A program made the position numbers and the translations under genes. From assembly GCA_964276015.1 (NCBI GenBank), contig CAXYDO010000009.1:60738-124737 (forward strand): DNA of 64,000 bases, read 5' to 3'. The notes beneath the pieces were generated by a model. It was given only the letters and a program-made list of their open reading frames with translations. It made no database searches and had not been told where the DNA came from. This document shows, one piece after another, positions 1 through 64,000 of this stretch; the stretch's first letter is position 1, and each line of letters begins with the position of its first letter. This DNA is from an uncultured Alphaproteobacteria bacterium. Its GTDB lineage: Bacteria > Pseudomonadota > Alphaproteobacteria > UBA6615.

Positions 1-1196
1 AGCTCCGCGCTGTCCTTGGCGTTGATGGCGCGCACAGCGCGTAGCAGGCAGATCTGATTGGTGCCGTCCGAATGCAGGAAACTGGCGGCATCGCGCATGT
101 ATTTCTCCACCGGGTGTTCGTACATGATGCTGGCGCCGCCGAGGACTTCGGCAGCCAATTTGCACACCTCAAAGGCCACTTCGGACGCGTTCACCTTGGC
201 CAGGAGCCCGTGCACCCGAGCATCGTCGTGGTGGCGGTCCGCAAGCCAGGCCGCTTTCCAGATTTGCAGGCGCGAAGCGTCCAGCAGCATTGCCATGCGG
301 CCCAGCATGAGCGCGACCGCCTGATGTTCGATGATCGGCTGGCCGCCCTGGACCCGGTTCTTGGCGTATTCCAGCGCGTATTCGTAGGCCGCACGTCCGA
401 CGCCGAGCACGGTGGCGGCGGCTTCGGCCTTGCTGCCGGGCAGGTATTTGCTGCGCAGCGCGGTCAACATGCCTTCGCCGACCATAAGGTTTCCTATGGG
501 CACCCGGCAGTCTTCCAGATGAAACGTGCCGTTGGTGGCCAGGCGCTGGCTGCTCTTCTCGTGGAAGAAGCCGACCCGGAACCCGGGTGTGTCATGGGGT
601 ATGACAAATACCGCGCCGCCTTCAGACAGGCTTTTGCTCATGTCGGTCCGGGCGACGATAAAATAGAGCTTCGCCATCGAGCCGTTGGATATGTAGCGCT
701 TGGTGCCGTTGAGCACATATTCGTCCCCATCGCGGACAGCGGACATGTGCAAAGCGATGTCCGGTTTGTCGTGGTAGCCCTGATGATCAGACCCGACGCC
801 TTCTTCGGTGATGCCAATCGCGGTGGTGGCTTCCGGGTCCGCCACGAAAGGCGGGATGAAACGTTGCTGCTGTTCGGGGGTCATGGCGTCCTTGAACAGA
901 TGCGCTGTCTTCCAGCACTGGTCCATGATCACCGCAAAACCCAGATCGCCGACACCAAGCTCCTCGCCGACGACCGACATGGTAATGATGTCAGCCCCCG
1001 CGCCGCCGAATTCCTCCGATATGCCCAACGTGCGCAGTCCGAGCGCGTCGGCGGCCCGGATCCAGTCCCACGGAATGCGTTCTTCTGCAGTGGGGAGGCG
1101 GTCGCGCCGCAAGACGTCGGGGCGGATGACCTGTTCGACAAAGTCGCGCGCAATGTCGCGCCAGCGCAGCTGACCCTCGGTGAGATGGAAATCCAT
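1..1196 (-). CDS. Acyl-CoA dehydrogenase family protein (C-terminal end runs off window start)
   Basis: Own minus-strand translation from ATG at 1196 (GGAGG a few nt upstream): MDFHLTEGQLRWRDIARDFVEQVIRPDVL...GISEEFGGAGADIITMSVVGEELG...NGTKRYISNGSMAKLYFIVART...EHQAVALMLGRM. The frame is open to position 1. It is absent from the ORF track because it is edge-truncated. The 380-aa plus-strand ORF 72..1214 is its antisense shadow. Confidence 0.8.
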   Translation of the reverse strand, partial: MDFHLTEGQLRWRDIARDFVEQVIRPDVLRRDRLPTAEERIPWDWIRAADALGLRTLGISEEFGGAGADIITMSVVGEELGVGDLGFAVIMDQCWKTAHLFKDAMTPEQQQRFIPPFVADPEATTAIGITEEGVGSDHQGYHDKPDIALHMSAVRDGDEYVLNGTKRYISNGSMAKLYFIVARTDMSKSLSEGGAVFVIPHDTPGFRVGFFHEKSSQRLATNGTFHLEDCRVPIGNLMVGEGMLTALRSKYLPGSKAEAAATVLGVGRAAYEYALEYAKNRVQGGQPIIEHQAVALMLGRMAMLLDASRLQIWKAAWLADRHHDDARVHGLLAKVNASEVAFEVCKLAAEVLGGASIMYEHPVEKYMRDAASFLHSDGTNQICLLRAVRAINAKDSAE

Positions 1197-1377
1197 GGCA
1201 TGCCTCCTTGTTAATGTCCGCCGTCTATGTGTGCCTACAACGCAGGGCGGTTACGTTCATTGTTGATCTCGACGGGCTTCAAGGCAAACCAGGTTTGGGA
1301 TAATTCATCCACATAGGAATCGACAGATGCTTCAGATCGCGCGACGTTTGAGGAAATACGATACGAGGAAAATTTTT

Positions 1378-2421
1378 ATGGCTGAGTTCAAACAGATCAA
1401 TGTCGCGGTGATCGGCGCCGGCTGGGTCGGGGGCATTCGCGCGAATGCCTGTGCCCACCATGCGATCGTCGATGAACTGCACATCGCCGAGATCGACCCG
1501 AAGCGTCAGACCGAGATCATCGCGGAAACCGAACCGACCTCGGTGACCGATGATTGGCGAACCCTGGTCGATAACGACACGATCGATGCGGTGATCATCG
1601 CCATGACCCCAGAAACTGCGCGGTTTCCGGTCGTGATGGCGGCGCTGGAGGCGGGCAAGCATGTGTTCGTCGAGAAACCCATTGCCCCCAGTATCCCCGA
1701 AGCCGAACAGGCTTATGCGCTGGCCGAAAAGAATAATTTGAAACTATCTATCGGTTACTCGCGGCGGTTCGATCCGCGTTACGTTTATGTCCGCAAGGCG
1801 CTCCAGGATGGGACTATCGGGGATCCGGTAACGGTGCTGATTTCGCGGCACTCCACCCGGGAGTTGGGGGAGAAAATCACCGGGCGCTCGAAAATGTCGC
1901 CGACGTCAATCGGAGGCGTGCACGATCTGGATTTCGTGCTCTGGTGCCTGCAGCCCCGCAAGCCGGTGCGGGTGTATTCCCAGACCGCGGGCAAGCTCTT
2001 CAGTCAGAAGAGCGACACCCCGGATCACCAATGGGTCATGGTGACCATGGATGACGGTACCACCGTGACGATCGGAATTGGCTGGATCCTGCCCATCGGG
2101 TATCCCAATTTCGTCCAGGCCTGGATCGAAGTGATAGGCACAGAGGGCGCGCTGACCATCGATGACACCCATAAAGAGGTGCAATACAACACCGTCAAGG
2201 ATGGCATTCGTTACCCCATGTCATCGATGCCCGGTGAGCCGGTTGATCATGTCTTTGCCGGTTCGATGTATGATGAGACCCGGCATTTCCTCGAAGCGAT
2301 TGTCCATGACCGCCCTGCGATGGTGACCGCTGCTGAAGCCAAGCTGGTGATGGAAGTCTACAGCGCCGCGGACTTGTCCGTGGAGCGCAATGAGCCGGTG
2401 TTGCTGCCCCGCAGCACATAG
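1378..2421 (+). CDS. Gfo/Idh/MocA family NAD(P)-dependent oxidoreductase
   Basis: ORF 1327..2421; likely start is ATG 1378 (MAEFKQINVAVIGAGWVGGIRA, Rossmann GxGxxG). EKP motif present (HVFVEKPIA). Confidence 0.85.
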   Translation: MAEFKQINVAVIGAGWVGGIRANACAHHAIVDELHIAEIDPKRQTEIIAETEPTSVTDDWRTLVDNDTIDAVIIAMTPETARFPVVMAALEAGKHVFVEKPIAPSIPEAEQAYALAEKNNLKLSIGYSRRFDPRYVYVRKALQDGTIGDPVTVLISRHSTRELGEKITGRSKMSPTSIGGVHDLDFVLWCLQPRKPVRVYSQTAGKLFSQKSDTPDHQWVMVTMDDGTTVTIGIGWILPIGYPNFVQAWIEVIGTEGALTIDDTHKEVQYNTVKDGIRYPMSSMPGEPVDHVFAGSMYDETRHFLEAIVHDRPAMVTAAEAKLVMEVYSAADLSVERNEPVLLPRST

Positions 2422-2446
2422 GTCGGCACCACCGCAGGCAAAGAAA

Positions 2447-2482
2447 AGCGGCAGCGCGAAGGGGCGCTGCCGCTTTCATTTT
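2447..2482. terminator. Bidirectional rho-independent terminator between convergent genes
   Basis: AGCGGCAGCGC-gaaggg-GCGCTGCCGCT, an 11-bp perfect stem. It is flanked by an A-run on the left and TTCATTTT on the right, so a U-tract is available on both strands. Confidence 0.6.
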
Positions 2483-2524
2483 GTACCGGGGCCAAAACCG
2501 CCCCTCCAGGCATTGAAACGCCGG

Positions 2525-3709
2525 CTATTCCTTGTCCCAGTTGCGGGTCACCGGTTGGTTGTCTGCCCGCATGAAGTCCATATATGCGGTCAGGACCGCG
2601 GTTGCCGGATAGCCATTGGCGTTCTGTGATTTGGCCCAGTCGAGAGCGAGCGGTGCCATGCCCTTGGCCCATTTGGCCCGTTCTTCGGGTGCCATATCCG
2701 TGGCCACGGTCTTTAAGTCGGTCTTGCACCGGTTCAAGCCGATCGCAGCGCCGTCAAGCACCAGCTTGATTTGTACGTCGCTCCACTTCTTGGACGCCGT
2801 CGTCATGGCGGTTTTGACTTCTCCGGGCAAACCGTCCCAGAAATCCGAGTTCACGGTCAGCGGTATCACCGATGCTGCCCCCAGTCCGGCGTCGAGCATA
2901 TGAGGTGCGGGCTCACAAAGCTTGAACGCACCCATGGCCTGTCACCACACGATCATCGCGTCATAGATGCCCGTGCTGAGAGAGTTGTAGGCATCCGCGA
3001 GGTTGGTCGAGACGCCAGCAGCACCGGTCGGAACAACCCAGGGTAGGTTCGGGCCGGCGGCGCCGACTTTCTTGCCCTTCAGATCTGCGAGTGTTCGCAG
3101 GGGTGTCGAAGACAACAGAGTGTAGTTGTCGACAGTGTCGGTGACGCCGATCTAGACTTGGTTGAACTTTTTCATATCCGCGGCAAAGGCGGGGGATTTC
3201 GCCTGCAACATCTCATAGACCTCGGTCACCGCGCCGGGATCGCCGTCATTGGTGAAAGGGGTGACATAGAGGATGTTGTAGAGCGGAATTTTATTGGCGT
3301 GGAACGGGGCCGGGATCAATCCGATCTCACCCAGTCCGGACTCGACCGCCTCGAATTCACCGCGGGGTTTGGCGATCTGGCCGCTATGGGCAAGGTTCCA
3401 GGCGATTTTGTACTTCCCACCCTTGGCCAAATCAGCATCGACACTGGTGACAAAGGCCTTCGTGAAGGCCCCGACCCAGGTCGCAGGCGGCGGATACCCG
3501 GAGATGGCCGCGATCTTGATCGTCTCCTGGGCACGCAGGGGTTGGATCGATGTGACGACGACGAACGCTGCTGCGGCAGCGATCTGGAGTGTCGTTTCGG
3601 CGCCTGAGATATGGTTCCAGGCAGCGGCAATAACGTCGTCTTGGTTGCGACGTTGGTAAGCTATGCCGATGATCAGATCACGGAACGGGTCGGGTCGCGA
3701 ATCATTCAA
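2525..3709 (-). pseudogene. TRAP-type periplasmic solute-binding protein (DctP-like), broken by two in-frame stops
   Basis: ORFs 3152..3709 and 2525..2935 are in the same frame (the gap 2936..3151 is 216 nt). The gap translates cleanly: IGVTDTVDNYTLLSSTPLRTLADLKGKKVGAAGPNLPWVVPTGAAGVSTNLADAYNSLSTGIYDAMIVW. In-frame TAG at 3152..3154 and TGA at 2942..2944. No dctQ/dctM genes are adjacent. Confidence 0.7.
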
Positions 3710-3911
3710 TGGGTTGGCTGTCCGGACAAATCAGTACACCGGCAGGACATAAGAGAATTGAGGAGAGGCCATATTCGACCTGCCATCGTCTTTGTGAGGA
3801 CAGATATTGAAATCGTTCTACCGCCAGCCTCGGCCCCGTAGAAACCGTCACTAATCGTCCCCATATAGAGGGCGCGTTCAACACTTACACTTCGCGTGAC
3901 AGGACAGACCC

Positions 3912-5996
3912 ATGGCATCGACAACCGCAGCCTCTTCGAATTTCAACCCGGCTATTGCCGCCTGGAACGGAACGTTGGGCCTGCCGGAGTTCGGACGTAT
4001 TGCGGATGGTGATTTCGCTGCTGCGTTTGACGTCGCGTTGCCAGCCCATCTGGCAGAAATCGAGGCGATCGCGACCAATTCCGACGCGCCGACCTTCGAG
4101 AACACAATTATTCCTCTCGAGCTTGTGGGCGATCTCCTGGATCGGGCATCGGGTATTTTCTGGAATCTTTCCGGGGCCAATACCAACGACGTGTTGCAGG
4201 AACTCGAACGGAAATTATCCCCGGAGATGTCGCGCCACTATTCGGCTGTGATGATGAACGCGGCGCTGTTTGCCCGGGTCGATGCACTTTATCAGGACCG
4301 CGCCAATCTTGGCCTCGATGGCGAAGCCGCGCGGGTGCTGGAGCTGAGCTGGAAGTCCTTCGTGCGATCAGGGGCGAAGCTCGATGCGGCGGATCAGGCG
4401 CGGCTGGCCGCGATCAATGAAAGACTGGCCAGTCTGGGGACGACGTTCTCCCAGAATGTGCTGGCCGATGAGAGCGAGTATGCGCTGGTTCTGGAGCGCG
4501 AAGAGGATTTGGCGGGTCTGCCCGATTTTCTGATCTCGAGCATGGCGGCTGCCGCCGAGGAACGTGGCCATGGGGGCAAACATGCGGTCACCCTGTCGCG
4601 TTCGATCATCGAGCCGTTCCTGACCTTTTCGACAAGGCGCGATCTGCGGGAGCAGGCCTTTACGGCCTGGGCTGCGCGCGGCGAGGGTGAGGGGGAACGA
4701 GACAATCGCCCGCTCGTGGCAGAAATGGTGAAGCTTCGTGCAGAGAAGGCGGCTTTGCTGGGCTATGAAAGCTTTGCTCATTTCAAACTCGACAACACCA
4801 TGGCCAAAACCCCGGAAAATGTCCGTTCCCTGCTGGAAACCATGTGGGAGAAAGCAAGAATTCGGGCGGGCGAAGAGGCCGAAGACCTGGCGGAACTGAT
4901 CGCCGCAGAGGGCCAGAATCATGACGTCGCACCGTGGGATTGGCGGCACTATTCGGAGAAAGTGCGAGCCGCACGGTTCGATTTCGACGAAGCCGAGGTT
5001 AAGCCGTATTTGCAACTTGAGCAGATGATTGATGCTGCCTTTAATACAGCGGAACGCCTGTTCGGGATCACCATCCGCAAGCTGGAGAATGTCGCCACTT
5101 ACCATCCCGACGTTCGGGTGTTCGAGGTGCTCGATGCGGAAGGCGAGCATGTCGCCGTTTTCCTCGGTGACTATTTCGCGCGCGCGCCCAAACGGTCAGG
5201 GGCCTGGATGAGTTCGTTTCAGGACCAGCATCGGTTAGAGATGACTTCCGGGAATACCGGTCAGACACCCATCGTTGTGAATGTCATGAATTTCGCCAAG
5301 GCAGCGCCCGGTCAGCCGGTGCTGATCACCATGGACGATGCTCGGACGCTGTTTCACGAGTTCGGCCATGCCCTGCACGGCATGTTGTCGGACATCACCT
5401 ATCCTTCGATTTCGGGCACGTCGGTCAGTCGGGATTTTGTCGAACTGCCCTCACAATTGTTCGAACACTGGCTGACTGTGCCCGAGGTACTACGCCGTTT
5501 CGCGGTACATCATGAAACCGGCGAGCCGATCCCCGACGCGCTGTTGGAAAAAATGCGTGCCGCCCAGAGATTCAACAAGGGCTTTGCCAATGTCGAGTTC
5601 ACCTCTTCGGCGTTGGTCGATATGGCCTTCCACGCGCTCGACGCGAAGGCGGCTGCAAATATTGATCCGGCGGCCTTCCAGGCCGAGGTCCTCGAGCGCA
5701 TCAACATGCCCGCCGAGATCGTGATGCGCCACGCCACGCCGCATTTCCAGCATGTGTTCTCCGGCGATGGTTATTCGGCCGGCTACTATTCCTACATGTG
5801 GTCCGGGGTGCTTGATTCTGATGCATTTGGGGCGTTCACCGAAGCAGGTGATCCATTCGATCCCGCGACCGCCGAGAAGCTCTACCGCCATATCTATTCG
5901 TCGGGCGGCTCAATGGACCCGGAAGACGCCTACCTCGCGTATCGGGGCAAGCTGCCGACTCCGGATGCTCTGATGGAAAAGGAAGGCCTGGCCTAG
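3912..5996 (+). CDS. dcp: M3 family peptidyl-dipeptidase (Dcp / oligopeptidase A-like zinc metallopeptidase)
   Basis: 694 aa; HEFGHALH zinc motif; overall M3 architecture. Confidence 0.85.
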   Translation: MASTTAASSNFNPAIAAWNGTLGLPEFGRIADGDFAAAFDVALPAHLAEIEAIATNSDAPTFENTIIPLELVGDLLDRASGIFWNLSGANTNDVLQELERKLSPEMSRHYSAVMMNAALFARVDALYQDRANLGLDGEAARVLELSWKSFVRSGAKLDAADQARLAAINERLASLGTTFSQNVLADESEYALVLEREEDLAGLPDFLISSMAAAAEERGHGGKHAVTLSRSIIEPFLTFSTRRDLREQAFTAWAARGEGEGERDNRPLVAEMVKLRAEKAALLGYESFAHFKLDNTMAKTPENVRSLLETMWEKARIRAGEEAEDLAELIAAEGQNHDVAPWDWRHYSEKVRAARFDFDEAEVKPYLQLEQMIDAAFNTAERLFGITIRKLENVATYHPDVRVFEVLDAEGEHVAVFLGDYFARAPKRSGAWMSSFQDQHRLEMTSGNTGQTPIVVNVMNFAKAAPGQPVLITMDDARTLFHEFGHALHGMLSDITYPSISGTSVSRDFVELPSQLFEHWLTVPEVLRRFAVHHETGEPIPDALLEKMRAAQRFNKGFANVEFTSSALVDMAFHALDAKAAANIDPAAFQAEVLERINMPAEIVMRHATPHFQHVFSGDGYSAGYYSYMWSGVLDSDAFGAFTEAGDPFDPATAEKLYRHIYSSGGSMDPEDAYLAYRGKLPTPDALMEKEGLA

Positions 5997-6071
5997 CCGG
6001 AGAATTGACTCCGGGCCCGTTGCGCGGCACGAACATACCCAACGAAATGATAAAATCACGGGGGGGTATGG

Positions 6072-6947
6072 ATGGTGGGTGACGAGCTTGGAATGATTGG
6101 GCTGGGAAAGATGGGCTTGAGCCTGTCGCAACAGATGGTCGCTGATGGCCACACCGTCTGTGGCTACGATATTGACCCCGCGCGGATGCAGATGCTGGCA
6201 GATGCAGGTGGCACGCCTGTGGCAAACGCCCGGGAAGTCGCTGAAAACAGCGACATCACCTTCTCGATCCTACTCAAGCCCGAACATATCGAAGAAAACC
6301 TGTTCGGGCCGAACGGCATCGACAAGGCCGGAAAGACCGGATTGATCCATGTCGAGATGAGCACCATGCCGCCGGCCTACAGCAAGGAGCTGGCGGTGAA
6401 ATTGGCCGGATCGGGCATTGATATGCTCGACGCGCCGATTTCCGGATCCACACCCCAGGTCGACGCACGCACCATCACCTTCATGGTGGGCGGTAGCGAC
6501 ATGGCCTACGCCCGGGTGCAGCCGATCATCACGCCCCTGTCTGCCGATGCGACCCATACCGGGCCGTCAGGCAGTGGTGGGGTGATGAAGGTCGTCACCA
6601 ATATGTATGTGAATGCCAGCACGGCCCTGATTGCCGAAATGCTCCTCACAGGTGAGAAAGCGGGACTGTCCCAGGAGGTCATGCGTCATTGTTTACCGAA
6701 AGGTTCCGTGCGCGGCGCGATGCTCGATATGAGCCTGGACCCGGTGTTTAAACGGGATTTCACGGCGCGCGGTGCGGTCGAAATCTTCGTCAAGGATATG
6801 GGGATTGCCATCGATCTGGCGAAGGATAACGGCATCGAGTTGCAAGTTGTTCCTGCCGCGCGGGCCATGTTCCAGAAAGCCGAAGCCGCGGGCTGGGGCA
6901 AGGACGACGCGACCCGGGTGCTCGAAGTCTATGAGGGGAAGGCCTGA
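6072..6947 (+). CDS. NAD(P)-dependent 3-hydroxyisobutyrate/6-phosphogluconate dehydrogenase-like oxidoreductase
   Basis: N-terminal MIGLGKMGLSLSQQM Rossmann motif; 291 aa. The start may instead be the internal Met at 6093. Confidence 0.8.
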   Translation: MVGDELGMIGLGKMGLSLSQQMVADGHTVCGYDIDPARMQMLADAGGTPVANAREVAENSDITFSILLKPEHIEENLFGPNGIDKAGKTGLIHVEMSTMPPAYSKELAVKLAGSGIDMLDAPISGSTPQVDARTITFMVGGSDMAYARVQPIITPLSADATHTGPSGSGGVMKVVTNMYVNASTALIAEMLLTGEKAGLSQEVMRHCLPKGSVRGAMLDMSLDPVFKRDFTARGAVEIFVKDMGIAIDLAKDNGIELQVVPAARAMFQKAEAAGWGKDDATRVLEVYEGKA

Positions 6948-6954
6948 GGCAGAC

Positions 6955-7992
6955 ATGACAAATTATACGATCTGCGTTTTGCCGGGAGATGGCATCGGGC
7001 CCGAAGTGATCAATTGCGCCCGCCGAGTTCTCGATACGCTGACAGTGCGGGGTAGACCGGGCTTCACTTATGATGTGCATAAGGCTGGCTATGACCTGTT
7101 TCTGGAAACCGGTCATTCCATGCCCGACAACGTTCTGGTGGCCGCGAAGGCCGCGGACGCGGTACTGCTCGGCGCGATGAATGTGGCGCAGATCCCACCC
7201 CAGGGCGGTGATCCTCTTGGGGGCCTTCGGATCGGGCTTGAAGTCAGCGCCAGCGTCCGCCCGTCCCGCACCATTCCCGGCATTCCGTCCCCGGCGGCCG
7301 ATATTGACTGCGTGGTCGTACGTGAGGTGACCGAGGGGCTTTATTCCCGCGACGAATATATGGGGGACGATGATTCCGCCTATGCAGTCCGCATCATCAC
7401 AAGGGACGCTTCGACCAAGACCGCGCGGATGGCCTTTGCTCAGGCCATTGCCCGCCAGCAGGCATCGGGAAAACCGGCGCGGGTCACCGCCGTGCACAAG
7501 GTCGGGGTCCTCAAGCTGAGTGACGGGCTATTCCTGGAAGCATGCGCGGCTGTGGCAGAAGAATTCCCGGACATCGAGTATGAGACCCGTAATATCGACG
7601 CCTGCGCCATGGAAATGGTGCGCGAACCGGGCGAATTTGATGTGATCCTGGCGACCAATGCCTTTGGCGATATCCTTTCCGATGTTGCCGCAGGGCTGGC
7701 CGCGGGGCTGGGCCTGGCCGCATCGGCCTGTATTGGTGATCGCTGGGCTTATTTCGAGCCGGTGCACGGCACAGCGCCTGATATTGCCGGGAAAGGCATC
7801 GCCAACCCGTGCGCCACGATCCTGAGCGTGGCGATGATGCTGCGCTATCTGGGCGAAGATTTGGGCGCGGATGCGGTCGAACATGCTGTGAATGCGGTTC
7901 TCGCCGATGGCGCCGTGCGGACCGGTGATCTGGGCGGGTCGGCAACAAGCGCCGAAATGACCGATGCGATCCTTAGCCAATTGAACCCGTAG
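6955..7992 (+). CDS. Isocitrate/isopropylmalate dehydrogenase family protein (tartrate/3-IPM dehydrogenase-like)
   Basis: ATG 6955 gives MTNYTICVLPGDGIGPEVI...; NAFGDILSD motif. The ORF-track 5' extension overlaps the upstream gene. Confidence 0.85.
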   Translation: MTNYTICVLPGDGIGPEVINCARRVLDTLTVRGRPGFTYDVHKAGYDLFLETGHSMPDNVLVAAKAADAVLLGAMNVAQIPPQGGDPLGGLRIGLEVSASVRPSRTIPGIPSPAADIDCVVVREVTEGLYSRDEYMGDDDSAYAVRIITRDASTKTARMAFAQAIARQQASGKPARVTAVHKVGVLKLSDGLFLEACAAVAEEFPDIEYETRNIDACAMEMVREPGEFDVILATNAFGDILSDVAAGLAAGLGLAASACIGDRWAYFEPVHGTAPDIAGKGIANPCATILSVAMMLRYLGEDLGADAVEHAVNAVLADGAVRTGDLGGSATSAEMTDAILSQLNP

Positions 7993-8024
7993 CAGTAACC
8001 TTTCGATCAACGGAGAATATTGTC

Positions 8025-8876
8025 GTGGCCATCATCACGGAAGACATCGAGATATTTCACCACGGCGACAAGCCGATGATTATTCGTTTGATCCACCCAG
8101 AAGGAGGCGCGCCTTGTCCGGCGATTGTGGATTTGCATGGCGGCGGCTGGGGCAAAGGACACCCGAGCGAATGCACGACGCGGGGTGAAGTGTTCGCCGA
8201 GAACGGGATGGCGTCAGCGGCGCTGGATTTCCGTCAGGCCGCCGACCGGTATCCATCATCCCTGGAAGATATCAACTATGCGATCCGCTGGCTGAAAGTG
8301 AACGCCGCGGAGCTCAACATTGACCCGGCGCGTATCGGTTTGCTCGGCCAGTCGAGCGGCGGCCATCTGGCGATGCTGTCTGCGATGCGCCCGAACGATC
8401 CGCGCTACGCGGCATTGGAGCTGCCAGGGGACGCCCCTGACGTGGATGCGTCCGTGTGCTGTGTGGGCATGATGTGGCCCGTGATCAATCCCCTGTCGCG
8501 CTACCGCCGTGTGGTCGGCTTGCTCGCGGCAGGTGATCCGCCCGCCTGGGTAGGTGATCTGGAGCAGCGTCACGACACCTATTGGGTGACCGAGGACAAT
8601 ATGGAAGAGGGAAACCCGATGCTGGCTTTGGAGCGCGGCGAGGATCTGGTGATCCTGCCGTCGATCTGGATGCAGGGGCAGGTGGATCCGGTGCATGACT
8701 ATCGGGATCCGGGGTCACCCCTCGATCTCAACGAGCCCGAGCGCTTCGTTGAGAATTACCGTAAGTGGGGTGGGGCGATGAGCATCTATCATGTGGAACA
8801 GGCGAACCGATCCGACCCGGCGTTGCTGGGCCCGATGGTCGAGTTTTTCAGAACCAACCTCGTCGTACCAAAGTAG
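8025..8876 (+). CDS. Alpha/beta hydrolase (esterase/lipase fold-3 like)
   Basis: HGGGW oxyanion motif and GQSSGGHLA nucleophile elbow. Confidence 0.75.
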   Translation: MAIITEDIEIFHHGDKPMIIRLIHPEGGAPCPAIVDLHGGGWGKGHPSECTTRGEVFAENGMASAALDFRQAADRYPSSLEDINYAIRWLKVNAAELNIDPARIGLLGQSSGGHLAMLSAMRPNDPRYAALELPGDAPDVDASVCCVGMMWPVINPLSRYRRVVGLLAAGDPPAWVGDLEQRHDTYWVTEDNMEEGNPMLALERGEDLVILPSIWMQGQVDPVHDYRDPGSPLDLNEPERFVENYRKWGGAMSIYHVEQANRSDPALLGPMVEFFRTNLVVPK

Positions 8877-9170
8877 CTATTCGATCCCTTCGACGAACCG
8901 AAGATCGCGGATCACACCGCCATCGAGTGCGACCAGGGCGGCCTGATAATCCGGGCCGTCATGAGTGGCGATAGCAGCTTCGAGAGAATCGAACAGAATG
9001 ATGGTCGTCCGTTCCAGGACGCCGGCTTCGTAGACTTTCGCGGCGGCCCCCCGGGTCAGGAATGTGCCGCCACCCTTGGCGATCGCCGGTCCGGCGAGTT
9101 CGATATAGGCGGCAAATTTGTCGGCGTCGTCGATCGCGCGGTAGGCGGCGACCCAATATGCTTTTGCCAT
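8877..9170 (-). CDS. DUF1330 domain protein
   Basis: 97 aa, MAKAYWVAAYRAIDDADKFAAYIELAGPAI..., a typical DUF1330 N-terminus (from memory). Confidence 0.65.
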   Translation of the reverse strand: MAKAYWVAAYRAIDDADKFAAYIELAGPAIAKGGGTFLTRGAAAKVYEAGVLERTTIILFDSLEAAIATHDGPDYQAALVALDGGVIRDLRFVEGIE

Positions 9171-9210
9171 GATGTTCTCCTGAAAAAACTGTGAAAACAG
9201 CTATTTGTAC

Positions 9211-10020
9211 CTAGATAGAGGCTTCGGCCTTGTCGAGGAACGCCTGTACGGTCGTGTTCCATTTCTCGGGATGGCGTCGATAAGAATAGTGCCCGCCATC
9301 ATCGAAGAACTGCACTTGCGACCCCGGGATAGCCGCGTGCAGGTCCTTCGCGAAATAGTAGGGGATTGTCGCGTCATCCATGGTGCCGATGATCAGGGCA
9401 GGCTTGTCGATGCCGAAGATTTCGCTGGTCCGATCATGGGCGAGCATCATGTCGAGGCGCGCAGCGAGTATTTCGACAGAGCCAATCGTCTCAAGCGCCC
9501 GGCGCTCCAGTTCCATGACGGCGTCGAAATTGTTGCGAAACTGATCGGCGCCCGAAGTGAACATGCTCGAGACCTTCACATACTCTTCCGGGCCGTAGGA
9601 TTCCGCGATCCGTTTGCGGGTGAGCGCGACCCGGGTGATGAACTCGTCGGCCGTGACCCAGGTGTTATTGAAGATGCAGGCGCGAACCCGGTCCGGGTGG
9701 TCGAGGGCCAGGTTCTGCAGGATGCATCCGCCCGTCGATGTGCCCACGATATGGGCTTTCTCGATGCCAAGCGTGTCCATCAGCGCGATGACGTCGTCGG
9801 CGATAGCCTGGGTCGAATAGGCCCCGGGACCGCTGGGTTTGTCGCTTTCCCCGGTGCCGCGGTGGTCGAAGGTGACAGCGCGATAACGCTGAGCGAAGTG
9901 GTCCAGCTGGAACGACCAGGCGTCATAAAGACCGACAAGGCCGGGGATGAAGATGAAGGCTTCCCCCGTTCCCGCGTCAGCGATGTTCAGGGTGATGTGT
10001 CCAATATCGATACGGGCCAT
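9211..10020 (-). CDS. Alpha/beta hydrolase
   Basis: ATG 10020 gives MARIDIGHITLNIADAGTGEAFIFIPG...FDHRGTGESD...HIVGTSTGG (GxSxG). It starts 5 nt after the stop of the upstream gene. Confidence 0.8.
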   Translation of the reverse strand: MARIDIGHITLNIADAGTGEAFIFIPGLVGLYDAWSFQLDHFAQRYRAVTFDHRGTGESDKPSGPGAYSTQAIADDVIALMDTLGIEKAHIVGTSTGGCILQNLALDHPDRVRACIFNNTWVTADEFITRVALTRKRIAESYGPEEYVKVSSMFTSGADQFRNNFDAVMELERRALETIGSVEILAARLDMMLAHDRTSEIFGIDKPALIIGTMDDATIPYYFAKDLHAAIPGSQVQFFDDGGHYSYRRHPEKWNTTVQAFLDKAEASI

Positions 10021-10024
10021 GGGG

Positions 10025-10624
10025 CTAGTCCTTGTCGAAAGAGATGGTGCTGGCGATTTCGAGCATCGGTTCCTCGAGGGGTATGCGGAGACCGTCATTG
10101 AGGCTGTTCAGCAGGCCCATCGTTGCGGCCACGATGGTGACCTCAACGCGTTCCTGATCGGTTGTATGGGCGACAAACATGTCGGCCACATGTGGCGGAA
10201 TTGTACCGGCATCGATCGTCAACGCCTCCGCATAGGCCAGGATTGCGCGTTCCTTTTTGCTGAAGGAAACGTGAGAGAGATAATCGTGCATGTTGTTGAT
10301 TTTCTCTTCTGCGACACCCTGGCTCATCATGACACGAACCTGATGGGCTGAGCAGTAGAGGCACGCATTGATGTTGGAAACCTTGTGGCGGATCAACGCC
10401 TTCAGGGGCTTGGGCAGCCCGCCCTGATCCCAGACATCATCGAGAAACTGGCGCATTGTGGCGCCCAGCTCGGGGGAGTTGGCCATCGCGCGCACATTGT
10501 TTGCGGTCATGCCGACCCGCTTGGCGACCCGTGTTGCGGATTTTTGAAAAGCCGGTGAGAAATCCTCATCGCCCACCAGTGGTACCAGGCAACCATGTCC
10601 GGTTGCGGGCTGAATATTGTCCAT
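10025..10624 (-). CDS. Carboxymuconolactone decarboxylase / AhpD-like family protein
   Basis: ATG 10624 preceded by GGAGG; CLYCSAH CxxC-type motif; about 199 aa. Confidence 0.7.
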   Translation of the reverse strand: MDNIQPATGHGCLVPLVGDEDFSPAFQKSATRVAKRVGMTANNVRAMANSPELGATMRQFLDDVWDQGGLPKPLKALIRHKVSNINACLYCSAHQVRVMMSQGVAEEKINNMHDYLSHVSFSKKERAILAYAEALTIDAGTIPPHVADMFVAHTTDQERVEVTIVAATMGLLNSLNDGLRIPLEEPMLEIASTISFDKD

Positions 10625-10751
10625 GTTTTCCTCCCAAGTTCTGGAGGTCATAAGCGAAATTCCTGGCGTGATGTCAATCCGGTGTCTTTCGTGAACCGGC
10701 GCGCCATAATGGACCTCTACCTGTGGCTGATGATTTGCCGGAGTTCTCCTG

Positions 10752-12008
10752 ATGCCTTCCGAGGGCCGTTCCTCCACCCTGGCGCCGTTTGCGGTGCGCA
10801 GTTTCCGGTTTCAATGGCCGGCCGATCTGACGACCTCCTGGGCGTTCGAAATGGAGACGCTTATTCTTGGCTGGTTTGTGCTGGTGGCAACGGATTCGGT
10901 CCTGCTGCTGACCCTGTTCGCCTCGCTTCAGTATATGGGCACGCTGGTGTCGCCACTGTTTGGCGTCGTAGGGGACCGTCGCGGTGCGCGTAACGTGTTG
11001 TGCTCGATGCGCGCCTTTTACGTGGTCCAGGCCGCAGCTCTGACCGGGTTTGCCTATTTCGACGCGCTCGGCCCGGTGGCGGTCTTTGCGATTGGTGCCC
11101 TGATGGGCATTGTGCGCCCCTCGGACAACGCCATTCGATACACGCTTGTCGGGGAAACAATCCCGTCAGCGCAGATGGTGGCCGCGGTCGCCATTTCGCG
11201 CACGACGACAGATTCCGCGCGGGTTGCTGGCGCGCTTGCGGGGGCGGGGCTGGTTGCCACGGTGGGCATGGCGTCGGCCTACACGGTTGTGACGGTGCTT
11301 TATGCGGTTTCGGTGTTTTTGACGCTGGGGGCGACCCAGCGTCCCCCGCTCAAGACGTCTACCGGGACCTCGATTGTCCCGACATCGGCGTTGCGCGATC
11401 TGATCGAAGTGTTTGTCTATGTCTGGCGGACGCCGCATCTACTCGCGGCGATGACTTTGGCATTCCTGGTGAATTTTTGTGCCTTCCCGCTGATGGGCGG
11501 GGTGCTGCCCTATGTGGCCCGTGAGGTCTATGGCACGGACCAAACCGGGCTGGGATATCTCGCCGCGAGCTTCGCGTTTGGTGCGTTATTGGGCTCTCTT
11601 GGCCTGACCGGCAATCGTCGTGGGATTTGGCCCGGGCGCATGATGATCACCTTCACCTTCGCCTGGTTCGGTTTTCTTCTCATTTTCGCGTGGGTCGATG
11701 TGATGTTTGTCGGCGCCATTGTGCTGATGCTTGCCGGATTATGTCAGGGGCTGGCGCTGGTGCCGGTCTCCATAATGCTGCTGAAGACTTCGGACCCGCG
11801 CATGCGCGCGCGGGTGCTCGGCCTTCGAATGCTGGCGATTTACGGATTGCCTATGGGCTTGCTCGCTTCGGGTCCGCTGATCGCAAGCTTTGGCTATAGC
11901 GTCACGGCTACAGGCTATGGGGTGTTTGGTTTGGTGGCGACATCGCTCATTCTGTGGCGCTGGCACGCCCATATCTGGCGCCTCGATGCACCGGCAAATG
12001 GCGGGTAG
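10752..12008 (+). CDS. MFS transporter
   Basis: 418 aa with about 12 hydrophobic helices. Divergent from the AhpD-like gene. Confidence 0.8.
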   Translation: MPSEGRSSTLAPFAVRSFRFQWPADLTTSWAFEMETLILGWFVLVATDSVLLLTLFASLQYMGTLVSPLFGVVGDRRGARNVLCSMRAFYVVQAAALTGFAYFDALGPVAVFAIGALMGIVRPSDNAIRYTLVGETIPSAQMVAAVAISRTTTDSARVAGALAGAGLVATVGMASAYTVVTVLYAVSVFLTLGATQRPPLKTSTGTSIVPTSALRDLIEVFVYVWRTPHLLAAMTLAFLVNFCAFPLMGGVLPYVAREVYGTDQTGLGYLAASFAFGALLGSLGLTGNRRGIWPGRMMITFTFAWFGFLLIFAWVDVMFVGAIVLMLAGLCQGLALVPVSIMLLKTSDPRMRARVLGLRMLAIYGLPMGLLASGPLIASFGYSVTATGYGVFGLVATSLILWRWHAHIWRLDAPANGG

Positions 12009-12029
12009 CGGGTTAGGAAAATACCCCGG

Positions 12030-12290
12030 GTAGCCACAGCGCGAGTGGGTATAAACTTCGACCCTATTGCCGTCGGGGTCGCGGAAATAGAACGATCACG
12101 CATTGCCGTGGCAGGTCGTGTACATGATTTTATGCCCTGCTGAAGTCGCACGTTTATGCATCGCGCGCAGTTCCTCAAGGGAATCGACCAGGAACGAGAT
12201 TTGCTGGGCTGAGCCCACGCCCTCTGTTTCGGGCATTTGCCTCGGCCAGGACGAGCTCATGATGCTCGCTGAGCTGGCAATGGACATTCC
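12030..12290 (-). pseudogene. VOC/glyoxalase-family gene remnant (frameshift plus in-frame TGA)
   Basis: The ORF 12096..12287 ends ...YTTCHGNA at a TGA (12096..12098). The same frame continues SFYFRDPDGNRVEVYTHS, the VOC C-terminal signature. Upstream, a different frame reads SEHHELVLAEA. The N-terminus is missing and abuts the stop of the Mo-hydroxylase gene. Confidence 0.55.
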
Positions 12291-12320
12291 TTCCGATGGA
12301 GCGGCCGCTACGGCCGCGGA

Positions 12321-14567
12321 TTACTCTGCGGCCTCTGCCATATCCAGGGCTTCGACAACTTTCGGCGGTGACATGGGCAGATCGTTGAAGCGGACGCCTA
12401 GCGCGTCATAGACCGCGTTGCGCACCGCCGCGAGACCCGGCACCAGAGGAACCTCACCGACCCCGCGCACACCCTGGGGATGGTTCGGGTTCGGAATTTC
12501 GATGATGTAAGTATCGATCATCGGCAGATCCGAGGCCACCGGCATGCGGTAGTCGAGGAAGCCAGGATTATCGACGCGACCTTCCTTGTTGTAGATGTAT
12601 TCCTCGTTCAGCGCCCAGCCGATAGCCTGAACAGCGCCGCCCTGCAATTGACCCTCGACATAGCTCGGGTGAACCGCCCGGCCGACATCCTGGAGCACGG
12701 TGTAACGGAGCACCCGCACGATTCCGAGTTCGTGATCGACCTCGACATCGCAGATATGGGTACCAAAACCGCCCTCTGCGCCTTTTGTGTTGAGCTGAGT
12801 GCTGGCACCGATGGGGCCGCCAGACTCATTGGCGCGTGCCGCCAACTCTTCCAGGGTCAATGGCGGGAACTGGCCTGCATTTGCACCTGCCGGGCGCGCT
12901 TCGCCGTCCTCCCAATTGACCGCATCCGGATCGATGTCCCAGATCTTGGCAGCCAGTTCGCACAGGGTTCCGATCACCTTATTGGTCGATTCGGTGACCA
13001 CCATCGCCGAAGCGAACAGAACGCGGCTGCCGCCGGTCAGGTTCGAGAAGCCAATGGTCGCTGTGTCGCCGATCAGCACCGAGATTCGGTTGTAATCAAT
13101 GCCGAGGATCTCTGCGCAGATATTCGCGATTCCGGCACGTGATCCGCCGACGTCGGGATGGCCCGTGGTGATGACCACGTTGCCGTCCTCGGTGATATTC
13201 ACCTGAGCCGAGGATTCGCCGGCGGCGTTAAACCAGAATCCGCTGGCAACACCGCGTCCCTGGTTAGGCCCCAAAGGCGCCTTATAGTGGTCGTGGACCT
13301 TCGCCGCTTCGAGTGATTCGACGTAACCCATCAGCGGGTAGGTCGGGCCGTGGACGGCTTTTGTGCCTTCCTTGGCGGCGTTCTTGAGCCGCAGGTCGAG
13401 CGGGTCGATGCCCAACTCTTCGGCGATTTCGTCAAGCACACACTCGACCCCGAAGGCGCCGATTGGGGCACCCGGTGCACGGTATGCGGCGACCTTGGAG
13501 CGGTTGGAGACCACGTCGTAGGCGAATGTGCGTCCATTGGGGATGTCGTAGGGAGCGAGCGCACAGCCGACCGCGCCGCGAATGGGCGATCCGGGAAGTC
13601 CGCCGGCCTGCAGCCAGTAAACACCTTCGGCTGCGGTGATGGTGCCGTCTTTCTTGGCGCCGATCTTGACCGTGCTCTTTGAGCCCGACGTCGGACCCGA
13701 GGCGCGCATCACATCCTCGCGGCTCATGATCATCTTCACCGGGCGTCCTGACTTCTTCGACAGGATTGTGGCCAGTGGTTCGAGATAGACGATCGTTTTA
13801 CCGCCGAAACCGCCGCCAATTTCGGCGGGGATGGCGCGGATATCGCTTTGCGGGATGCCGGTCAGCATGCCGGTCATGGCTCGGACCATGAACTGGCCCT
13901 GACTTGAGCTCCAGATGGTGGCTTTGCCGTCGGCGGCAACGCTCACCAGGCAGGCATGGGGCTCGATATAGCCCTGATGTACCGGACGGGTCGTGAAGTC
14001 CCGTTCGATGACAACGTCAGCTTCGGCAAAGCCCGCTTCGATGTCGCCCTTGATGTGTTCGAGGGTGCCCGCGATGTTCGAGGGCTTGCCTTCGAACTCG
14101 ATGAAATCGTGCAGGATCGGGGCGTCAGGCGCGAGGGCGTCGTCGATCTCGATCGTGTGCGGCAGGACCTCGTACTCAACCTCGATCAGCTTGCAGGCTT
14201 CCGCGGCAATGGCTTCAGAAGTTGCCGCGACTGCGGCGATGGGGTGACCGTGGAAGAGCGCTTTTTCGCGCGCCATCACGTTGCGGCACATCCAGCGCAT
14301 GTCCTGAATGCCCAGCGCGACAGGTGTGTCGAGCGGAAAGTCGACAATGTCAGCGGCGGTCACCACGGCCTTTACGCCGGGATGGGCTTCGGCTTTGGAG
14401 GTGTTGACCGACTTGATGCGGGCATGGGCGTGTGGGCTGCGCAGCACCGAACCCCAGATCATGCCGGGCATGGTGGTGTCGGCGGCAAACGCGGCGCTGC
14501 CGGTGACTTTTTCGGCACCGTCAGGACGGATCGTACGCTCGCCGATCCACTTGTTGTTTTCGGTCAT
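12321..14567 (-). CDS. Xanthine dehydrogenase-family molybdopterin-binding large subunit (CoxL/aldehyde oxidoreductase-like)
   Basis: 748 aa; typical Mo-hydroxylase large-subunit sequence. Last gene of the FAD-FeS-Moco trio. Confidence 0.9.
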   Translation of the reverse strand: MTENNKWIGERTIRPDGAEKVTGSAAFAADTTMPGMIWGSVLRSPHAHARIKSVNTSKAEAHPGVKAVVTAADIVDFPLDTPVALGIQDMRWMCRNVMAREKALFHGHPIAAVAATSEAIAAEACKLIEVEYEVLPHTIEIDDALAPDAPILHDFIEFEGKPSNIAGTLEHIKGDIEAGFAEADVVIERDFTTRPVHQGYIEPHACLVSVAADGKATIWSSSQGQFMVRAMTGMLTGIPQSDIRAIPAEIGGGFGGKTIVYLEPLATILSKKSGRPVKMIMSREDVMRASGPTSGSKSTVKIGAKKDGTITAAEGVYWLQAGGLPGSPIRGAVGCALAPYDIPNGRTFAYDVVSNRSKVAAYRAPGAPIGAFGVECVLDEIAEELGIDPLDLRLKNAAKEGTKAVHGPTYPLMGYVESLEAAKVHDHYKAPLGPNQGRGVASGFWFNAAGESSAQVNITEDGNVVITTGHPDVGGSRAGIANICAEILGIDYNRISVLIGDTATIGFSNLTGGSRVLFASAMVVTESTNKVIGTLCELAAKIWDIDPDAVNWEDGEARPAGANAGQFPPLTLEELAARANESGGPIGASTQLNTKGAEGGFGTHICDVEVDHELGIVRVLRYTVLQDVGRAVHPSYVEGQLQGGAVQAIGWALNEEYIYNKEGRVDNPGFLDYRMPVASDLPMIDTYIIEIPNPNHPQGVRGVGEVPLVPGLAAVRNAVYDALGVRFNDLPMSPPKVVEALDMAEAAE

Positions 14568-15046
14568 TAGGCTGTCCCCCGCATATCCGCAGCGGTATCC
14601 AATACCGCGCGAATGATTTTGTCATAACCAGTGCACCGGCAGAGATTGCCAGCGAGCCAGTAACGGACTTCGGTTTCGGTCGGATCCGGATTTTCTTCCA
14701 GCAGCGATTTCGCCGCGATCAGCATGCCCGGTGTGCAGATGCCGCATTGCAGCGCGGCGGATTCGAGGAATTTCTGCTGCAACGGGTGCAGCTTCTCGCC
14801 CTCGGCCATGCCTTCAATGGTTTCGATCTTTGCGCCATTGGCTTCAGCGGCCAGCATTAGGCAGGAGCAGACCAGCCGGTCGTCCAGCGTGATGCTGCAA
14901 GCGCCGCAATCGCCTGAACCGCAGCCTTCCTTGGAACCGGTCATGTTCAGCTCGTTGCGCAACACATCGAGCATGGTGTCATTCGGCTCGCAGAGATACT
15001 CGGTCGGCTCGCCATTGATGGTGGTGGAAATGTGCATTTTAGCCAT
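14567..15046 (-). CDS. (2Fe-2S)-binding small subunit of the Mo-hydroxylase (CoxS-like)
   Basis: CGSGDCGACS and CRCTGY cluster motifs; 159 aa. Its stop overlaps the start of the large subunit. Confidence 0.9.
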   Translation of the reverse strand: MAKMHISTTINGEPTEYLCEPNDTMLDVLRNELNMTGSKEGCGSGDCGACSITLDDRLVCSCLMLAAEANGAKIETIEGMAEGEKLHPLQQKFLESAALQCGICTPGMLIAAKSLLEENPDPTETEVRYWLAGNLCRCTGYDKIIRAVLDTAADMRGTA

Positions 15047-15050
15047 GGTC

Positions 15051-15920
15051 TTAAACCCCTTTGGCGCGGTCGGCGGCGATGCCGATACTTCGTTTCAGCA
15101 GAACGCCGGCTACCTTGGTGCGGTAGGTGATCGTGCCGCGTTTATCGTCGATGGGATTGCAGGCTGCGCTGCAGGCCGCCGCGGCGGCATCGAGAGCCGC
15201 AGCGTCGAGAGTGCTGCCGATCAGGGCGTCTGCGGCCTCTTGAACCAACAACACGGTCGGCGCGACGGCACCCAGTCCCACACGTGCGGCAGTGCAGGTA
15301 CCGTTCTCGATGGTCAGGCTGACCCCGACCCCGACAACGGCAATATCCATTTCCGTGCGCGGGATCATCCGCAGATAGGCATCGCTCGAACCCGGCGCCC
15401 GTGGCGGCAGGACGATATTGACGAGAATTTCGCCCGCTTCGAGATTGGTGCGTCCCGGTCCGGCGGGGAAATCCTGCACAGCCATCTCGCGGCGGCCGTT
15501 CGGTCCCTGGATCGTGAGGATTGCGTCTGCGGCGAGCATTGAAGGCACGCTGTCACCAGCCGGTGATCCGTTGCACAGATTACCGCCTGCCGAGGCGCGT
15601 CCCTGCACTTGGGTGGAGCCAATCAGGTTCAGTCCTTCGAGCACACCGGGCCAGACTTTTCCGAAAGTCGGATGCTCGGCCAGAGCGGCGCCCGAAACCG
15701 CGGCGCCGACAATAAAGCTGCCATCCGGGGTTTCTTCGATGCTGTTCATCTCGGCGATCTTCTTGATGTCGACGATGACACCCGGTTCCACCATGCCGGC
15801 GCGCATTTGCACGAGAAGGTCGGTCCCTCCGGCAAGTATGCGCGCGGTGTCTCCACCGGCGGCGAAGGCACTCACGGCCTCGTCCAGCGTCTGTGGTGCC
15901 ATGTATTGTGTATCGGTCAT
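15051..15920 (-). CDS. FAD-binding medium subunit of the Mo-hydroxylase (CoxM-like)
   Basis: 289 aa; AGGTDLLVQM FAD-binding motif. Confidence 0.9.
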   Translation of the reverse strand: MTDTQYMAPQTLDEAVSAFAAGGDTARILAGGTDLLVQMRAGMVEPGVIVDIKKIAEMNSIEETPDGSFIVGAAVSGAALAEHPTFGKVWPGVLEGLNLIGSTQVQGRASAGGNLCNGSPAGDSVPSMLAADAILTIQGPNGRREMAVQDFPAGPGRTNLEAGEILVNIVLPPRAPGSSDAYLRMIPRTEMDIAVVGVGVSLTIENGTCTAARVGLGAVAPTVLLVQEAADALIGSTLDAAALDAAAAACSAACNPIDDKRGTITYRTKVAGVLLKRSIGIAADRAKGV

Positions 15921-15946
15921 ATTTGTTCCCCTCGAACCTGTGTGCC

Positions 15947-15964
15947 TTGCTGTTGGATCAGCAA
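15947..15964. promoter_or_regulatory. Candidate operator: inverted repeat TTGCTG-N6-CAGCAA upstream of the Mo-hydroxylase operon
   Basis: Perfect 6-bp arms, about 27-44 nt upstream of the coxM-like ATG (15920). Confidence 0.25.
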
Positions 15965-16047
15965 CTGTTCACAGACCCAAAAACTACACGCCCAGACGGA
16001 ATTGGAACAGGCCCTAAGGCCGAATTTTCCGCTTGCGAAGTAACTAT

Positions 16048-17670
16048 CTAACCCGTGGCTGTGGGCAAGGGTGGTTTCCCCAGGATCATATCAGCGGCTT
16101 TTTCCGCGATCATGATGGTTGCAGCGTTGGTGTTCGCGGAATGGGACGTCGGAATCACTGACGCATCAACCACCCGCAAGCCTTCCACGCCATGCACCTT
16201 CAACTCGTCACTGACGACCGCGGTGGGGTCATGGGGTGTTCCCATTTTGCAGCTCCCCATCAGGTGGAAGATGGTTGTGCCGTGCTCGCGGGCGTAATCG
16301 AGGAGTTCGTCATCGCTCTGGATCGCCTCTCCCGGGGTCGTCTCCCGATCATACCAGGGCGCCAGTTCGGGTGTTTGCAGCATCCGGCGGGCCAGGCGCG
16401 TGCTTTCCACAATCAGACGACGGTCGGCCTCGGCCTCCAGATAGTTGGGCTGGATGGCGGGTTTGTCCCGTGTGTCGGCAGTGCGAGCCCGCACATGGCC
16501 GCGGCTTTCCGGGCGCATCGGCCAGGACCCGATGGTAATGCCGGGAAAATCATCGAGCTGGTAGGCGGCGTCTTCCTTGTAGCTCGCCGGTGCAAAGATA
16601 ACCTGCAGGTCGGGATGTTCGAGGGCCGGACGGGATTTGCAGAGGGCCAGAGCCACTCCCGGTGACTGGGCCAGAGCGCCTTTGCGAAACAAGAAGTATT
16701 TGGCAATTTCGCCGGCTAGCGGCATCCCCTGCGCCCGTTCGTTCAGGGTGCGCGCGTTGCGGACCCGAGCGGCGAGCCGGACCCCGAAATGGTCGGACAG
16801 GTTTTCGCCCACGCCGGGTAAGGCGTGAACAATAGGGACATTAATCCCCCGCAGCATGTCCGGGTCACCGATGCCTGAGACCTGAAGTATCTGGGGTGAG
16901 GCAATCGCACCACCGGCCAGCAGGACCTCCCGGCGTGCCCGGACCTCGTGGGTCTGGTCGCCACGTCGGTACACAACACCGCTCGCGCGGCGCTCGGAAA
17001 AGACAATGCGGGAGACATTGGCCCTGGTGCGGATTTCCAGATTGGGTCGTCCCCGGGCAGGGTTCAGGAACGCCCGGGCCGCACTCATCCGGCGGCCCTT
17101 GTGAATGGTGCGTTGGAAATAGCCCACACCTTCCTGCGTGGCGCCGTTGTAGTCCTGAGCGCGTGGAATGCCGAGATTGGCCACGCCGTCGATAAACGCA
17201 TCGCAAATTGCATCCGGGCGATCGGTATCCGTGATGACCAGTTCGCCGTCGCGGCCACGATACGCGTTGTCGCCTTCGCCGACCCGCCGTTCGCTGCGTT
17301 TGAAGTAGGGCAACACGTCGGCGTATCCCCAGCCGCGATTGCCCATCTGGGACCAGGTGTCAAAATCCAGTTTTTGGCCACGATTGTAGATATGGCCGTT
17401 GATCGAGCTGGAACCGCCAAGGGTTTTGCCGCGTGGCGTGGCGATATTCCGGCCTGCGGTTCCTTCGCCGGGCTCCGTTTCGTAGAGCCAGTTTAGATGA
17501 GGGTTCACAAGGGTTTTGAGGAACCCTGCCGGAATGTGGATGAAAGGATTGAGGTCCCTTGATCCGGCCTCGAGCAAACAGACGGTGGCATCGCTGGCGG
17601 ACAAACGGTTGGCGAGGACCGAGCCTGCCGACCCGGCACCGATAATGACATAGTCAAATTCCTCTATCAT
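16048..17670 (-). CDS. GMC family oxidoreductase (choline dehydrogenase-like)
   Basis: MIEEFDYVIIGAGSAGSVLANRLS FAD motif; 540 aa. Confidence 0.9.
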   Translation of the reverse strand: MIEEFDYVIIGAGSAGSVLANRLSASDATVCLLEAGSRDLNPFIHIPAGFLKTLVNPHLNWLYETEPGEGTAGRNIATPRGKTLGGSSSINGHIYNRGQKLDFDTWSQMGNRGWGYADVLPYFKRSERRVGEGDNAYRGRDGELVITDTDRPDAICDAFIDGVANLGIPRAQDYNGATQEGVGYFQRTIHKGRRMSAARAFLNPARGRPNLEIRTRANVSRIVFSERRASGVVYRRGDQTHEVRARREVLLAGGAIASPQILQVSGIGDPDMLRGINVPIVHALPGVGENLSDHFGVRLAARVRNARTLNERAQGMPLAGEIAKYFLFRKGALAQSPGVALALCKSRPALEHPDLQVIFAPASYKEDAAYQLDDFPGITIGSWPMRPESRGHVRARTADTRDKPAIQPNYLEAEADRRLIVESTRLARRMLQTPELAPWYDRETTPGEAIQSDDELLDYAREHGTTIFHLMGSCKMGTPHDPTAVVSDELKVHGVEGLRVVDASVIPTSHSANTNAATIMIAEKAADMILGKPPLPTATG

Positions 17671-17838
17671 CGGGGGGTCCTGTCCGTACCGTCATAAGTC
17701 GAACGGAATGTACCGTCTGGGGAATCAGGCGGGCAAGTCGCACGCGTTCTGCGCGTTTTCGTCGCGTGCGGCGGAAATGGCAAAACATGCCAGGATAACG
17801 CTTCACAAATATCCCAACTATCGAAACGCTGATCATCC

Positions 17839-18261
17839 GTGTTTGCTTCCGCTACCGCTATGCGACAGGCCGCTGCATTGCCCTTTGTTCCTCTTGAAAC
17901 GGGACTGCAAGTGCTGTTGACCACCTCGCGAAAAAGCGGCCGCTGGATCTTGCCCAAAGGTTCGGTCAAACGGGGCGAGGGCCAGCCTGAAGCCGCCGCG
18001 CGGGAAGCCCATGAGGAAGCCGGTGTTGTGGGCGAGATACAGCCCGAGCCGATCGGAGAATTTACCTATCTGAAGAAGATGCCACAGGGCTATCGGGTCG
18101 GCTGCCACGTCTTTGTCTATCCGTTGCTCGTGCGCGAACAACACCTGGATTGGCCCGAGCAGGACCAACGAGAATTCCGCTGGGTCTCCATAGCGGATGC
18201 TGCTGTGCTGGTCTCTGATCGTGGCCTGATGCGGGTGCTCAGAAATCTTTCAAAAAAATAA
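17839..18261 (+). CDS. NUDIX hydrolase
   Basis: NUDIX box GSVKRGEGQPEAAAREAHEEAGV. The start is uncertain (GTG 17839 or ATG 17860). Confidence 0.75.
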   Translation: MFASATAMRQAAALPFVPLETGLQVLLTTSRKSGRWILPKGSVKRGEGQPEAAAREAHEEAGVVGEIQPEPIGEFTYLKKMPQGYRVGCHVFVYPLLVREQHLDWPEQDQREFRWVSIADAAVLVSDRGLMRVLRNLSKK

Positions 18262-18369
18262 TTATACAACGTTATAAGCACTCCGAATCGCCGCGGAATT
18301 TTGTAAAGAAATGCGGAATTACGTAATTTTATCGTGCCGTTGAATTTGAACAGACAATGAGGACTTGAT

Positions 18370-19869
18370 ATGGACCAGATCAAACAGTCGCTCGACAAGG
18401 ATCTCGAAAAAATAGTCCATGTTGAGGCGGCCACGCGAACGATGGCCGGAGGGCTCCGGTCGCACGGTATAGCGGTCGTTTTCCTCGCCCTTTCAGCGGT
18501 GTTGGCAAATGTCTTTGTCGGGGTTGAGTCCGGTACGACGATGATTGTCGTCGCGGCTGTCCTCGGTGGCTACATGGCCCTTAACATCGGCGCCAATGAT
18601 GTCGCCAACAATGTCGGCCCGGCGGTTGGCTCGCGCGCTCTGACACTGTTTGGAGCGCTGCTCATTGCAGCTGTTTTTGAAAGCGCGGGTGTCTTGATTG
18701 CCGGCGGCGATGTGGTCGCCACGATTTCCAAGGGCATTATCGACCCCGAGTTGGTGCCGGACTCCAACATCTTCGTGTTGGCGATGATGGCCGCACTTGT
18801 GGCTGCGGCCCTGTGGGTCAATCTGGCGACCTTTGTTGGCGCGCCGGTATCGACGACCCATTCGGTTGTTGGCGGTGTGATGGGCGCGGGGGTTGCCGCG
18901 GTCGGGTTCCAGCTCGTCAATTGGGGCACCATGGGTGCGATTGCTGCGAGTTGGGTGATCTCACCGGTCCTGGGCGGCGTCATCGCCGCAGCGTTCCTGG
19001 CCTTCATCAAGGTCAATATCATCTATCAGCCCGACAAGATTGCAGCGGCCCGCCGCTGGGTGCCGGTGCTGGTCGCGATCATGGCCGGAGCCTTTGCCTG
19101 TTATCTCTCGATCAAGGGCCTGAAACGGATCTGGAAGCCGGACACCGCAACCGTCCTGCTGATCGGACTGGCCGTATTCGCCGCCGTCTGGATCGTGATG
19201 CGGCCGCTCATCCATCGGCAATCCGAGGGTATGGAGAACCGCAACCAGTCGCTTCGAACCCTGTTCCGGATTCCTCTGATCTGCTCGGCAGCCCTGCTGT
19301 CCTTTGCCCATGGTGCCAATGACGTGGCCAATGCGGTTGGGCCGCTGGCCGCGATCCTGTCCAGCGCCCAGTCTGGCGTCATCGCGGGTAAGGTCGAAGT
19401 GCCGATCTGGATCATGCTGATCGGGGCGTTTGGTATCAGCCTCGGTCTGTTCCTCTACGGGCCCAAACTAATCCGCATGGTGGGCGAACAGATCACCAAA
19501 ATGAACCCGATGCGCGCCTATTGCGTGGCCCTGTCGGCGGCGATCACGGTGATCATCGCCTCGTGGTTTGGGCTCCCTGTCAGTTCGACCCATATCGCTG
19601 TGGGTGCGGTCTTCGGGGTCGGGTTCTTCCGGGAGTATTACACCAAGCGCAGCAAGCGCCGGCGTGAGATGGTGACCCGGACGCGCGGCGATGTCTCCAA
19701 GGGTGATTCCAAGCGGGAAGAGACCCCGGTTGCACCCGAGCAAATGCGCTATCGCAAACTCGTTCGCCGCTCGCATTTCCTGACCATTATTGCCGCCTGG
19801 GTCATCACCGTCCCGGCAACGGCCCTATTGTCGGCAGCCGTGTTCTTCGGGCTCAGCCAGTTCTTCTAA
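18370..19869 (+). CDS. Inorganic phosphate transporter, PiT family
   Basis: Two GANDVAN signature repeats (GANDVANNVGPAV and GANDVANAVGPL); polytopic; 499 aa. Confidence 0.9.
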   Translation: MDQIKQSLDKDLEKIVHVEAATRTMAGGLRSHGIAVVFLALSAVLANVFVGVESGTTMIVVAAVLGGYMALNIGANDVANNVGPAVGSRALTLFGALLIAAVFESAGVLIAGGDVVATISKGIIDPELVPDSNIFVLAMMAALVAAALWVNLATFVGAPVSTTHSVVGGVMGAGVAAVGFQLVNWGTMGAIAASWVISPVLGGVIAAAFLAFIKVNIIYQPDKIAAARRWVPVLVAIMAGAFACYLSIKGLKRIWKPDTATVLLIGLAVFAAVWIVMRPLIHRQSEGMENRNQSLRTLFRIPLICSAALLSFAHGANDVANAVGPLAAILSSAQSGVIAGKVEVPIWIMLIGAFGISLGLFLYGPKLIRMVGEQITKMNPMRAYCVALSAAITVIIASWFGLPVSSTHIAVGAVFGVGFFREYYTKRSKRRREMVTRTRGDVSKGDSKREETPVAPEQMRYRKLVRRSHFLTIIAAWVITVPATALLSAAVFFGLSQFF

Positions 19870-19924
19870 AAAAGCGCCTGGTGGGGACCACCAAGACAAT
19901 CGGTTTGATTTCAAAGGATGTGAG

Positions 19925-20662
19925 ATGTCTCAGAAACCCATCTGCCTGATCATCGGGGCCGGAGACTATATCGGCGCAGCGATTGCCAAACGTTTTGCCA
20001 AAGGCGGGTTCCACGTTGTTATGGGGCGCCGTCGAGGTGAGCTTTTCGCGCCACTGATCGTAGAGATCGAGGCCGCAGGCGGCACGGCCCAGGGGTTTAC
20101 CTGGGATGCCCGCAAGGAAGAGGCCGCGATCGAGATGTTCGCCATGGTCGAGAACGAAATCGGGCCGATCGAGATTTGCGTCTTCAATGTCGGCGGCAAT
20201 GTCCGCTTCCCAATTCTGGAAACAACCGAACGGGTCTTCCGCAAGGTGTGGGAGATGTGCGGCTACGCGGCTTTTCTCTCGGGCCGCGAGGCGGCGAAGT
20301 ACATGGTCGAGCGCGAGAAGGGCTCGATCTTCTTTACCGGCGCGACCGCGTCCATGAAGGGAAGTTCGGGGTTTGCCGCTTTCGCGTCGGGCAAGTTCGC
20401 GATGCGGGGCCTGGCGCAATCCATGGCCCGCGAACTCGGTCCGAAAAATATTCATGTCGCGCATCTGGTCGTCGACGCCGGGGTCGATACTGAATTCGTG
20501 CGCGAGCGCCAGCGTGATGCAGGTCTTGATCCTGACGATTTGCCGCCTGACACGCTGATGAACCCGGACAGCATTGCCGCGGCGTACTGGTCGCTCCACC
20601 AGCAAACCCGCGACGGCTGGACCCACGAGCTAGATATCCGGCCGTTCGCTGAAAAATGGTAA
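19925..20662 (+). CDS. SDR family oxidoreductase
   Basis: ATG 19925 gives MSQKPICLIIGAGDYIGAAIAKRF. The ORF-track 5' extension overlaps the PiT gene. Confidence 0.8.
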   Translation: MSQKPICLIIGAGDYIGAAIAKRFAKGGFHVVMGRRRGELFAPLIVEIEAAGGTAQGFTWDARKEEAAIEMFAMVENEIGPIEICVFNVGGNVRFPILETTERVFRKVWEMCGYAAFLSGREAAKYMVEREKGSIFFTGATASMKGSSGFAAFASGKFAMRGLAQSMARELGPKNIHVAHLVVDAGVDTEFVRERQRDAGLDPDDLPPDTLMNPDSIAAAYWSLHQQTRDGWTHELDIRPFAEKW

Positions 20663-20716
20663 TCACGTGCGCTTGTGTGCGTGAATTTTTTTGAGTCCCC
20701 AAAGATTAGGTTTCCG

Positions 20717-21853
20717 ATGAATGATACTGGCGCGGCTTCCTGGCCGCATATTCTCTCCCCGTTCCGTCTGGGTTCACTCGACCTGCCCAACCGTTCCGTT
20801 GTGGCCCCGATGACCCGGATCAGCGCGGACGTGGATGGCGTGCCGACCCCGCAGATGGCCGAACACTACGCGGCGTTCGCCCGGGGCGGTTTTGGTCTGA
20901 TCATCACCGAGGGCACCCACCCCGACACGGCCCAAAGTCAGGGCTATCTTGACCAGCCCGGGATCGCGACACCGGCTCAGGTCGAGGGCTGGTGCCAAGT
21001 CGTCGATGCGGTGCACAGGGCGGGCGGGCGTATTGCTCTCCAGCTCATGCATGCCGGCGCGCTGGTTCAGGACAATCGCTACACAGGCGAGACACTCGCC
21101 CCCTCAGCGATTCAGCCCGCTGGCAATATGGCCGCACGTTACTATGGCGATGGTCCGTTTCTGATGCCGCGGGCCATGACCGGTGATGAGATCACAGCGG
21201 CGGTGGAGTCGTTTGGATCGGCGGCGGCGAATGCCATGGAGGCCGGCTTCGACGGGGTCGAGATCCACGGGGCCAATGGTTATTTGCCGGTTCAGTTCCT
21301 GACCCCGGAGGCCAACACCCGCACGGACGAATATGGCGGGTCCCTCGAGAACCGCCTGCGATTCCATCGTGAAATCATGGCCGCCGTGGTGCGTGGCGTG
21401 GCGGGCAGGGGGCTCGCAGGAATGCGGCTGTCTCAAAGTCGCTCGAGCGATTTTACCTATAAATGGAGCGGTGGCGTCGACGACGCGCGCACTATCTTTG
21501 GTGCGATGGCTGCCGAAGGCGCGGATTTTCTCCATGTCAGCACCCATCAGGGTCTGGGGGAGGAGTTCGGCACGAGCCGTACCCTGGCAGGACTGGCACG
21601 GGATTTCACCGATTTGCCCGTCATCGCCTGCGGCAAATTGGAAACCCCGGACAATGCCGAAGCGATATTGAGCGGGGGCGAAGCCGATCTGGTCGCGATT
21701 GCCCGCGGCGCGATTGGTGATCCGTCCTGGCCGCAAAAACTGGCGGATGGTGTAGATCCCGTCACTTTTGATCCAGAGATGATCAGCCCGTTCGCGACTC
21801 TCAATGCCACCGCCCAATGGCGTGCGGCCAACGGCGTGATGTTTGCGGACTGA
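20717..21853 (+). CDS. NADH:flavin oxidoreductase (Old Yellow Enzyme family)
   Basis: ATG 20717; ...LPNRSVVAPMTRISA...GFDGVEIHGANGYL... typical OYE motifs. Confidence 0.85.
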   Translation: MNDTGAASWPHILSPFRLGSLDLPNRSVVAPMTRISADVDGVPTPQMAEHYAAFARGGFGLIITEGTHPDTAQSQGYLDQPGIATPAQVEGWCQVVDAVHRAGGRIALQLMHAGALVQDNRYTGETLAPSAIQPAGNMAARYYGDGPFLMPRAMTGDEITAAVESFGSAAANAMEAGFDGVEIHGANGYLPVQFLTPEANTRTDEYGGSLENRLRFHREIMAAVVRGVAGRGLAGMRLSQSRSSDFTYKWSGGVDDARTIFGAMAAEGADFLHVSTHQGLGEEFGTSRTLAGLARDFTDLPVIACGKLETPDNAEAILSGGEADLVAIARGAIGDPSWPQKLADGVDPVTFDPEMISPFATLNATAQWRAANGVMFAD

Positions 21854-21908
21854 GAAATTTTCGGTCTCCAACCGGACATTGTCGGAAAATAAACGACCAT
21901 TATTGCGC

Positions 21909-21939
21909 TTGACCTTCCGGTTACTAGAAGGTGTAGGAA
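21909..21939 (+). promoter_or_regulatory. MerR/CueR-type promoter-operator (19-bp spacer) upstream of the cytochrome c gene
   Basis: TTGACC(21909-21914)-19 nt-TAGGAA(21934-21939). The spacer holds the dyad ACCTTCC-GGTTACT-AGAAGGT (7-7-7). This closely resembles my recollection of the E. coli copA CueR site, TTGACCTTCCCCTTGCTGGAAGGTTTAACCT. Confidence 0.5.
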
Positions 21940-21971
21940 ATGATCTGCAATTGGTGAGCAGGTACAGGTAT

Positions 21972-22445
21972 ATGTCCAAACGTAGTCTGGTGATAATCGT
22001 TTTCGTGATCGTGATAGTTGCTGCGGGTATCTATCTTGTGATTGGAAAACCGACTGCCGGGGCTACGCTTTCAGCGGATTCTTCAAATGCGAAACTCGTG
22101 GCGATGGGGCGACAAGTATATGCGTCCCAATGCGCGGCTTGCCACGGTGCAAATCTTGAAGGACAGGAAAAATGGCGCGAGCGCAAGGCTGACGGCAAGC
22201 TTCCGGCTCCCCCCCATAACGCGTCAGGCCATACTTGGCATCATGACGATCTGACCCTGTTCAACCTTACGAAATTTGGATTAGCCGCGATCGTCGGGCA
22301 ACCCGTAGAGACGGATATGCCAGTTTACGAAGGAAAACTTTCGGACGAGGAAATCTGGGCGGTGCTCGCCTATATCAAGTCGCGCTGGCCCGAGAAAATT
22401 CAGCAGCGGCAGGAAAACCTCAACGGACGCGCCAAAGGTTCCTGA
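21972..22445 (+). CDS. Membrane-anchored c-type cytochrome
   Basis: ATG 21972 gives MSKRSLVIIVFVIVIVAAGIYLVIG (N-terminal anchor); CAACHG heme-binding motif; 157 aa. Confidence 0.8.
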   Translation: MSKRSLVIIVFVIVIVAAGIYLVIGKPTAGATLSADSSNAKLVAMGRQVYASQCAACHGANLEGQEKWRERKADGKLPAPPHNASGHTWHHDDLTLFNLTKFGLAAIVGQPVETDMPVYEGKLSDEEIWAVLAYIKSRWPEKIQQRQENLNGRAKGS

Positions 22446-22601
22446 CCATTGTGCACTGCATTTTCACTAGTCCCGGAAGTCCGGTTGGTCTTTGGCGTCA
22501 AGCCGGTTCAACTGTCTGACCAGCTCGGATCATGACGAGGTTGAGTTTGCGCAACGACCTGATCAACAGCACTTTTCCAGGAACAGCGACGCTGTGGATA
22601 G

Positions 22602-22763
22602 CTGTCGCTGTCGATTCGAACAATCGAAGCAAGGCTGAAGGCTTGGGAAAGCTGGTTTGGCGAGATCCCTTCGAGAGGCGAATGGAAAAATCTCGCGCAG
22701 CAGATCGGCGTTAGTCCGGAGGCCCTGTACAGGGAATTGGCAAAGCGGAAGCGCCCGGGCTGA
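22602..22763 (+). pseudogene. C-terminal HTH remnant of a Crp/Fnr-like regulator
   Basis: A frame without a start codon reads ...IRTIEARLKAWESWFGEIPSRGEWKNLAQQIGVSPEALYRELAKRKRPG then stops. Upstream sequence only makes sense in other frames. The listed ORF 22532..22714 is out of frame with this. Confidence 0.35.
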
Positions 22764-22826
22764 AGTCGGAGAGCGGACGCCGCACAGTAAAGATACTTGC
22801 CTGTTGCCCGGCTGACTTCGTGGTGT

Positions 22827-23666
22827 TTAGTAAAGCACCAAAGCGCGCATCTCGATGCTTTCGCGGATCGCCGCGTCGGGCGGCGTGTTCGGATCGTCGA
22901 ACGCGGTATGCGCGGTAAAGCGCACGCCGGCTGAGGCGTCCGTGTCGAAGACCTTGAACACCAGCGCCTCGTCGCGCGTCATGTGCGGGAACCAGAACCA
23001 GCGGTGCGCCGGATTGTACGAGATGTGATAGGTCTCGCCGGTGCGATAGCGATACCGCCGCTCGTAAGGGATGAAGCCCTCTTCGGGAATCGTCCGGCCG
23101 TCACACAGCGCTAGGGGGTCTCGTTCGACACGCGGCGCGATCGACCGCCAGGTCTGGATAATAGCAAAGCGCCGCTTGAGCGCTGCCTCGGCCTCGGCTT
23201 CCGGCAGGAAGTCCCGTATGCGCTGAGGGGCTGAACGCTCCGTATAGTCGTTGTGCACCGAATAGACCGCTTTGCGCACCCGGTCGGCCTGCTGGCGTGC
23301 CTGCTCGGCGGTCCGCAGGGTGTGGTCGAACACCAACACGCGTTCTGCGCCGCCGCTATGAGCCTGGATCAGGGCTTCGGTTTCTTGATAGTAGACGGAA
23401 CGCACCTCGTCCTCATCGTAGAAATCCCTCACCTTCGTGTCTTGGTCGACGAAGGCGAAGCCGTGGGAGGGCAGGGTAAATTGCGCTGGGTCGCCGCGGC
23501 CATTTTGGATGGGCACGAGGTGTTTTTGGTAGGCGGGCTTGTGGGCGAGATGTTCCATCTCTGGCCAGTCGAGGTAGCGCACCGCCGGGATGCCGTCTTC
23601 GACGATGTAGTCGAGTTCGGCTTCGACATGGTCAAGATCGGGGGTGAGTTCGGCGGTCTGGGCCAT
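22827..23666 (-). CDS. CmcJ/NvfI-like family oxidoreductase
   Basis: 279 aa; LVFDHTLR, VHNDYT, WRSI...DPLALCD and HRWFWFPHM...VFKVFD match my memory of the CmcJ (7-alpha-cephem-methoxylase P8-related) family. Confidence 0.65.
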   Translation of the reverse strand: MAQTAELTPDLDHVEAELDYIVEDGIPAVRYLDWPEMEHLAHKPAYQKHLVPIQNGRGDPAQFTLPSHGFAFVDQDTKVRDFYDEDEVRSVYYQETEALIQAHSGGAERVLVFDHTLRTAEQARQQADRVRKAVYSVHNDYTERSAPQRIRDFLPEAEAEAALKRRFAIIQTWRSIAPRVERDPLALCDGRTIPEEGFIPYERRYRYRTGETYHISYNPAHRWFWFPHMTRDEALVFKVFDTDASAGVRFTAHTAFDDPNTPPDAAIRESIEMRALVLY

Positions 23667-23774
23667 GGGTCGGTTCCTCCGTGGGGCGTTCGCCCCGCTT
23701 CGCGTCGATTGTCTTGGAGGCTAGGCTGATGGCCAATTCGCGGTCAAGCTTGACCGATATACTGAGAAAAAATT

Positions 23775-23864
23775 TGGCGGAGGGAGAGAGATTCGAACTC
23801 TCGATACCCTTGCAGGTATACTAGTTTTCGAGACTAGCGCATTCAACCACTCTGCCACCCCTCC
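23775..23864 (-). tRNA. tRNA-Ser (anticodon CGA)
   Basis: Minus strand: GGAGGGG-TG-GCA-GAGTGGTTGAA-TGC-G-CTAGT-CTCGAAA-ACTAG-[long variable arm TATACCTGCAAGGGTATC]-GAGAG-TTCGAAT-CTCTC-TCCCTCC-G-CCA. The cloverleaf folds by hand, with discriminator G and an encoded CCA. Confidence 0.9.
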
Positions 23865-23943
23865 GACGGGATGTTTATACTTATTTTCAGGACAAATGGA
23901 ACTCGTATCTCACCGACCCTATGAGGTCGTGTTTCGGTTACCC

Positions 23944-24013
23944 GTTAAGACACAAAAAGGTTGTGAGGTTTTGACCCCCCATCCGTATTTTTTTCCCAGT
24001 TAAGACACAAAAA
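23944..24013. repeat. Two direct copies of GTTAAGACACAAAAA, 55 nt apart
   Basis: 23944..23958 and 23999..24013, identical 15-mers, 80-150 nt from the 5' end of the tRNA gene. Confidence 0.7.
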
Positions 24014-24081
24014 AAACCCCAGTTTTAGGGGGGGTCTTCGATATATCTCCAAGGGACGTTATTGGAGTTATAGATTAGGTT

Positions 24082-24333
24082 TTATTTTCCAGTTTTGACG
24101 GGGGGGCAATCCTCCTCAAACGCAAAGTAGTCTGCGTACCCACCCATTTCCCAACTAGTTCCCTTCGGTAGTCCCAGTTTCTTGTCTATCCCTGCGAGGT
24201 CAGCAAAGGTTCCTGTATCTCCAAGTTTGGAAATCTCCTCATTCACCAGTTTTGCGGTTGCGTCATATCCACCAGACATTCGTTTCCAACTTCGTAGGAT
24301 TGAGATTTCCTCATCCAACTGACTTGCGACCAT
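24082..24333 (-). CDS. Hypothetical small protein, paralog A (83 aa)
   Basis: AAGGAG RBS 6 nt upstream of the ATG. MVASQLDEEISILRSWKRMSGGYDATAKLVNEEISKLGDTGTFADLAGIDKKLGLPKGTSWEMGGYADYFAFEEDCPPVKTGK. I do not recognise a family. Confidence 0.6.
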   Translation of the reverse strand: MVASQLDEEISILRSWKRMSGGYDATAKLVNEEISKLGDTGTFADLAGIDKKLGLPKGTSWEMGGYADYFAFEEDCPPVKTGK

Positions 24334-24373
24334 CGGTTCTCCTTATTTTTAGATTTGTAAGTGTCTCGTTGGA

Positions 24374-24465
24374 TTAGACCCACTCGACACCTCACTCAGG
24401 CAACTTTCTCTGACCCTTCTCGACCCCAACGCAAAAGACCCCTCAGCATGGCGTCTGAGAGGTCT
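24374..24465 (-). promoter_or_regulatory. Module copy 1: hairpin terminator plus promoter-like conserved block
   Basis: Minus strand: AGACCTCTCAG-acgccatg-CTGAGGGGTCT-TTTGCGTTGGGGTCGAGAAGGGTCAGAGAAAGTTGCCTGAGTGAGGTGTCGAGTGGGTCTAA. An 11-bp stem with 1 mismatch, followed by a T-run. Confidence 0.55.
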
Positions 24466-24646
24466 GTATTGGTGTTATATCCGAGGGATGTCCGAGTGTG
24501 ACCTCAGAGAAACATATGACGTGAGGTCTTATTTCTGTTGCTCAGACGGTCTGGATGATTTTTGGTGCAAATCTCCCCTCATGATATCGGGGTGGTGCGT
24601 CTGTGCGCTCCTCTGCGGTCGTTTGGCAGGAAAGCTGGCTTACCGC

Positions 24647-25069
24647 TTATCCCACTAACCAAGATATTGGTATTACTAGAAATCCCATGAGGCAACAAAT
24701 TAGCCAAAAACCTAGTCCCTGAAAAATAGACCAATACAGTTCTTTAATTCTTGCGGGAAAACAACTCTTATCCTGAATTGTTTTAATTTTGGGCGACAAC
24801 CCAAACCCTGATACCAAAAGAACCACACAAGACGCCCCAAAAATCCAAATTCCTACACCAAAAAAGAAAGCAGTTAGGACAAATTGAAAGATATCAAACA
24901 CTAGATTTATTAATGATACAGATTTCATTGAAGAGAAATTTTGAAAATAGAATATTACAACGAGAAAAAAAGGTAGGATATTCTTAGATACTACTAGCCA
25001 TCTTGGCTGCCGAATAATTTCCGGCTTATAATCTATAAAATATTTGATAAGAAAACGCTTTAAGAACAT
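24647..25069 (-). CDS. Hypothetical polytopic membrane protein (140 aa), extremely AT-rich
   Basis: About 4 hydrophobic helices (ILPFFLVVIFYF; FVLTAFFFGVGIWIFGASCVVLLVSGF; GLGFWLICCLMGFLVIPISWLV). Weak RBS. No recognised family. Confidence 0.5.
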   Translation of the reverse strand: MFLKRFLIKYFIDYKPEIIRQPRWLVVSKNILPFFLVVIFYFQNFSSMKSVSLINLVFDIFQFVLTAFFFGVGIWIFGASCVVLLVSGFGLSPKIKTIQDKSCFPARIKELYWSIFQGLGFWLICCLMGFLVIPISWLVG

Positions 25070-25147
25070 TAAATCCCATTAGATGAAGCCCTTAATACCG
25101 GCCATCAGAATCCCTTTCCAATTTTTTTATTACGTAATATTTTTAGC

Positions 25148-25173
25148 CACACATTCACGGGCAAGTTTCTGTG
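25148..25173. repeat. 26-nt repeat copy A (CACACATTCACGGGCAAGTTTCTGTG)
   Basis: Matches 27023..27048 at 21/26 positions in the same orientation. Ends are CACA...TGTG. Confidence 0.6.
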
Positions 25174-25221
25174 CGTCAGCGATTTGAGGGCGTGTTCATC
25201 GCTGGCCGTTAGTTGGCATTC

Positions 25222-25371
25222 TTAACGACATTTGAAGCCCGAATCATTTTCCTTGGCGACGCAGCTAATCGGAGGCTTTGAAGGCCACATCGATGCCTGA
25301 TCTAAATTATCACTACATCCTGACAGGGAAAGAAGTCCGATAGCGATGATGGTGGCGGTTAGGTTTCTCAT
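25222..25371 (-). CDS. Small lipoprotein (49 aa)
   Basis: MRNLTATIIAIGLLSLSGC, a signal peptide with an L-S-G-C lipobox; the mature part is about 30 aa with two more Cys. The 86-aa ORF-track version adds a non-coding-looking leader. Confidence 0.5.
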   Translation of the reverse strand: MRNLTATIIAIGLLSLSGCSDNLDQASMWPSKPPISCVAKENDSGFKCR

Positions 25372-25434
25372 GGGGGAAGTCTGACAGAGAACATTCCGAA
25401 TGGGTAGAGAGAATGGGTGACACCGTATGAAAGA

Positions 25435-25476
25435 CCCTCCAGTGGTGATCCAGGTCCCCCTCCAGTGGTGATCCAG
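25435..25476. repeat. Tandem 19-nt repeat CCCTCCAGTGGTGATCCAG x2 (period 23 nt) in the lipoprotein leader
   Basis: 25435..25453 and 25458..25476 are identical. The period is not a multiple of 3. Confidence 0.8.
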
Positions 25477-25494
25477 ATCCATTACCCCGCAGAC

Positions 25495-25584
25495 TTAGAC
25501 CCACTCGACACATTACCCAGGCACCTTTCCCTGACCCTTCTCGACCCCAACGCAAAACCCCCCAGCATGGTCAATGAGAGGTCT
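25495..25584 (-). promoter_or_regulatory. Module copy 3 (degenerate hairpin, conserved core)
   Basis: Minus strand: ...TTTTGCGTTGGGGTCGAGAAGGGTCAGGGAAAGGTGCCTGGGTAATGTGTCGAGTGGGTCTAAG. The hairpin arms carry about 4 mismatches. Confidence 0.45.
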
Positions 25585-25632
25585 GTATGGGTGTCGGTGG
25601 TGGGTATTGGGGGTGGTCGGGTGAGGTTCTCC

Positions 25633-25722
25633 TCAGGTGACCTTCTGAGCAACGAACTCTGACGGACCCTTACCCTTGGAACGTTTCACAACATACCCCT
25701 TCCAGTTTCGGGTAGGGGGTCC
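25633..25722 (-). pseudogene. Truncated duplicate of the C-terminus of the 93-aa protein
   Basis: Reads ...GPPTRNWKGYVVKRSKGKGPSEFVAQKVT then stop, against ...KGYVVKRSKGKGASGFVAQKVV then stop in 26194..26475. No start codon. Confidence 0.6.
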
Positions 25723-25789
25723 ATATTTCTCTCTAGGTTCAACCCTACTTTTGTAGGTTAGATTTTATCTCCCAGTTTTGACGGGGGGT

Positions 25790-26017
25790 CTAATCCTCCT
25801 CAAACGCAAAGTAGTCAGCATATCCCCCCATTTCCCAACTGGTTCCCTTCGGCAATCCCAGTTTCTTGTCTATCCCTGCGAGGTCTGCAAAGGTTCCCGC
25901 ATCCCCAAGTTTGGAAATCTCCTCATTCACCTTCCTTGCGGTTGCGTCATATCCACCAGACATTCGTTTCCAACTTCGTAGGATTGAGATTTCCTCATCC
26001 AACTGACTTGCGACCAT
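25790..26017 (-). CDS. Hypothetical small protein, paralog B (75 aa)
   Basis: Same RBS and leader as paralog A; 4 aa substitutions. It ends at a TAG where paralog A has TGC and reads on for 8 more codons. Confidence 0.6.
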   Translation of the reverse strand: MVASQLDEEISILRSWKRMSGGYDATARKVNEEISKLGDAGTFADLAGIDKKLGLPKGTSWEMGGYADYFAFEED

Positions 26018-26057
26018 CGGTTCTCCTTATTTTTAGATTTGTAAGTGTCTCGTTGGA

Positions 26058-26149
26058 TTAGACCCACTCGACACCTCACTCAGGCAACTTTCTCTGACCC
26101 TTCTCGACCCCAACGCAAAAGACCCCTCAGCATGGTGACTGAGAGGTCT
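26058..26149 (-). promoter_or_regulatory. Module copy 2
   Basis: Identical to copy 1 across the conserved block. The hairpin is 26120..26149, with 2 loop substitutions. Confidence 0.55.
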
Positions 26150-26193
26150 ATATGGGTCGGTGGTGGGTATTGGTTGGTCTGTGTGAGGTCTAA

Positions 26194-26475
26194 TCAGACA
26201 ACCTTCTGAGCAACGAACCCTGACGCACCCTTACCCTTAGACCTCTTGACGACATATCCCTTGGTGCCCAGACGAAAGGTCTTGTCGTCCTTGAACTGAC
26301 CCAGTGCGGCGACGAGTGCGTCTGCAACAGGGTCACGAACTTCCTTAGGGGTCTTGGACTGGGTTTTCATCCACTTACCGAATGCGTTCTCTGCGATGTC
26401 GTCACCGACACTCTTGCGGAGGGCATTGAGTTTGCGGACCTGACCTTTAGTCAGAGTGGAATGGTCGATGGTCAT
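26194..26475 (-). CDS. Hypothetical Lys-rich small protein (93 aa)
   Basis: ATG 26475 with GAAGGAA RBS. MTIDHSTLTKGQVRKLNALRKSVGDDIAENAFGKWMKTQSKTPKEVRDPVADALVAALGQFKDDKTFRLGTKGYVVKRSKGKGASGFVAQKVV. No recognised family. Confidence 0.6.
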   Translation of the reverse strand: MTIDHSTLTKGQVRKLNALRKSVGDDIAENAFGKWMKTQSKTPKEVRDPVADALVAALGQFKDDKTFRLGTKGYVVKRSKGKGASGFVAQKVV

Positions 26476-26594
26476 GGAAGTTCCTTCTTTGGATAGATGC
26501 GACATTGTATTTGATATTATAATTATAAAGCAGAATGTCTGAGTTCGATAGAGAAAATTAGGAGTGGGTGGTTCTGCACTCATGCCTCGCAGAC

Positions 26595-26675
26595 TTAGAC
26601 CCTCTCGATGGAACACTCTAAGAACCTTTCTGACCCCAACGCAAAAGACCCCTCAGCACGGTGACCGAGAGGTCT
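26595..26675 (-). promoter_or_regulatory. Module copy 4 (internal deletion, intact hairpin)
   Basis: Minus strand: AGACCTCTCGG-tcaccgtg-CTGAGGGGTCT-TTTGCGTTGGGGTCAGAAAGGTTCTTAGAGTGTTCCATCGAGAGGGTCTAAG. Confidence 0.5.
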
Positions 26676-26725
26676 TTATCGGTGTTATGTCTGAGGGATA
26701 ATCAGAAAGAGGACTAGGTGAAGTT

Positions 26726-26899
26726 TTACTCAGAATTTTTATCATCAATAAGTTTGTCTAATTTTAATATTACCAATTTGAACGACCCATATAAAATTAA
26801 TCCCAGACCAAAAATACCAAACCCTATTGATATAGCGATTTGTTGAAAAATAAATCCCCATCCAATAATCTTCAAAATATCTCCCGCTAAAAGGGTCAA
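26726..26899 (-). CDS. Possible small 2-TM protein (57 aa, TTG start) or C-terminal relic of a membrane protein
   Basis: LTLLAGDILKIIGWGFIFQQIAISIGFGIFGLGLILYGSFKLVILKLDKLIDDKNSE. No ATG and no RBS. Below the ORF-track length cutoff. Confidence 0.3.
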   Translation of the reverse strand: MTLLAGDILKIIGWGFIFQQIAISIGFGIFGLGLILYGSFKLVILKLDKLIDDKNSE

Positions 26900-26990
26900 G
26901 GAACTGCGTGATAGTTGAATGGGTGCGTCAGCAATCGCAAAGGAAATGGGGATTGGTAGAGCACCCGTATATCCGGCACTTGGGGCGTAG
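26895..26990 (+). pseudogene. Relic of a serine recombinase (resolvase/invertase) C-terminal HTH
   Basis: VKELRDS-[TGA]-MGASAIAKEMGIGRAPVYPALGA then stop. This resembles the resolvase-type HTH tail (..ELR..G.S...IAKE.GI.R..VYR.L). The catalytic domain is absent. Confidence 0.45.
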
Positions 26991-27022
26991 AGGTTCTACT
27001 CAACACCCTTTGTGTTTTTACG

Positions 27023-27048
27023 GACACATTTACGGGCAAGGTCTTGTG
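27023..27048. repeat. 26-nt repeat copy B (GACACATTTACGGGCAAGGTCTTGTG)
   Basis: See 25148..25173. It lies 33 nt downstream of the recombinase relic. Confidence 0.6.
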
Positions 27049-27069
27049 ATTTTTTAAGCTGAATCCTCT

Positions 27070-27372
27070 CTATTGAGACATTAGTGCCATCAATCCAGCA
27101 CCCAAGAAGAGAAGTCCAATAACAGAAAAAATAAGACTTAAATAACTTATTATTAATCCAGCGAGCGCCATCCCCGACCCTGTTTCAGCTCCCCCACTAC
27201 GCCTAATTTGGGACCTCGCTATATGCCCACATATGATTGCGGCAATTTGGGCAACAATTGGTATAATAAAGGTTGCAAGAACTCCAAGCAGCGATAGTAC
27301 CAAGGAGATAATCGACAATACATTTGTTTTGGGGGTGGTTAACCTGTGATCTAATATTTTATGTTCTGTCAT
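27070..27372 (-). CDS. Small membrane protein (DUF4190-like), 100 aa
   Basis: AAGGAAGAG RBS. Two long hydrophobic segments flank [26 protein letters not shown], a pattern I associate with DUF4190. Confidence 0.55.
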
Positions 27373-27551
27373 AACTCTTCCTTACCCAAACTCACCCTCA
27401 CACTTCTATGAAGCACGGCAATCGTCAAGCAGATGGTAGCGGGAACGGACCTGCATAAGATACAAGCGCAGAGTTTCTACCGCACGTGCTCACCTACCTG
27501 CAACCCGCAGTGGGTGTGAGATTATTACCTGAAAGTGGGTCCTTTCGGCGG

Positions 27552-27579
27552 TTGACACCGGCGGCTGGCGGCGTATAGT
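27552..27579 (+). promoter_or_regulatory. Sigma70-type promoter of rplU-rpmA
   Basis: TTGACA (27552-27557), 16 nt, TATAGT (27574-27579); about 120 nt upstream of the rplU ATG. Confidence 0.5.
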
Positions 27580-27701
27580 CCGCCCGCATTCGATGGATCG
27601 CTGGAGAAATTCGCGGTCCGCCTTGTTTTTGCTGGAACATTCGGCACTTTGAGCCCCTGCATTTGGGGGCGCATTGGCCGCGAATAGACGGATCCGGATT
27701 T

Positions 27702-28109
27702 ATGTACGCAGTTATTCAGACCGGCGGTAAACAGTATCGCGTTGCTAATGGCGATGTGATCACCGTTGAGAAGCTCGAAGGCGATGCTGGCGCAACGCTG
27801 GCGATTGAGCCTGTATTGATGGTCAATGATGGCAAGGCGAGCCAGGTTGGCGCGCCGGTTGTCGAGGGGGCTTCGGTCACCGCCGAGGTGGTCGAACAGA
27901 CCCGCGGCAAGAAGATCATCGTGTTCAAGAAAAAGCGTCGGCAGGGTTATCGCCGCACCATGGGCCATCGCCAGGAACTTACGGTTCTGCGGGTGCTCGA
28001 TGTGACCGGCAAGCCGGCGACTAAGAAAAAGGCAGCGGCGAAAAAGCCGGCTGCAGCGAAAGCAGATGCTGCCCCGGCCGATGACGCTTCGAGCGAAGAC
28101 AAGGAGTAG
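27702..28109 (+). CDS. rplU: 50S ribosomal protein L21 (with Lys/Ala-rich C-terminal extension)
   Basis: [25 protein letters not shown]... Confidence 0.95.
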
Positions 28110-28115
28110 TTCGAA

Positions 28116-28394
28116 ATGGCACATAAAAAGGCAGGCGGTAGCTCACGTAACGGTCGCGATTCAGCGGGCCGGCGTCTCGGCGTCAAAAAGTTTGGCGGCG
28201 AAGAAGTCATCTCCGGCAACATCATCATTCGCCAGCGTGGAACCAAGTATCACCCCGGTGAGCATGTTGGCATTGGCAAGGATCACACGATCTTCGCCGT
28301 GGTCGAAGGCAAGGTAGAGTTCTCCCGTCGTAGCGGTGGACGGACCTATGTTTCCGTTGTCCCGGCAGAGGACATGGCGGTCGCCGCCGAATAA
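28116..28394 (+). CDS. rpmA: 50S ribosomal protein L27
   Basis: [29 protein letters not shown]... Confidence 0.95.
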
Positions 28395-30685
<2,291 letters not shown>

Positions 30686-30689
30686 TGCC

Positions 30690-31595
30690 ATGCCGGGTTT
30701 CTCCCCGCGCCATGCAGTGCTCTACGCGGTTGTCCTGATCGCGGCGATGTTGGCCGTGGCCCATGCGGCCATTTTCGTGCGCCTGGCCGATGCGGACCCG
30801 CTGGTGACCGCCGCTTACCGTATGCTGATCGCGGCTCTGGCCCTGCTGCCTTTTGCGCTTATGCTTGCGCGTGATCAAATCCGTGCCCTGACGATCCGCG
30901 AATGGGGATTGATCGCTGTCGCCTCTGTTTTCCTGGCCCTGCATTTTGCTGCTTGGATCGAAGGGGTGGCGCGAACCTCGATCGCCAACGCGGTGGTGCT
31001 GGTCACTCTGACCCCGGTCTGGCTCGCGCTTTGGTCCGCACTTACGCTTCGGAAATCTCCGGGCTGGCGCATTTGGCTGGCCGTCGGCCTGGCCGTTGGC
31101 GGTGGCGCGGTAATGGCCTGGGGCAGTGTGCAGATCGGCGTGGCGACATTGATCGGTGACGGGCTTGCCCTGGCGGGTGGAATTTTGTTTGCGGCGTTTT
31201 TCCTGGTGACCGACAAGGCACGCCGCAGCGTCGGGTTGGTGGCGTTCATCACGCTTGTGTATGCCGGCGCGGCGGTGTTGCTCTGGATTCCGGTCCTGGC
31301 GCTTGATTTGCCGGTTGCCGGCTTCTCTCGGGAGACCTATTTCGCCCTTGTCGCCATCGGATTGATCAGCCAGGTGGTGGGGCATTCCGGTTTCAACTGG
31401 GCGGTGCGGACCATTTCCCCGATGTTCCTGGCGCTGCTGTTTCTGGCGGAGCCCATTTTGAGCACGGCGCTGGGCTGGATCTATTTTCGCGAGGGGTTTG
31501 GTCTTGAGACGGTTCTCGGTGGCGGTTTGATACTGGGCGCGATCTATCTGGGCATGGGCAGTGCGCGTGTGAATCAGAGCACGCAAACAAGGTGA
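30690..31595 (+). CDS. DMT (EamA-like) family transporter
   Basis: About 10 TM helices. The start is taken at ATG 30690 (the ORF track uses TTG 30675). Confidence 0.8.
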   Translation: MPGFSPRHAVLYAVVLIAAMLAVAHAAIFVRLADADPLVTAAYRMLIAALALLPFALMLARDQIRALTIREWGLIAVASVFLALHFAAWIEGVARTSIANAVVLVTLTPVWLALWSALTLRKSPGWRIWLAVGLAVGGGAVMAWGSVQIGVATLIGDGLALAGGILFAAFFLVTDKARRSVGLVAFITLVYAGAAVLLWIPVLALDLPVAGFSRETYFALVAIGLISQVVGHSGFNWAVRTISPMFLALLFLAEPILSTALGWIYFREGFGLETVLGGGLILGAIYLGMGSARVNQSTQTR

Positions 31596-31655
31596 ATTTC
31601 ACAGCCGGATTGACTATCGTCGCCCGGACAGACCGATAGTGGTCGGAGAAAAGAT

Positions 31656-32942
31656 ATGACGGCAGCACATGAAGTGTCGGCGGATTCGAAAATCCACGAC
31701 ATGATGAACGACATCGGCGCGGCCGCGAAAGCTGCTGGCCTGGAGTTGGCCAATGCCTCTTCGGAGATAAAAAATGCTGCGTTGCGGGCGGCCGCAGATG
31801 CGGTGCGGGCGCGCAAGGATGAGATCCTTGCTGCCAATGAGAGTGACGTCACCAAGGGGCAAGCTAACGGCGTGAAGGGGTCTTTCCTTGACCGGATGGT
31901 GCTCGACGGCGCCCGGGTCGAGGCCATGGCGAAAGGTCTCGAGGATGTGGCGGCACTTCCAGACCCCATCGGTACGATTCTGGCCGAATGGGACCGTCCC
32001 AACGGGTTGAAGATTGCCCGGGTGCGGGTGCCACTCGGGGTAATCGGGGTGATCTATGAATCCCGTCCGAACGTGACCGCAGATGCGGGCGGCTTGTGCG
32101 TCAAAGCCGGCAATGCGGCGATTTTGCGCGGTGGTTCGGAAAGCTTTGCGACCTCAAATGTGATCCTGGCCTGTTTGCAGCAAGGTTTTGCGTTGGCAGG
32201 TCTCCCGGCGGCTGCCGTTCAGGCGCCCGCGACCACGGACCGCGAGGCTGTGGGGGCGTTGCTGCGCATGAACGAATATGTCGATGTGATTGTACCCCGG
32301 GGGGGGAAATCATTGATCGAGCGGGTGCAGACCGAAAGCCGAATTCCGGTGTTCGCCCATCTCGAAGGTCTTTGTCACACCTATATCCATGCTAAAGCAG
32401 ACCCGCAGATGGCGCGTGAGATTGTCCTCAACGCAAAAATGCGCCGGACGGGAATTTGCGGAGCCACTGAAACAGTCCTGATCGATCGCGCAATCGCCGC
32501 GGATTTGCTGGCTGGAATTGTTGATGATCTTGCTGCGGCCGGATGCGAAATACGCGGCGACATGGAAGCGCGTACCATCGATGATCGGATCGTTCCGGCC
32601 AGTGATGCAGACTGGGACACGGAATATCTCGATGCCATCGTGGCGGTGCGGGTGGTCGACGATGTGGATGGCGCGATTGATCACGTGAACAAACATGGTT
32701 CGAGCCACACCGATGCCATCGTCACGGCTGATGAAGCCGCCGCCGAGCGGTTCCTTAACCGGGTCGATAGCGGGATCGTGCTGCACAATGCCTCGACGCA
32801 GTTTGCCGATGGGGGCGAGTTCGGTATGGGCGCGGAAATTGGTATCTCGACGGGCAAGATGCACGCCCGCGGTCCGGTCGGAGCCGAGCAGCTGACAAGC
32901 TACAAATATGTCGTGCGTGGCGCCGGCCAGGTCCGACCCTGA
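31656..32942 (+). CDS. proA: Glutamate-5-semialdehyde dehydrogenase
   Basis: 428 aa; typical ProA sequence (...[11 protein letters not shown]...ILRGGSE...). Confidence 0.93.
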
Positions 32943-32958
32943 GCCCGGGCGACCCAGG

Positions 32959-33591
32959 ATGTTGAACCCTATGACCTTCTCGGACCGGGCGGGGGCATTT
33001 GCACACCAGAACCGCCGAATCGGTCTGCTCGGCGGCTCGTTCAACCCGGCACACGAAGGGCACCTCTATATCAGCGTTGAGGCGTTGAAGCGGCTTGCGC
33101 TTGATGAGGTCTGGTGGCTGGTTTCGCCCCAGAACCCCATGAAGCCGGCAGCGGGTATGGCTTCCTTTGAGGCGCGCCTTGACTCTGCTCGTAAAGTCGC
33201 GCGGCACCCGAGAATCCGGGTCTCAGCGCTTGAGGCGGAACTAAGAACACGGTATACGGCGGACACGCTGGCAGCGCTTATCCAGCGTTATTCTGCGGCG
33301 CGGTTTGTCTGGTTGATGGGCGCCGACAATCTATTGCAGATCCCGCAATGGCGGGATTGGTCAGAAATATTTAACACGGTGCCCATTGCCGTCTTTGCGC
33401 GTGATTCATATGATTCACATGCATTGTCGGAAAAGGCGGCCCATCGTTTTCGGGCCACCAGGTTTCCGGCCAGCGCAGCCAAGGTCCTTGCTGACGCCGC
33501 ACCGCCTGCCTGGGTGTTTTTACGAATTAGGTCTCATCCGGCAACCGCTACGCAATTGCGACAGTCCGGTGAGTGGCCGAAAAGAACATAA
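32959..33591 (+). CDS. nadD: Nicotinate-nucleotide adenylyltransferase
   Basis: GLLGGSFNPAHEGH motif. The start is uncertain (ATG 32908 overlaps proA; ATG 32959 preferred). Confidence 0.85.
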   Translation: MLNPMTFSDRAGAFAHQNRRIGLLGGSFNPAHEGHLYISVEALKRLALDEVWWLVSPQNPMKPAAGMASFEARLDSARKVARHPRIRVSALEAELRTRYTADTLAALIQRYSAARFVWLMGADNLLQIPQWRDWSEIFNTVPIAVFARDSYDSHALSEKAAHRFRATRFPASAAKVLADAAPPAWVFLRIRSHPATATQLRQSGEWPKRT

Positions 33592-34049
33592 ACTGGGCCT
33601 GGCCCAAACCGGCTCTGGCTCAAATCGAAGAGGCACAGCTTGCACGCGAGGATTTCGTCATAGTACGACAGGGTAAGGCTACACCGCGGCCAACAGCGGC
33701 AGAAACACTGGCCCTCATTGAGGAAGCTCTTGATGATGACAAGGCCGATGAGATCACGACAATCGACTTGAGCGGGAAATCGGATATCGCGGACTACATG
33801 GTGGTCGCGAGCGGTACGTCTTCGAGACGCCTTGATTCGATGACGGATCATCTTCTTGTAAAACTGAAATCGTCCGGTGTTCTTGGCTGTCAGGCCGAAG
33901 GACGGCGCACTGATTGGGTGTTGATCGATGCTGTGGACGTCATCGTTCATCTGTTTCGTCCCGAAATGCGCGAGCTCTACGCGATCGAGAAGCTTTGGGA
34001 GGTCGACTTCTTTCGGGAACGGGCGGCTCAGGACGTGGTGACGGTCTAG
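33573..34049 (+). CDS. rsfS: Ribosome silencing factor RsfS
   Basis: ...ADYMVVASGTSSRRLDSM...VLIDAVDVIVHLFRPEMRELYAIEKLW, the RsfS signature. Canonical position after nadD. Confidence 0.85.
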   Translation: MAEKNINWAWPKPALAQIEEAQLAREDFVIVRQGKATPRPTAAETLALIEEALDDDKADEITTIDLSGKSDIADYMVVASGTSSRRLDSMTDHLLVKLKSSGVLGCQAEGRRTDWVLIDAVDVIVHLFRPEMRELYAIEKLWEVDFFRERAAQDVVTV

Positions 34050-34067
34050 CACCGGGAGCATCGTCGA

Positions 34068-34529
34068 ATGCGTATTCAGGTTGCCGCGGTCGGACGCGCG
34101 CGGGCGGGGCCTGAGGCCGCGCTTTTCGTGCATTTCTCACAGCGGATCAATGTCTGGCCCTTCGAATTGCGCGAGGTGGATCTCAAACGCAATGTCCCCG
34201 CAGGGCAGTCCTCTGCTGCTGAGGGCGAATTACTCCTGGCCGCGCTGCCCGACGGTGCGCACGTGGTCGCTCTGGATGAGGGTGGTAAGCAGCTCTCCAG
34301 CGAAGAGATCGCGGGCATGATGGGAGATTTGCAGGATTCAGGGTGTCGCGACGTCGCCTTTCTGATCGGGGGGGCCGATGGGCATTCCCCGACCGTTTTG
34401 GCGCGGGCGGACCGCAAGCTGGCCTTCGGTCACAACACCTGGCCCCATATGCTGGTGCGTGGGCTGCTCGCGGAACAGATTTACCGGGCGCAGCAAATTC
34501 TCGCCGGGCACCCGTATCATCGCGCGTGA
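34068..34529 (+). CDS. rlmH: 23S rRNA (pseudouridine1915-N3)-methyltransferase RlmH
   Basis: 153 aa; ...FLIGGADGHSP...SFGHNTWPHMLVRGLLAEQIYRA. Confidence 0.9.
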   Translation: MRIQVAAVGRARAGPEAALFVHFSQRINVWPFELREVDLKRNVPAGQSSAAEGELLLAALPDGAHVVALDEGGKQLSSEEIAGMMGDLQDSGCRDVAFLIGGADGHSPTVLARADRKLAFGHNTWPHMLVRGLLAEQIYRAQQILAGHPYHRA

Positions 34530-34617
34530 TCGCCGCGCGTGACGCTGGCGGGAACCGGGAGAATCGGGCAGAACAGCGTGCACAGTGATCAACCCATGCC
34601 GCGACAGGAACCAGCGG

Positions 34618-35259
34618 ATGAACCATCTTATTATTACACGCCATGGCCAAAGTCAGTGGAACCTCGAGAACCGGTTTACCGGTTGGGAGGACGTCGATCT
34701 GACCGATGTGGGTGTGGCGGAAGCCAAGCGCGCGGGCGAGTTGATCAAGGATTTCACGATCGACGCGGTTTATTCGTCGACCCTGAAACGCGCCAAGCGA
34801 ACCGTCAAACTGGCCCTAGATTCCGCCGCGGAGGCCGGCGCAAATTTTGATCACTTGCGTGACGGAGACGGCTGGGGCGTGACCTGCGATGACGATCTGC
34901 GGGAGCGGCATTACGGCGATCTTGTGGGCTTGAACAAGGCCGAAACAGCTGAGAAATACGGGGACGAACAGGTTCATCTCTGGCGTCGTGGTTTTGAGGT
35001 TCGTCCGCCAAACGGGGAAAGCCTCGCCGATGTGGTCGTCCGGGTGCGGCCCTGTTACGAGGCGCACATTGCGCCCTTGCTGGAAGCTGGGAAGAACGTC
35101 CTGGTGTCAGCTCATGGTAATAGCCTGCGCGCCTTGCTGCTGATCCTCGGCGAATACACCGAAGAGGAAATCACCGGGGTGGAGCTGCCGACCGGACGGC
35201 CGTTGGTTTTTGATTTCGAGAATGGCACGAAGCAGAAGAGTTATTATCTCGGTGCTTAG
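34618..35259 (+). CDS. gpmA: 2,3-bisphosphoglycerate-dependent phosphoglycerate mutase
   Basis: MNHLIITRHGQSQWNLENRFTGW, with the RHG catalytic motif. Confidence 0.9.
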   Translation: MNHLIITRHGQSQWNLENRFTGWEDVDLTDVGVAEAKRAGELIKDFTIDAVYSSTLKRAKRTVKLALDSAAEAGANFDHLRDGDGWGVTCDDDLRERHYGDLVGLNKAETAEKYGDEQVHLWRRGFEVRPPNGESLADVVVRVRPCYEAHIAPLLEAGKNVLVSAHGNSLRALLLILGEYTEEEITGVELPTGRPLVFDFENGTKQKSYYLGA

Positions 35260-35269
35260 GCATTGCCGA

Positions 35270-36547
35270 ATGGTGCTGGCTGGCGGGCTCGTGGCGCTTG
35301 TTTTCAGCCTGCTCGCGTCGTTTGCTGTGCAGGCCCAACAAGCTAACCCAACACAAGAACGTCTCGATGACGTACGCGATTCCCTGTTGCGGGATGCCAA
35401 AACTGTCAAAGCACTCGCCCGGGATGCAGAAGACCAGGCACAAGAATTATCCAAAATTCGTAGTGAGATGCGCGCCGCCGCCCACGCGGTTCAGAGCCAT
35501 GAGAATGCGCTCGATGCCCTGGAGAGCGAGCTGGCGCTTCTCGAAGGTGATGCGACCCGCAAGCAAGTGCAATTCGAGAGGCGTCGGCGGACTTTGGGAC
35601 ATACGCTGGCAGCTCTGCAAAGATTATCCTTGCGTCCGACGGCTGCCTTGCTGGTGAGCCCGGGAGACCCCAATGATGTTGTGCGCAGTGGCTTGCTGCT
35701 TCGCACTGCGGTGCCCAAAATTGAAAGCCAGGCGCGACGCCTGCGCACAGATATCGACGAATTGAACGCGGTCCAGTTGCGCATTCAATTGCGCCGCGCC
35801 GCGCTTCAGGTCGCGGCACTCGACCTGAAGCGCGATCGGGACCGCCTGTCGGAATTGTCGAAGGCAAAAGACAAAGTTCTAAACCAGACCCAAAGCGCAC
35901 GTGCGGCGGCAGAAAAACGGGTCAAACAACTGCAATCCGAGGCCCGAACGCTAGAAGAGCTGCTCTTAAATTTGCGTGACAGTACAGTGGCAGCACGCCC
36001 GCAATCGCGACCCAATCAGGGCGAAACCGGGGAAACACTGGTCGCACCTACCCTGAAACCCGCTGGGCCCTCGATTGCCTCGGCGCAGGGGCAGCTCTCC
36101 TTGCCCGCGCAAGGCACGGTGCTCCGGCGATTCGGAGCGAAGACGGAGGCCGGTGCGCGCGCCCATGGGGTAACATGGAAGACGCGTGCAAATGCGTCGG
36201 TGGTCGCGCCCTGGGATGGTCGAATTGTGTTTGCCGGACCATTTCGCCGCTTCGGGCAAATCTTGATCATCGATCACGGCGAGGGATATCATTCACTTAT
36301 CGCAGGTCTCGGCAGGGTCGACGCGCAAATGGACCAATGGGTCCTGGCGGGTGAACCAGTTGGGGCAATGGGCGCCGGTACGAAAGACGCACCGGGGCCG
36401 AACGCGGGTACCAAAAGTGGGGGGCGGGTTTCTCAGGCCCAAAACCGATCGCGCGGACCGACGTTGTATGTTGAGTTCCGACGTGACGGACAACCTATTA
36501 ACCCGCTGCCTTGGTTGGCAGCGCAAACGAACAGGACACAAGGCTGA
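35270..36547 (+). CDS. Murein hydrolase activator EnvC-like (coiled coil plus M23 peptidase domain)
   Basis: Signal/TM segment, long coiled-coil region, and a C-terminal M23 domain (...IVFAGPFRRFGQILIIDHGEGYHSLIAGL...). Confidence 0.8.
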   Translation: MVLAGGLVALVFSLLASFAVQAQQANPTQERLDDVRDSLLRDAKTVKALARDAEDQAQELSKIRSEMRAAAHAVQSHENALDALESELALLEGDATRKQVQFERRRRTLGHTLAALQRLSLRPTAALLVSPGDPNDVVRSGLLLRTAVPKIESQARRLRTDIDELNAVQLRIQLRRAALQVAALDLKRDRDRLSELSKAKDKVLNQTQSARAAAEKRVKQLQSEARTLEELLLNLRDSTVAARPQSRPNQGETGETLVAPTLKPAGPSIASAQGQLSLPAQGTVLRRFGAKTEAGARAHGVTWKTRANASVVAPWDGRIVFAGPFRRFGQILIIDHGEGYHSLIAGLGRVDAQMDQWVLAGEPVGAMGAGTKDAPGPNAGTKSGGRVSQAQNRSRGPTLYVEFRRDGQPINPLPWLAAQTNRTQG

Positions 36548-37818
36548 TGCGTAAATTATTTTCGGTGGTCGCGTTTTCGACCATGCTCGCCATCGCGCCG
36601 GCAGTTGCGATTGCCGCAGAATCCGATGAGGAAACATTTCGTCAGCTCGAACTTTTCGGCGACATCTTCGAGCGCGTGCGCGCGCAGTATGTCGATGAAG
36701 AGGCGGACAAGGATCTGATCGAAGCGGCCATCAATGGCATGCTCCAGTCACTCGACCCCCATTCGAGCTATCTCAACGAAGATAGTTTTCGCGACATGCA
36801 AGTGCAGACCCGCGGTGAATTCGGTGGTCTCGGGATTGAAGTGACCATGGAGCAGGGGCTGGTTCGTGTGGTTTCACCGATCGATGAAACTCCGGCAGCA
36901 CGTGCGGGAATTGAGGCCGGTGACTTCATCACTCATCTCGACGGTGAAAGCGTTCTTGGGCTCACCCTTTCGGACGCAGTCGATAAGATGCGGGGCCGGG
37001 TCGGCTCGGATATCGACCTGACCATTCGCCGTGAAGGTAAGGACGCTTTTGACGTGACGGTGACCCGGGATGTTGTGCGCATCCGCTCGGTCCGTTCGCG
37101 AGTCGAGGGTAAAGCTGGATATATCAGGGTTACCACCTTCAACGAACAGACGATGGAGGGCGTGGAATCGTCAATGGAGTCCCTGAAGGCGGAGCTTGGG
37201 GATGACATTATTGGGGTTGTTCTCGACCTGCGTCGTAACCCCGGTGGGCTGCTCGACCAGGCCGTAAAGGTCTCGGATGCGTTTCTGGATCGTGGAGAAA
37301 TCGTATCGACCCGGGGCCGGAAGGTCGACGACTCCCAACGTTTCAACGCCAAAAAGGGTGACCTCGCCGAGGGGCTGCCGATGGTTGTGTTGATTAACGG
37401 TGGTTCAGCTTCGGCGTCGGAGATTGTTGCGGGCGCCCTGCAGGATCACAGCCGCGCTGTCATTATGGGGACCACAAGCTTTGGCAAGGGCTCGGTGCAG
37501 ACCATTATGCCAATCGGCAATCACGGGGCCCTGCGCCTGACCACAGCGGCATATTTCACGCCGAGTGGTCGCTCGATCCAGAAAACAGGTATCACGCCGG
37601 ATATCATCGTTGAGCAGGCGCAGGTGCAAGAAGCTGCGGCAACCGGTGGGGTGCGCGAAAGCGATTTACGAAATGCGCGGGATAATGAAGGAACCGAGCA
37701 ACCTGACGAGGCAGCAGCAGAATCGACCGAAACCGCCGCTCAGCAGGACTATCAGCTCGCGCGGGCTCTGGATCTTCTAAAAGGTATCGCGACTTATAAT
37801 GTCCGGGTTACCAACTGA
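36547..37818 (+). CDS. ctpA: S41 family carboxy-terminal processing peptidase
   Basis: The ATG overlaps the envC-like stop (ATGA). PDZ region, and GGSASASEIVAGALQD with the catalytic Ser. Confidence 0.9.
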   Translation: MRKLFSVVAFSTMLAIAPAVAIAAESDEETFRQLELFGDIFERVRAQYVDEEADKDLIEAAINGMLQSLDPHSSYLNEDSFRDMQVQTRGEFGGLGIEVTMEQGLVRVVSPIDETPAARAGIEAGDFITHLDGESVLGLTLSDAVDKMRGRVGSDIDLTIRREGKDAFDVTVTRDVVRIRSVRSRVEGKAGYIRVTTFNEQTMEGVESSMESLKAELGDDIIGVVLDLRRNPGGLLDQAVKVSDAFLDRGEIVSTRGRKVDDSQRFNAKKGDLAEGLPMVVLINGGSASASEIVAGALQDHSRAVIMGTTSFGKGSVQTIMPIGNHGALRLTTAAYFTPSGRSIQKTGITPDIIVEQAQVQEAAATGGVRESDLRNARDNEGTEQPDEAAAESTETAAQQDYQLARALDLLKGIATYNVRVTN

Positions 37819-37849
37819 CCGTTAAACAGTTTCCGGTACCTTACCGACA

Positions 37850-39139
37850 ATGAACGACGAGACGAACAATCAGCCTTCAAGAATGAGCGGCGTGGCCATC
37901 CTCCCATGGACGGTCTCGTTCGTTCTGTTGCTGGTGTTCGGCGGTACGCTGGCCATGGTGGGGTTTGGATTTACCGCGGACCCACAACCGGCGCCGGAAA
38001 TGGCCACCACGGAGCCACCTGCTCACGCGGAGGCCCAACAGCCGGCGGAGACGGAGCATACATCTGCCGCTGAATATCCATCAGCAGAACACCCATCGGC
38101 AGAACATCCGCCAGCAGAGGATAAGCCCACAACCCACGCCCCGACCCCGGCACCTCCTGCGGCGATGGAAGCTCCAACGCCTGAGGTTACTCATACGGCC
38201 CCGCCGGTGCCGCCAGTAACGCCGACAGCGTCAGCAGCGACAGAAGCTCCTGCCGTTCCCGAGGGGGCTGCGGTGCCGCCTGCGCCGCCTGCACCACAGG
38301 TTGCTGTGGTGCCGCGAAACTCGGAACGGTCCCTGGCCCCGGCCCCTGACCCCGGATTGGTGGAGAGCTTCCCCCAGGGGCCATTGCCGAAGATCGGGCC
38401 GGACGGCCGCGAGCCCTGGAAGGTCTATGCGCGCCCGTTCAATGGGAGTGACAAGCGACCGCGTGTCGCGATCATTCTTGGTGGACTTGGACTGTCGAGT
38501 GCGGCAACCGAAGCTGCGATACAAGGGCTTCCGAGCGCTGTCACGTTGGCCTATCAGCCCTTTGCAGACAATATTCTGCAGTGGATTCGTCTATCCCGCG
38601 CAGCGGGTCATGAGGTCCTTCTTAACCTGCCCATGGAGCCGGTCGATTTTCCGGCCAATGACCCCGGCCCGCGCGCTTTGTTCGTCACCTTGTCTCCGGA
38701 AGAAAACCAGGACCGGCTGCGCTGGGCCTTGTCACGAGTGTCAGGCTATGTCGGCGTGATGAACCATATGGGGTCCCGTTTCACGATTTCGCGCGATGCG
38801 ATGCACCCCATATTGGCAGAGCTCAAGGCACGAGGGTTGTTGTTTGTCGACGCCCGGTCGGCCGCGCGTAGCGTGGCCACTGTAATGGCGTCGGAAATGC
38901 AGGTGCCTCGGGCGATCAACGACCGGTTCCTGGATAACCGCGAGGTCTCCCGTGCCTCTGTCGATGCGCGGCTGGCCGAAGTGGAGCGAATTGCCAAGGA
39001 AGCAGGTGTGTCGATCGCCATCGGTCAGGCCTTTCCTGTGACCATTGAACGGATTGCGGAATGGGCCCGTACGCTGGAAGACAAGGGGATTGCGTTGGTG
39101 CCGATTTCAGCCGTTGTGGACCGGCAGTCCGACCGGTGA
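37850..39139 (+). CDS. Divergent polysaccharide deacetylase family protein (YibQ-like) with a Pro/Ala/Glu-rich linker
   Basis: N-terminal TM segment, low-complexity region, and a C-terminal RVAIILGGLGLS...LAYQPF... domain. Confidence 0.75.
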   Translation: MNDETNNQPSRMSGVAILPWTVSFVLLLVFGGTLAMVGFGFTADPQPAPEMATTEPPAHAEAQQPAETEHTSAAEYPSAEHPSAEHPPAEDKPTTHAPTPAPPAAMEAPTPEVTHTAPPVPPVTPTASAATEAPAVPEGAAVPPAPPAPQVAVVPRNSERSLAPAPDPGLVESFPQGPLPKIGPDGREPWKVYARPFNGSDKRPRVAIILGGLGLSSAATEAAIQGLPSAVTLAYQPFADNILQWIRLSRAAGHEVLLNLPMEPVDFPANDPGPRALFVTLSPEENQDRLRWALSRVSGYVGVMNHMGSRFTISRDAMHPILAELKARGLLFVDARSAARSVATVMASEMQVPRAINDRFLDNREVSRASVDARLAEVERIAKEAGVSIAIGQAFPVTIERIAEWARTLEDKGIALVPISAVVDRQSDR

Positions 39140-39630
39140 GTGCGCTCATCGCCACAGACAACGATGCGGCGCACTACCGACAATGCGCCGGCATTCTCCT
39201 GCTGAATGGTGCGGGAGAAATATGGGTGGGAGAGCGCGGAGATTTCCCCGGCTCGTGGCAAATGCCTCAGGGCGGCATCGAAGCCGGCGAAGACCCTCGC
39301 ACGGCGGCGTTTCGAGAGCTCGCAGAAGAAACCGGAACGGCCAATGTTATATTCCTCGCCGAAGCCACGGAGTGGCTGAAATACGATTTTCCTGATGAAC
39401 TGCGCACCCGGGCCTGGAACGGGAAATGGCGCGGTCAGATGCAGAAATGGTTCGCGCTTCAGTTTCTTGGCGTCGATGACGAGATCGATGTTCGGGGCGT
39501 GGATCAACCGGAATTTGCGCGATGGCGCTGGGTTTTGCCTGAGGTTGTTCCAAGTCTGATCGTCGACTTTAAGCGACCTGTTTACGAAGCGGTGATTGCC
39601 GAATTTGACAGTATTTTGTCTCCGGCATAG
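39136..39630 (+). CDS. rppH: RNA pyrophosphohydrolase (NUDIX)
   Basis: The GTG 39136 start overlaps the upstream stop. YRQCAGILLLN...GSWQMPQGGIEAGEDPRTAAFRELAEETG NUDIX box. Confidence 0.85.
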   Translation: MSALIATDNDAAHYRQCAGILLLNGAGEIWVGERGDFPGSWQMPQGGIEAGEDPRTAAFRELAEETGTANVIFLAEATEWLKYDFPDELRTRAWNGKWRGQMQKWFALQFLGVDDEIDVRGVDQPEFARWRWVLPEVVPSLIVDFKRPVYEAVIAEFDSILSPA

Positions 39631-39639
39631 GGCGGCACC

Positions 39640-40488
39640 TCAAGCAGTTGCGGCCCTGTCTTGATCGATGGATGTGTCACGGCCGATACGAATATTGAGA
39701 AACCAGCAAGCCAGCCGGGCCATCACATTGGTCATGCGTCCATGGGGAACGAACCCAATGGCTTTGAACATCAGCGTGATCGCCCGTTCCACATGGCGGG
39801 TTTTGTAATAGCCATATGCGCAGGACATATAAGCGCGGATACACCGTTTGCGATGATAGGGCTCGCCGCTGTTGTTGGCAGCGTAATAGGCATAGGCGAG
39901 TTCGTCGTCCTCGCTCTCCCCGATCCGGCTCAACCCCACCATGAGGCGTTTGATCCGGCCGATATTCTCGATATCCCGGTAACGCTCCATATGGGTGTAG
40001 AAAAGTTTGAAATGACGGATTTCGTCCTGGGCGATTTTCTCACAAATCAGACGTAACACCGGTTCGCCGCTGGCTTCGCGCAAAGCCGAGTAATAGGACG
40101 ATGTCCCCACTTCGACCATGCAGCGGGCGACGAGTTCCCCGCATTTTGTTCCGCGGACCGATTCCTCGGCGGCGACGGGAAGCTGAATTTTTTTAGAGAA
40201 ACTTGCGAACCGGGTCTCGAAGTCGAAATCCGGATCAGCCAGTTGCGCCCAGCGGGCCAGAGCCTTTCCGTGCTGGATTTCCTCGAATGACCACCGGCGT
40301 GCGGCATCCTGGAATTGGGGATCATCCTTGAACACGCTGCAAAGATATTCAGCGTAAATGCCGCCATTATACTCAACCAAGGCGGCTGCCTTGATGATGC
40401 GTAGCATATCAGCGTCGACCTTTGCCGGGTCGAACAGGTCCCACGGGATATCTTCCAGTGTCCAGTATTTGTTGCGATGTTCTTTCAT
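39640..40488 (-). CDS. Ferritin-like di-iron carboxylate protein (function unknown)
   Basis: 282 aa; two E-x-x-H motifs (FEEIQH and QDEIRH) spaced as in di-iron four-helix-bundle enzymes. Confidence 0.55.
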   Translation of the reverse strand: MKEHRNKYWTLEDIPWDLFDPAKVDADMLRIIKAAALVEYNGGIYAEYLCSVFKDDPQFQDAARRWSFEEIQHGKALARWAQLADPDFDFETRFASFSKKIQLPVAAEESVRGTKCGELVARCMVEVGTSSYYSALREASGEPVLRLICEKIAQDEIRHFKLFYTHMERYRDIENIGRIKRLMVGLSRIGESEDDELAYAYYAANNSGEPYHRKRCIRAYMSCAYGYYKTRHVERAITLMFKAIGFVPHGRMTNVMARLACWFLNIRIGRDTSIDQDRAATA

Positions 40489-40539
40489 GGCGCTTCTATT
40501 AACGAAAACCGGCGGGAATTATTGCCGAGGTCTTTATTA

Positions 40540-40567
40540 TATATAGTGCGCAATCCCCGTCGGTCAA
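40540..40567 (-). promoter_or_regulatory. Sigma70-type promoter for the ferritin-like gene
   Basis: Minus strand: TTGACC, 16 nt, TATATA(TAAT). Confidence 0.4.
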
Positions 40568-40608
40568 AACACGGTGTTGACAGGAAAAATAATTCTAACT
40601 ATTTGAAA

Positions 40609-41031
40609 TTATTGATAATCACTGCTGTCGAGAGATATCAGTTTCTCTCGTGCTGTGTCCGCACGTTGCTCGGCAAGGGCCCGATCCGAGGCATTTTCAC
40701 CGGAATCAGCCATATCATCGACCGCGTTCTGCAGGTCTTTCTCGACCTGATCACGATCGATCTCGTCGAGTGGGACAGCCTCTTCGGCCAGAACGGTGCA
40801 GCGTTCGCCCGTGACTTCGGCAAATCCGCCCGCGACGAAAATGCGGGATTTAACCGCACCACCCTCGAAAATATGGATGATGCCTGGTCGCACGCTCGAG
40901 ATCACAGGCGTATGCCCCGGGAGGACGCCAAAATCGCCTTCCGCGCCGGGAACCACCACCATCTCGACCTCTTCCGAAAGAAGTAGCTTCTCCGGTGAGA
41001 CCAGTTCGAACTGAACCGCGTTGTCTGCCAC
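40609..41031 (-). CDS. atpC: F0F1 ATP synthase subunit epsilon
   Basis: 140 aa; last gene of atpHAGDC. Confidence 0.93.
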   Translation of the reverse strand: MADNAVQFELVSPEKLLLSEEVEMVVVPGAEGDFGVLPGHTPVISSVRPGIIHIFEGGAVKSRIFVAGGFAEVTGERCTVLAEEAVPLDEIDRDQVEKDLQNAVDDMADSGENASDRALAEQRADTAREKLISLDSSDYQ

Positions 41032-41043
41032 GCGAATCTCCCG

Positions 41044-42498
<1,455 letters not shown>

Positions 42499-43410
42499 CT
42501 AAAGCGCTTCCGCGCCCGAGATGATCTCGATGAGTTCGGTTGTGATGGCTGCCTGACGCATCCGGTTGTAGTCGGTCGAAAGTCGATCAATCATATCACC
42601 GGCATTGCGCGTGGCGTTGTCCATCGCGGTCATGCGTGCACCCTGTTCGGATGCAAAGGATTCGATCATGGTGCGGAACACCTGGACCGACAGATTGCGC
42701 GGCAGAAGGTCTGCCAGAATTTCCTGTTCATCAGGCTCATACTCATAGACGGCACCTGATTCCAGGCCGGAATCCTGTTCGTCAGTGGTCTCGCCATCCG
42801 CATTATCCATTTCAGGGAGCGCGAAGGGGATGAGCTGCTGCGGTGTGACGTCTTGGGTCAGCGCCGAAATGAACTTGTTGTAGATGATTGTGCAGACATC
42901 GCAATCGCCGGCTTCGAACATGTCCCGGGCGCGCTGTGCAATTTCGGCAGCGGTCTCGAACAGGGGGACCGGCTTGGTCGTGTCCTCGACCGTATCAATG
43001 ATGATGTCGTGGAATTCCCGGCGCATGATGCCACGGCCCTTGCGACCGATGATCAGCAGTTTGACCTGCTTGCCGTCTGCGCGGAGCTGAAGAATGTGCT
43101 TGCGGGTCCAGCGGCTGACCGAGCCGTTAAAGCCACCGCAGAGTCCACGATCGGATGTCACGAGGATAATGAGGTGTACGTCGTCCTTGCCGCTGCCGGC
43201 CAGAAGAGGCGGGGCGGTGCCGGCTGACACCGCGCTTTGCGCCAGAGAACCAAGCATCCGCTCCATGCGCTCGGCATAAGGGCGGGTGGCTTCGGCGTTC
43301 TCCTGCGCACGACGCAGCTTGGCCGCGGCAACCATTTTCATGGCCGACGTGATCCGCTGGGTCGATTTTACCGAACTAATTCGGACACGTAGGTCCTTGA
43401 GGCTCGCCAT
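42499..43410 (-). CDS. atpG: F0F1 ATP synthase subunit gamma
   Basis: [36 protein letters not shown]. Confidence 0.95.
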
Positions 43411-43443
43411 CTGTCAGTCGCTATCCGTGTTATCCGAGCGGAA

Positions 43444-44973
<1,530 letters not shown>

Positions 44974-44976
44974 CCT

Positions 44977-45558
44977 CTACGCTCCCTTCATGGCGGATTG
45001 CAGACGTTGAAGCTTTGTCTTCAACGACGCGTCGATCATCCGCGAACCAACCCGCACAACCAGCCCACCAATTAGTGAGGGGTCAACATTGGGTTCAACG
45101 GCGACTTTTCCGCCCAGTTTTGCGCGCAGGCTCTCAGTGAGCTGCTGCAATTGTTCATCATTTAATGCCCGGGCCGACGTGACCTCGGCTGTGATTTCAC
45201 CTCGCCGTTGGGACAATTCGGCCAAATAGGCCGTAATCATCTCGGTGAGTAAGAATAAGCGGTTGTTTTCAGCCACAACACCGACAAAACGTCGGGTCAG
45301 CGGGTCCGCGCCACCCTTTTCGAGGATTGTGTTGATGGCTTTCGTCTTCTCAACCAGATTAATAACCGGCGAGCGCAATAGCTTGGTGAGATCGTCGCTC
45401 TCGGCAATCAGGGCCTTCAGGGACTCAAGATCGCTCGCGACTTCGTCGAGGCTTTTGGCCTCATCCGCGAGTTCGTATAACGCCAGCCCATACCGCTCTG
45501 CGATATTGCCGACAACGCTTGCATTTGCCGCCACTTGCGACTGCCCCCCCTGGGCCAA
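44977..45558 (-). CDS. atpH: F0F1 ATP synthase subunit delta (OSCP)
   Basis: Position and sequence (…RYGLALYELA…). The start is uncertain (TTG 45558 or a downstream GTG). Confidence 0.88.
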   Translation of the reverse strand: MAQGGQSQVAANASVVGNIAERYGLALYELADEAKSLDEVASDLESLKALIAESDDLTKLLRSPVINLVEKTKAINTILEKGGADPLTRRFVGVVAENNRLFLLTEMITAYLAELSQRRGEITAEVTSARALNDEQLQQLTESLRAKLGGKVAVEPNVDPSLIGGLVVRVGSRMIDASLKTKLQRLQSAMKGA

Positions 45559-45771
45559 TATTCAGCTGGTACGAATTGTTTTAACCGCTTGATTTAAAAC
45601 AAAAATCAACGGCTGCCTGCCAAATGACGAAATGCCACCATCGAGGCAGGCGCTTGGTAGCACAGGCCTTATGGGCTGGCAAGCGTACCGCAGCGCAAAA
45701 AGTTTACAAAACAGCCAGCTTTGAGCCGTCAGGATCGCGTCAATTCGCCGCGCGGGGGAAAAGTCGTCCGG

Positions 45772-47973
45772 CTAAAGGAAGCTATAGGGGTCTACATCAA
45801 CGCGAATGCGCGCCTGGCTGGGGATTTTGATCTGTCCGAGCCAGGCCCGAAGCACGGGCTGAATAGCAACGTCACGCGATGTCTTGAGCAGCAGGCGTCG
45901 GCGATGGCGCCCTCGCAACAGGGAAAGGGGAGCCGGGGCCGGCCCGAGAACGCGAATATCCGGGGTATTGGGACCACATCGGGCGAGTGCCCGCGCGAGG
46001 TCATCGGCAATACGTGGATCCCTGCTGGAGACGATAAGTCCGGCCAATCTCCCGAAAGGGGGCCAGCCGCCGGCCTCCCGGGTCTGGGTTTCGAGTTCAA
46101 AAAATCGCGCCTCGTCCCCTGACACAAGCGCTTGCATGACCGGGTGTTCGGGCTGGAAGGTCTGAATCAGGACGCGTCCGGGGCGTTCGGCCCGTCCGGC
46201 CCGTCCGGAAACCTGTTGCAGAATTTGAAATGTACGCTCGGCTGCACGCAGATCGCCGCCGGCCAGTCCGAGATCGGCATCGACGATGCCAACCAGGGTC
46301 AAATTGGGAAAGTGATGTCCCTTGGCCACCATCTGGGTGCCGATCAGGATGTCGAGCTCGCCTGCTTCGACCGAGTGGATGAATTTTTGCGCGGATTCCG
46401 GTCCGCGCATCGTGTCGCTGGTCATAATACCAATCCGCGCTTCGGGCAGCAGCTCGGCTATCTCTTCGGCGATGCGTTCCACGCCCGGGCCGCAGGCAAC
46501 CAGGGTGTCCTCATTTTCACATTCGGGGCAAATCTTCGGCGCAGGAACCTCATAGCCACAATGATGGCATTGCAGGCGTTTGCGGAACCGGTGCTCGGTT
46601 AGCCAGGCTGCACAACTCGGGCACTCGATCCGGTGGCCACAGGTGCGACACAGGGTCAGTGGCGCATAGCCGCGCCGGTTGAGAAACAGCATGGCCTGCT
46701 CCCCGGCGGCGATCGTTGCGGTCAGCCCGGTGACCAGCTGCGGCGAGACGAACCGGCTGGCCGCCAGTTCGGCATCGCGCATGTCGACCGTGGCAATGTC
46801 GGGCATGGTGGCGCCGCCAAACCGCTCGGGGAGCGGAATGGAATCGTAGCGCTCGCGGCTGACATTCACCCTGGTCTCCAGCGATGGAGTTGCCGAGGCC
46901 AGCACAATCGGGGCATCGGCGATCTGTGCCCGCACGATGGCCATGTCACGGCCGTGATAGGACACGCCATCTTCTTGTTTGAAGGCGGGTTCATGTTCTT
47001 CATCGACGATGATCAGCCCCAACTCTGCGAAAGGCAGGAACAGGGCTGAGCGGGCGCCGACCACGATACGCGCATTACCGGTCGAGACCGCGTGCCAGGT
47101 GGTCCGACGTCGAGCCTGTCGCAGATCCGAATGCCACACTGCGGGTGCGACCCCGAATCGTTGTTCGAAACGATCAAGCCATTGCGGGGTCAGGGCGATT
47201 TCCGGCAGCAGCACGAGCACTTGCCGGCCGGTCGCAAGCGCCGCGGCGACGGCTTCGAAGTAAACTTCTGTTTTGCCGGAGCCGGTCACGCCATCAAGCA
47301 AGGTGACGGAAAATGTATCGGCCGAAACTTTTTTGCGCAACGACATTGCTGCCGTTTCCTGCGCATCGGACAGATCAGGGCCGGGGCGTTCCAGATCGGG
47401 AGCAGCAAAGGGCGGTGGCGGAGCCACTTCGAGCCTCACGAGAGCGCCAGTATCGGCTAGCCCCTTGATGACACCGGTCGAAACGCCGGTCTCTCGCGCC
47501 AGATCACTTGCCGCCAGACTGGGTCCATCTTGCAGGAAGTCGATGACGCGTTGTCGTGCCGGGGTCATCCGCAGGTCGCCGGGGATGTCTCCAAGTTTGA
47601 AGACAACAAGCGGGCGGGGTGGCTTGAGGTCCTCGGGGCCACGCATCGCCATGCGCAGCACCGATCCGGGGGTGCTGAGGGTGTAGGCTGCCACCCAATC
47701 TACGAAGCGCCGGGCCTGGTCAGGCATGGGTGAAGTATCGAGGCGTGCGGCAATCGGTCGAAGCTTGGCCGCATCCACATCGCCGGTGGCCGGCCCCCAA
47801 ACCACCCCGGTCATTTCCCGAGATCCCAGCGGAACATGGACATGGTCACCTGGCGCGACATTCAATTCTGCGGGGACCAGATAATCATAAGGGCCGACCA
47901 CAGTTGTGGGGAGCAACACGCTGACGGCGTGGAGCTTCTCGTCCGGTGGTGTGGTGGCGTCAGTATGGGGCAT
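45772..47973 (-). CDS. priA: Primosomal protein N' (replication restart helicase PriA)
   Basis: GVTGSGKT Walker A, DEEH box, and Cys-rich zinc region CRTCGHRIECPSCAAWLTEH...CHHCG. Confidence 0.95.
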   Translation of the reverse strand: MPHTDATTPPDEKLHAVSVLLPTTVVGPYDYLVPAELNVAPGDHVHVPLGSREMTGVVWGPATGDVDAAKLRPIAARLDTSPMPDQARRFVDWVAAYTLSTPGSVLRMAMRGPEDLKPPRPLVVFKLGDIPGDLRMTPARQRVIDFLQDGPSLAASDLARETGVSTGVIKGLADTGALVRLEVAPPPPFAAPDLERPGPDLSDAQETAAMSLRKKVSADTFSVTLLDGVTGSGKTEVYFEAVAAALATGRQVLVLLPEIALTPQWLDRFEQRFGVAPAVWHSDLRQARRRTTWHAVSTGNARIVVGARSALFLPFAELGLIIVDEEHEPAFKQEDGVSYHGRDMAIVRAQIADAPIVLASATPSLETRVNVSRERYDSIPLPERFGGATMPDIATVDMRDAELAASRFVSPQLVTGLTATIAAGEQAMLFLNRRGYAPLTLCRTCGHRIECPSCAAWLTEHRFRKRLQCHHCGYEVPAPKICPECENEDTLVACGPGVERIAEEIAELLPEARIGIMTSDTMRGPESAQKFIHSVEAGELDILIGTQMVAKGHHFPNLTLVGIVDADLGLAGGDLRAAERTFQILQQVSGRAGRAERPGRVLIQTFQPEHPVMQALVSGDEARFFELETQTREAGGWPPFGRLAGLIVSSRDPRIADDLARALARCGPNTPDIRVLGPAPAPLSLLRGRHRRRLLLKTSRDVAIQPVLRAWLGQIKIPSQARIRVDVDPYSFL

Positions 47974-48096
47974 CCGTTACACTCTATCGGGCGAATCGCA
48001 GGCGTCCAACGTAAGCTGCAGGCGCGGCGAAATTAGCACCCTGGCGTTTTGAACCTGTGCCCCAAATGGGGCTTCGACACCATAAGGAAAACGCAA

Positions 48097-48786
48097 ATGA
48101 AGTTTTTTGTGGATACTGCCGATCTCGCGGAAATCCGTGATCTGGCCGCCACAGGCATGATTGACGGTGTGACCACTAATCCGTCCCTCATTGCCAAGTC
48201 CGGACGCAACATGCTCGACGTGATCGCCGAGATTTGTGATGTCGTTCCCGGCCCGGTGAGTGCCGAGGTGACGGCTACCGATCTGGAGACGATGCTGGCG
48301 GAGGCCGATGTGCTGTCCTCTGTCGCCTCCAATGTGGCCGTTAAGGTTCCGCTGACGCCGGACGGGCTGAAAACTTGCCGCGCCCTGCGCGACCGTGACA
48401 TCATGGTGAATGTGACGCTTTGTTTTTCGGCGACTCAGGCCATTCTCGCCGCCAAGGCGGGCGCGACCTTCATCTCGCCGTTCGTCGGGCGGCTCGATGA
48501 CATGGGATTGCGGGGCCTCGATCTGATCGAGGACATCGTAGATATCTACGAGCAGTACGATACTTTCAACACCGAAGTGCTGGTGGCCTCGATCCGTGGT
48601 CCGGCACATCTCGTCGAAGCGGCCCGTGCCGGCGCGCATGTGTCGACCCTGCCGCCGAACGTGATTCGGCAGCTTTACAAGCATCCGCTGACCGATAGTG
48701 GTCTTGCAGCTTTTCTCAAAGATTGGGATGCCACAGGGCAGTCGATCCTTGAACAGGCGAGCCAACGCAAGGACGCTGCCGAGTAG
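48097..48786 (+). CDS. tal: Transaldolase / fructose-6-phosphate aldolase (short type)
   Basis: [31 protein letters not shown]; AAGGAAAA RBS. Confidence 0.9.
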
Positions 48787-48806
48787 CGGCGCGCGGGGCG
48801 GAGCGA

Positions 48807-49538
48807 GTGACCACCAAAGCACCCAAACCTGAAGCGGGCACGCCAAGCGAGTTGACGGACGACCAGGTGGTTGAATTTCTCCGGGAGAATTCAGATTTTC
48901 TCGAACGTTATCCGCAGCTACTCTCGGTGATCGTTTCGCCGGTTCGGGAGTTTGAGGACGCCGACGAAACCGGCGGCGAGGTTGTCGATCTGCAGGGTGC
49001 GATGCTCAATCGCATGCGGTCCGAGCTGGCGCAAAATGCAGAACAAAGCAGTGAGCTGATCGATGCCAGCCGTGCCAATCTGCAAAGTCAGAATCGAATC
49101 CACGCCGCCGTGACCGCATTGCTTTCGGCGCGTTCGCTCGACCATATGATCGAGATACTCACCGTCGATCTTGCGGGTTTGCTGAATGTCGATGCTGTCT
49201 CGTTGTGCCTTGAAGGGAGAACCGTAGCCCCGACCGTGAACCAGGGCGTGCGTGTGGTCCCCAAAGGCACAATCGACAAGATTGTTGAGAAGAGTCGGAC
49301 CATTACCCTGCGCGAAAATGTCGAGGGTGACCGCCGTATCTATGGCGAAGCTGCCGGGCTGGTTCGTTCCGAGGCGATGCTACGACTTTCCGTTCATGAT
49401 GACGCGCCGTGTGCCTTGCTGGCACTTGGAAGCCGGGACCCGGTGCGATTCCATGCCGGCCAGGGCGCCGAGCTGCTCACGTTCCTGGCACGTATCATGG
49501 AACACAGCATTCGGACATGGCTCGACCTGCCGCGTTGA
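48807..49538 (+). CDS. DUF484 family protein
   Basis: DDQVVEFLRENSDFLERYPQLL N-terminus. Canonical position upstream of xerC. Confidence 0.75.
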   Translation: MTTKAPKPEAGTPSELTDDQVVEFLRENSDFLERYPQLLSVIVSPVREFEDADETGGEVVDLQGAMLNRMRSELAQNAEQSSELIDASRANLQSQNRIHAAVTALLSARSLDHMIEILTVDLAGLLNVDAVSLCLEGRTVAPTVNQGVRVVPKGTIDKIVEKSRTITLRENVEGDRRIYGEAAGLVRSEAMLRLSVHDDAPCALLALGSRDPVRFHAGQGAELLTFLARIMEHSIRTWLDLPR

Positions 49539-50494
49539 AGACGAACGAACCGGGTGCTCCCGCAGCCGATCCTGGTGTCCGGGACGCCGTGCGTCGCTGG
49601 CAGGACCAATTGGCCTCCGAACGCCGGGCCTCGGCGCACACTGTCAAGGCCTATCTCCGCGACGTTACCGCGTTTCTCGAATTCTTCCAGGTGCATGGTG
49701 GTGAATTGCCGACCCTGGAGTCGCTGTCTGAGTTGAGGACCAGTGACTTTCGAGCCTGGCTCGCCATCCGTGTGGGCGACGGCTATGCCCGCACCTCGAC
49801 GGCACGCGCCCTCTCTTGTGTTCGGATGTTCTTCCGCTTTCTCGATCGCGAGGGCCTCGGTCATAATTCAGCGATCGGTGCGGTGCGGGGCCCACGTTTG
49901 CCGCGATCCATTCCCAAGGCGCTGGCGGGTGCGGAAACCGAAGATGTCATGGCCGCTGTCCTGAAGCCATCCCGGCCGGATGCGCCCGCCTGGGTAGGCG
50001 CGCGCGATCTGGCCGTGTTGCTGCTTATCTATGGTTGCGGATTGCGCATTTCCGAAGCGCTTGATCTCAATCTCGAAGATGTTCCACGGGATGATTCGTT
50101 CCGCGTCATGGGGAAGGGCGGGAAGACCCGGATGGTGCCCATTCTGCCGATCGTGCGGGACGCGATTGACGATTATGTCGCGCGGTATCCGCAAACATTG
50201 ACCCCGTCCGGTCCTCTGTTTCGCGGGGTGCGCGGCGGACGCCTGAATCCGCGCGCGATCCAGAGGCGGATGGAAGAATTACGATCTGTGCTTGGGTTGT
50301 CGCCCTCGGCGACGCCGCACGCGCTCCGGCATTCTTTCGCCACCCACCTGCTGGCATCGGGCGGTGATCTGCGCGCGATCCAGGAGTTGCTCGGCCATGC
50401 GTCCCTGTCGACCACCCAGCGTTATACCGATGTCGACAGCGCGCGTTTGCTCGACGTGTACAGCCGTGCCCATCCGCGCGCGACGCGGGATTAA
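49517..50494 (+). CDS. xerC: Tyrosine recombinase XerC
   Basis: ATG 49517; ...HALRHSFATHLL...LGHASLSTTQRYT catalytic motifs. Confidence 0.9.
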   Translation: MARPAALKTNEPGAPAADPGVRDAVRRWQDQLASERRASAHTVKAYLRDVTAFLEFFQVHGGELPTLESLSELRTSDFRAWLAIRVGDGYARTSTARALSCVRMFFRFLDREGLGHNSAIGAVRGPRLPRSIPKALAGAETEDVMAAVLKPSRPDAPAWVGARDLAVLLLIYGCGLRISEALDLNLEDVPRDDSFRVMGKGGKTRMVPILPIVRDAIDDYVARYPQTLTPSGPLFRGVRGGRLNPRAIQRRMEELRSVLGLSPSATPHALRHSFATHLLASGGDLRAIQELLGHASLSTTQRYTDVDSARLLDVYSRAHPRATRD

Positions 50495-51207
50495 TTGCGG
50501 AAGAAAACCGCGTCGTATTCCAGCATGCGCCCGTAATGGCGGCTCCAGTAGCCGGGAATTATTAGATGTGGCCGGAATCCTTTCTCGGCCATACGCGCGA
50601 GAAGTGGCAGGTGGTCCGGCTGGCCATCGTAGATCGGCTGGATCGACAGTTCCAGTTGTAGCCCGGCGATTTGTGCCCACGCGTCGCCGATACCGTCGAG
50701 CACTTCGGCCTCATAGCCCTGCGTGTCAGATTTGAGAAACAGGTTTTTTGCGCCTGCACCGTGGGCGTCGATGGCCGCGGCCACTGTGGTGACCGCCACC
50801 TTTTCGCTCGTCTCGGCGCGGGTGCTGGCGAGGCGCGCATGGGCGGTGGCATCGAGGGAGAGTATCGAGCTCATATCGGTCTCGCCGGAAATATTGATTT
50901 CGACCTCGCCGGAGATGGCGCCTACCGCCGTGCGGGGCGCGATCTCCCAGAGCGGATCCGTTGTGGCGTGGCGCTCAAGTTCGTCGCGAATACCTGACAG
51001 CGGTTCAAAGGATACGATCCTTCCAGCATAGCCGTTGGTGCGGATGGCGCGGGCATATTGGCCGGTGTTGGCGCCGATATCGAAGACACAATCGATGTCG
51101 TGCAGGGAAAGGGAGTTGATCAGCCGTTCCCAATGGGGTGCGGACCCGGGAAACGGTGAAATATCGTATCCGAGGCGACGCACAAACTTGCGGAACTTCC
51201 CGACCAT
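50491..51207 (-). CDS. FkbM family methyltransferase
   Basis: ...VFDIGANTGQYA... SAM motif. The start is taken at ATG 51207 (MVGKFRKFVRRLGYD). Its stop overlaps the xerC stop (TTAA). Confidence 0.75.
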   Translation of the reverse strand: MVGKFRKFVRRLGYDISPFPGSAPHWERLINSLSLHDIDCVFDIGANTGQYARAIRTNGYAGRIVSFEPLSGIRDELERHATTDPLWEIAPRTAVGAISGEVEINISGETDMSSILSLDATAHARLASTRAETSEKVAVTTVAAAIDAHGAGAKNLFLKSDTQGYEAEVLDGIGDAWAQIAGLQLELSIQPIYDGQPDHLPLLARMAEKGFRPHLIIPGYWSRHYGRMLEYDAVFFRN

Positions 51208-51359
51208 TTTCGTCTGTCCTGTTTGCGGGTCTCGGCGAGACCTGTATCGGGCATATGCCGTGAAACGTGCATGAATGCAATCAACGGCGTGGCACATGCC
51301 CAATTGCGGGTGAGGCGTTAGGCAGGTGGCCTCGGGGTTCTCGTTAAGATTGTTGGTGA

Positions 51360-53007
51360 CGTGTATTCGACTCATCTGACATTGCCAAAGATCTTGTTTC
51401 CGGTCTGATCGGGCGTCTCCTTGCGCCGGTTGCGATCGTGGTCCTGATCGCGCTGGCGGCGGTGCTGAGCATGATCTGGGTCGCCGCCCGTGGGCAGGAC
51501 GAGGTTGCCAAACAGGATTCGGCTAACCTGATGCGGGCCGTCACTGAGGGGATCGAGCGCGATCTTGGCCAGCTCGTTTATGACTACTCATAGTGAGACC
51601 AGGCGGTTCTGAACCTGCTCGTCCAACCTAATCGTGAATGGGCAGGGGGCAATATAGGCAACTATGCGGCTGAGACGTTTGATGTCAGTCAAACCTTTGT
51701 CGTTTCCGCAACGGATCAGACCTTGTTCGCGTTCCGCGACGGGGTGGCGTCTCGCTATTATGCTTTGACCTTTTTTGGTTCGCCTCTGACCCGCCATATC
51801 GGTGCTGCCCGCAAAACACCTATGGTCGAGCCCGGGCCGGTTTCGGACTTTTATGCCCGCGAAGACGGGGTTTATTTGGTCGCCGTAAGTGCGATCACGC
51901 CGGAGAATCCGACGGCAGGACAGTTGCGGTATGAACCGCGCCCTCTGTTGCTTCACGCCAAGCGTATTTCTGGTGATTTACTGAACCTGCTTGCGTCCCG
52001 ATTTGGGTTTGTCGGGCTCGAATTGTCGATAACCGAACTAACAGTCACACGTGAGCGACTTCCGTTGGCTTGATGGTGTATCGGTGGGCTGGCTCGTCTG
52101 GACGCCGCCGCATCCCGGTAGTGCGCTATTTGCCGAAGTTCTACCCTGGACGGCTCTGGGGTTTTTGTTGCTGGGTATCCTCGGGTTTGTTTTCGTCCGC
52201 CGGGTTATGTGGACGGCTCACAAACTTGAGGAAGATGCGCGGGCGCTGGCCGAAAAGGACCATCAACTCGCCCAGACCAGCAAGCTGGCGGTGCTCGGCG
52301 AAATGGCCGCTGGCGTGGTCCATGAGCTGAACCAGCCGTTGAATATTACTCGGATGGCCTCAGATTCTACCCAAACGTTGCTGCGCCAGCATGGTGACGC
52401 AACTGATACGGACCGGCTCAGCGAGCAGCTGACGGTCATCGGCGGACAAACCCGGCGTATGGCTGAAACAATCCAGAGCATGCGAATTTTGAGCTGCGAC
52501 GATTATGGGCGCAAATCCGCATTTGATCCGGTGCGTGCGACCAATCAGGTGCTGTCCTGGCTGCGTCCCGAACTGGCCGAGCGGGCGATCGTGGTGACCT
52601 TTCAGGCGCCTGCGGAATGCGGACGAATATTTGGGGAGCCCGCGCGGTTCGGACAGGTGATTGTGAACCTGATCCTCAACGCCCGTGATGCCATTCAGCG
52701 ACCACGTGATGGTCAGCCATCGCGCGAAGGTGAAATTCGAGTCGAAATCTCTGACGATAAATCTTGTGACCTTGTTCGGGTCTTGGTTCACGACAATGGG
52801 GGTGGCATTGCTGAGGAAAACCTCGGGCGGCTGTTCGATCCCTTTTTCACGACCAAGGCGCCTGGTGATGGAACCGGGCTGGGTTTGTCGATTTCCTATG
52901 GCATTGTGCTTGGGATGGATGGGGAATTAGATGTGGCCAATCACCCGGAAGGTACGACGTTCAGCATCGAACTGCTCCGGGTCGTTCCAAAGGACAAATC
53001 AGTATGA
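51360..53007 (+). pseudogene. CHASE4-like sensor histidine kinase, disrupted (no start codon, tandem TAG-TGA, +1 frameshift)
   Basis: Frame A (51360..52073): TM segment plus a periplasmic domain, ...GQLVYDYS-[TAG 51591][TGA 51594]-DQAVLNLLVQPNREWAGGNIG...PLLLHAKRISGDLL... Frame A stops at 52071. The kinase core (TM, HisKA HELNQPL, HATPase) continues in frame +1 as ORF 52051..53007. Confidence 0.7.
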
Positions 53008-53378
53008 CCGGCCCTCAAAAGCATATTCTGGTCGTCGATGACGAACCGCTCGCCGCTCAGCAGGTTTCGAAGTTTCTCGAAACCTCTGACGTTCGAACCA
53101 GCACGGCAGGAAGCGGCTGCAGCGCCCGGGAGATACATCACGAGGATCCGGCTGATCTGATCGTCACCGATCTGCGCATGCCCGATGGCGACGGTAACGA
53201 GCTGATCCGTGGGATTCGGGCTGCTGATCGCGGTCTGGCCATCGTGGTGGTCACGGGACAGGTGTTGCGCGAGGCAGAATCAGAAGCTCTGGCGGCGGGC
53301 GCGACGGAGCTTTTGCGGAAACCACTGGACCTGCAACAGCTCGCCGCCGTGGCCGGGCGGCACTTGCCGCGCCGCTGA
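53004..53378 (+). CDS. Response regulator, receiver domain only (CheY-like)
   Basis: ILVVDDEP...DLIVTDLRMPDGDG...; 124 aa. The ATG overlaps the kinase stop. Confidence 0.85.
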   Translation: MTGPQKHILVVDDEPLAAQQVSKFLETSDVRTSTAGSGCSAREIHHEDPADLIVTDLRMPDGDGNELIRGIRAADRGLAIVVVTGQVLREAESEALAAGATELLRKPLDLQQLAAVAGRHLPRR

Positions 53379-53382
53379 ATTT

Positions 53383-54795
53383 CTAGATGTGAATGGTGCG
53401 CCCGTCGACGGCGAGAGCGGCTTCCTTGACCGCTTCGGACAAGGTCGGGTGGCCATGACAGGTGCGCGCGATATCCTCGGCTGAAGCCCCAAACTCCATT
53501 CCGACAACAATCTCGTGGATCAGGGTTCCGGCGTCCGGGCCGATAATGTGGGCCCCGAGCACCCGATCCGTTGCGGCATCTGCAAGCAGTTTTACGAAAC
53601 CGTCAGTCTCGTTCGCCGCGCGGGCGCGACCATTGGCCGAGAAGGGGAACTTGCCGACTTTGTAGGTGACGCCTTCGTCCTTGAGCTGTTCTTCGGTTTT
53701 GCCAACTGAGGCCACTTCGGGCCACGTGTAAACAATGCCTGGAATGACGTCGTAATTCACATGCCCGGTCTCGCCGGCGATGATCTCTGCGGCCGCCACG
53801 CCCTCGTCTTCGGCCTTGTGGGCGAGCATCGGGCCGGGGACGCAATCTCCGATCGCGAAGATACCTTCCACATTAGTCTGGAAGCTCTCATCGATCGTGA
53901 TGAAGCCGCGTTCATCCGTGAACACCCCGGCAGCGTCCAGCCCTAGCTGGTCGGTAAAGGGGCGTCGTCCGATCGAGACGAGAACCGTATCGCACTCGAT
54001 GATTTCGGTGTCTCCGCCACCGGCGGGCTCAACCGACAGTTTGACCTTGGTTTTGAGAGTTTCGGAGCCGGTCACCTTGGTGCCGAGCCGGAAATTCATG
54101 CCCTGCTTTTCGAGGATTTTCTGGAAGGCCTTGGCAACTTCGCCGTCCATACTCGGGGTGATGCGGTTGAGGAATTCGATCACGGTTACCTGTGCCCCCA
54201 GACGTGCCCAGACCGAGCCCATTTCCAGGCCGATATATCCTGCACCGACCACCACCAGGTGCTTGGGAACGTTTTCAAAGGTGAGAGCGCCGGTCGAAGT
54301 GACGATGCGTTTTTCGTCAATCTCGAGTCCCGGCAATGGCGCGGATTCTGAGCCCGTCGCGATCAGCACCGCGCCGGTCGTCAGGGTCTCGGTGTCACCG
54401 CTATCCGAGGTGATCTGGACTGCGTGGGCGTTCTCGATACGGGCGGTCCCATGAAATGCGGTGACCTTGTTTTTCTTGAACAGAAACTCGATGCCCTTGG
54501 TGTTGTCTTCGACCACCTTGTTCTTGTGGTCCATCATGGCGTCGAGATCGAATGAGACTTTCTCGGTTTTGACTCCGTGCGCGGCAAGGCCGTGCAGGGC
54601 GTGGGTGTAGTGCTCGGAGGATTGGAGCAATGCCTTGGAGGGAATGCAGCCGATATTCAGGCAGGTGCCACCAAGGCTTTTGCGCTTCTCGATACAGGCC
54701 ACATTCAGCCCGAGCTGTGCCGCCCGAATGGCGGCGACGTAGCCACCGGGACCGGCACCGATAACAATGAGGTCGAAGCTTTTGTCGTCTGCCAT
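53383..54795 (-). CDS. lpdA: Dihydrolipoyl dehydrogenase (E3)
   Basis: [13 protein letters not shown] redox-active disulfide; 470 aa. Confidence 0.95.
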
Positions 54796-54814
54796 GTGAT
54801 TCTCGTAATGCTCT

Positions 54815-56410
54815 CTAGACGCCGATCAGGAGGCGTTCCGGGTCCTCGATCGCTTGCTTGATGCGGACCAGGAAGGTCACAGCTTCGCGGCCGTCGACGA
54901 CCCTGTGATCATAAGACAGCGCCACATACATTATCGGTCGGATGACGATCTCGTCGTCGACCACCACCGGGCGCTTAACGATATTGTGCATACCCAGAAT
55001 GCCGGATTGGGGCGGGTTCAGGATCGGGGTCGACAACATCGAGCCGAAAATTCCGCCATTGGTGATCGTGAAAGTTCCGCCAGTGAGCTCCTTCATCGAC
55101 AGCTTGCCGTCACGGGCGCGCTGTCCAAAGTCGGAAATGCCGGCTTCGATCTCGGCGAAGTTCTTTTTGTCAGCATCCCGCATGACCGGAACAACAAGGC
55201 CCTGGGCACCCCCGACAGCGATCCCGATATCGTAGTAGTTTCGGTAGATAATCTCGTCGCCGTAAATCTCGGCGTTGACCGCCGGGTTTTCCTGCAGGGC
55301 GTTGATGGCCGCTTTCACGAATATGCTCATGAAGCCGAGTTTGACGCCGTGCTTCTTCTCGAATTCGTCGCGGTAGCGCGTCCGCAGATCCATGATCGGC
55401 TTCATGTCGATTTCGTTGAACGTGGTCAACATGGCCGCGGTGTTCTGGGCCTCTTTGAGACGCCGCGCGATGGTCTGGCGCAACTTGCTCATGCGCACGC
55501 GTTCTTCACCACGTGGGTCTTCTGCGCGCTCAGGTAGTTCGTCGGCGGATATGATGCTGGGGGCTGCAGACACGGCCACAGCTGCCGGTGCGGCAACAGT
55601 GTCAGCGGCACGACCGTCGAGATGGCGCAAAACGTCACCCTTGGTGATGCGGCCGTCCCGCCCGGTCGTAGAGATCGCGGCGGGGTCAAGACCATGCTCA
55701 TCCACGAGTTTACGGACCGCAGGAGCCAGAGGGAGATCGGTGTTGGCGCCACCACCGGGCGCTTCGGCTGGTGCGGGTGCAGCCACGGGCGCGGGTGCTG
55801 CCGCGGCAGGTTGTGCCGGAGCGCCAGCACCGGCGATGAAACGGCCCACAACGGCGCCGACTTCGACGTCGACGCCTTCCCCGGCGACGATTTCGCTGAG
55901 CGTGCCCGCGGTGGGGGCGGGTAGTTCTGCGGTCACCTTGTCGGTTTCGATTTCGACCAGGGCCTCATCGGCCTCGAAGGAGTCGCCAACCTGCTTGAGC
56001 CAGCGGCCGACCGTGCCTTCGGTCACTGATTCACCGAGTTCGGGAACCGTAATATCCATTGTTTCCGCACTGGCTGCTGCGCTTGGTGCCACAGCAGCAG
56101 GAGCTGCTGCGGGCGCGGGGGACGGTGCAACTGGTGCCGCTTCGGTTTTTGCCGCCGGTGCGCTCGCCTGGGCGTTTTCATCGATCGCGCCGATCACGCT
56201 GCCGACTTCGACGTCTGCGCCTTCATCGGCGGTGATCTGGGTCAACACACCCGAACTTGGCGCGGGGACCTCGACGGTCACCTTGTCAGTCTCGATCTCG
56301 ACCAGCGGTTCGTCGGCTGTGACGGCTTCACCGACCGCCTTGAACCAGCGGGCGATCGTGCCTTCGGTGACTGATTCGCCCATCTCGGGCACTTTGATTT
56401 CCGTCGCCAT
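54815..56410 (-). CDS. sucB: 2-oxoglutarate dehydrogenase E2 (dihydrolipoyllysine-residue succinyltransferase), with two lipoyl domains
   Basis: Two ...VEIETDKVT... lipoyl domains, Ala/Pro linkers, an E3-binding domain, and a catalytic DHRVVDG motif; 531 aa. Confidence 0.93.
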
Positions 56411-56442
56411 ATTCTTAACGTTCCTGTGTGTGCCTTGTTGCC

Positions 56443-59364
56443 CTAGAGCGTCAGGGCTTCGTCTACGAGTTTTTCCTGTTCGTGCCGGTGGCGCTTGCCG
56501 TTGCCGGTTGCCGGGGACGCCGCTTCCGTGCGTCCGACATAGCGCGGACGGGTATGGGTCGCGCCGATTTCGGTCAACACGGCTTCAAGGCGGCGGTCGA
56601 TAAAGGTCCAGGCCCCCATGTTTTTGGGCTCTTCCTGGCACCAGACAATTTCGGCGCCCTTGAACCGCGAAAGCTCTTCGATCAGCGCTTTCTTCGGGAA
56701 CGGATAGAGCTGTTCCATCCGCAGGAAGAATACATCCTTGACCTCGCGTTTCGCACGTTCCTCGAACAGATCGTAATAGACCTTGCCCGAACACAGCACG
56801 ACCCGCTTCACATCCTTGTCCTCGCAAAGCTTTTCGGTGTCATAAAGCACCCGGTGGAAGCTTGTATCAGGGCCGAAATCAGCGAGTTCCGACACACAAA
56901 GCTTGTGCCGCAGCAGCGATTTCGGGGTCATGACAACCAGCGGTTTGCGGAAGTTTCGATGGACCTGACGGCGCAGCGCGTGGAAGTAGTTCGCCGGGGT
57001 TGTGATGTTGCAGACCTGCATGTTTTCTTCGGCGCAAAGTTGCAGATAGCGCTCCAGCTTGGCCGAAGAATGTTCCGGGCCCTGGCCCTCATAGCCATGG
57101 GGCAGGAGCAGAACCAGACCGGACATCCGCAGCCATTTGGATTCACCCGAAGCGATGAACTGGTCGATGATGACCTGGGCGCCGTTCGCGAAATCTCCGA
57201 ACTGGGCTTCCCACAGCACCAGGGCATGTGGCTCAGCCTGGCTGTATCCGTATTCGTAGCCGAGCACACCGAATTCCGAGAGCGGGCTGTCGATGACTTC
57301 GATCGGAGCCTGCCCATACCGAATACTGGCCAGCGGCAGGTACTTGTCTTCGTTGACCTGATCGATCAGGACCGCATGACGCTGGGAGAAGGTGCCGCGA
57401 CCGACATCTTCACCGGACAGGCGCACGGGGGTGGATTCACACAGCAAGGTGCCGAAGGCCAGCGCTTCGCCGGTCGCCCAGTCGATACCCTTGCCTTCGT
57501 CCATCATCTTCCGCTTGCCCTTGAGCTGACGGGTAATTTTCGAATTGGCATTGAATCCCTGCGGGGCTTCCGAGATTGCGTGGCCGACTTCTTTGAGAAG
57601 GTCCATCTCGACAGCCGTGTCACCACGGCGTGCTTCCTCGCCGGCGGCCATGCCGAGATCGGCCCAGCGGCCTTCCAGCCAGTCGGCCTTGTTGGGCTTG
57701 TAACTGCGCGCCGCCTCGAATTCCTTCTCGAGATGGGCCTTGAATTCCTCGACGACCCGGTCGCCACCGCCCTGTTCGAGGACGCCTTCATCCTCAAGCT
57801 GTTGGGCATAAAGGGCACGGGTCGTGGGCTGTTCGGAAATCGACTTGTACATCAACGGCTGAGTGAAGGCCGGCTCGTCGGATTCGTTATGTCCGGCACG
57901 TCGATAACCCCACAGATCGAGGATCACATCGGCCTTGAACCGGTAGCGATACTCGGTCGCGATGCGCGCGGCGTGGACCGTGGCTTCCGGGTCGTCCCCG
58001 TTCACGTGCAGGATCGGCGCCTGAATCATCTTCGCGACGTCCGAGGAATAGGGTGAGGAACGTGCTGCGGTCGGATTGGTCGTGAAACCGATCTGGTTGT
58101 TGACGATCACATGCACCGTACCGCCGGTGCGATAGCCCCGAAGCTGAGACAAATCGAGGGTTTCAGCGACCAGTCCCTGGCCGGCGAAAGCCGCGTCCCC
58201 GTGCATCAGGATCGCCATGACGTTTTCGCGCTGGGTATCTGCGCGCAGCTGTTGCTTGGCACGTACCTTGCCGAGAACAACCGTGTTGACCGCTTCCAGA
58301 TGGCTGGGATTGGGCGTCAGGGACAGATGAACCGTGTTGCCGTCAAACGTCCGGTCCGAAGACGTTCCGAGGTGGTACTTCACGTCGCCCGAACCCATCA
58401 CGTCTTCGGGGTTGGGGGAGTTGCCCTCGAATTCAGAGAACATGGCCCTGAAGGGTTTGTCCATGAAATTGGCCAGGACGTTCAGACGGCCGCGATGGGG
58501 CATGCCGATGACCAGCTCACGCAGGCCCAGCTGGCCGCCGCGTTTGACGATCTGTTCCAATGCCGGGATCAGGGATTCGCCGCCTTCAAGCCCGAAGCGC
58601 TTGGCGCCGGTGTATTTCTTGTCGAGGAATTGCTCGAAGATTTCTGCCCGGGTCAGGGAGGAGAGAATGGCCTCCTTGCCGCGTTTGGTAAATTCGGTCT
58701 GGTTGCGCGCACCTTCGATGCGTTCCTGGATCCAGGCTTTCTCTTCCGGGCCCTGGATGTGCATGAATTCGACGCCGATATTGCCGCAATAGGTCTCGCG
58801 GACGACATCGATGATCTGGCGCATGGTCGCTGTTTCCAGGCCGAGGACATAGTTGATGAAGATCGGTCGGTCGAGATCAGAATCACCGAACCCGTATGTT
58901 TTGGGGTCAAGCTCCGGATGGGGTTCGTGGGGCATTAGACCGAGCGGGTCGAGGTTTGATTCGAGATGGCCCCGTACCCGGTAGGCGCGGATCAGCATCA
59001 GGGCCCGGATGGAATCGAGTGTCGCACGGCGGATCTGATCGGGAGACGCCGAAGCATATGTCGCGGCACCATAGGATAGTGGTGCCCCGCCCAGAGGGGT
59101 GCCAGCTTGCGGCGCGGGAGCCGCGTGGCCGTTCCCGTTGGCACCGTTTGCACCGCCGCCGATCACACGCGCGTCGCGCGGTGCCCAGCTGGCGCCATTC
59201 AAATCCTCAAGCGTTTCCCGTGCGTCATCGTGCAGGGTGAAAAAGAATTCTGCCCAGTCAGAATCGACGCTGTCGGGCCGTTCGAGATACTTGGAATAAA
59301 GTTCGGCGACGAAGGTGGCATTGGCGCCGTTGAGGAACGACGAGTGACCAATATAGCTACTCAT
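56443..59364 (-). CDS. sucA: 2-oxoglutarate dehydrogenase E1 component
   Basis: 973 aa; canonical SucA sequence and position. Confidence 0.95.
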
Positions 59365-59447
59365 TTTTTAGTGCCGCAGGGTTAGGCTGCGGTCTCCGGT
59401 AAAAATGCGATGGTGTCCCCCCGTCGTAACACCAACAATAATTCGGT

Positions 59448-60323
59448 TTAGCCCTTCATAGCCTCAAGCATCGTCGTCCCGAGTGCGGACGGCGAATTGG
59501 CCACCAGCATGCCCGCGGACTTCATGGCTTCGATCTTGGCATCTGCTGTGCCTTTGCCGCCCGAGATGATCGCACCGGCATGGCCCATGCGTTTGCCCGG
59601 GGGTGCCGTAACACCCGCAATGAAGCCGGCTATCGGCTTTTTGGTTTTCGAAGCCTTGATGAATTCAGCAGCGCCTTCTTCGGCGGAACCACCGATTTCA
59701 CCGATCATGATGATGCCTTCGGTTTCATCGTCTTCGAGGAACATCTCGAGACAGTCGATGAAATTCGTGCCGTTCACTGGGTCCCCGCCAATGCCGATAC
59801 AGGTCGTCTGACCCAGGCCGACAGCGGTGGTCTGACCCACGGCTTCATAGGTGAGGGTTCCCGAACGCGAGACAATTCCAATGTTTCCGCGTTGATGAAT
59901 GTGACCGGGCATGATGCCAATCTTGCACTCGTCTGGGGTGATGACGCCGGGGCAGTTCGGTCCGATCAGGCGCGTTTGCGAGCCGTCGAGGGCGCGCTTC
60001 ACTTTCACCATGTCGAGAACCGGGATGCCTTCGGTAATGCACACGACCAGTCCGAGACCCGCTTCGATGGCTTCCAGGATTGCGTCCGCCGCGAAGGGAG
60101 GAGGTACATAGATAACCGATGCGTCGGCACCGGTGTGCTGTATGGCCTGACCAACGGTGTCGAACACCGGCAGATCAAGATGATTGGTGCCGCCTTTGCC
60201 CGGGGTTACCCCACCGACCATCTTTGTGCCGTAAGCGATGGCCTGTTCTGAATGGAATGTGCCCTGGGCTCCTGTGAAGCCCTGGCAGATGACTTTGGTA
60301 TCTTTATTGACAAGTACTGACAT
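59448..60323 (-). CDS. sucD: Succinate-CoA ligase subunit alpha
   Basis: [27 protein letters not shown]... Confidence 0.96.
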
Positions 60324-60327
60324 GGGG

Positions 60328-61524
60328 TCAGGCCGCCTCCTTCACAGCGTTCACGATCTTTTCGGCCGCGTCGCCTAAATCATCTGCCGCAATAATCGGC
60401 AATCCGGATTCTGCGAGAATTTTCTTCCCGAGTTCCACATTGGTGCCTGCGAGCCGCACCACAAGGGGGACATGCAGCGAAACTTCACGCGCCGCGGCGA
60501 CAACGCCGTCCGCGATCACGTCGCAGCGCATAATGCCGCCAAAGATGTTGACCAGAATGCCTTCCACATTGGGATCGGACAGAATGATCTTGAACGCTGT
60601 TGTGACGCGCTCTTTGGTGGCGCCGCCCCCGACATCGAGAAAGTTGGCCGGGGTGCCGCCATGGAGCTTGACGATGTCCATCGTCGCCATGGCCAGGCCG
60701 GCGCCGTTGACCATGCAGCCAATCGCCCCGTCGAGCTTGATGTAGTTGAGCTCGTGCTTTGCGGCTTCGAGCTCCATTGGGTCTTCTTCGTCTTCGTCGC
60801 GAAGCTCAGCAACATCGGGGTGGCGATAGAGCGCGTTGTCGTCGATGTTCATCTTTGCGTCGAGTGCGATCACCTCACCGGCGCCGGTGACAACCAGCGG
60901 GTTGATCTCGACCATGGTGGCGTCGAGTTCAATGAACGCTTTGTACATGGCGTTCAGAAACTTCGTGGCACTCTTGATGTGCGCGCCTTCAAGGCCGAGC
61001 CCGAACGCGACTTCGCGGGTGTGGAAGGGCATGATTCCGGTGGCCGGGTCGATGACGACCGTGGCGATTTTTTCCGGCATTTCCTCAGCCACAGTCTCGA
61101 TGTCCATGCCGCCTTCGGTCGAGGCGATGATCACGATCCGCGATGTTTCACGGTCGACCAGCAGGCTGAGATAAAGCTCGCGCGCGATGTCGCAGCCTTC
61201 CTCGACATAGATGCGCTTGACCTCTTTGCCGTCGGCACCGGTCTGCTTGGTGACCAGAACATTGCCCAGCATGGCGTCGGCTGTAGCGCTAACGTCGTCC
61301 TCGGACTTGGCCAGCCTGACACCGCCCCCGCCCTCGGGATCGTTGGCAAAATGACCAGCACCACGGCCGCCGGCGTGGATTTGGGACTTAACCACCCAGA
61401 TGCTGCCGCCGAGATCCTGTGCCGCCTTGCTCGCTTCAGCGGCGGTGGTGGCGACGCTGCCGCGGGGAACCGCGACACCAAATTTCGCCAGCAGTCCTTT
61501 TGCCTGATATTCGTGGATATTCAT
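60328..61524 (-). CDS. sucC: ADP-forming succinate-CoA ligase subunit beta
   Basis: ATG 61524 gives [17 protein letters not shown]... Confidence 0.96.
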
Positions 61525-61673
61525 GAACGCATTGGCCTGCAATAGGTGGTTGTGAGCCCGAGACCGTGATGGCCCGGTATTACGGGGTGGTTAACGGTGG
61601 AGAGCCTGTTTTCGCGTAAATTCCGCTCACGCTGGGCAAAACTTGGTTAACGCTTGGAAACTCTACCACCGAT

Positions 61674-61699
61674 GGTGCAGTGCGCAAGCGCACCGCACC
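61674..61699 (-). terminator. Stem-loop between mdh and sucC (no U-tract; attenuator or processing site rather than a strong terminator)
   Basis: Minus strand: GGTGC-G-GTGCGC-TT-GCGCAC-T-GCACC. Confidence 0.3.
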
Positions 61700-61721
61700 C
61701 CGGCGTGGGACTGACGAACGC

Positions 61722-62717
<996 letters not shown>

Positions 62718-62875
62718 TCATGAAAACCGCGCCTAAAAACCCCGGGCGCGCCTAATTGCGGGCGACGTGTAACCCGTATTTCCGGACGGTTCAAGGGACC
62801 GTCGGGCATGGAATTTGTGCCTTCTGGGTCAGGAAGCGATGGGGGTTGCGGATTCGGGCCACACCCGGCCCGGAG

Positions 62876-64000
62876 TCAGGGAATATGCGGGCTGTCGAGA
62901 TAGTCTTCTGCTTGCATTTCCATCAGGCGGGAGACGGTTCGTTCGAACTCAAAAGCGGTGTCACCGTGGGCATATAATTCGTCGGGCGGCACCGCCGCGC
63001 TCGCGAACAGATTGACCTTATGCTCGTAGAGAGAATCGACCAGCACCACGAAGCGTTTTGCCGCATCCCGTTCGGCGGCTTCGAGCTTCGGGACATCGTC
63101 GATCATGACGGTGTGGAAGCGCGAGGCGATGGCCAGAAAATCAGCCGCACCGCAGGGCTTGTTGCACAATTCGTCGAAACTGAACCGGGCGATACCCCGT
63201 GCGGCACGTTTGGCAATCAGCACCCGCCCTTGAAGCTCGATCTCTTCGGGGTGGGGTGTCGCATCATCGGTCAGGGTCGCAAACGCATTGTCGAGCATCG
63301 CTGTTGTGTCAGCACCCAACGGGGTGTGCCAGACCGGGTCTCCCTTCAAGCGGTCGAGCCGGAAGTCGCGCCCGGCGCCGATATCGAGCACGTCGAGTTT
63401 TTTCATGATCAGGTCGATGAAGGGCATGAAGCGTTCCCGCTGCAATCCATCCTTGTAGAGATCCTGGGGTGCGACATTGGATGTGGCGATAATCACCACC
63501 CCCCGGTCGAAGAAGGCCTGGAACAGCCGGCCGAGGATCATGGCATCGGCGATGTTCACCACGTGGAACTCGTCGAAGCACAGCAGCCAGGTTTCCTCGG
63601 CGATTTCGGCGGCGACCCGCATCAGGGGGTCGTCCTGCTTGCCGCCCTGGCGGATCGTGGTCAGACGTTTCTGCACTTCCAGCATGAAGGAATGAAAATG
63701 AACCCGCCGTTTTCGCTCGACCGTCGCCGTATCGAAGAACATATCGGTCAGCATCGACTTTCCGCGCCCGACAGGGCCGTACATGTAGATGCCTTGGGGT
63801 GGTTCGTCGGACCGTCGTCCCAGACCGAAGCGGTCTTTCCAGCCAGAAAGCCAGCTATCCCCTGCTGGCTGATAGCCGTTAAGGGCGTGGTGCAGGCTTT
63901 GCAGCTTCTCCACTGCAAGCTTCTGCGACGGGTCGCGCATCAGCTCGTTCGTCTCGCGCAATTCGCGATAACGTTCGAGCGGGGTCGTGGCTTGGGCGTC
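62876..64000 (-). CDS. zapE: Cell division protein ZapE (AFG1-like ATPase), 5' end beyond the window
   Basis: Walker A GPVGRGKS. The frame stays open to position 64000 (...TPLERYRELRETNELM...). Confidence 0.85.
   Translation of the reverse strand, partial: DAQATTPLERYRELRETNELMRDPSQKLAVEKLQSLHHALNGYQPAGDSWLSGWKDRFGLGRRSDEPPQGIYMYGPVGRGKSMLTDMFFDTATVERKRRVHFHSFMLEVQKRLTTIRQGGKQDDPLMRVAAEIAEETWLLCFDEFHVVNIADAMILGRLFQAFFDRGVVIIATSNVAPQDLYKDGLQRERFMPFIDLIMKKLDVLDIGAGRDFRLDRLKGDPVWHTPLGADTTAMLDNAFATLTDDATPHPEEIELQGRVLIAKRAARGIARFSFDELCNKPCGAADFLAIASRFHTVMIDDVPKLEAAERDAAKRFVVLVDSLYEHKVNLFASAAVPPDELYAHGDTAFEFERTVSRLMEMQAEDYLDSPHIP

Follow-up and report, generated by a model that had tools for sequence, protein, structure and literature searches.

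A low-GC islet between tRNA-Ser(cga) and rplU, probably a recombinase-less remnant of integrative-element cargo

Small genes and gene relics at the locus

In the stretch of DNA analysed here (64 kb, hereafter the window), an AT-rich islet lies between the host genes tRNA-Ser(cga) and rplU, and its features are collected in Table 1. Every small ORF named in the original prediction was present on the minus strand, and hydropathy, pI and lipobox agreed with the descriptions given there. The 83-aa protein and its 75-aa paralog both exist as predicted, but it is the 75-aa form that has the canonical length of the family (399 clusters), and the 83-aa form is a stop-codon read-through variant. Elsewhere, the gene of this family is divergent from a resolvase gene and is the last gene of the element. 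The 93-aa protein belongs to an unannotated and very large family (1656 clusters at 90% identity, 351 representatives at 50%), and sequence and fold searches gave no match for it in Pfam, PDB or BFVD. The 100-aa protein, predicted to be DUF4190-like, matched PF13828 with 62.5 bits against a cut-off of 35 (E 3e-17). The 83/75-aa, 93-aa and DUF4190 genes have intact ORFs with good Shine-Dalgarno sequences.

The cluster of the 140-aa membrane protein counts 13 members, none of them on a contig longer than about 3.6 kb, and the exact window sequence is confined to contigs below 2 kb. No tblastn match to this protein was found among 111 metagenome loci carrying the junction module described below, and it is missing from all related element loci compared. 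The 49-aa lipoprotein has a conserved leader and an MRNLTAT start in common with a family of Sel1/MORN/trypsin secreted proteins, and its matches in PHROGs and NCBIfam were weak and of signal-peptide type only. We doubt that the 57-aa ORF is a real gene; it has no Shine-Dalgarno sequence, its exact sequence is not on record, and its region is unmatched in the compared loci. Counterparts of the 140-aa, 57-aa and DUF4190 ORFs were present in none of the related loci compared.

Table 1. Features of the islet and of the host DNA at its two sides
Feature	Position	Strand	Remarks
tRNA-Ser(cga), host gene, left bound of the site	23775..23864	-	ARAGORN; Rfam tRNA 57.5 bits; L023/L024 empty-site alignment
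Inserted segment, entire	23892..27442	.	3,551 bp, GC 0.455; empty-site alignment, composition statistics
Terminal non-coding tail, downstream of 83-aa gene	23892..24081	-	Repeat families D8, D10, D13; terminator scan
83-aa acidic protein	24082..24333	-	Reads past usual stop; structure model of low confidence (pLDDT 54)
Module M1	24364..24500	-	Hairpin AGACCTCTCAG-N8-CTGAGGGGTCT+TTTTGCG, then conserved leader
Relic of 90-aa gene unit	24480..24534	-	Type-b module flank and upstream cagagaaacatatgacgtgaggtct remain; gene deleted
140-aa basic membrane protein, ~4 TM	24647..25069	-	GC 0.33, GC3 0.29
Sel1-repeat secreted protein C-terminus relic, ..ADAQKLARECVAKNIT and stop	25125..25190	-	Repeat D9, copy 1
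49-aa lipoprotein, lipobox LSGC	25222..25371	-	Leader 25372-25420; 23-bp tandem repeat 25435-25480
Module M2	25485..25620	-	2-nt deletion in hairpin
Relic, last 21 codons of second 93-aa gene	25639..25701	-	tblastn 90% identity over 21 aa; repeat D5
75-aa paralog of 83-aa gene, canonical length	25790..26017	-	Tail 25702-25789; within 407-bp duplication
Module M3	26048..26173	-	Fused to 83/75-aa gene 5' UTR as in M1
93-aa basic protein, pI 10.2	26194..26475	-	Model: three helices and a beta-hairpin
Module M4	26585..26699	-	Upstream of 93-aa gene; 11-nt deletion in leader part
Possible 57-aa ORF, 2 TM	26726..26899	-	TTG start, GC 0.29
Small serine recombinase (resolvase) gene, 3' relic	26892..26990	+	HTH end only; without catalytic domain
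Second Sel1 C-terminus relic, ..SQDLARKCVRKNTKGVE and stop	26990..27050	-	Repeat D9; convergent with resolvase relic
100-aa DUF4190 membrane protein	27070..27372	-	GC 0.41; good Shine-Dalgarno
Signal-peptide coding stub, ..ATICLTIAVL.., MRKLTAT secreted-protein family	27390..27442	-	5' end cut exactly at right host junction
rplU promoter, host DNA, TTGACA-16-TATAGT	27552..27579	+	110 bp past right junction; kept in empty sites

About a third of the islet consists of gene relics. The resolvase relic, predicted as some 30 codons, was recovered by tblastn over 29 aa (E 8.5e-6, 26895-26981), and its DNA was 87-95% identical to resolvase 3' ends in about 18 loci. The first Sel1 relic had DNA matches in more than 20 loci, and translation comparison showed that the Sel1 proteins of contig L103 end in ..AQKLARECVRKKYKGC. 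The convergence of a Sel1 relic with a resolvase end was also found in L165, L182, L183 and L225. The signal-peptide stub was matched in about 30 loci, with every match ending at 27442, and also at 8912-8955 of L103. Pieces of the 90-aa gene unit were matched in more than 35 loci, and in L104 both pieces flank an intact 90-aa gene. The tail contains C-run/TAAAACTGG motifs, two copies of GTTAAGACACAAAAA and terminator-like hairpins. Its part 24019-24081 resembles the tails of L016 and L225; for the 127 bp nearest the tRNA (23892-24018), no match was found in the other loci compared. A direct duplication, predicted at 395 bp, was found as 407 bp (24068-24473 and 25751-26157, 93.6% identity). This duplicated unit and the gene stubs support the predicted internal reshuffling.

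Insertion site, composition and the junction module

The 3.55-kb stretch is foreign DNA inserted between tRNA-Ser and rplU. The locus was compared with related genomes, and in more than 25 alphaproteobacterial genomes tRNA-Ser(CGA) and rplU (start at 27702 in the window) lie back to back with a spacing of 175-500 bp; these empty sites prove the insertion that had been predicted. The junctions in the empty-site alignment are clean, at 23891/23892 and 27442/27443, so the islet is slightly narrower than the predicted 23865-27530. Direct sequence reading showed that the two host flanks, when rejoined, give a spacer equal in length to that of L023. About 27 bp of host spacer (23865-23891) is still present 5' of tRNA-Ser(cga); the low GC was predicted correctly, but it does not begin directly past the tRNA. 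The right junction interrupts a coding region, and the host spacer is apparently intact. No flanking direct repeat or partial tRNA was found at the islet, and a candidate repeat was equalled in 498 of 500 shuffles. An independent assembly of the same locus, L007, corresponds to 24453-27700 at 99.8% identity and stops inside M1, and the join from M1 through the 83-aa gene to tRNA-Ser has its sole support in the window's own contig.

The GC content of the islet (23892-27442) was 0.455, compared with 0.596 in the remaining window. The 300-bp windows inside the islet had a mean GC z of -4.1 and a minimum GC of 0.323 (z -8), and 47% of them were below the lowest window outside. The tetranucleotide L1 distance of the islet was 0.647, compared with a background of 0.157 ± 0.013 (maximum 0.194). 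This composition is strongly aberrant and indicates foreign DNA. The GC content of the 140-aa ORF is 33%; the flanking cmcJ-like gene has 62.6% and not about 70%.

The four junction modules with terminator-like elements, M1 to M4, were found as predicted, and there are no further copies within the window. The module is composed of a terminator hairpin, flagged in a terminator scan, and a conserved leader of about 70 nt. M1 and M3 are exactly identical over 69 nt (repeat D3). M1 joins the 5' UTR of the 83-aa gene at GGGTCTAA/TCCAACGAG, and this fusion junction is restricted to this lineage. No sigma-70-type promoter was found in the module, so any promoter role is putative.

Related elements and module arrays in metagenomes

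The locus L225 is an intact low-GC element of about 8.7 kb in the 3' end of tRNA-Arg(ccg). It is bounded by this tRNA and by a repeat of about 52 nt of the tRNA 3' part, and its integrase faces inward. The GC of L225 is 0.35-0.50, whereas that of its host is 0.55-0.68. Its genes are a 429-aa tyrosine integrase, a 90-aa gene with module, a 93-aa gene with module, a Sel1 relic/resolvase pair and a terminal 83-aa homolog. The window and L225 have a backbone in common in both order and orientation: module, 93-aa gene, module, a pair of Sel1 end and resolvase end, and then the 83-aa gene with its tail at the terminus. Compared with L225, the window has no integrase, a truncated resolvase, Sel1-type relics and three extra membrane genes of very low GC. 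The insertion point is not in a tRNA 3' end but about 27 bp 5' of a tRNA, so the hallmarks of an L225-type integrase are missing from the window. As predicted, the islet contains no integrase and no phage structural gene, and four tyrosine-integrase/resolvase queries found no recombinase in the window. Integrases and resolvases also accompany the related loci L008 and L016-L022, and the L104-L108 island has tRNA-Ser(tga) with two partial tRNA copies. The IMG/VR contig L103 carries a VapE-PolA gene, Sel1/MORN/trypsin genes, 93-aa and 83-aa homologs and a resolvase. The gene combination of the islet was found in no other compared locus except L007.

The module is present in 111 metagenome stretches, and in marine metagenomes it lies between many different genes in direct-repeat arrays. 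Copies on multi-copy contigs are in direct orientation (four in the window, four in L184 and two on each of five contigs), 44 modules gave 38 distinct pairs of neighbour families, and module matches concentrate at contig ends. RNAalifold on 106 copies found an 11-bp terminator hairpin as the sole conserved structure. Resolvases of two types were found on up to 27 of the 111 short module contigs (21 and 6 per query, which may overlap), and a weak tyrosine-integrase match on only 3. In about 10 copies, leader part B occurs without the hairpin, and five of these have the 5' edge GGTGCC in common. We believe that the islet itself is ordinary, and that more interest attaches to the arrays of modules and 93-aa cassettes, which often occur together with small serine recombinases.

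Origin of the islet

We believe, with a probability of about 0.7, that the islet is a rearranged, recombinase-less remnant, or a fragment, of the cargo of a low-GC integrative element. Its sequence combines intact small genes with relics: the 3' ends of a resolvase gene and of a 93-aa gene, the C-termini of two Sel1 proteins, a stub of a signal-peptide region and a 90-aa unit whose gene is deleted. These would derive from a tRNA-integrating family with L225 as its intact example. The parent elements would circulate in marine alphaproteobacteria, where a tyrosine integrase would normally insert them at the 3' ends of tRNAs. Each module may provide a rho-independent terminator for the upstream gene and a leader/promoter for the downstream gene. 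Because the modules are about 130 bp long and 80-95% identical between copies, we speculated that they act as portable homology at which recombination shuffles, duplicates and deletes genes; this would explain why the islet is reshuffled and why genes have combinatorial neighbours in metagenomes. The ORFs that are still intact (83/75 aa, 93 aa, DUF4190, 140-aa membrane protein and lipoprotein) are presumably accessory cargo. They are mostly envelope-located or small nucleic-acid-binding-like, may be expressed, and form no recognisable system. A simple history of integration followed by deletion does not easily fit a cut coding region beside an intact host spacer.

The original prediction had read the islet as a moron, superinfection-exclusion or small defence/anti-defence locus, whose units are individually expressed and protect the cell or a resident element. 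Such a locus would suit the AT-rich, foreign composition, the terminator-like hairpin that closes each unit and the intact ORFs with good Shine-Dalgarno sequences, and the strong conservation of the 93-aa and 83-aa families, with hundreds to thousands of clusters, implies selection. Prophage morons likewise consist of small, AT-rich genes with a terminator after each, and several encode membrane or lipoprotein-like products. We nevertheless consider this function quite improbable. The only significant match of the islet ORFs in PADLOC, PHROGs, NCBIfam and Pfam was DUF4190, no homology to PHROGs of known function or to PADLOC models was found, and the 93-aa protein had no fold match. The islet also has no prophage context and consists partly of relics, nothing matching it was found among 50,697 phage and 72,556 plasmid records, and its gene combination was found at no other compared locus. 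The foreign, inserted and reshuffled nature of the islet and its modules were supported, but the defence or moron reading and the idea of a self-contained system were not. The islet had also been proposed as something undescribed; this holds for its uncharacterised protein families, whereas its architecture points to the cargo region of a mobile element in decay.

Alternatively, the accompanying small serine recombinase could run a cassette system with the modules as its recombination sites, which we regard as unlikely. Genes between modules would then move as units in an integron-like manner with another enzyme and site, and the window would be an orphan array analogous to a CALIN. Direct orientation, combinatorial neighbours, the resolvase counts and the part B copies with a common edge are all in line with this, but homologous recombination across 130-bp repeats would yield the same pattern. 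Module breakpoints are not unique (at least two 5' and at least two 3' positions), direct reading showed no dyad symmetry typical of serine-recombinase crossover sites, and the resolvase, which has res-like repeats of its own, sits at a fixed backbone position beside the 83-aa gene, in keeping with an ordinary resolution/inversion function. An integrase-less integron-type array (CALIN) with modules as attC sites is extremely improbable. Integron arrays also have many small, mostly unknown genes in one orientation with a conserved repeat (here about 130 bp) between them, highly variable neighbours and poor metagenome assembly, which here breaks up at the module, and the hairpin is flanked by AAC...GTT triplets in M1 and M4. 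However, the would-be R'' AAC is absent from M2, M3 and most copies, conservation runs about 95 nt beyond the GTT, the expected attC end, and there is no long imperfect palindrome among the 106 copies. No IntI-like gene was found in the window or next to the arrays, where the recombinases are of two kinds, a tyrosine integrase of phage type at the end of the element and a small serine recombinase. The module, a terminator hairpin with a non-palindromic leader, was therefore rejected as an attC-like site. Misassembly of the islet's left part, by a mis-join or collapse at the 407-bp repeat, is very unlikely; the real element would then be larger (perhaps with an integrase), or the 83-aa/tRNA junction would belong elsewhere. 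The M1/M3 identity, the end of L007 at 24453 and the record of the exact 83-aa protein from one contig alone would agree with an artefact, but the repeat copies differ by 6%, which is sufficient for assemblers to tell them apart. The host flanks adjoin one another in relatives, so something was inserted exactly here, whatever its full size.

In marine bacteria, 'additive' flexible genomic islands are built by tycheposons and other integrative elements that target tRNAs (Hackl et al., bioRxiv 10.1101/2020.12.28.424599; the concept also in PMC10872708). Degenerate fragments without an integrase are described beside tRNAs in such islands (10.1101/2020.12.28.424599). L225 is similar in its inward tyrosine integrase at one end, tRNA 3' end site and partial-tRNA repeat, and L104 in its tandem partial tRNA-Ser(tga) copies. 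The islet relatives likewise have a recurrent small serine recombinase, a VapE-primase/polymerase gene in L103, cargo mostly of unknown function and degenerate integrase-less fragments that persist beside tRNAs. Membership of the 429/438-aa integrases in the tycheposon-specific lineage is hypothetical. In contrast, the copy in the window lacks both an integrase and a partial tRNA and is placed 5' of the tRNA, and the hosts of the islet family are high-GC alphaproteobacteria. Module-separated arrays of secreted-protein genes are not among the features described in the passages compared (10.1101/2020.12.28.424599).

Secreted Sel1/MORN multigene families have conserved 5' ends kept alike by gene conversion. 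Similarly, L103, L009 and L184 have many paralogs with a common leader and MRKLTAT signal peptide. In the window, a single short lipoprotein with such a start and three stubs of such genes remain, but its members of the family are almost all relics.

Position and base composition of the islet

RplU was used as the query, with one genome per species, in the search for empty sites. Proteins at least 90% identical to the product of the cmcJ-like gene have a different neighbourhood in other MAGs; synteny anchored on that gene was therefore rejected, and rplU was taken as the anchor. The divergent pair of tRNA-Ser(cga) (minus) and rplU (plus) was found in more than 25 alphaproteobacterial genomes, among them Rhodospirillales-like MAGs, Inquilinus, Brucella, Mesorhizobium and Hoeflea, and the distance between the two genes was approximately 175-500 bp in nearly all of them. 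In the closest relatives, the empty sites L024 and L023, the RplU identities to that of the window were 83% and 75%, and the spacers were 291 and 285 bp, respectively. Alignment of these loci with both window edges placed the junctions at 23891|23892 and 27442|27443, and the host spacer rebuilt from both flanks by direct sequence reading had the length of the L023 spacer. This indicates a clean insertion of 3,551 bp. The original prediction of an islet inserted between the tRNA gene and rplU was thus confirmed by the short spacers of the relatives and the clean junctions. By eye the junctions seemed to share a target-site duplication or att repeat (GGAACTCGTAT / GGACCTGCAT), but 498 of 500 shuffles reached it and it was rejected as not significant; no flanking partial tRNA or other significant direct repeat was found at the islet edges. 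The same spacer is 5.2 kb long in Rhizobium alvei (L040, 4816-10000), where it holds a DUF4357 protein and an RTX/cadherin-repeat protein, and 1.9 kb long in Hyphobacterium (L031, 8130-10000). These are independent, unrelated insertions, and the unrelated accessory genes in R. alvei indicate that the spacer evidently tolerates insertions.

The 1-kb GC across the 64-kb window was 0.535-0.636, except at 24-28 kb, where it was 0.43-0.51; the lowest 300-bp value, 0.323, was within the 140-aa ORF. With the refined boundaries, the GC of the insert and the remaining window was 0.455 and 0.596, respectively, and the windows inside the insert were on average 4.1 SD, and at the lowest 8 SD, under the outside mean. 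The tetranucleotide distance between the insert and the remaining window was 0.647, compared with 0.157 ± 0.013 (maximum 0.194) for size-matched background segments. GC3 was 0.26-0.63 in the islet ORFs and 0.61-0.78 in host genes. These results support the foreign base composition first suggested by hand counts.

All of the small minus-strand ORFs predicted in the islet were present, and their descriptions agreed with hydropathy, charge and lipobox. The 100-aa ORF, predicted to be DUF4190-like, is a bona fide DUF4190 protein by Pfam (PF13828, residues 19-85, 62.5 bits against a gathering threshold of 35, E 3.1e-17). The "roughly 30-codon" serine-recombinase relic also proved real (29 aa, E 8.5e-6); it keeps only residues ~150-178 of the resolvase, the HTH end, and not the N-terminal catalytic domain joined to a C-terminal HTH. 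The reported 395-bp duplication was recovered with 93.6% identity over 407 columns, and the four junction modules, M1-M4, were borne out, with no further copy within the window. The GC of the 140-aa membrane protein gene, the doubtful 57-aa ORF and the DUF4190 gene was 0.33, 0.29 and 0.41, respectively; none of the three had a counterpart in any of the related loci fetched, and they look like additional, still more AT-rich acquisitions. ARAGORN found a single tRNA in the window, and an Rfam covariance-model search of the islet at a permissive threshold returned this tRNA alone, plus chance matches overlapping it at E up to 1 (coordinates in the table).

Features of the islet and its flanks (window positions)
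Feature	Position	Strand	Basis
cmcJ-like (PF27522 YDMC) gene	22827-23666	minus	
tRNA-Ser(cga)	23775-23864	minus	ARAGORN
Duplication, first copy	24068-24473		
M1	~24364-24500	minus	
Sel1 C-terminus stub (D9)	25190-25125	minus	
23-bp tandem repeat	25435-25480		
M2	25485-25620	minus	
Duplication, second copy	25751-26157		
M3	26048-26173	minus	
93-aa protein gene	26194-26475	minus	
M4	26585-26699	minus	
Resolvase relic	26895-26981	plus	tblastn
Sel1 C-terminus stub (D9)	27050-26990	minus	
Signal-peptide stub, truncated exactly at the junction	27442-27390	minus	
rplU promoter, TTGACA-16-TATAGT	27552-27579	plus	
rplU-rpmA-obg-proB, next after the rplU promoter		plus	

Related elements and the degraded backbone

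The locus L225, within a 764-kb contig, has tRNA-Arg(ccg) at 1979-2055 and a ~52-nt repeat of the 3' part of this tRNA at ~10,690-10,745, with a GC of 0.35-0.50 between the two and 0.55-0.68 outside. A 429-aa integrase that faces inwards comes first, then the 90-aa gene with a module, the 93-aa gene with a module, more cargo with a third module, a 17-codon Sel1 C-terminus stub adjoining a resolvase and, as the final unit before attR, an 83-aa homolog with its tail. L225 1979-10745 is apparently an intact ~8.7-kb low-GC integrative element in tRNA-Arg(ccg) and can usefully serve as the family's reference. On the window's minus strand the L225 backbone recurs in identical order but degraded. The integrase is missing, with no match in the window by tblastn with three tyrosine integrases, and the resolvase is reduced to its last ~30 codons. 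Of the 90-aa unit, the gene is deleted and the flanks are kept, and a second 93-aa gene survives in the islet as a 21-codon stub. A repeat left unexplained in the original prediction consists of Sel1 C-terminus stubs. In M1 and M3 the 5' UTR of the 83/75-aa gene abuts the module directly, a fusion found only in the window and in L007, an independent assembly of the locus, among the 225 loci fetched; the same position in L016 and L225 is occupied by the resolvase and its res-like repeats.

Other relatives keep different parts of this backbone. In a Rhodospirillaceae MAG and several metagenomes (L016-L022), homologs of the 83-aa gene are divergent from an adjoining 180-aa resolvase and lie beside a 438-aa tyrosine integrase; Pfam gave only PF00589 for the 429-aa and 438-aa integrases. 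The 93-aa gene is flanked by two DUF6538/phage-integrase genes in L008 and adjoins genes for Sel1 and trypsin-like secreted proteins in L009-L012. In L104 (4662-5400; likewise in L105-L108), an ABM-domain gene comes after tRNA-Ser(tga), and beyond it the 3' half of the tRNA recurs as two successive partial copies (~5205-5270 and ~5340-5400), a textbook scar of tandem integration. Module-bearing arrays and two inverted 93-aa gene copies lie on either side of this scar. The IMG/VR contig L103 encodes a VapE-exonuclease-PolA fusion, DUF6456, a caspase/FGE protein, and MORN, trypsin and three Sel1 proteins with a common MRKLTAT signal peptide, together with a 93-aa homolog (63% identity), an 83-aa homolog and a resolvase. 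The fusion (131-2740, 869 aa) combines a VapE-like domain, a 3'-5' exonuclease and a family A DNA polymerase, and it suggests that some members of the element family are autonomously replicating or phage-like.

Tycheposons, which are tRNA-targeting elements of marine bacteria, and similar tRNA islands are defined by a site-specific integrase that faces inwards, by repeats of part of the tRNA, and by cargo, with replication genes as an optional component; small serine recombinases recur in such elements, and degenerate fragments fill the islands (10.1101/2020.12.28.424599; PMC10872708). In its architecture, the L225-type family works like these elements. An inward-facing tyrosine integrase is present in L225, L016-L022 and L008, and a full tRNA with partial-tRNA repeats in L225 and L104, whereas the window has neither. 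Because its copy lacks both integrase and att features, we filed the islet as a degraded integrative-element islet.

The 93-aa basic protein defines a large alphaproteobacterial family, unannotated and ~95 aa in length, with the consensus M..DE..LTKGQ.RKLNALRKS.GD.IA..AF.KWL...DPVA...LGR.GY..RR.RG. The search returned 1,656 clusters at E <= 1e-3, the best 120 of which had 80-96% identity and lay mostly on short contigs, and 351 representatives remained at 50% identity. One subfamily is carried on mobile arrays; a second, with more than 1,300 clusters, can occupy an ordinary chromosomal context (L222). The AlphaFold model (pLDDT 75.9) shows three helices, with a beta-hairpin at the C-terminus; the protein had no match in Pfam, PDB sequences, PDB folds or BFVD folds, and neither it nor the islet DNA matched anything in the annotated collections of phages and plasmids. 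The family of the 83-aa protein comprises 399 clusters and has a normal length of 75 aa, and the first copy in the window reads through the usual stop. Its model (pLDDT 54) was unreliable and too poor for a fold search, and an HTH-like motif in it, FADLAGIDKKLGLPKGTS, is only an impression.

In L009 (1274-1782; also L010-L012), the leader motif CCATTC(C/T)GAATATTCTCTG(T/C)CAGA occurs as two direct copies with an inverted Sel1 gene fragment between them, and the first copy is followed by ATGAGAAAC and then by unrelated sequence. Inversion or recombination at the leader or signal peptide may have left this arrangement. Invertase-driven switching at this region was suggested by the inverted fragment, but no matching inverted repeats were found.

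The junction module

In sense orientation, part A of the module consists of the hairpin AGACCTCTCAG-N8-CTGAGGGGTCT, then TTTTGCG and a further ~30 nt. Part B, with GGTGCCTGRGTGWT..TCGAGKGGGTCTAAGTCTGCGGGGTATGGGGTCTGGA.., spans ~70 nt and leads into either of two types of leader. When JGI metagenomes were scanned with 21 nt of part B, the module turned up in 111 stretches, all marine, mostly on 1-3-kb contigs and often at contig ends, and viral contigs gave 0 matches. On multi-copy contigs (L184 with four copies, five contigs with two) the module was always in direct orientation. The neighbours were diverse: 38 different family pairs occurred among the 44 modules with both neighbours called, and the 93-aa family was followed by 8 different families in 10 cases. 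The 93-aa gene, the commonest of the putative cassettes, was in 38 of the 111 loci, and Sel1 proteins were likewise in 38 of the 111. The same loci gave 21 resolvase matches of one type and 6 of the other, and 3 weak tyrosine-integrase matches.

The only structure predicted by RNAalifold from 106 module copies was an 11-bp terminator hairpin, whose pairs were kept in 90-95 of the 106 with few compensatory changes. Part A has the G+C-rich hairpin and sense-strand T run of a rho-independent terminator, kept across copies, and a terminator scan flagged M1 and M3. About ten copies had part B without part A. On the basis of the hairpin, the scan and these part-B-only copies, we take part A to terminate the upstream gene and part B to supply the downstream gene with a shared leader or promoter region. 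We infer the promoter role of part B, because no sigma-70 promoter is present on the minus strand of the module; Caulobacter-type, sigma-54 and ECF consensus sequences fitted by eye were unconvincing. A G-quadruplex in the module consensus was rejected, as it is not present in the window copies. The module ends also have a short inverted similarity (GACCCATAC / GTATGGGGTC, by eye), and a MITE reading was not adopted because there are no target duplications and variable genes always lie on both flanks. The 23-bp tandem repeat in the window (CCCTCCAGTGGTGATCCAGGTCC x2) duplicates the "ACCACTGGAGGG" leader variant found after many metagenome module copies.

Origin and significance of the islet

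We believe, with a probability of about 0.7, that the islet is a remnant or fragment of an L225-like integrative element that was rearranged further via recombination at module copies. The whole module would act as portable homology where genes get exchanged, duplicated and lost. Entry into the spacer could have been an illegitimate fragment insertion or a secondary-site event. Against this origin, the window has no integration hallmarks and no partial tRNA, the insert is 5' of the tRNA, and a gene is cut at the right junction although the host spacer is intact. Alternatively, marine alphaproteobacterial integrative elements could have an undescribed gene-cassette system that uses the ~130-bp module as its recombination site and in which a small serine recombinase, not an integron integrase, moves genes between modules. 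The 93-aa protein could then be an accessory DNA-binding factor, and the window would be an orphan array after recombinase loss; excision and insertion between modules would create the combinatorial secreted-protein and small-protein arrays of metagenomes. The module arrays, combinatorial neighbours and resolvase association speak for such a system, but the breakpoints are heterogeneous and homologous recombination suffices, so we consider it unlikely.

The window's cassettes, like those of an integron or CALIN, point in one direction and are divided by a repeat, with all four modules on the minus strand. An attC site has R'' (RYYYAAC) and R' (GTTRRRY) ending an imperfect palindrome that forms a single long hairpin, and its cassette boundary is G|TT; an IntI-type integrase with attI beside the array is required for a complete integron but not for a CALIN. 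The module repeats differ from attC: RNAalifold gave no long palindrome in the 106 copies, there is no conserved R''/R' pair, AAC is absent in M2, M3 and most copies, and conservation extends ~95 nt past GTT. The window also has no IntI-type integrase, and a CALIN is hardly credible. A functional moron, superinfection-exclusion or defence-type locus, the architecture to which the original prediction had compared the islet, is quite unlikely: positive evidence is lacking, no known phage or defence family was found, the location is not a prophage, and the flanking genes are host housekeeping genes. Apart from DUF4190, no islet ORF had a meaningful match in Pfam, PHROGs, PADLOC or NCBIfam; in PADLOC no match fell below E 0.04, and PHROGs gave only weak signal-peptide matches. 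The proposal of something undescribed therefore holds for these ORFs, which lack a family match, and not for the islet as such, which is classed as a degraded integrative element; the arrays of module and 93-aa gene are unexplained and possibly novel. Misassembly at the 407-bp repeat is very unlikely. The independent Fram Strait assembly L007 reproduced 24453-27700 with 99.8% identity; because it stops inside M1, the left-hand join from M1 through the 83-aa gene to tRNA-Ser rests solely on the window's contig.

For this genome the consequences are modest: a small foreign islet splits a widely conserved tRNA-Ser/rplU promoter region, leaves both promoters intact and gives the host a few envelope proteins and small proteins, basic or acidic. 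Of wider value are the very abundant unannotated ~95-aa family (more than 1,600 clusters at 90% identity in the marine subfamily alone), a conserved inter-gene module that breaks metagenome assemblies, and tRNA-integrating low-GC elements that apparently trade secreted-protein genes combinatorially. Site-specific shuffling would amount to a new cassette mechanism; homologous recombination alone, at portable terminator/leader repeats, would still be a simple, general route to surface and secreted-protein diversity in marine bacteria.

The cmcJ-like gene that adjoins the tRNA was compared with L001-L006. Its homologs at least 90% identical in other MAGs neighbour a GMC oxidoreductase, MerF and ABC transporters, and only ~35 nt upstream of the gene (23714-23748) are shared with those loci; the cmcJ side of the locus may be variable too. 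A second, milder GC dip (0.49-0.56) at 21800-22830 holds a cytochrome c gene (21843-22445) and, ahead of the cmcJ-like gene, a ~380-bp stretch in which no ORF exceeds 60 aa. Outside the islet, GC was lowest (0.467 in a 300-bp window) at ~40400-40700.

Follow-up and report, generated by a model that had tools for sequence, protein, structure and literature searches.

Islet structure and the four repeats

The window, that is, the whole 64-kb stretch analysed, comes from an uncultured marine bacterium. It contains a 3.5-kb low-GC islet that extends from a tRNA-Ser(CGA) gene to rplU and is inserted between the 5' end of the former and the upstream region of the latter. All four copies of a repeated junction module lie inside this islet, on the strand of the adjoining tRNA gene. 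The features are as follows.

23775–23864, minus strand: tRNA-Ser(CGA), proximal end of the islet, same orientation as the four junctions
23865–27434, no strand: variable islet, GC 43–51% versus about 60% in the flanks
24082–24333, minus strand: 83-aa gene, downstream of copy 1
24374–24480, minus strand: junction copy 1 (hairpin 24436–24465, U-tract 24432–24435, tRNA-like block 24376–24410)
24374–24387, minus strand: core of copy 1, TCGAGTGGGTCTAA
24504–24533: 30-nt 3' remnant of a gene of the 59-aa ribbon-helix-helix family, between the 140-aa ORF and copy 1
24647–25069, minus strand: 140-aa membrane-protein ORF
25222–25374, minus strand: small lipoprotein gene, downstream of copy 2
25495–25600, minus strand: junction copy 2 (decayed hairpin 25556–25584, tRNA-like block from 25530, core 25495–25508)
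25611–25701: 3' remnant of a second copy of the 93-aa gene, upstream of copy 2
25790–26017, minus strand: 75-aa paralogue of the 83-aa gene, downstream of copy 3
26058–26165, minus strand: junction copy 3 (intact hairpin 26120–26149, tRNA-like block 26060–26094, core 26058–26071)
26194–26475, minus strand: 93-aa gene, start MTIDHS; a longer reading begins at 26505
26595–26690, minus strand: junction copy 4 (hairpin 26646–26675, tRNA-like block from about 26630 to about 26560)
26595–26608, minus strand: core of copy 4, TCGAGAGGGTCTAA
26892–26987, plus strand: remnant of a small serine recombinase gene (the 32 C-terminal aa; 78% identity to L026:8161-8700)

The site differs among relatives. In L220 the corresponding tRNA-Ser/rplU site is empty, and strains L003–L010 have other contents there; in L006 and L010 a displaced 5' half of tRNA-Ser is followed at the same site by a tyrosine integrase. 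No tyrosine integrase was found in the window by tblastn with the L006 and L026 integrases as queries.

The first-pass annotation had reported four co-oriented minus-strand repeats at these positions, sharing a core 40–125 nt ahead of the next start codon, and all of this was reproduced. The core CGAGWGGGTCTAA occurs exactly four times in the 64 kb, and the distances to the start codons are 40, 120, 40 and 89–119 nt. A scan with one mismatch allowed (0.09 matches expected in the 64 kb) adds a fifth match, at 12042–12054 on the plus strand. With an nhmmer profile of the four copies, no others are recovered from the window: the four themselves have E 1e-29 to 1e-38, the next match E 0.16. Two details of the annotation had to be corrected. 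The decayed hairpin is that of copy 2 (a 2-nt deletion, −9.7 kcal/mol), not of copy 3, which is intact. Copy 4, supposed to have lost its middle, lacks one of the two units of an 11-nt tandem duplication (GAGAAGGGTCA / GGGAAAGGTGC) situated upstream of the block, and its GAAAGG-to-TCGAG spacing is kept within 1 nt.

The block of copy 1 breaks off after TCTAA and is joined to the upstream region of the 83-aa gene (TCCAACGAGACAC), while the core of copy 2 continues as GTCTGCGGGGTAAT with a T-arm-like part up to about 25465. Copy 3 is identical (100%) to copy 1 over the 69-nt register 26058–26126, with a different hairpin loop; it is part of a duplication of about 400 nt that includes the 83/75-aa gene and encompasses both copies. 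Upstream of the hairpin, conservation extends for about 8–15 nt in all copies; in one class of flanks it reaches about 35 nt at most.

Terminator hairpin

The hairpin had been interpreted as an intrinsic terminator of the upstream gene, and its strong stem, the U-tract and the location downstream of a co-oriented ORF support this. The stems in copies 1, 3 and 4 have 11–12 bp and energies of −17.6, −18.9 and −18.2 kcal/mol, respectively, and each is followed by TTTTGCGTT. Among 176 distinct instances elsewhere, 152 have the end of a co-oriented ORF upstream of the module, at a median distance of 41.5 nt. The sole consensus structure produced by RNAalifold for 100 diverse copies is a terminator stem of 10–11 pairs; the fraction of paired cells, 97–99%, is biased, because the 3' arm of the hairpin belonged to the search pattern. 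Some relatives have different, compensated hairpins (GACCCTGA...TCAGGGTC and others) with energies of −16 to −20 kcal/mol and the U-tract kept, and in a few copies of the family the terminator is lost or replaced.

The tRNA-like block

The conserved block, beginning about 28 nt after the U-tract, is a degenerate copy of a tRNA-Ser gene and keeps the register of the tRNA between its position 1 and the anticodon loop. Within this pseudo-tRNA, the core corresponds to the D-stem and the anticodon arm. This tRNA-Ser nature had been overlooked in the first-pass annotation. The alignment of the block with the tRNA-Ser(TGA) of L016 begins precisely at position 1 of the tRNA and has 15 matches in 17 positions (shuffle p 0.007). 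The ungapped consensus matches tRNA-Ser at 23 of 37 positions in register and at no more than 16 of 37 in about 90 other registers, and the best single copies have 24 of 34 matches to Ser(TGA) and Ser(CGA) alike. A global alignment of the block and its downstream part with the whole tRNA yields a z-score of 6.3 (0 of 1000 shuffles were as good), and MAFFT independently puts the 5' halves of the block and the tRNA in register. The similarity is clear between the 5' strand of the acceptor and U33 of the anticodon loop, where identity ends, and weaker in the T-arm and at the 3' end. At about 60% identity the block is not scored by the Rfam tRNA model, and the module itself is not represented in Rfam. 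No long exact repeat is common to the module and any tRNA, and the core shows no dyad symmetry.

All junction copies carry the same derived changes, and therefore they are copies of one another rather than independent scars of the local tRNA. Descent of the block from tRNA-Ser, as its alignment suggests, would point to an attachment-site origin rather than to a purpose-built promoter.

Junctions in other genomes

The family recurs in at least 120 ocean metagenome contigs. The fetched element-bearing loci are mostly metagenome contigs, picked solely by the terminator 20-mer. Contigs often break within the module.

The suggestion that the modules are junctions between small gene units is supported by co-oriented ORFs on both sides and by arrays of a single orientation. 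In 134 of the 176 distinct instances a co-oriented ORF starts downstream, at a median distance of 116 nt from the module and 40–250 nt from the core. In 43 of 44 multi-copy loci all copies have one orientation, the exception being L016 with two oppositely oriented arrays. The repeats are about 110–115 nt long and mostly 290–2500 nt apart, with two distances of 3.4–4.2 kb; the first genes of the arrays have no module.

Such arrays look much like those of integrons, for example the Vibrio cholerae repeats: in both, short ORFs without a known function lie in one orientation, with conserved repeats of some 110 nt between them, and both are hypervariable among strains. Nevertheless, it is hardly credible that the junctions are attC sites of a CALIN-type cassette array. 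By eye, the RYYYAAC/GTTRRRY boxes are missing, as the ends are ATACAGAC ... GTCTAAG, with two mismatches to the GTT box including the invariant T. No long imperfect palindrome pairs the two ends, given that the terminator stem was the only structure in the RNAalifold consensus; instead of a folded-hairpin architecture, the repeat has a terminator and a tRNA-like block. Repeats do not follow every gene, and IntI is missing: the integrase of L026 reaches 21.7 bits with the integron-integrase model, whose cut-off is 265 bits.

Copies occur inside islets only. None lies in the window's 60 kb of core genome or in the core flanks of the fetched loci, and the exact two-part pattern is absent from 185,579 species-representative genomes. 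The earlier idea of a MITE or REP-type dispersed repeat is in keeping with a short, repeated, non-coding unit within which contigs break; on the other hand, the module has neither terminal inverted repeats nor target duplications, its orientation is always that of the flanking genes, and it is confined to islets, all of which makes this explanation extremely improbable. The Correia elements of Neisseria and the enterobacterial ERIC/IRU are bounded by inverted repeats and occur genome-wide in both orientations. They resemble the junctions as short conserved intergenic units able to provide neighbours with terminators or promoters, but the junctions are restricted to islets, oriented and apparently tRNA-derived.

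Other arrays adjoin tRNA-Arg, Thr, Glu, Gln and Ser(TGA) genes; the repeat has at least six different tRNA genes as neighbours. In L016, one junction is situated at the distal island border, co-oriented with tRNA-Ser(TGA), the left array is inverted relative to tRNA-Ser, and no gene follows the final junction of the array.

Conservation within the module is very uneven: in 96 distinct copies a 22-nt core is near-invariant, in contrast to the hairpin loop and the D-loop-like part, which are free to vary. The family core runs on as TCGAGnGGGTCTAAGTCTGCGG. In about 90% of the members it continues as ...GGGTCTAAGTCTGCGGGGTA, window copies 1 and 3 with the break after TCTAA being exceptions, and downstream similarity fades 0–30 nt past TCTAA. 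Break points of partial copies are scattered along the entire element instead of falling at one point, and SNPs within the element are unlinked to either neighbour and to one another. More than 100 clusters of neighbouring ORFs, 41 upstream and 76 downstream by crude ORF calls, are joined by the module. Between two genomes with 72% identity in their core genes, a cassette and its junction reach 88%, which speaks for exchange between hosts.

These data bear on passive conservation, by which the module would be no more than the spacer between two genes that were recently duplicated as a pair and spread horizontally, with a working terminator and a functionless downstream block. The location of copies 1 and 3 inside the 400-nt duplication, the overall identity of the module among copies, similar to that of the adjacent 93-aa gene, and the 3'-end gene remnants still attached to the module are consistent with it. 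We consider it quite unlikely, given the uneven conservation and the number of ORF clusters joined.

Genes between the junctions

The family of the 93-aa protein, which comprises 1653 clusters and for which no viral relatives were found, is the commonest one just upstream of a junction. Its members are followed by a junction in 56 of 142 cases and preceded by one in 7 of 131. A similar bias is seen for the ABM-like family (22 of 29 and 2 of 26, respectively) and for the ribbon-helix-helix family (16 of 31 and 0 of 23). The signal-peptide family has the opposite arrangement, being followed in 0 of 48 cases and preceded in 23 of 51. About one third of the genes downstream of junctions look exported, and many have a common signal peptide M(R/K)NLTATICLTIAVLLGSAG at a fixed distance of 69–72 or 91 nt. 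The signal peptide of the small lipoprotein in the window, MRNLTATIIAIGLLSLSGC, is a part of the conserved head of many such genes elsewhere.

An operator or an alternative-sigma promoter is possible for the core. The main rival to the reading we prefer combines the terminator with such a function: the core, within a module of about 45 nt (GGTGCC...TCGAGnGGGTCTAAGTCTGCGG), would be the start or regulatory site of the next gene, served by a non-housekeeping sigma factor or a regulator, and it would be conserved as one piece of the expression head, with the 5' UTR and the signal peptide, that a polymorphic family of exported proteins has in common. The position of the downstream ORF relative to the core, the fixed distance of the common signal peptide and the one-sided association of the signal-peptide family with junctions argue for it, as does the fading of similarity after TCTAA, expected for a common promoter with gene-specific leaders. 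Moreover, two hairpin-less copies (L137 and L177) keep exactly the 45-nt module ahead of a gene, and the coding strand of the islet has no sigma-70-like site, so the islet genes need another start. We also take GTCTAA in the core to resemble the −10 element of RpoE-type ECF promoters. However, by eye there is no acceptable −35/−10 pair with the spacing of sigma-70, sigma-54, EcfG or RpoE-type promoters, and a tRNA-derived block would be an unlikely raw material for a promoter. In L126, L198 and L190 lipoprotein genes have the terminator fused to the leader, with the core deleted; neither the module-less first genes of arrays nor the last L016 junction, with no gene behind it, fits a promoter. 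We regard this possibility as serious but doubtful.

Two promoter types considered in the first-pass annotation found no support. No sigma-70 promoter was detected on the coding strand in 23700–27700, nor in the L177 elements; the pair TTGCCT-19-TCTAAT has a wrong spacing and C at −11. A phage-polymerase promoter is disfavoured, as neither the core (TCGAGNGGGTCTAAGTCTG) nor the terminator 20-mer has a single match among the 2.9 million viral contigs of IMG/VR.

Recombinases and res sites

The recombinase remnant in the window runs opposite to the junction array. Elsewhere, 23 fetched element-bearing loci have a resolvase-type gene of 179 aa or what is left of its C-terminal part, and this type always lies antiparallel to the array. 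In L142, L179 and L026 the 83-aa family is divergent from the serine-recombinase gene, with a res-like region between them, and a classical res (TGTCTC/GAGACA repeats), different from the junction element, lies directly upstream of the resolvase gene. In L026, a tyrosine integrase adjoins tRNA-Arg.

Copies 1 and 3 of the window show a fusion of the core at the central TA of a 28-bp imperfect palindrome (TGTCGAGTGGGTC TA ATCCAACGAGACA). The fusion partner is the right half of a res subsite; in L142 and L179, this subsite flanks the 83-aa gene and has TGTCTCTGGTGGGTGTAA as its left half. This fusion, together with the recurrent recombinase, suggests that the core could be a res-like or pseudo-res site I, at which the small serine recombinase would excise or join cassettes. 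Like res sites of the Tn3/gamma-delta type, the junctions are about 115 nt long and often have a resolvase gene nearby. Yet the enzyme has its own res, unrelated to the rest of the element, TGTC occurs in no more than 31 of the 96 cores, and GACA is missing from the usual right half. The single hybrid junction may be explained by 9 nt of microhomology, and its reciprocal product was not found; hence a res function is improbable. A Tn3-type res site proper was rejected, since the res of that type, upstream of the resolvase gene in L142, L179 and L026, is another sequence and its binding motif is missing from most cores.

A recombinase acting in trans is also the basis of a broader, unlikely scheme, in which a tRNA attachment site would have given rise to a capture system resembling an integron, with the junctions as its live recombination sites. 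The invariant core would be where modules of 0.3–2.5 kb, themselves lacking an integrase, enter, leave and are reshuffled, through the action of either a tyrosine integrase of the islet or the small serine recombinase, which is ubiquitous. Each module would consist of the right half of the pseudo-tRNA, cargo genes, a small DNA-binding-type gene, the terminator and the left half of the next pseudo-tRNA. If this were true, abundant marine Alphaproteobacteria would have a cassette platform for exported proteins without IntI or attC.

Proposed serial accretion at a tRNA-derived junction

The reading that we prefer, tentatively and at somewhat less than an even chance, is that the module combines a terminator with a tRNA-derived, attachment-type junction of serially accreted gene modules, and that this junction is now a shared anchor of exchange. 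It builds on the repeats themselves, the terminator structure, the tRNA similarity, the organisation of the arrays, and the empty and alternative states of the site. The first part, a Rho-independent terminator, would end the transcript of the upstream gene; the second, a degenerate tRNA-Ser copy, would be a junction of the attachment-site type. When elements recombining inside a tRNA gene pile up side by side, a tRNA-derived repeat may be left behind and reused. A module between two junctions would usually begin with a gene for an exported protein and end with a gene for a small cytoplasmic protein and its terminator. Junctions may travel with their neighbours among islets at several tRNA loci and among genera, providing a common sequence for module exchange. 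The attachment-site origin, any recombination at the present day and the reason for the invariance of the 22–28-nt core are what we infer.

Several observations weigh against serial accretion. The pseudo-tRNA is degenerate and escapes the Rfam tRNA model, its copies derive from one another and not from the local tRNA, and the same junction lies beside different tRNAs, with one L016 array inverted to tRNA-Ser. The core lacks dyad symmetry and shares no long exact repeat with a tRNA, the window islet has no integrase, and the partial copies do not break at one point. The unlinked SNPs fit homologous exchange or homoplasy equally, and the two hairpin-less copies fit a promoter.

Should accretion at tRNA-derived junctions hold, the flexible islets of an abundant uncultured lineage of marine Alphaproteobacteria would be built of very small modules and one standard part, which both ends transcription and carries the junction. 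It would explain why metagenome assemblies break at these loci, why the same genes occur beside different tRNA genes and in different genera, and how a large unannotated set of proteins (the 1653 clusters of the 93-aa family and many signal-peptide proteins with the common head) is shuffled. The junction profile provides a sequence handle for recovery of cassette pools from metagenomes, and the system permits a direct test of whether tRNA attachment sites can turn into integron-like capture sites or portable regulatory parts.

CIMEs are integrase-less, cis-mobilisable elements of streptococci, where they accrete together with integrative elements at att sites, in tRNA genes or elsewhere. The islets are similar in having tandem units with att-type repeats at the bounds, and their recombinase-less units could move in trans. 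However, the units are much smaller here, and both the att role and the integrase partner are putative.

In the tRNA-linked marine islands of Prochlorococcus (tycheposon islands), partial tRNAs separate tandem elements (bioRxiv 10.1101/2020.12.28.424599). The features in common are tRNA-derived repeats between gene modules beside a tRNA gene, strain-variable islet content, integrases at the same site in some strains, and remnants of decayed elements. The differences are that here the repeat appears to be a degenerate, non-local pseudo-tRNA-Ser preceded by a terminator, that it is the same beside at least six tRNA genes, and that the modules span only 0.3–2.5 kb and contain no integrases. Moreover, the core is better conserved than a decaying scar should be.

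The junction module and its terminator

The junction module is about 105 nt long and is present in four copies on the minus strand of the window, all within a 3.5-kb stretch with a GC content of 43–51% in a genome of 60% GC. Each copy carries a hairpin and a U-tract, followed by a tRNA-like block with a conserved core.

Copies of the junction module
24374–24480, minus strand: junction copy 1, hairpin of −17.6 kcal/mol
25495–25600, minus strand: junction copy 2, decayed hairpin of −9.7 kcal/mol
26058–26165, minus strand: junction copy 3, hairpin of −18.9 kcal/mol
26595–26690, minus strand: junction copy 4, hairpin of −18.2 kcal/mol

The motif CGAGWGGGTCTAA occurs exactly four times in the window; a scan allowing one mismatch, with 0.09 matches expected, adds a fifth, one-mismatch match at 12042–12054 on the plus strand. 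A profile of the four copies, searched against the 64 kb, recovers just these four (E from 1e-29 to 1e-38; next match, E = 0.16), in agreement with the four repeats described in the first-pass annotation. Two details of that description have to be corrected. The decayed hairpin is that of copy 2, not copy 3, and copy 4 has no deletion in the middle of the block: the 11-nt unit duplicated in tandem immediately before the tRNA-like block is present once instead of twice, and the remainder is colinear to within 1 nt. The sequence TTTTGCGTT directly follows the three strong hairpins (copies 1, 3 and 4). No coding potential is seen across the module, every frame being broken by indels. Next to copy 2, at 25435–25480, the T-arm-like part after this copy is doubled by a 23-nt tandem duplication in perfect register, which reads CCCTCCAGTGGTGATCCAG[G/A]TCC on the plus strand.

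The hairpin is the sole consensus structure in 100 diverse copies, with 97–99% of cells paired and some double changes. In diverged relatives the inner stems are different, the stability is the same, and the U-tract is kept. At the level that sequence analysis allows, the hairpin is established as a terminator, as had been proposed from the window alone. The minimum free energy structure of copy 1 suggested that the 5′ arm of the hairpin pairs at long range with the core; this was rejected, as such pairing is not conserved in the family.

Conservation and distribution of the family

The family was sampled from loci fetched via the 93-aa gene (26194–26475, minus strand) and from a metagenome scan with the terminator 20-mer (at least 120 contigs), yielding at least 214 profile hits and at least 176 distinct instances. 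One public metagenome contig (L147, around position 1925) has the Nextera adapter CTGTCTCTTATACACATCTCCGAGCCCACGAGAC assembled into it.

In the profile of 107 copies with full flanks, conservation is high in the hairpin and U-tract, moderate in the next 45 nt, and nearly absolute in the core, TCGAGnGGGTCTAAGTCTGCGG followed by GGGTA. Copies 1 and 3 of the window, which break after TCTAA, are exceptions (2/96). The terminator served to ascertain the metagenome sample; the core did not enter the search pattern and is therefore real, although truncated as first delineated. Conservation being uneven along the module argues that the core is under selection.

Rfam scans with gathering and permissive thresholds detected the real tRNA only, leaving the module unmatched. 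The exact two-part pattern has no matches in the representative genomes of 185,579 species (one each) or in 2.9 million viral contigs, and in the latter the core-only, terminator-only and protein-based scans gave no matches either. Diverged copies are present in a few alphaproteobacterial MAGs. The literature searched contains no match to the module sequences, and a search by concept likewise returned nothing relevant. The module with its cassette is 88% identical between genomes whose core genes are 72% identical.

The tRNA-like block

The start of the block, GGAAAGGTGCCTGrGTG, coincides at 15 of 17 positions with the first 17 nt of the tRNA-Ser(TGA) of L016 (one of the fetched loci), the match starting precisely at position 1 of the tRNA (p 0.007 by shuffling). 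In the ungapped register of this tRNA the consensus has 23/37 identities, compared to at most 16/37 in about 90 other registers; the best single copies reach 24/34 with Ser(TGA) and likewise with the native Ser(CGA). The identity picks up again at GGTCT, covering the end of the anticodon stem with C32 and U33, and stops at the anticodon. Global alignment of the block and the common downstream sequence with the whole tRNA has z of 6.3, and 1000 shuffles gave no alignment as good; in it, TGGGGTCTGGATCACCCACACCCCA falls on the T-arm, the 3′ strand of the acceptor and CCA. MAFFT sets the 5′ halves of the block and the tRNA in the same register. A truncated-tRNA Rfam scan of the block alone produced no tRNA match, and the pseudo-tRNA is unable to fold as a tRNA. 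The similarity is moderate, and we regard the conserved block as tRNA-like, probably a degenerate sequence of tRNA origin. In tRNA terms, the core corresponds to the 3′ side of the D-stem and the anticodon arm, and the two main classes of downstream sequence part within the T-arm-like portion.

Genes adjoining the module

The module is intergenic, and its orientation tracks that of the genes. Among the matches listed, a co-oriented ORF ends at a median of 41.5 nt before the module in 152 of 176 instances, and one starts at a median of 116 nt after it in 134 of 176. All copies have the same direction in 43 of 44 loci with at least two copies. The segments between copies are mostly 290–2500 nt long, two reach 3.4–4.2 kb, and the main ORF is nearly always co-oriented. 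More than 100 clusters of neighbouring ORFs are joined by the module, some being spurious because of crude ORF calls.

Position of gene families relative to the module
93-aa family: module after the gene, 56/142; before, 7/131
ABM-like, 90 aa: module after the gene, 22/29; before, 2/26
Ribbon-helix-helix, 59 aa: module after the gene, 16/31; before, 0/23
Signal-peptide proteins: module after the gene, 0/48; before, 23/51

Thus, small cytoplasmic proteins precede the module and signal-peptide proteins come after it. Homologues of the 93-aa protein, whose gene lies upstream of copy 3, form 1653 clusters at 90% identity, mostly on short marine contigs; the distant ones (at most 65% identity; Pseudohongiella, Rariloculaceae MAGs and others) have no analogous module after the gene. 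The 93-, 83- and 90-aa proteins and other unnamed ORFs of the islet have no match in Pfam, PHROG or NCBIfam. The 93-aa protein has no PDB match either, and its AlphaFold model is poor (pLDDT 53). The 59-aa protein has a weak match of the ribbon-helix-helix type and no other, and a 100-aa ORF matches DUF4190.

The head M(R/K)NLTATICLTIAVLLGSAG is common to many downstream genes, in which its distance from the module is fixed. These genes include a polymorphic family of exported proteins and lipoproteins (L177, L178, L200, L205, L159 and other loci; 25222–25374 in the window) with a common leader and signal peptide and unrelated mature parts, some with MORN-type repeats. That these genes have the core, leader and signal peptide in common would fit the core being a promoter or operator of the downstream gene, as would the gradual fading of similarity after the core, the lack of a sigma-70-like site on the coding strand, and two hairpin-less copies that retain just the 45-nt core module before a gene. 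Against it, the block is of apparent tRNA origin, in one case no gene follows the terminal junction, the core is lost ahead of some lipoprotein genes, and inspection by eye revealed no credible bipartite motif. This role of the core is the main rival of the reading preferred below, and somewhat less probable. The readings compared by eye were sigma-70, the Caulobacter-type TTGACGS/GCTANAWC, sigma-54, EcfG (GGAAC-N16-17-CGTT), RpoE-type and T7-like, none convincing; the sole resemblance seen was that of GTCTAA in the core to what we take to be an RpoE-type −10 element. The promoter for a phage-type RNA polymerase suggested in the first-pass annotation finds no support in the T7-like comparison or in the viral contigs, where neither core nor terminator was matched. 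Upstream of rplU, at 27552–27579 (plus strand), there is a near-consensus sigma-70 promoter, TTGACA-16-TATAGT, hence the host uses canonical housekeeping promoters.

The islet and its insertion site

The islet (the low-GC stretch of 3.5 kb) is flanked by tRNA-Ser(CGA) (23775–23864, minus strand) on one side and rplU-rpmA-obg-proB on the other. The named relatives of ProB belong to uncultured Alphaproteobacteria or Rhodospirillaceae MAGs of marine metagenomic origin. Among contigs encoding the identical L27 protein, some have the same islet and others have different genes at this site, and several terminate within a junction copy. In two contigs of the window's species (L006:1–1560 and L010:1–470, 97–98% identical around rplU), the 5′ half of tRNA-Ser(CGA) stands displaced at this site. 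Its break lies in the anticodon loop, and a (split) tyrosine integrase comes next; this element replaces the 5′ half of the tRNA, which is the rarer orientation. In a relative with core genes 72% identical (L220), tRNA-Ser(CGA) and rplU are separated by 291 nt with nothing between. Since the site is hypervariable within the species, integrase-bearing in two contigs and empty in the relative, the islet is an insertion at a tRNA hot spot. Arrays are found next to tRNA-Ser(CGA), Ser(TGA), Arg(CCG), Arg(TCT)/Pro, Thr, Glu and Gln.

Every segment between copies in the window ends with an upstream-type gene or a 3′ remnant of one.

Gene remnants attached to the upstream side of junction copies
25611–25701, minus strand: 3′ remnant of a second 93-aa-family gene
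24504–24533, minus strand: 3′ remnant of a 59-aa ribbon-helix-helix-family gene

Tandemly integrated elements separated by partial tRNAs, which are copies of the attachment site, are known from tRNA-linked marine islands (bioRxiv 10.1101/2020.12.28.424599). Our preferred reading is that the module combines a terminator with a tRNA-derived junction of the attachment type, because the block appears tRNA-derived and is co-oriented with tRNA-Ser in the window, the site is integrase-bearing in L006 and L010, the L016 island has a junction at its distal border, and the asymmetry of gene families implies a unit structure. The fit is not clean, however: all copies have the same derived changes, the same junction adjoins many different tRNAs (inverted in one case), the core lacks dyad symmetry, the islet of the window contains no integrase, and the break points of partial copies are at many positions. 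Within the element, SNPs are linked neither to either neighbour nor to each other (SNP–neighbour linkage and an r2 matrix, aimed at locating a crossover point), which indicates only extensive exchange or homoplasy and is uninformative about the mechanism. The core may be read by a recombinase or by the transcription machinery.

Intergenic repeats with terminators are a known kind, as are island junctions derived from tRNAs. As far as we found, their combination is new: a terminator ahead of a degenerate pseudo-tRNA, reiterated between very small integrase-less modules and shared between islets at many tRNA genes and between genera.

Besides tRNA-Ser(TGA), the island of L016–L020 (around 5500–9500), located beside dctPQM, contains the gene of a small terminase subunit, fragments of rve and a serine recombinase of a second type; it may be a decayed satellite or prophage adjoining the cassette arrays.

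Two further intergenic motifs were observed. The first, GACCCCCC-N2-4-AAAACTGG, is repeated at the 3′ side of the 83-aa gene (24082–24333, minus strand) and its 75-aa paralogue (24017–24030, 24087–24106, 25700–25719, 25770–25789). Of these copies, one is a hairpin resembling a terminator, with T8, and another directly adjoins the remnant of the 93-aa gene; the motif also terminates the homologous gene in L026. The second, CTTGCCCGTrAATGTGT..TAAAAA on the minus strand, is found at 25140–25173 and 27015–27048, the latter copy 25–60 nt past the end of a recombinase remnant, and in other loci, once immediately ahead of a junction hairpin.

A serine recombinase associated with the arrays

Of the fetched loci that bear the element, 23 also have a gene of resolvase type (179 aa) or what remains of its C-terminal part; this type always runs antiparallel to the array.

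Recombinase remnant in the window
26892–26987, plus strand: 32 aa remaining from the C-terminus of a small serine recombinase, antiparallel to the array; identity to the intact gene L026:8161–8700, 78%

Upstream of the recombinase gene, between it and the divergent 83-aa gene family, several TGTCTC/GAGACA repeats form a res-like region of the classical type (L142:230–400, L179:4340–4500, L026:8700–8810). In copies 1 and 3 of the window, the junction core is fused to the right half of the res subsite bordering the 83-aa family, the two parts meeting at the TA in the centre of an imperfect palindrome of 28 bp. This fusion may record one deletion, mediated by the resolvase or by microhomology. 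Since the TGTC motif occurs in just 31 of 96 cores and no reciprocal product turned up, the idea was downgraded, and we do not regard the core as a general resolvase site. In two loci, L126 and L198, part of the res-like region is inverted relative to the gene.
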